Shown in pieces: positions 1 through 5,944 of a stretch of DNA of 5,944 nucleotides. The position numbers were made by a program, and so were the translations under genes. Source of the DNA: a virus. Taxonomy: Duplodnaviria > Heunggongvirae > Uroviricota > Caudoviricetes. Every line of letters starts with the position of its first letter. Within the stretch, counting starts at the first letter, position 1. The notes beneath the pieces were generated by a model. The model did not search any database, was not told where the DNA came from, and saw only the letters and a list, made by a program, of their open reading frames with translations. The stretch is taken from the IMG/VR virus record IMGVR_UViG_2585427756_000006; one strand, 5' to 3'.

Positions 1-230
1 CGTAACAACTGACGCCAGACTTTACGCACACCGTATACCTTGTGATTTTCATCGTATACGCGCTGTATCTCTTTCTTCAGCCAGTCATCGCGCTGCGCAC
101 GGGCACTGCGTTTATCCGGATGATGTCGCTGTTGCTGACAGTGGTAATACGTTGACGGGGCAATATGCAGTTCGCTGCATAGCGGTCCGACCCCGTACTG
201 CTCACGCAGCTTATCCAGCAGTGGCATCAT
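1..230 (-). CDS. IS3-family transposase OrfB, N-terminal part (partial, continues beyond window start)
   Basis: Minus-strand translation from ATG at 230..228 gives [76 protein letters not shown] with no stop to the window edge; start overlaps the orfA stop in the -1 frame next to an A-run (AAAAAA), consistent with programmed frameshifting. Confidence 0.7.
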
Positions 231-553
231 TTTTTCCAGAGGCGGTCGAACTCCGCCTTCGCAAAATAAGCGGAAGCCTGGCGAAGGATATCGTTACTGC
301 GGCGCAGTTCACGATTTTCACGCTCCAGCTCTTTCAGACGCTGACGTTCAGCGGTGGTGAGCCCTCCATCACCGCCCCCGGTATCCCGCTCATGCTGGCG
401 AACCCAGACACGCAGAGTCTCCGGCGTACAGCCAATCTTTGGAGCAATGGAACAAATTGTCGCCCATTGTGAGTCATATTCGCCCTGACTTTCCAGAACC
501 ATACGGACTGCCCGTTGACGGACTTCAGGGGAAAAACGAGTATTTTTAGTCAT
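227..553 (-). CDS. IS3-family transposase OrfA (helix-turn-helix / leucine-zipper DNA-binding subunit)
   Basis: 108 aa [33 protein letters not shown]...; SD GAGGTAAACAGG directly upstream of ATG 553..551; C-terminal heptad-like region [18 protein letters not shown] typical of IS3 OrfA. Confidence 0.8.
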
Positions 554-607
554 CCTGTTTACCTCTTTCTCAGGAAGTTTAGTCTCCAGGATTCCCGGGG
601 CGGTTCA

Positions 608-770
608 CTTTGTGGTAATAGGCCAGTCAACCAGCAGGATGCGTGTAAGCGAATTTGCGGAGCTATTAGAGCTTATACAGGCATTCGGTACAGAGCGTGG
701 CGTTAAGTGGTCAGACGAAGCGCGACTGGCTCTCGAATGGAAAGCGCGATGGGGAGATCGGGCTGCATGA
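608..770 (+). pseudogene. ninB: 3' remnant of a nin-region gene (probably ninB) truncated by the IS insertion
   Basis: Open frame runs from the IS boundary with no stop ([53 protein letters not shown]), ending in TGA 768..770 that overlaps the next ATG as ATGA. No upstream start remains except an internal ATG at 639. NinB assignment is from memory of the lambda NinB C-terminus and the usual ninB-methylase gene order. Confidence 0.5.
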
Positions 771-1294
771 CTATCAAATCAAATACGCCAGCACACGACA
801 AGGACTGCTGGCAAACGCCGCTTTGGCTTTTTGATGCACTGGATATTGAGTTTGGATTCTGGCTGGATTCGGCAGCGAGCGACAAAAATGCTCTGTGCGC
901 TCACTGGCTAACTGAGGACGACGACGCGCTCAATTCTGAGTGGGTAAGCCACGGTGCAATCTGGAATAACCCACCGTACAGCAATATCAGGCCGTGGGTG
1001 GAAAAAGCCGCTGAGCAGTGTATACAACAGCGACAGACGGTAGTGATGCTTGTGCCAGAGGATATGTCTGTCGGATGGTTCAGCAAGGCTCTGGAGAGTG
1101 TTGACGAAGTTCGTATTATCACTGATGGACGGATTAATTTTATCGAACCATCGACAGGGCTGGAGAAGAATGGAAACAGCAAAGGCTCCATGCTGCTGAT
1201 TTGGCGACCGTTCATCAGTCCTCGACGGATGTTTACTACCGTATCCAAAGCGGCATTGATGGCGATCGGGCAGGGCGTCAGGAGGGCTGCATGA
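767..1294 (+). CDS. Phage DNA N6-adenine methyltransferase (Dam-like orphan methylase)
   Basis: 175 aa; NPPY catalytic motif ([10 protein letters not shown]) of N6-adenine methyltransferases; conserved N-terminal WQTP..WLFD; ATG 767 overlaps upstream stop (ATGA); SD-like GGGGAGA about 10 nt upstream. The GTG at 707 listed in the ORF track is an upstream extension. Confidence 0.8.
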
Positions 1295-1467
1295 GACGAC
1301 AGCGACGAAGCATCACCGACATAATCTGCGAAAACTGCAAATACCTTCCAACGAAATGCTCCAGAAATAAACGCAAGCTAATCCCAAAAGAATCTGACGT
1401 AAAAACCTTCAATTACACAGCCCACCTGTGGGATATCCGGTGGCTAAGATATCGTGCGAGGAAATGA
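1291..1467 (+). CDS. ninE: NinE-family protein
   Basis: 58 aa [58 protein letters not shown], matching lambdoid NinE from memory; ATG overlaps methylase stop (ATGA); SD AGGAGGG at 1280..1286. Confidence 0.8.
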
Positions 1468-1469
1468 CA

Positions 1470-1811
1470 ATGGATTATTCACAGTTAAGTGATTTTGAAA
1501 TTAACAGAATGGTAGGAGACATAATTTTTAAAGGCCTTTGGGCAAGTAAACCGGAAACATCAGGGAATAACACCAACAAATGGTATTACGGAAATGCTGA
1601 TACAACTTTTGAGCCATTAAATCATTTGCCTGACTACTGCAATGATCCGAGCGCTTCATGGCCGATTATTGAGAAATACAGGATTTCTATCTTAGACCAG
1701 TTAACTGAATGGTGTGTGGATGCAAAAGGCGTAAGCCCAATATTTGATACCAGACCTCTCCGCGCCGCCATGATTGTCTTTCTCCTGATGCAGGAGGCCA
1801 ATAATGCTTAG
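1470..1811 (+). CDS. Conserved phage protein of unknown function, NinX-like (DUF2591-type) by position and recollection
   Basis: 113 aa [24 protein letters not shown]...; SD GAGGA at 1458..1462 with 7 nt spacing to ATG 1470; sits directly after ninE as NinX does in P22-like nin regions. Family name is from memory and unverified. Confidence 0.6.
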
Positions 1812-1998
1812 CCCATCTCAATCCCTTCAATACCTGAAAGAAAGCATAGAGCGGGCTTCAATGTGCACAGAGTGGATTCTATCTAGGTTTAGCGCATACA
1901 GAAGATTGCCGGTAAAGGGCATGCCAAGCAAGTCGATGCTGCATATGCAAAAGAATGCGCGCTGGAAGGTATGGCGAGAACACAGGTTATGTGGCTAA
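1804..1998 (+). CDS. Small ORF with NinF-like N-terminus whose 3' part reads out of frame through ybcO-derived DNA (chimeric; possibly a degenerate pseudogene)
   Basis: 64 aa [24 protein letters not shown]...; near-ideal SD AGGAGG (1792..1797) 6 nt upstream of ATG 1804, embedded in the 3' end of the preceding gene. The first ~18 residues resemble lambda NinF as I recall it; the remainder lacks the Cys-rich NinF motif. Confidence 0.4.
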
Positions 1999-2021
1999 AA
2001 GAGGGGGTTATTAAGGCGTGA
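1932..2021 (+). pseudogene. ybcO: 3' remnant of ybcO-like (DUF1364 putative nuclease) gene; N-terminal coding part absent
   Basis: Frame-0 translation ...[29 protein letters not shown] matches the C-terminus of K-12 DLP12 YbcO from memory; an in-frame TAG at 1890..1892 and no start codon upstream of the homologous segment; stop TGA 2019..2021 overlaps rusA GTG. Confidence 0.5.
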
Positions 2022-2380
2022 ATACCTACAGCATCACATTACCCTGGCCTCCGAGCAATAATCGCTATTACCGCCATAATCGCGGGCGCACGCACGTCAG
2101 CGCAGAGGGGCAGGCATACCGCGATAACGTCGCCCGAATCATTAAAAACGCAATGCTGGATATCGGCCTGGCTATGCCTGTGAAAATCCGCATTGAGTGC
2201 CACATGCCGGATCGCCGTCGCCGTGACCTGGATAATCTGCAAAAAGCCGCTTTTGACGCACTCACTAAAGCAGGTTTCTGGCTGGATGATGCTCAGGTCG
2301 TTGATTACCGCGTTGTGAAGATGCCTGTTACCAAAGGTGGGAGGCTGGAACTGACCATCACCGAAATGGGGAATGAATGA
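2018..2380 (+). CDS. rusA: Holliday junction resolvase RusA
   Basis: 120 aa [38 protein letters not shown]... essentially as I recall E. coli RusA; GTG start overlapping upstream stop (GTGA); SD-like GAGGGGG at 2000..2006. Confidence 0.9.
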
Positions 2381-2517
2381 TGTTTGAGTTTAATATGGCA
2401 GAACTTCTTCGCCACCGCTGGGGGCGTCTGCGCTTATATCGTTTCCCCGGTTCTGTTTTGACCGATTACCGAATACTGAAGAATTACGCCAAAACCCTGA
2501 CAGGAACAGGAGTATGA
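2377..2517 (+). CDS. ylcG: Small protein YlcG-like (46 aa, unknown function)
   Basis: ATGATG start overlapping rusA stop; translation [46 protein letters not shown]; matches DLP12 YlcG from memory and the gene order rusA-ylcG-Q. Below the 60 aa cutoff so absent from the ORF track. Confidence 0.65.
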
Positions 2518-2602
2518 AGTCAGAGATAACAATCAACTAATACTGTTTTGTTGATTTTTGCTTGTAATTGGCGTTCTGGTCTGATTTTTGTGGAGTAAGT
2601 TG

Positions 2603-2986
2603 ATGCGTGATATTCAGATGGTTCTTGAGCGTTGGGGTGCGTGGGCGGCTAATAATCATGAAGATGTGACCTGGTCGTCCATTGCCGCCGGTTTTAAGGG
2701 ATTAATTCCTTCAAAAGTAAAATCTCGCCCGCAATGTTGTGACGATGACGCGATGATCATTTGCGGGTGCATGGCCCGTCTGAAAAAGAACAACAGCGAT
2801 TTACACGATTTATTAGTAGATTATTATGTATGTGGTATGACATTCATGTCACTGGCAAGTAAGCATTGCTGCTCGGATGGTTATATCGGGAAAAGGTTAC
2901 AGAAGGCTGAGGGCATAATTGAAGGGATGTTAATGGCATTAGATATCCGGTTAGATATGGATATCGTTGCTAATAATTCTAATTGA
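2603..2986 (+). CDS. quuD: Late-gene transcription antiterminator Q (Q82/QuuD type)
   Basis: 127 aa [34 protein letters not shown]... with Cys-rich zinc-binding region ([12 protein letters not shown]); SD GGAGT 6-7 nt upstream of ATG 2603; position immediately upstream of a terminator and the lysis genes. The TTG at 2588 in the ORF track is an upstream extension. Confidence 0.85.
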
Positions 2987-3010
2987 TATGCAATTGTTTA
3001 CTAAAAGTTA

Positions 3011-3037
3011 TTAAAAATGGGGCGTGGAAACGCCCCC
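3011..3037 (-). terminator. Candidate intrinsic terminator oriented for the minus strand (porin transcript)
   Basis: GC-rich 6 bp stem GGGGCG/CGCCCC (3019..3024 / 3031..3036) with 6 nt loop; on the minus strand it is followed by ATTTTTAA. About 140 bp downstream of the porin stop. Confidence 0.35.
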
Positions 3038-3123
3038 AAAATAAAGGGTAATATATAACAGAAGGTTTATATAGTAAGAAGCAAGGTAGTGCTTCTAAAG
3101 GAAGTGGCTTGAGGGCTCCACTT

Positions 3124-3163
3124 ATATGTTGCGGAGGCAAAGCCTCCCGCAACATATCTTTTT
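3124..3163 (+). terminator. Strong intrinsic terminator on the plus strand; candidate tR' downstream of Q
   Basis: Roughly 15 bp near-perfect stem ATATGTTGCGGAGGC / GCCTCCCGCAACATAT (one bulge) with AAA loop, followed by CTTTTT. Lies about 140-180 nt past the Q stop and 11 bp beyond the convergent porin stop. Confidence 0.5.
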
Positions 3164-3174
3164 CGTAAGTCAGA

Positions 3175-4257
3175 TTAGAACTGATAAACCAGACCTACAG
3201 CGACGATGTCGTCGGTATCAATACCAGCTGTTTTGGTAAACTTACTATCGTCAATTAAGTTGATTTTGTAATCAACAAAAGTAGACATGTTTTTATTAAA
3301 GTAGTAAGTAGCACCGACATCGACATACTTGACTAAGTCTCGGTCACCATGAACACCAAGGTCTTTACCTTTTGACTGAAGGTAAGCAACAGATGGGCGC
3401 AGACCGAAGTCAAACTGATATTGTGCTACTGCTTCAAAGTTTTGTGCTTTGTTTGCAATATGGTTATTACCAAAAACGGTCATATTCTGAGTTTCAGAAT
3501 ATGTGGTAGCCAGATAGATATTGTTCGCATCATATTTCAGGCCTGCAGCCCATACTTCCGCATTTTTGCCGGAGGCATTGAATTTGCTCTTACCATAGGC
3601 GACCTGACCGTCAGTGCGATCTGATTTAGCATAGGTTGCACCCACGCCGAATCCTTCATACTCATAAGTAGTGGAGAAACCGAAACCATCACCATTGGCT
3701 TCAGTTACGTCAGTGCGGTCATTTTTACCCTGATACTGAGCAGCAAAGTTCAGGCCATCGACCAGACCAAAGAAGTCGTTGTTACGATAAGTTGCAACAC
3801 CAGTAGTGCGACCAGTCATGAACACATCTGTTTGGGTCCAGGTATCACCACCGAATTCTGGCAGAACGTCAGTCCACGCACCGATGTCGTATGCTACACC
3901 GTAGTTACGGCCGTAATCGATGGAGCCGTAATCACCAAATTTCAGGCCTGCAAATGCAAGACGGGTTTTGTCTTTGGAAGAACCTTGAGATTCAGCACGG
4001 TTGCCTTTGAATTCATATTCCCACTGACCGAAACCAGTCAGTTGATCGTTGATTTGGGTTTCACCTTTGAAGCCAAGACGGGCATAAGTAGTATCACCAT
4101 CATCTGCATCATTAGAGGAGAAGTAGTGCTTGGCATTAACTTTCCCGTATAGATCCAGCTTGTTACTGTCTTTATTATAAATTTCAGCTGCCTGAGCAGA
4201 CATCGCCATCAGTACTGATGCAGCTACAGCAGAAATTGCCACTGTTAATTTTTTCAT
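3175..4257 (-). CDS. nmpC: Outer membrane general porin, NmpC/Lc (OmpC/OmpD family), apparently intact
   Basis: 360 aa; signal peptide [23 protein letters not shown] followed by AEIYNKD; beta-barrel porin features and C-terminal ...VGLVYQF; SD AAGGG upstream of ATG at 4257..4255. The ORF-track start at 4317 is an N-terminal over-extension. Confidence 0.9.
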
Positions 4258-4420
4258 TGTACGCCCTTTTTTTGAACTATTATTAAAAAATGATGTCACT
4301 GCGCGATAAATATTCATCTAATCAATGTGATTATTTCAAGATGTAAGTTTTAGTTTCTCATTTAATTTGTGAAGTAGATCTCTATTTTTATCTGAACCTT
4401 TTCTATCTAATCCTATTCAT
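4258..4420 (-). promoter_or_regulatory. Probable porin promoter / 5' UTR region (AT-rich)
   Basis: Minus-strand reading contains TTGAAA -35-like hexamer with plausible but weak -10 candidates 17-19 bp downstream. Exact elements not resolved by eye. Confidence 0.3.
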
Positions 4421-4683
4421 GGCTCTTGTCTGAACAAAAATAAATCTATTAGCTAATTTATATTAATGGCACTTATTTATAAGTGCTCTATAATTCTTTA
4501 GCTTAATTTAAACAAACTAAAAATAACATCGGAAATTATTAACTGATTATTTGTTGAAGTTTTCTTATGTATTTGTGGTGGTGTTTTGAACACTCGGTGG
4601 CATTCTCACAAATATCATTTAGTAGTTTACGTACGTAAAAAATTGGTTATGCTGTTAAGAGTGGTTACTTCGTCACACAGCTT

Positions 4684-4716
4684 AAACCCGCCGTCGAGCG
4701 GGTTTTTCCATTTTTT
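4684..4716 (+). terminator. Intrinsic terminator on the plus strand within the AT-rich spacer upstream of the holin gene
   Basis: Stem AAACCCGC / GCGGGTTT (4684..4691 / 4698..4705) with loop CGTCGA, followed by TTCCATTTTTT. A-run before and T-run after, so it may also work bidirectionally. Confidence 0.5.
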
Positions 4717-4845
4717 GAGTCTCGATATTAGCTGATAACCCAATACCTGAGTTATTCACTGACTCCGAATCTGTTACGTTTCTGCCTTTATTGCGATACG
4801 TAATATCCCCTTAATTTACACCCGCTTTGTCTGCGAGGTGGGGTT

Positions 4846-5061
4846 ATGAAATCCATGGATAAGTTAACAACGGGTGTCGCCTATGGCACCTCAGCAGGTA
4901 GTGCCGGTTACTGGTTTTTACCGCTGCTCGATAAAGTCACGCCCTCACAGTGGGCAGCAATAGGTGTGCTGGGTAGCCTGGTATTTGGCCTGCTGACGTA
5001 CCTGACAAACCTTTATTTCAAGATTAAAGAAGATAAGCGCAAGGCTGCGAGAGGTGAATAA
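4846..5061 (+). CDS. essD: S21-type pinholin with dual-start motif (antiholin from Met1, holin from Met4)
   Basis: 71 aa [71 protein letters not shown]; two TMDs; Met-Lys-Ser-Met dual start; SD GAGGTGGGG upstream; stop overlaps next gene (TAATG). Confidence 0.9.
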
Positions 5062-5558
5062 TGCCTCCATCATTACGAAAAGCCGTTGCTGCTGCTATTG
5101 GTGGCGGAGCAATTGCTATAGCATCAGTGTTAATCACTGGCCCAAGTGGTAACGATGGTCTGGAAGGTGTCAGCTACATACCATACAAAGATATTGTTGG
5201 TGTATGGACTGTATGTCACGGGCATACAGGAAAAGACATCATGCTCGGTAAAACGTATACCAAAGCAGAATGCAAAGCCCTCCTGAATAAAGACCTTGCC
5301 ACGGTCGCCAGACAAATTAACCCGTACATCAAAGTCGATATACCGGAAACAATGCGCGGCGCTCTTTACTCATTCGTTTACAACGTGGGTGCTGGCAATT
5401 TCAGAACATCGACGCTTCTTCGCAAAATAAACCAGGGCGATATCAAAGGCGCATGTGATCAGCTACGTCGCTGGACATATGCTGGCGGTAAGCAATGGAA
5501 AGGTCTCATGACTCGTCGTGAGATTGAGCGTGAAATCTGTTTGTGGGGTCAGCAATGA
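5061..5558 (+). CDS. rrrD: SAR endolysin (R21-type, T4-lysozyme-like muramidase, GH24)
   Basis: 165 aa; N-terminal Gly/Ala-rich weakly hydrophobic SAR domain ([20 protein letters not shown]); catalytic triad spacing E35-D44-T50 ([18 protein letters not shown]); stop overlaps the Rz start (ATGA). Confidence 0.9.
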
Positions 5559-5944
5559 ACAGAGTAACCGCGATTATCTCCGCTCTGGTTATCTGCATCA
5601 TCGTCTGCCTGTCATGGGCTGTTAATCATTACCGTGATAACGCCATTACCTACAAAGCCCAGCGCGACAAAAATGCCAGAGAACTGAAGCTGGCGAACGC
5701 GGCAATTACTGACATGCAGATGCGTCAGCGTGATGTTGCTGCGCTCGATGCAAAATACACGAAGGAGTTAGCTGATGCGAAAGCTGAAAATGATGCTCTG
5801 CGTGATGATGTTGCCGCTGGTCGTCGTCGGTTGCACATCAAAGCAGTCTGTCAGTCAGTGCGTGAAGCCACCACCGCCTCCGGCGTGGATAATGCAGCCT
5901 CCCCCCGACTGGCAGACACCGCTGAACGGGATTATTTCACCCTC
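5555..5944 (+). CDS. rzpD: Rz i-spanin (inner-membrane spanin subunit), 3' end beyond the window
   Basis: [26 protein letters not shown]... N-terminal TMD followed by a charged, coiled-coil-like periplasmic domain; open to the window edge. Confidence 0.85.
5775..5944 (+). CDS. rzoD: Rz1 o-spanin lipoprotein embedded in the +1 frame of Rz, 3' end beyond the window
   Basis: SD AAGGAG (5762..5767) 7 nt before ATG 5775; [20 protein letters not shown] lipoprotein signal with lipobox VVGC, then proline-rich mature part ([14 protein letters not shown]). Confidence 0.8.

Follow-up and report, generated by a model that had tools for sequence, protein, structure and literature searches.

An IS629 left end joined within codon 93 of ninB in a lambdoid prophage segment

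The 5,944-nt stretch of viral DNA analyzed here (the window) begins inside an insertion sequence and continues, from position 608, with genes of the nin region of a lambdoid prophage. The locus raises the question of which gene, if any, was broken by the element, how the join came about, and whether an IS at this place would matter for the late antiterminator gene Q and the Holliday-junction resolvase gene rusA. The best explanation, which we consider highly probable, is that a copy of IS629 on the minus strand has its left end joined within codon 93 of ninB, that the join originated by transposition, and that its consequence would be limited to the loss of NinB.

The IS629 end and the ninB remnant

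Over its first 607 bp the window matched, without a single mismatch (100 % identity), the IRL side of a 1,310-bp IS from E. coli FDAARGOS_1249 (L028 4317–4923), labeled by PGAP as "IS3 family transposase, programmed frameshift". Identity was 99.5 % with a copy named by PGAP "IS3-like element IS629 family" and ca. 96 % with copies named IS1203, the isoform being assigned by proxy, through the PGAP names of near-identical copies rather than by comparison with ISfinder. This segment was matched in 3,722 of the 5,426 complete E. coli genomes. The IRL (Table 1) begins with 5′-TG, as do the terminal inverted repeats of the IS3 family, and in the complete FDAARGOS_1249 copy it pairs with the IRR at 23 of 25 positions. 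The ALIL element, whose model is RF01497, scored 120.2 bits against a gathering score of 50. The window contains 46 % of IS629, and the IRR, the catalytic domain and the far flank lie outside it; the rve (DDE) catalytic region of OrfB, upstream of base 1, is encoded by copies that are identical or 99.8 % identical over the visible part (including those in L003 and L009). Because of the identity to the FDAARGOS_1249 copy, the PGAP names, the ALIL and the orfA/orfB layout, we assign the visible element to IS629, of the IS3 family. The first-pass annotation had described it as an IS3-family, IS629-like element ending at about 607 and antisense to the phage genes, and this description holds: the tip of the IRL lies exactly at 607, phage sequence starts at 608, and orfA and orfB are on the minus strand, with the nin genes on the plus strand.

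As an element, this IS does not differ from IS629 of E. coli and Shigella (isoforms IS1203 and IS3411): it shares the 1,310-bp length seen in identical copies, 25-bp inverted repeats starting with TGAACC, orfA/orfB, the ALIL pseudoknot and a nucleotide identity of 99.5–100 %, and only its insertion site is unrecorded elsewhere. It resides in a prophage, where IS629 is mostly found in O157:H7 genomes (62 % of copies; PMC3271280). A longer IS, suggested by a BLAST match reaching 612–614, was discarded as a chance similarity of the flanks.

Table 1. Coordinates of the features identified in the window.
Feature	Coordinates	Strand	Basis or remark
IS629 left (IRL-proximal) part	1..607	-	607 bp of the 1,310-bp element; remainder upstream of the window
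orfB 5′ part, ca. 76 codons	1..235	-	Frame translation; open after the A-run to base 1
ALIL pseudoknot, programmed -1 frameshift signal orfA/orfB	156..272	-	Rfam RF01497, full-length match
orfA, 108 aa, DNA-binding transposase subunit	227..553	-	Pfam HTH_Tnp_1, E = 6e-13
IRL, 25-bp terminal inverted repeat TGAACCGCCCCGGGAATCCTGGAGA	583..607	-	Sequence reading; outermost base = 607
ninB 3′ remnant, 163 nt	608..770	+	Third base of codon 93, codons 94–146, stop
dam, phage N6-adenine methyltransferase, intact	767..1294	+	Pfam Dam, E = 2e-65
ninE	1291..1467	+	Pfam NinE, E = 3e-40
ninX	1470..1811	+	Pfam Phage_P22_NinX, E = 7e-17
64-codon ORF	1804–1998	+	No Pfam family
rusA, Holliday-junction resolvase	2018..2380	+	Pfam RusA, E = 7e-23
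ylcG	2377–2517	+	
Q (QuuD-type), late antiterminator	2603..2986	+	Pfam Phage_antitermQ, E = 7e-54
Porin gene, antisense	4257..3175	-	
Holin, lysozyme, Rz start	4846–5944	+	

The IS tip, ...CCCGGGGCGGTTCA, stops exactly at 607 and phage sequence picks up at 608. In relatives, the empty site reads ...GCCGGGAATGG/CTTTGTGGTAATAGG (or, in a longer reading, GCCGGGAATGG/CTTTGTGG; the slash indicates the break), and in the window the GGTTCA tip is joined directly to CTTTGTGG. The break falls after nt 278 of ninB, within codon 93, with the IS tip abutting the third base of this codon. The remaining phage segment, 608–770, corresponds to positions 97–131 of the 131 positions of the Pfam NinB profile (PF05772, E = 1e-11); its 53 residues were identical (53/53) to residues 94–146 of the NinB encoded by the intact gene of L005, a prophage from GCA_964038535.1, and showed one substitution with respect to the same residues of lambda NinB (PDB 1PC6; E = 4e-29). 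Loci L001–L010 contain an intact ninB of 441 bp (146 codons) at the same place. The region 608–5944 as a whole was 100 % identical to the L005 prophage and 99.98 % identical to several others, and ninB was intact in all of these relatives.

The position of the remnant also agrees with ninB, which in the relatives is found in the order ren-ninB-dam. Its frame is open from 582 to a TGA at 768–770 that overlaps the dam ATG at 767–769 (ATGA, 767–770), and dam has its own Shine-Dalgarno-like sequence, GGGGAG, at 751–756. The complete ORF of ca. 146 codons is reduced here to codons 94–146, and this 53-codon tail cannot make NinB; 608–770 is thus a remnant of ninB and not a functional member of the family. 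In the lambda-like prophage, ninB is the gene for the Orf recombination mediator. An open frame from the junction with a stop coupled to the methylase gene had been noted before, together with the proposal that an insertion had split a gene, probably ninB. The gene is indeed ninB, cut in codon 93, while the simple insertion implied by that proposal is one of two readings discussed below. Many loci lose homology at 608, which gave this position the appearance of a mosaic boundary; this candidate was dropped as an artefact of the query, from which the 5′ part of ninB is missing.

Gene calls, made from an ORF listing and Pfam scans of the window, gave downstream of the remnant the string dam-ninE-(ninX, ybcO remnant)-rusA-ylcG-Q, which contains the previously described dam-ninE-rusA-Q order, and a search for tRNA genes in the window found none. 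The window is, by its gene content, a segment of a lambdoid prophage in which dam and all genes down to Q are intact. The segment from ninB to trkG is found, with 95–96.5 % identity, in ET745 and ETEC H10407, and the flanks in ET745 complete a full phage, exo-bet-gam-kil-cIII-N-cI-cro-cII-O-P-ren-ninB-dam-...-Q-porin-lysis-trkG-terminase. Relatives and window together thus point to a prophage layout ...O-P-ren-ninB-dam-ninE-ninX-rusA-ylcG-Q-porin-lysis-trkG and, given the arrangement in ET745 and H10407, a pR operon running through ninB to Q fits this phage type.

Occurrence and origin of the junction

The same junction was found in one IMG/VR contig, UViG_2606217117_000010, which was 100 % identical to window 297–5944 and also starts inside the IS, further in than the window. 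The exact junction was not covered at any place in the 5,426 complete E. coli genomes, and was likewise absent from INPHARED phages, GTDB representative genomes and JGI metagenomes. When the 52-aa and 43-aa ORFs of the ninB tail were used to look for identical proteins, only phages with a point-mutated ninB or contigs starting inside ninB were retrieved. We therefore take the junction to be strain-specific, since it is absent from the complete E. coli genomes; because it is also absent from the phage, GTDB and JGI sets, the two records that contain it may be assemblies of one and the same strain.

Past window position 5944 (L031 5648), and inside Rz, the IMG/VR contig departs from attLambda-type relatives (L005 and others) and continues with Rz, a Rac-like trkG, a homologue of the ParB-like ynaK, a TET-associated glycosyltransferase-family protein and the terminase small subunit. 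We interpret position 5944, from these comparisons, as a mosaic joint located in Rz. Among the complete genomes, 723 show the lysis-Rz-trkG arrangement.

Both records begin within the IS, the junction occurs in no complete genome, and the right end of the window, at 5944, is also a homology breakpoint, as expected of a repeat-bounded contig, which the window may be. These features would agree with an assembly artefact, that is, a chimeric contig end generated by the collapse of a multi-copy IS in short-read assembly. Nevertheless, we consider an artefact extremely improbable. We take the join as real because the break is at the terminal base of the IRL, as it should be in a transposition product, and a mis-join would not respect the IS tip. 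Moreover, the junction is the same, at 100 % identity, in two records that start at different points, and the 723 genomes show that the Rz-trkG continuation is genuine.

If the join is a product of transposition, it could be one side of a simple insertion or the border of a deletion. The upstream flank, with the other half of the IS, the target duplication and the 5′ part of ninB, is missing from both the window and UViG_2606217117_000010. For the reciprocal junction, the prediction is nt 1–278 of ninB, ending in ...GCCGGGAATGGCTT(T), and a 3–4 bp duplication, followed directly by the IRR end of IS629; a simple insertion would then carry a CTT or CTTT duplication, its left junction reading ...AATGGCTT(T) and then TGAACCGCCCCGGGTTTCC. 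This reciprocal junction (ninB 5′ part, CTT/CTTT, IS end) was not found in IMG/VR, which favors a deletion. The miss carries little weight, however, since the contigs of draft assemblies break inside IS copies and IMG/VR is limited to predicted-viral regions.

We assign to simple insertion a probability slightly short of an even chance. An IS-bounded deletion or rearrangement, which we place at the same level, would mean that the prophage segment is truncated and that IS629 marks its left edge; adjacent deletion, IS-IS recombination or IEE-promoted deletion would have deleted or inverted away the 5′ part of ninB and possibly also ren, P, O, the immunity region and N. Among independent copies of the IS629 family with both flanks visible in related prophages, two out of six have a 3–4 bp duplication and four out of six lie beside deletions. 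The four copies that abut deletions, and lack target duplications, are ea8.5/IS/O′ (L002, L003, L005 and L009), the copy in L007, dam′/IS/Rz′ (FDAARGOS_1249) and ypjA′/IS/ninB tail (O145); in the latter strain, O145 RM8988 (L029), the IS is joined to the last 39 nt of ninB. Matching duplications, of 3–4 bp, were reported at only 21 of 47 IS629 sites in O157 genomes (PMC3271280), and large IEE-promoted adjacent deletions that can leave IS629 intact are also on record (PMC9330008). Against a deletion, simple insertions with duplications also occur in the same region: CFT073 (NC_004431.1, L113) has an IS629-like element between ren and ninB flanked by a GGT duplication, and 24AR0357 (NZ_CP195351.1, L114) has an IS1203 in ninB codon 21 with a GTAC duplication, the pieces of ninB being annotated by PGAP as pseudogene fragments. 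Both strains have the gene string of our prophage (ren-ninB-dam-ninE-ninX-rusA-ylcG-quuD-porin) with an IS629-family element in or beside ninB. They differ in the site (codon 21 and the ren-ninB spacer, versus codon 93 here), in the orientation of the IS, which is sense in them and antisense here, and in that both flanks and the duplications are visible, whereas the window shows a single flank.

If the deletion reading were true, Q and the lysis genes would have lost their connection to pR and N, and the prophage remnant would be non-inducible through the deletion and not through polarity of the IS.

As a separate observation, the IS629 copy of FDAARGOS_1249 (L028 3614–4923), in the same orientation, bridges a truncated dam (to window position 1220) and a truncated Rz (from about window position 5687), with most of the content of the window deleted.

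Predicted consequences for Q and rusA

The first-pass annotation had suggested that the antisense IS may reduce Q expression and prophage inducibility, and that its location ca. 1.4 kb upstream of rusA deserved attention because of the activation of this gene by IS insertions in K-12. The distance is accurate, since rusA starts at 2018, 1,411 bp from the IS end. The proposed effects, in turn, are not supported by the sequence, and we judge it quite unlikely that the IS acts as a polar block lowering Q expression and inducibility, as an activator of rusA, or as both. Such effects are conceivable in that the expected architecture places the IS between pR and Q, and ca. 1.3 kb of the transcript crossing it would be untranslated, a potential substrate for Rho. 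In addition, no intrinsic terminator was predicted between the IS and rusA, so that any transcription reading out of the element would reach this gene. A consensus scan, which a weak promoter could escape, found no sigma-70 promoter reaching the threshold on the plus strand of 1–607; the best promoter-like match found by eye there, TTGACG-17-GAGTAT near 514–542, agreed with the consensus at 8 of 12 positions. For termination on the strand read from pR through the element, the scan of the whole IS gave two plus-strand sites, versus 1.2 ± 1.4 in shuffled sequences (not significant), and we saw no convincing intrinsic terminator: the sole terminator-like site of the full IS on this strand, a 5-bp stem at the IRR tip, is no more than would be expected by chance.

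The precedents for an effect on these genes differ from our locus. In the DLP12 prophage of K-12, the rus-1 (IS2) and rus-2 (IS10) insertions lie, as here, upstream of rusA in a lambdoid nin region, and these activating elements turn on the transcription of rusA from upstream of its coding sequence (PMC1636454). Here, instead of lying close upstream, the IS is separated from rusA by 1,411 bp and four ORFs (dam, ninE, ninX and the 64-codon ORF with the ybcO remnant), and the end facing rusA is the IRL, with no outward promoter predicted by the consensus scan. The position of an IS629 copy can also alter the induction of Stx phages, in what is the one well-studied case for a lambdoid prophage: in phiPA2 and phiPA8, IS629 disrupts an MT-A70 methyltransferase that controls spontaneous induction (PMC10810198). 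IS629 is inside a lambdoid prophage in both cases, and its position matters for the phenotype in those phages; their phenotype is, however, due to gene disruption and not to polarity, and the gene disrupted here is ninB, with the nin-region dam intact. An equivalence between the dam gene beside ninB and the rRNA methyltransferase of PMC10810198 was considered and rejected, because that enzyme is the MT-A70 protein, encoded elsewhere in the phage.

Transposition of IS629 into ninB with loss of NinB only, the reading that we prefer, would proceed as follows. The join would result from ordinary copy-out/paste-in transposition of an IS3-family element, and it leaves ninB without its first 278 nt, about two thirds of the gene, at their usual location. 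The event was probably recent, because intact copies elsewhere do not differ from the visible part of the IS, and relatives lacking the IS are 100 % identical to the phage part. In classic lambda genetics, RNA polymerase modified by N overrides the polarity of IS insertions, and this also argues against a polar block. As long as N and nutR are still present in the prophage, Q would thus be little affected, since the N-modified polymerase reads through termination signals carried by the IS. NinB is a dispensable accessory function, removed by the viable nin5 deletion of lambda. Provided that the left part of the prophage is still present, we would expect no loss other than that of NinB because of the lack of promoter or terminator support, the distance to rusA, the N-mediated read-through and the dispensability of ninB; both the neutrality of the event and the read-through are extrapolated from lambda biology. 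The nin5 deletion takes out all of ninB-ninI, terminators included, and growth becomes N-independent. The function of ninB is lost in both cases, but here ninB alone is hit and 1.3 kb are added.

IS629-family ends around ren-ninB-dam and other features of the prophage

This type of event is already known, as IS629-family insertions in or beside ninB are annotated in complete genomes with the same gene string, and many sequenced strains show prophage damage of this sort. The initial observation of an IS joined to this gene is correct and its biology is ordinary, and only the clustering of IS ends around ren-ninB-dam is mildly out of the ordinary. That prophages of E. coli decay, and its strains diversify, through insertions of IS629 and deletions bounded by it is well documented. 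The junction can serve as a strain or lineage marker, and it warns of a prophage without NinB whose left side may be truncated; it raises no fresh question on the control of Q or the activation of rusA.

At least eight independent IS629/IS1203 ends were located within a stretch of ca. 1.1 kb in the ren-ninB-dam segment of different strains (CFT073, 24AR0357, FDAARGOS_1249, O145 RM8988, and hits H125, H127 and H131). Some correspond to simple insertions (duplications GGT and GTAC) and some border deletions. Only 2 bp to the right of the insertion point in the window there is a second, independent IS629-family end, in this case an IRR in the opposite orientation, GGTTCA/TTGTGGTAATAGG, found in L014 1–140 (GCA_965255975.1, contig CBDGJG010000079.1; compare with window 596–612). 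The target contains CCGGGAAT, an 8-nt match to the IRL situated 3–10 nt to the left of the insertion point of the window; a run of this kind occurs at only ca. 1.5 % of background positions, in a comparison made after the fact. Capture of targets resembling the inverted repeats has been described for other IS3-family elements, and the two ends 2 bp apart beside this match could reflect such a process. Nevertheless, a rough expectation suggests that the clustering is not clearly beyond the known bias of IS629 for prophages, and we find it unlikely that ren-ninB-dam of lambdoid prophages is a regional hot spot for insertion of the IS629 family.

The IS629 copy at L005 4080–7659 (GCA_964038535.1) measures 3,580 bp instead of 1,310 bp. 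The difference is due to an ORF inside its orfB, which encodes reverse-transcriptase and group II intron maturase domains, and the enlargement resembles the insertion of a group II intron into the IS.

Three other features of the nin and lysis regions were observed. Just upstream of rusA, a weak 3′ remnant of ybcO (DUF1364) was found at 1929–2015, out of frame with the 64-codon ORF (tblastn, 48 % over 29 aa, E = 4e-4); the same remnant is annotated by PGAP in ET745 and CFT073, and it represents a scar left by recombination between ninX and rusA. About 140 nt past the stop codon of Q, the plus strand contains a strong bulged hairpin (3124–3163; -21.9 kcal/mol, z = -5.9) followed by CUUUUU, which was missed by the consensus terminator scan and is probably the tR′-type terminator on which Q acts. 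Lastly, the antisense porin gene located between Q and the holin gene (3175–4257) is intact, with 360 codons, and of the OmpC/NmpC type, and DLP12 likewise carries an antisense porin gene, nmpC, between Q and the holin gene.

Follow-up and report, generated by a model that had tools for sequence, protein, structure and literature searches.

A probable three-part mosaic scar with an accidental chimeric reading frame upstream of rusA in lambda-like Escherichia coli prophages

The stretch of DNA analyzed here (IMG/VR record IMGVR_UViG_2585427756_000006; 5,944 nt, hereafter the window) comes from a lambda-like E. coli prophage, of which it covers the right-hand early region. It opens with an IS3-family element on the reverse strand (1–607, ending at about 607; orfA at 227–553), whose ALIL frameshift pseudoknot was located with Rfam at 156–272. 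The element cuts ninB, of which only an abutting C-terminal remnant (612–770) is left, so the prophage lacks everything to the left of that gene. In a related genome (L229), by contrast, an element of this family lies between O and a remnant of int. The remnant is followed by a Dam-type methyltransferase gene (770–1294), ninE (1291–1467) and, on the forward strand, ninX (1470–1811), which encodes a DUF2591 protein (PF10765, E = 7e-17) and shares 95% DNA identity with ninX of phage L. Further to the right, rusA (2018–2380, forward strand; PF05866, E = 7e-23) starts with GTG and precedes ylcG (2377–2517) and quuD (2603–2986). A porin gene on the reverse strand (3175–4260), named ompC or OmpD in related records, looks intact; it corresponds to nmpC of K-12, a gene that IS5 disrupts in that strain. 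Beyond it lie essD, rrrD and rzpD, with a long AT-rich non-coding stretch at about 4260–4845 between the porin gene and essD.

Between ninX and rusA we located an ORF of 64 codons on the forward strand (ORF64, 1804–1998), running from an ATG at 1804 to a TAA at 1996–1998. As read from the sequence, it is present just as a preliminary description of this DNA had reported it, with an AGGAGG motif (1792–1797, forward strand) and a spacer of 6 nt (1798–1803). This Shine-Dalgarno sequence is that of ninF, now serving ORF64; phage L has AGGACG at the homologous position versus AGGAGG here. The start of ORF64 overlaps the 3′ end of ninX (stop codon at 1809–1811) by 8 nt, and in P22/L-type phages ninX overlaps ninF likewise.

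The left part of ORF64, segment A (1804–1866, forward strand), consists of the first 21 codons of a P22/L-type ninF, up to the first cysteine of the zinc ribbon. The BLAST homology with the ninX-ninF region of Salmonella phage L (379/397, 95%) ends at 1866, and the match to the PHROG NinF family (phrog_672, E = 3.6e-4) is confined to residues 1–22. A NinF-like beginning of about 18 residues had been proposed earlier, and we find it over residues 1–21. ORF64 therefore has in common with NinF proteins of the lambda/P22 type (PF05810, PHROG 672) the slot after ninX, the Shine-Dalgarno sequence, a start overlapping ninX and residues 1–21, whereas unrelated sequence stands in place of the defining Cys-rich zinc ribbon (CxxC...CxxCC, residues 20–44). 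The domain occupies those same residues, 20–44, in NinF of phage L, scoring 52 bits; ORF64 diverges after residue 21. Searches of ORF64 against Pfam returned no match at E ≤ 1, the NinF domain (PF05810) included, and none was obtained against NCBIfam. Near the 5′ end of the ORF, at the equivalent of about 1819–1830, one IMG/VR locus (L064) has a 9-nt unit tandemly triplicated in frame (SLQ three times).

The right part, segment C (1932–2021, forward strand), is a 3′ remnant of ybcO, whose product in DLP12 and phage 82 is a DUF1364 protein (PF07102; PDB entry 3G27). The remnant retains the last 29 codons and the stop, equivalent to residues 68–96 of K-12 YbcO, together with the GTGA in which the ybcO stop overlaps the rusA GTG by 4 nt, as in the K-12 annotation. 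The N-terminal 67 residues, which include the Cys/His metal and active-site region of this nuclease, are absent. YbcO has been placed in the His-Me finger superfamily (PMC5714182). Homology with the ybcO-rusA region of K-12 DLP12 starts at 1932 and amounts to 164/169 positions (97%) over 1932–2100, so that the YbcO homology of 1932–2021 claimed in the preliminary description is plain at the DNA level. At the protein level the remnant reaches 17.7 bits against PF07102 (cut-off 29.9; profile positions 62–92 of 92), versus 144.8 bits for K-12 YbcO; it has neither a full-length domain above the gathering threshold nor an ORF with a start. The ybcO frame has no usable start and is closed upstream by two stops (1884–1886 and 1890–1892), which bears out the earlier statement that the ybcO C-terminus lies in another frame, lacks a start and has an in-frame stop.

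Over 1932–1998 the frame of ORF64 is +1 relative to ybcO. The out-of-frame reading of ybcO had thus been recognized correctly, although its extent, given as the last 20 or so codons of the ORF, needs correction: the remnant comprises 29 codons and the stop, and 22 of these codons are overlapped by ORF64, whose own stop lies 19 nt upstream of the rusA GTG. No special cause is needed for ORF64 being open through an alien frame, because a run of 22 stop-free codons has a chance of about 0.35; the ORF would owe its existence solely to the ybcO tail being free of stops, by chance, in the +1 frame. Several DLP12-type ybcO genes (clusters P0017–P0020) contain frameshifts or internal deletions and end in the same +1-frame tail as ORF64, which indicates that ybcO decays repeatedly in cryptic prophages.

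Between the two remnants lies segment B (1867–1931, forward strand), an orphan piece of 65 nt that belongs to neither gene. We rejected it as a diverged form of ninF or ybcO, having found no similarity at word size 7 and only unrelated translations. The region around it (window positions 1838–1938) matches, at 88% (89/101), unannotated DNA located after ninE in SH2026Stx1. In complete E. coli genomes segment B occurs in two contexts only, the window-type and the Stx1-type nin region. The window-type is represented by 568 genomes at an identity of at least 99% and by 17 more at 95–99%, while the Stx1-type copy, with an identity of 88–90%, occurs in about 250 genomes and shows the same ninF joint. 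Its ninF remnant of about 20 codons is of the lambda type (MIDQNRSYEQESVERA), versus the P22 type in the window. To the right of the piece, the Stx1-type region has unannotated AT-rich DNA and a hypothetical reverse-strand gene of 590 aa, followed by an HNH gene, by ninG, and by a phosphatase gene and Q; it has no ybcO. Within the accessory (moron) block of this type (L006, 2453–4728; L230, 785–4184), the HNH endonuclease gene encodes 188 aa. A scan of one genome per species recovered segment B in one E. coli contig only, and no other right-hand context was present in IMG/VR. Judged from these contexts, segment B represents the left border of an accessory (moron) region that Stx1-type phages still retain.

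The alignment of nin regions proposed earlier as a check on the breakpoint, made here with phage L, DLP12 and Stx1-type phages, gave two sharp boundaries, at 1866/1867 and at 1931/1932, where homology to the respective parent is lost abruptly, and ORF64 crosses both. The recombination scar that had been suggested is upheld in that it lies among the nin genes, immediately upstream of rusA, with a dead ybcO and an ORF that starts as NinF. What has to be given up is a single deletion fusing ninF to ybcO, since the 65 nt between the joints (1867–1931) match neither gene and are of a third origin. The joint at 1866/1867 is common to the window-type and Stx1-type classes and is therefore older than their split. 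From these homology boundaries we infer a history of two steps. In the first, an illegitimate joint would have cut ninF after codon 21, with accessory DNA replacing the body of the gene; in the second, a later deletion (1931/1932) would have removed the accessory DNA together with the first two thirds of ybcO. Mosaic "novel joints" and deletions in the nin region are well established for lambdoid phages (lambda nin5; ninR as a "chain of interlinked genes"). The locus resembles such joints in the abrupt step from about 95% identity to none, in the loss of dispensable nin genes and in the overlapping starts and stops; it differs from the usual ones in that the joints fall inside genes and not at gene borders, leaving a chimeric ORF and a pseudogene. 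On the whole, we consider it likely that 1804–2021 is a three-part mosaic scar and that ORF64 is an accidental chimera whose peptide has no selected function and which has, at most, an effect in cis.

An origin of the junctions in faulty assembly or sequencing has a negligible probability. One metagenome scaffold (L228) does contain a join across an N-run beside the locus; however, hundreds of closed genomes, as well as phages sequenced independently, contain the identical scar sequence, and the deletion junctions described below are seen both in complete genomes and in two assemblies made independently from the same samples. The artefact explanation is thus refuted. Concerning L228 itself, its "ybcO next to P" was discarded as a scaffold join across the N-run at about 1360–1370; there, a ybcO fragment is joined to O-P DNA, creating a spurious ORF of 95 aa and a false gene order. 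Another candidate, L185, was rejected as a further junction at 1932, as it turned out to carry an intact ybcO allele.

Of 5426 complete E. coli genomes, 568 carry exactly this arrangement, among them those of Nissle 1917, UTI89, CFT073 and ATCC 25922; it is also present in 27 phage records, which include the isolated phages PhiR11_1, mEp332 and ev207. Phages carrying the scar are viable, and consequently neither NinF nor YbcO is needed. The annotation of the locus varies between sources. In E. coli chromosomes PGAP reports 1932–2021 as a DUF1364 pseudogene ("incomplete; missing N-terminus"), a call which is correct for ybcO, and leaves ORF64 unannotated. RefSeq phage records name ORF64 "protein ninF" (e.g., NC_049949, L002, 2835–3029; clusters P0002–P0005), a label that is misleading, indeed wrong, because the NinF domain is absent. 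In GenBank phage records the ORF is either hypothetical or has no CDS. A literature search on ninF, ybcO and rusA found nothing relevant.

Apart from a scar, a new small ORF had been put forward as an alternative for this locus. In its strongest form, ORF64 would be a newborn functional small protein, a basic peptide of 64 aa produced when the prophage is induced and under selection for an activity of its own. The strong Shine-Dalgarno sequence and the coupling to ninX agree with this, as do the wide distribution of the arrangement and the RefSeq annotation as a protein. Moreover, each of the 96 loci sampled has ORF64 open, with an in-frame duplication of 6 codons in one allele, and the 568 complete genomes have it intact. 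This intactness carries little weight, however, being expected by chance at a divergence below 2%. Against a selected peptide, a word-indexed search of 5.8 billion proteins gave 20 ORF64 clusters and HMMER, run exhaustively on 1.84 billion representative proteins, gave 12 matches, and every match of either search was a copy of the E. coli locus, a frameshift variant, a deletion fusion or the Stx1-type sister. Neither search returned a full-length homologue from a diverged genome or a conserved family spanning the whole 64 aa, beyond near-identical E. coli copies. Nor does the ORF have a recognizable domain, and its C-terminal third is another gene read out of frame. Polymorphism among 95 loci from IMG/VR and metagenomes, where counts are small, comprises 12 nonsynonymous and 5 synonymous changes in the ORF64 frame, with no excess of synonymous change; the common polymorphisms are all nonsynonymous (E13G, C21S, W54G, E59K, H60R, and C63S), some of them radical (E13G, W54G, C63S). 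The ten differences from the Stx1-type copy over 1838–1931 are likewise few and are spread 4/3/3 across the three codon positions. The substitution pattern therefore looks neutral-like. In the Stx1-type lineage, the ATG of the ORF has been lost and a TAA at codon 4 interrupts it in 32 of 36 contigs, and variants with frameshifted or replaced C-termini persist at low frequency (clusters P0005–P0010). We regard a newborn functional protein as very improbable, and the product of ORF64 is, as far as these comparisons indicate, most likely junk without a selected function.

ORF64 is nevertheless probably translated, because the AGGAGG of ninF and the 8-nt overlap with ninX are retained, and initiation is predicted to take place at the inherited ninF start. 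Translation of ORF64 would bring ribosomes as close as 19 nt to the rusA GTG, which could allow reinitiation; it may in this way partly replace the GTGA coupling between ybcO and rusA that has been lost. A putative effect in cis on the translation of rusA would be, at most, the only plausible effect of ORF64. The predicted RNA fold of 1930–2090 around the rusA start is no better than that of shuffled sequences (z = 0.62); with no significant structure there, nothing indicates that the start has to be unmasked by translation from upstream. An RNA element in the region was also considered and dropped, Rfam reporting nothing besides the ALIL pseudoknot in the IS3-family element. Matches to promoters or terminators were absent from 1804–2021.

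The protein searches also revealed fusions of the ORF64 tail with 434-type Cro and with lambda P. Specifically, the DNA to the right of the step 1914/1915 (TA/AAGGGCATGCC) is joined at exactly that step to at least eight different left partners. These are 434-type cro at codon 61, lambda P at codons 33 and 47, O at about codon 65, exo, two points in an Ea22-like gene and one point in the PL operon. The step, within a TA/A at 1913–1915 to which no strand is assigned, falls on the V37/K38 codon boundary of ORF64 and is the right endpoint of at least eight different large prophage deletions. The prophages anchored there are integrated at attB-lambda (by ybhC) and at a tRNA-Arg gene by intD, several of them in closed genomes. 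Microhomologies of 2–4 nt (TA, GGTA, TAAA) are present at the junctions. Some loci are patchworks of fragments of 40–140 nt, one of them consisting of an int remnant, 40 nt, 137 nt of O and the tail, and a second one of cro codons 1–16, P codons 34–47 and the tail; these patchworks look like the result of serial template switching. Within 1804–1946 only one other endpoint was found, also at a TA (1890–1891).

A fixed end combined with a variable partner is the pattern of a transposon end, of IEE-type excision or of fork collapse at a fixed nick. We rejected a transposon end, as there is neither a matching inverted repeat nor an occupied allele: no insertion sequence was seen at 1914/1915 in about 700 loci, and a search for inverted or direct copies of the end (15- to 20-mers, up to 3 mismatches) in the window and in a 49-kb prophage yielded a single match, a copy with 3 mismatches in the porin gene (4128–4142) that is consistent with chance. 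CRISPR type I-E self-targeting, suggested by an AAG PAM at 1915–1917, was excluded by reasoning: every deletion derivative retains the PAM and the protospacer and so would not be a CRISPR escaper. Inspection against consensus sequences gave no match for Chi protection, Tus-Ter, the lambda att core or invertase sites. Deletions extending rightward and keeping the left side were not found among 81 IMG/VR loci.

These observations raise the question of whether the key feature of the locus is a cis-acting DNA site and not a coding sequence, with a one-sided determinant to the right of 1914 that seeds leftward deletions and for which a replication barrier, a site of nuclease action or nicking, or the border of a former insertion sequence would be candidates. 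The eight left partners meeting at exactly 1914/1915 at different integration sites, complete genomes included, would be explained by such a site, as would the single other endpoint across 1804–1946 and the patchworks with their suggestion of serial template switching. A precedent is offered by the IEE-dependent excision of IS3-family insertion sequences, which leaves deletions adjoining the element (PMC9943667). Deletions at insertion sequence borders (IEE; PMC9943667) and microhomology-mediated template switching share with 1914/1915 the fixed end with a partner varying over kilobases, the 2–4 nt microhomologies and the short templated patches, a likeness in pattern only. Unlike such borders, 1914/1915 shows no insertion sequence, and no barrier, nuclease or other candidate enzyme has been identified. 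Furthermore, no notable repeat or fold lies beside the endpoint, copies of the end in either orientation are missing from the window and a 49-kb prophage except for the chance-like one in the porin gene, and the homologous Stx1-type sequence has no anchored deletions in 36 contigs. That a cis-acting site is what chiefly matters at this locus we therefore consider unlikely, albeit less so than a functional ORF64 peptide. Taken more narrowly, 1914/1915 could be a sequence-determined, one-sided hot spot of breakage or recombination, with its determinant within 1913–1931, which triggers large leftward deletions and patchworks; we hold this as a tentative possibility, with the balance still tilted against it. 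A site of this kind does not compete with the reading of ORF64 as a scar.

The scar is ordinary lambdoid mosaicism in a dispensable region, with a pseudogene already flagged by PGAP, and is in itself of very little importance; the deletion endpoint alone merits more work. What the scar probably does record is a two-step history that connects the Stx1-type nin region with lambda-like prophages found in extraintestinal E. coli such as Nissle 1917, UTI89 and CFT073. If the hot spot proved true, a defined site acting in cis would strip lambdoid prophages of their immunity, replication and nin genes and drive their decay to cryptic remnants. Should 1914/1915 be a defined break site, it would make the disabling and domestication of prophages accessible to experiment.

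Follow-up and report, generated by a model that had tools for sequence, protein, structure and literature searches.

Antiterminated late promoters in lambdoid phages

In the Shiga toxin (Stx) phages H-19B, 933W and Sakai Sp5, which encode a Q933-type Q protein, late transcription starts at a constitutive promoter (PR'), is terminated early and is extended by Q-dependent read-through, and the unit drives Shiga toxin there. The PR'-tR' unit of these phages adjoins the Q stop codon, the morons (tRNAs and stx) lie 3' of the terminators, and a second terminator is found at +258. In Sakai Sp5, 258 nt separate the PR' transcription start site determined by dRNA-seq from the tR' 3' end determined by Term-seq (Sy et al., 2020). 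The Hfq-binding RNA StxS is the RNase E-processed 3' 74 nt of this 258-nt PR'-tR' transcript, and its authors have proposed that antiterminated promoters give rise to many small RNAs (sRNAs).

The stretch of DNA analysed here (the window; 5,944 nt of the Caudoviricetes record IMGVR_UViG_2585427756_000006) encodes a Q protein of the same family (PF06530) as the Q21 cassette of phage 21 (6P18/6P19, 6JNX), and the two share the S21/R21 type of lysis genes. The annotated layout in phage 21 likewise consists of a -35 hexamer, a Q-binding element (QBE), a -10 hexamer, a start site, a pause element and a terminator within approximately +50, with the cassette adjoining Q. The phage 21 QBE, the only one to have been solved, consists of two 8-bp subsites in direct repeat. 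Lambda 6S RNA (194 nt) and the short late-promoter RNAs of phages 21, phi80, 82 and P22 are likewise constitutive, tR'-ended by-products of antitermination, although the lambda Q family is unrelated to that of the window and there is no sequence similarity.

The Q protein of prophage DLP12 reportedly shifts an essD promoter fragment. The DLP12 lysis genes have been reported to be under phage Q-type antiterminator control (PMC7918800, citing Rueggeberg, 2013), and regulation of the Escherichia coli K-12 essD promoter by Q(DLP12)/QuuD, as relayed there (Rueggeberg, 2013, 2015, via PMC7918800), concerns the locus orthologous to the one described below.

Organization of the locus

The features of the locus are listed in Table 1. 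A match at E 4e-8 links its Q protein to the solved Q21 chains 6p18/6jnx, and identity is 80% with H-19B Q and 29% with Q21; PF06530 is common to the window, H-19B and Sakai Sp5. Q is followed by a reverse-oriented moron of 1.67 kb that would comprise an IpeX region, a porin gene and the porin promoter with its AT-rich upstream DNA, so that 1,674 nt separate the Q stop codon from the predicted late start site. An upstream same-strand Q gene, an intrinsic terminator and downstream same-strand lysis and late genes, as expected of a late cassette, are all present, but the promoter does not immediately follow Q. In the segment directly 3' of Q (2987-3174), the promoter scan detected no plus-strand promoter-like site, and a short-word BLAST search of this segment against other Q-downstream regions gave chance matches only; a late promoter at this position was dropped from consideration once the homologous promoter had been located at 4626-4660.

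Table 1. Coordinates of features in the window (position 1 is its first nucleotide)
Feature	Position	Strand	Remarks
Q antiterminator gene (QuuD/Q933 subtype, Q21 family)	2603..2986	+	Pfam PF06530, E 6.7e-54
IpeX-equivalent structured 3' region of the porin transcript	3008..3174	-	part of the moron; outside 4318-4845
Porin gene (lc/nmpC/OmpD-like), moron between Q and its promoter	3175..4257	-	Pfam Porin_1, E 1.9e-151
Porin 5' UTR and putative promoter region	4258..4400	-	CRP-like site TGTGAAGTAGATCTCT within 4365-4385; promoter position predicted
AT-rich variable spacer	4401..4622	not assigned	GC 0.26-0.27; most polymorphic at 4478-4517
14-bp perfect palindrome TTTACGTACGTAAA, candidate Q-binding element	4626..4639	+	centre -27.5 (-34..-21)
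Predicted -10 hexamer TATGCT of pR'	4648..4653	+	16-bp spacer from TTTACG
Predicted transcription start (+1 = A)	4660	+	transferred by alignment from Sakai Sp5
Initial transcribed region AGTGGTTACTTCG(T/C)CACACAGCTT	4660..4683	+	nearly invariant
Intrinsic terminator tR'	4684..4716	+	8-bp stem, 6-nt loop, T5-CCA-T6 tail
Leader to lysis genes	4717..4845	+	holin ribosome-binding site GAGGTGGGG at its end
S21-type pinholin, dual start	4846-5061	+	Pfam PF04971
SAR endolysin	5061-5558	+	Pfam PF00959

The DNA between the porin and holin genes had been described in an earlier note as a 590-bp AT-rich spacer without a credible open reading frame, and its composition bears this out: GC content is 0.26-0.31 across 4201-4600 vs approximately 0.45-0.55 in the rest of the window, and the only frame of at least 40 aa in the spacer is a 49-aa TTG frame (4586-4735) that spans both promoter and terminator. 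The 49-aa "hypothetical protein" of some phage records is a spurious call. Since the porin start is annotated at ATG 4257 in the PA-2 lc record and in RefSeq, rather than at 4317, the spacer extends over 4258-4845; its length (588 bp) agrees with the earlier figure but the left border given then (4318) does not hold. The left two-thirds of 4318-4845 (4318 to ∼4620) are part of the porin moron, and the right-hand ∼100 bases represent the late unit. An Rfam cmscan, proposed in the earlier note and run on the whole window (E up to 1), gave no match in the interval, its single match being an ALIL pseudoknot at 156-272; RefSeq annotates no ncRNA at this spacer among the top-matching genomes.

Homologues of the spacer were detected in 3,276 of 5,426 complete E. 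coli genomes (∼60%), including K-12, whose sequence is identical to the window across 4619-4769. When variation was scored over 70 spacer alleles, no polymorphism common to at least two alleles was found at 4638-4737, in contrast to the variable adjoining DNA. On the porin side, 4278-4317 and 4378-4397 are nearly invariant, and PA-2 record J02580 has a CRP site that maps within 4365-4385; the stretch at 4401-4622 probably belongs to the porin moron as upstream DNA that is regulatory or silenced.

The probable late promoter and its predicted start site

Positions 4623-4712 share homology with the late promoter PR' and its leader in H-19B and Sakai Sp5, where these are found directly 3' of Q, and the similarity to the Stx units runs from the palindrome to the first hairpin and U-tract, with TTTACG(TA/AT)CGTAAAAA, TAT(G/C)(C/A)T, G(T/A)TAAGAGTGGTTAC and CCCGCCG...GCGGGTTTTT as aligned blocks. 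From its homology, anatomy and co-variation with Q, the core at 4626-4716 very probably combines a Q-dependent late promoter (pR') and its Q-binding site with a short, conserved leader and the tR' terminator, and Q would be the cognate regulator of this promoter 1.67 kb downstream. The arrangement differs from that of the Stx phages in that the moron lies upstream of the unit and is reversed. Elements of this kind are known, and what sets this one apart is the split, with the late promoter away from Q; because a reverse-facing porin gene separates the two, it is to be seen as a regulatory element that is ordinary except for where it lies, and not as IpeX. The earlier note had offered such a pR'-qut-tR' unit, in which the porin moron separates Q from its promoter, as its alternative, and the Stx homology has borne this out, placing the promoter at 4626-4653 and its predicted start at 4660.

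The first six bases of the palindrome, TTTACG, would also serve as a weak -35 hexamer. By consensus, pR' is a weak promoter (8/12) that was missed by the sigma-70 scan. Its -10 hexamer is aligned to TATCAT in PR' of H-19B and Sp5, and in other contexts and genera TAnnnT is kept while the inside varies (TATCGT, TAATCT, TATTGT, TACTCT, TACTGT, TAAACT, and TAACGT). In Sakai Sp5, the 258-nt spacing puts +1 on A746 of GATAAGAG (L208), 7 nt past the -10 hexamer, and this A aligns with A4660. The equivalent predicted start in K-12 would be position 577,229 of NC_000913.3, with predicted 3' ends at 577,275-577,285; a scan of the Adams 2021 supplements for K-12 coordinates 577,229 and 577,253-577,285 returned no match.

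The palindrome TTTACGTACGTAAA occurs once in the window (0 expected) and is invariant in 70/70 alleles. An inverted-repeat finder (seed 7) missed both this palindrome and the one mentioned below, and the two were confirmed by pattern search and by eye. Its position between -35 and -10 is that of the annotated phage 21 QBE, although the latter is a direct repeat, and because it co-varies with Q class across many prophages (see below) it is probably the Q-binding element. No pause element resembling the TAAGCT of phage 21 was found at +2..+8, and inspection of +1..+25 by eye for a sigma-dependent pause element (a hexamer with the required A at position 2 and T at position 6) recognised none; TAAGAG, which is similar to TAAGCT, overlaps the start site.

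A reporter spanning -121 to +650 (PMC7918800) has its primers at window positions 4187 and 4968, so that the +1 of Rueggeberg (2015), as implied there, lies near 4308 and not at 4660; the anatomy described here may therefore not have been described in that work, to the extent that it is relayed in this source. A second promoter, reportedly RpoE-dependent, may also feed the lysis genes.

Leader, terminator and lysis genes

The leader is able to form a small GUGG...(U/C)CAC hairpin, and its sequence is identical or nearly so whatever the Q class and across eight enterobacterial genera, whereas the flanks differ; polymerase is likely to pause and Q to be loaded at this promoter-proximal site, or else the leader acts as an RNA seed. 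The plus-strand hairpin and T-tract noted earlier at 4684..4716, ∼130 bp upstream of the holin gene, are indeed present: the structure reads AAACCCGC-CGTCGA-GCGGGTTT followed by TTCCATTTTTT, folds with a ΔG of -11.6 kcal/mol (z -2.8) and ends 130 nt 5' of the holin ATG (4846), and RNA 3' ends are expected at approximately 4706-4716. Terminator-like sites are not much in excess in the window (3 vs 1.7 ± 1.5 in shuffles), and it is for its conservation, not for these within-window statistics, that the hairpin is considered meaningful. A terminator follows the leader in every case, and other genera keep a hairpin and U-tract with other stems (CCTCG/CGAGG, CCCTGCCA/TGGCGGGG and CCTCGC/GCGGGG). Mosaic junctions occur immediately 3' of the terminator, at 4707.

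The stem is weakened by a GCGGG to GCTGG change in 14/70 alleles, and one more has GCGGA. Because a 258-nt RNA has been mapped from Stx PR', polymerase must pass the homologous hairpin there, and the efficiency of the terminator in the window is therefore uncertain. The window holds the first hairpin only, so that the predicted RNA is ∼50 nt long and has no StxS-like part. StxS itself was considered as the identity of this RNA and rejected, as the window aligns only to the first ∼55 nt of the Stx transcript, the remainder including the +258 terminator being absent.

Between tR' and the holin gene (4717-4845), the scan detected no further terminator-like site; 4718-4737 and 4818-4845 are invariant in the 70 alleles, and 4778-4797 is prone to indels. 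The homologous lysis genes of phage 434B are annotated with dual starts. The Q-porin-lysis segment of this phage is of DLP12 type and is annotated in its record (OL657227) as a "region of 434 nonhomology"; by inference, it was acquired from DLP12 by recombination. That 434B propagates with this segment in place of 434's own suggests that the module can drive late gene expression.

In the proposed mechanism, host sigma-70 polymerase would start at approximately A4660 using the weak -35 TTTACG and the -10 TATGCT and, without Q, would stop at the hairpin and U-tract, releasing an RNA of ∼50 nt. During lytic growth, Q would bind the palindrome between -35 and -10 and load onto the promoter-proximal polymerase, which would then continue past tR' and transcribe the holin gene, the endolysin gene and the rest of the late genes. 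As the moron sits between Q and pR', late transcription would never cross the porin gene.

Co-variation of the palindrome with Q class

Q proteins were grouped into clusters C1, C2 and C3 at 75% identity. Loci with a C1 protein (17 distinct Q proteins) carry ACG(TA/AT)CGT in 129/130 cases, the exception being an IS1 insertion, whereas GCGTACGC is found in 27/27 loci of C2 (15 distinct proteins) and GCGG(T/C)CCGC or a one-base variant in 19/19 loci of C3 (12 distinct proteins). Overall, the palindrome variant tracks Q class in 175/176 loci, and the association holds across 0.02-3 kb of intervening DNA of differing content. Other genera are consistent with this pattern, and a novel Q from Kosakonia is paired with a novel palindrome, TGTAATTACA. 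Part of this co-variation could stem from the shared ancestry of each module and not from recognition.

The distance between the Q stop codon and the promoter is 21 nt in H-19B and Sp5. In Trabulsiella odontotermitis, a Q protein 83-84% identical to that of the window is accompanied by an identical TTTACGTACGTAAA palindrome and by the same leader 39-40 nt past the Q stop codon. Two other records with a similar Q (85% identical), ev087 and IdasGreatGrand, were set aside as uninformative guides, since the core is absent from them and their arrangement is different.

Alternative readings of the spacer

The earlier note had favoured a candidate sRNA ending at the terminator and had pointed to a TATAAT hexamer at 4489..4494. 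The hexamer is present at this position, and the site ATGGCA-17-TATAAT (4466-4494) is the sole one to pass the sigma-70 consensus scan (10/12), with TATAAT kept in 61/70 alleles. An independent plus-strand promoter here, giving a ∼215-nt sRNA that ends at 4684-4716, is nevertheless improbable. Neither the hexamer (2 copies in the window vs 4.4 ± 2.3 in shuffles) nor sigma-70-like sites (one vs 6.0 ± 2.0) are enriched, the weak -35 (4466-4471) appears as ATGGCT, ACGGCT or ATGGCA among the alleles with a spacer that is equally free to vary, and conservation within the spacer DNA is lowest at 4478-4517. The segment is missing from every non-porin context that retains the terminator, and the transcript would need to cross the pR' promoter. 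Between ATGGCA and TATAAT lies a second palindrome, GCACTTAT-TT-ATAAGTGC, which was set aside as an element of interest because it occurs in 6/70 alleles only. What stands of the earlier proposal is that a short plus-strand RNA ending at the terminator is likely, as a by-product of antitermination some 50 nt long. That the interval 4318-4845 instead encodes IpeX, a repressor of OmpC and OmpF, has next to nothing in its favour apart from the genomic neighbourhood, namely the nmpC region of DLP12-type prophages, and is already contradicted by what is known of this RNA. IpeX (167 nt), from the same type of prophage and moron, is transcribed from the porin promoter within the porin transcript (reviewed in PMC12197685) and must therefore lie 3' of the porin gene on the minus strand, whereas the interval is upstream of the porin gene and has its terminator on the plus strand. 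The minus strand at 3008-3174 fits the location of IpeX, with 94% identity to the K-12 quuD-nmpC spacer, a 167-nt fold of -53.6 kcal/mol (z -6.5) and a terminator of its own at 3036..3019; the K-12 RefSeq annotation does not list an ipeX entry. A role of the conserved block in porin expression, with 4660-4680 acting as a CRP site and the hairpin as an insulator for moron transcription, is very improbable: GenBank J02580 has a CRP site that maps to 4660-4680, and the right half, TCACA, agrees with the CRP consensus, but the left half (TGGTT) is a poor half-site, the sequence is ∼400 nt upstream of the porin start, and it is found in dozens of porin-less prophage contexts, including Stx phages directly after Q.

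A further reading, compatible with the late-promoter explanation, holds that the ∼50-nt pR'-tR' RNA is a trans-acting, probably Hfq-binding sRNA with the invariant 5' 24 nt as its seed. It is unlikely, if less so than the readings above. The predicted RNA, with a weakly structured or unstructured 5' part, a Rho-independent terminator and a U-tail, has the typical architecture of enterobacterial sRNAs; its +1..+24 region is nearly invariant across genera and Q classes that are only ∼50% identical while the terminator sequence changes; and StxS provides a precedent for an Hfq-binding RNA processed from a PR'-tR' transcript. However, the invariance of the leader is equally well explained at the level of DNA and polymerase (pausing, loading of Q onto a conserved host enzyme), StxS derives from another segment, and neither an Rfam family nor a RefSeq ncRNA in the top-matching genomes corresponds to the RNA. 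A literature search under RIL-seq-style names (nmpC.essD and similar) found no relevant paper. HnrS, a 66-nt multicopy prophage sRNA (PLoS Pathog, 2026), was rejected as a candidate and is a different RNA: its reported 15-nt complementarity to the end of mazF is absent from the window and from the loci compared with it.

Implications for prophage late gene control

Assigning 4626-4716 to pR'-tR' gives the late promoter of DLP12/PA-2-type prophages a position resolved to the single base, as a prediction by alignment, and separates it from the porin control region and from IpeX; the second "CRP site" of PA-2 record J02580 is the pR' leader. Were this assignment wrong, the interval would be porin upstream DNA with a terminator, and little else would be altered.

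The 24-nt leader hardly varies among lambdoid prophages from at least eight genera of enterobacteria, irrespective of Q class or terminator. It is conceivable, albeit rather doubtful, that this leader, AGUGGUUACUUCG(C/U)CACACAGCUU, is the seed of a widespread and unrecognised prophage sRNA of ∼50 nt, which lysogens would produce constitutively from pR'. In that event, these 100 bp would also set Q specificity through a readable "palindrome code", and reverse-oriented morons, defence genes among them, would preferentially land in the gap between Q and this promoter.

Exchanging the palindromes ACGTACGT, GCGTACGC, GCGGTCCGC and TGTAATTACA should, as a prediction, exchange Q specificity, and this prediction arises in a family whose sole structural model, Q21, uses a direct repeat. 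The split arrangement further indicates that an antiterminator gene and the promoter on which it acts may be parted by an inserted moron while the circuit stays intact, the moron itself remaining outside late transcription.

Gene content and the porin-holin spacer

The window covers the stretch from the nin region to the lysis genes of a lambdoid temperate phage. Escherichia phage 2G7b matches it at 100% identity across 2588-5061; PA-2, phage 434B and DLP12 of K-12 match at ∼90%. At the left end of the window an IS3-family orfA fragment (227-553, minus strand; ALIL pseudoknot at 156-272, Rfam RF01497, 120 bits) adjoins the Dam methylase gene, indicating that the nin region has been interrupted by an IS element.

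Annotated genes and predicted late promoter elements of the window
Feature	Position	Strand	Remark
IS3-family fragment	156-553	minus	with ALIL frameshift pseudoknot
Dam methylase	707-1294		
NinX	1428-1811		
RusA	2018-2380		
Q antiterminator	2603-2986		
Porin	3175-4257		strand opposite to Q
Predicted -35 (TTTACG)	4626-4631	plus	weak; 16-bp spacer
Predicted -10 (TATGCT)	4648-4653	plus	
S21-type holin	4846-5061		
SAR endolysin	5061-5558		

As the earlier note had described, the DNA between porin and holin is AT-rich (GC 0.26-0.31 over 4201-4600), lacks a credible ORF and carries a plus-strand hairpin with a T-tract at 4684-4716, 130 nt 5′ of the holin ATG. The porin start had been placed at 4317; it is annotated at 4257, so that the true spacer is 4258-4845. 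Its sole frame of at least 40 aa, a 49-aa TTG frame (4586-4735, plus strand), overlaps the late promoter, leader and terminator proposed below and appears as a ‘hypothetical protein’ feature in several phage records (e.g., Kati, ev207, PhiR57_1), but is almost certainly not a gene.

A probable displaced late promoter

The spacer very probably holds the pR′-qut-tR′ unit of Q, displaced from Q by the porin moron. When the phage collection was searched at high sensitivity, the core of the spacer matched many Stx phages, H-19B included, at ∼82% identity. H-19B and Sakai Sp5 read TTTACGATCGTAAAAATCTGCATATCATGATAAGAGTGGTTACATTGCCAC...AACCCGCCGATGCGCGGGTTTTTTT, starting within the final Q codons, and the Stx-phage Q proteins share Pfam family PF06530 with the window Q, which is 80% identical to H-19B Q and 29% identical to the structurally solved Q21. 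The Stx PR′ start (dRNA-seq) and tR′ 3′ end (Term-seq) lie 258 nt apart (Sy et al., 2020). In Sakai this interval opens at the A of GATAAGAG, 7 nt past TATCAT, and closes at the final U of the terminator downstream. Transferred by alignment, the Stx start would fall on A4660, the predicted +1 of the window, and an RNA ending at the hairpin would measure ∼50 nt (48-57). The start follows the Q stop by 21 nt in H-19B and Sp5, and in two Trabulsiella odontotermitis prophages, whose Qs are 83-84% identical to that of the window, the exact window palindrome TTTACGTACGTAAA and the same leader lie 39-40 nt past Q. In the window this gap measures 1,674 nt and is taken up by the IpeX region, the porin gene together with its promoter and 5′ UTR, and variable AT-rich DNA. 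The moron has thus probably displaced the homologous promoter, and the alternative offered in the earlier note, a pR′-qut-tR′ unit separated from Q, is supported in all but the location of its promoter.

The earlier note had also pointed to a TATAAT hexamer at 4489-4494. The hexamer is present, but it occurs twice in the window vs. 4.4 copies expected, and one sigma-70-like site was found vs. 6.0 expected, neither exceeding chance. It is surrounded by the most variable stretch of the spacer (4478-4517; 70 distinct alleles). The main proposal, a ∼215-nt sRNA starting there, or IpeX, is unsupported, and an Rfam scan matched nothing inside 4318-4845. IpeX is a 167-nt RNA made from the phage porin promoter within the porin transcript (2025 review, PMC12197685), which places it 3′ of porin on the minus strand, on the other side of the gene from the spacer, and its presence within the spacer was rejected on these grounds. 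The K-12 RefSeq record does not list ipeX. The 167 nt at 3008-3174 (minus strand) fit an IpeX-equivalent RNA region, judged by position and predicted structure: they begin past the porin stop codon, end at the one minus-strand terminator of the region whose stem is GC-rich (3036..3019) and are much more stably folded than shuffled sequences (-53.6 kcal/mol, z -6.5). The first hairpin of this region (3125-3158) is followed by CTTTTT on the plus strand and could also stop early transcription leaving Q.

Conservation of the predicted promoter-leader-terminator core

Among 80 loci with a Q at least 97% identical to that of the window, nearly all carry the porin, and 4601-4720 is kept 96-100% identical even where porin is 86% and 4451-4600 83% identical. 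In several loci divergence falls exactly past the hairpin, at 4707, while in phage cdtI homology starts at 4652, just before the hairpin, after two unrelated reverse-oriented genes. Across 70 distinct porin-holin spacer alleles, 4638-4737 has no polymorphism common to at least two alleles. Exact copies of the 24-mer 4678-4701, from the hairpin region, occur in >120 viral contigs, which represent 27 distinct contexts. Common to all of these contexts are ∼60 nt (TAnnnT-GTTAAGAGTGGTTACTTCG(C/T)CACACAGCTT-hairpin-T-tract), upstream of which lie an A-tract and a palindrome of 8-14 bp; the DNA on either side is unrelated. In the core hexamer T, A, and T are fixed at positions 1, 2, and 6 and the inner bases vary, a pattern that, as read from these alignments, is the signature of a putative -10 element under selection.

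The leader (+1 to +24) is almost invariant across all Q classes and genera. No sigma-dependent pause element was recognized in the initial transcribed region, and the one G-C, G-U, A-U series of a small hairpin at +2 to +17 (GUGG...CCAC) is not enough to build a case on. On the model of StxS, and in line with a suggestion of Sy et al., the leader might be the seed of a widespread ∼50-nt prophage sRNA, a reading that we regard as improbable.

Pairing of Q with the promoter palindrome

The palindrome is centered at -27.5, between -35 and -10, where the QBE (Q-binding element) of phage 21 is annotated and is seen in Q21 structures. Q probably finds pR′ through this palindrome, to which it would bind. 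When the nearest upstream Q was extracted from every leader-bearing locus and the proteins were clustered at 75% identity, cluster C1 (17 distinct proteins) was paired with ACG(TA/AT)CGT at 129 of 130 loci, the exception carrying an IS1 end that has inserted at -22; C2 (15 proteins) with GCGTACGC at 27/27; and C3 (12 proteins) with GCGGTCCGC or a one-base variant at 19/19. The pairing is kept over Q-promoter distances of 0.02-3 kb and over interposed DNA of differing content, and is seen again in Atlantibacter, Phytobacter, and a further enterobacterium. Common ancestry of each module could play a part, but persistence across differing intervening morons argues for functional coupling of Q and palindrome. 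A Kosakonia oryziphila locus, with a divergent Q (39-45% identical to other classes), has, ∼82 nt after Q, the same leader with a new 10-bp palindrome, TGTAATTACA, and looks like a further specificity class.

At L187 and two similar loci, GGTGATGCTGCCAACTTACTGATTTAGTG, which we take to be the IS1 terminal repeat, lies in the A-tract ∼22 nt upstream of the predicted start. There it removes the palindrome and -35 and leaves the -10 and leader, a predicted natural promoter knock-out in some prophages.

Terminator and transcription into the lysis genes

The terminator (AAACCCGC/CGTCGA/GCGGGTTT, tail TTCCATTTTTT; -11.6 kcal/mol, z -2.8) is the only one ahead of holin in the window. In other genera it is replaced by different stems with U-tracts at slightly different distances (CCTCG/CGAGG, CCCTGCCA/TGGCGGGG, CCTCGC/GCGGGG), which argues that it is selected for as a terminator. 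In the 3′ stem arm (4698-4702) GCGGG is changed to GCTGG in 14 of the 70 distinct spacer alleles, PA-2 included, and to GCGGA in one more, weakening the folded hairpin to -8.4 and -8.1, respectively, vs. -13.9 kcal/mol.

The same terminator-like hairpin recurs, with seven U, in H-19B (L207 1531-1556) and Sp5 (L208 769-796), spanning roughly +24 to +50. The published Stx tR′ 3′ end is beyond it, at +258, so the first hairpin does not stop transcription completely there; it may terminate poorly, or those libraries may have missed a ∼50-nt Stx PR′ RNA.

The DLP12 lysis genes are reported to be expressed at a basal level (PMC7918800), which may be explained by the single terminator before holin. 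The reporter in that study, covering -121 to +650 with primers at window positions 4187 and 4968, implies that the +1 of Rueggeberg 2015 lies near 4308, and a second, reportedly RpoE-dependent promoter may exist. TGAACT-N15-TGTCAC at 4275-4308 (plus strand) resembles an RpoE-type promoter; it lies at this implied +1, in the porin 5′ UTR region, pointing towards the late promoter.

Other sites in and around the moron

The CRP site of PA-2 corresponds to 4365-4385, in the porin promoter region. A second ‘CRP binding site’ in the 1986 PA-2 lc record (J02580; L003 1730-1750) equals window 4660-4680, which is +1 to +21 of the late-promoter leader; this sequence is also kept in phages that lack porin, and the annotation is therefore likely to be an error. 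A direct repeat (TTATCTGAAC/TTGTCTGAAC; 4388-4397 and 4426-4435, 38 bp spacing) located 5′ of the presumed porin promoter, on its upstream side, is possibly a pair of regulator half-sites, or a chance match. At 2997-3006 (plus strand), 11 nt past the Q stop, TTTACTAAAA resembles the pR′ palindrome TTTACGTACGTAAAA minus its central 5 bp; moron insertion may have left it as a remnant of the original promoter next to Q, chance being equally possible.

Comparison with known systems and the Q-pR′ gap

The window element is homologous to the PR′-tR′ unit of Stx phages and would work alike, and the phage 21 cassette has the same layout; Q-type control of the DLP12 lysis cassette has already been reported (PMC7918800). 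Unlike the Stx unit, the window element is separated from Q by a reverse-oriented moron, has a single early terminator and lacks the part of the transcript that becomes StxS, and its candidate QBE is a palindrome, in contrast to the direct repeat of phage 21. Lambda_ev087 and IdasGreatGrand (L007 3894-4030; L005 3394-3530) encode a Q 85% identical to that of the window; the conserved promoter core is absent from both, and a plus-strand terminator like the Stx +258 tR′ (AGCCAGCCTCCCCAAAGGCTGGTTTTTTTT) lies directly 3′ of Q, followed by a reverse lipocalin (blc) gene.

In other Q classes, one to three reverse-oriented, very varied genes lie between Q and the conserved late promoter (L107 1421-2167, minus strand; L145 1121-3955, plus strand; L100, L095, L091, L131, and L125). 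Most of these gap genes have no match to anti-phage defence models; some do, among them an HNH endonuclease (PDC-M68A) and a cytosine methylase-like gene adjoining an OLD/HEC-04-like ATPase. The Q-pR′ gap looks like a hotspot for morons and defence genes.
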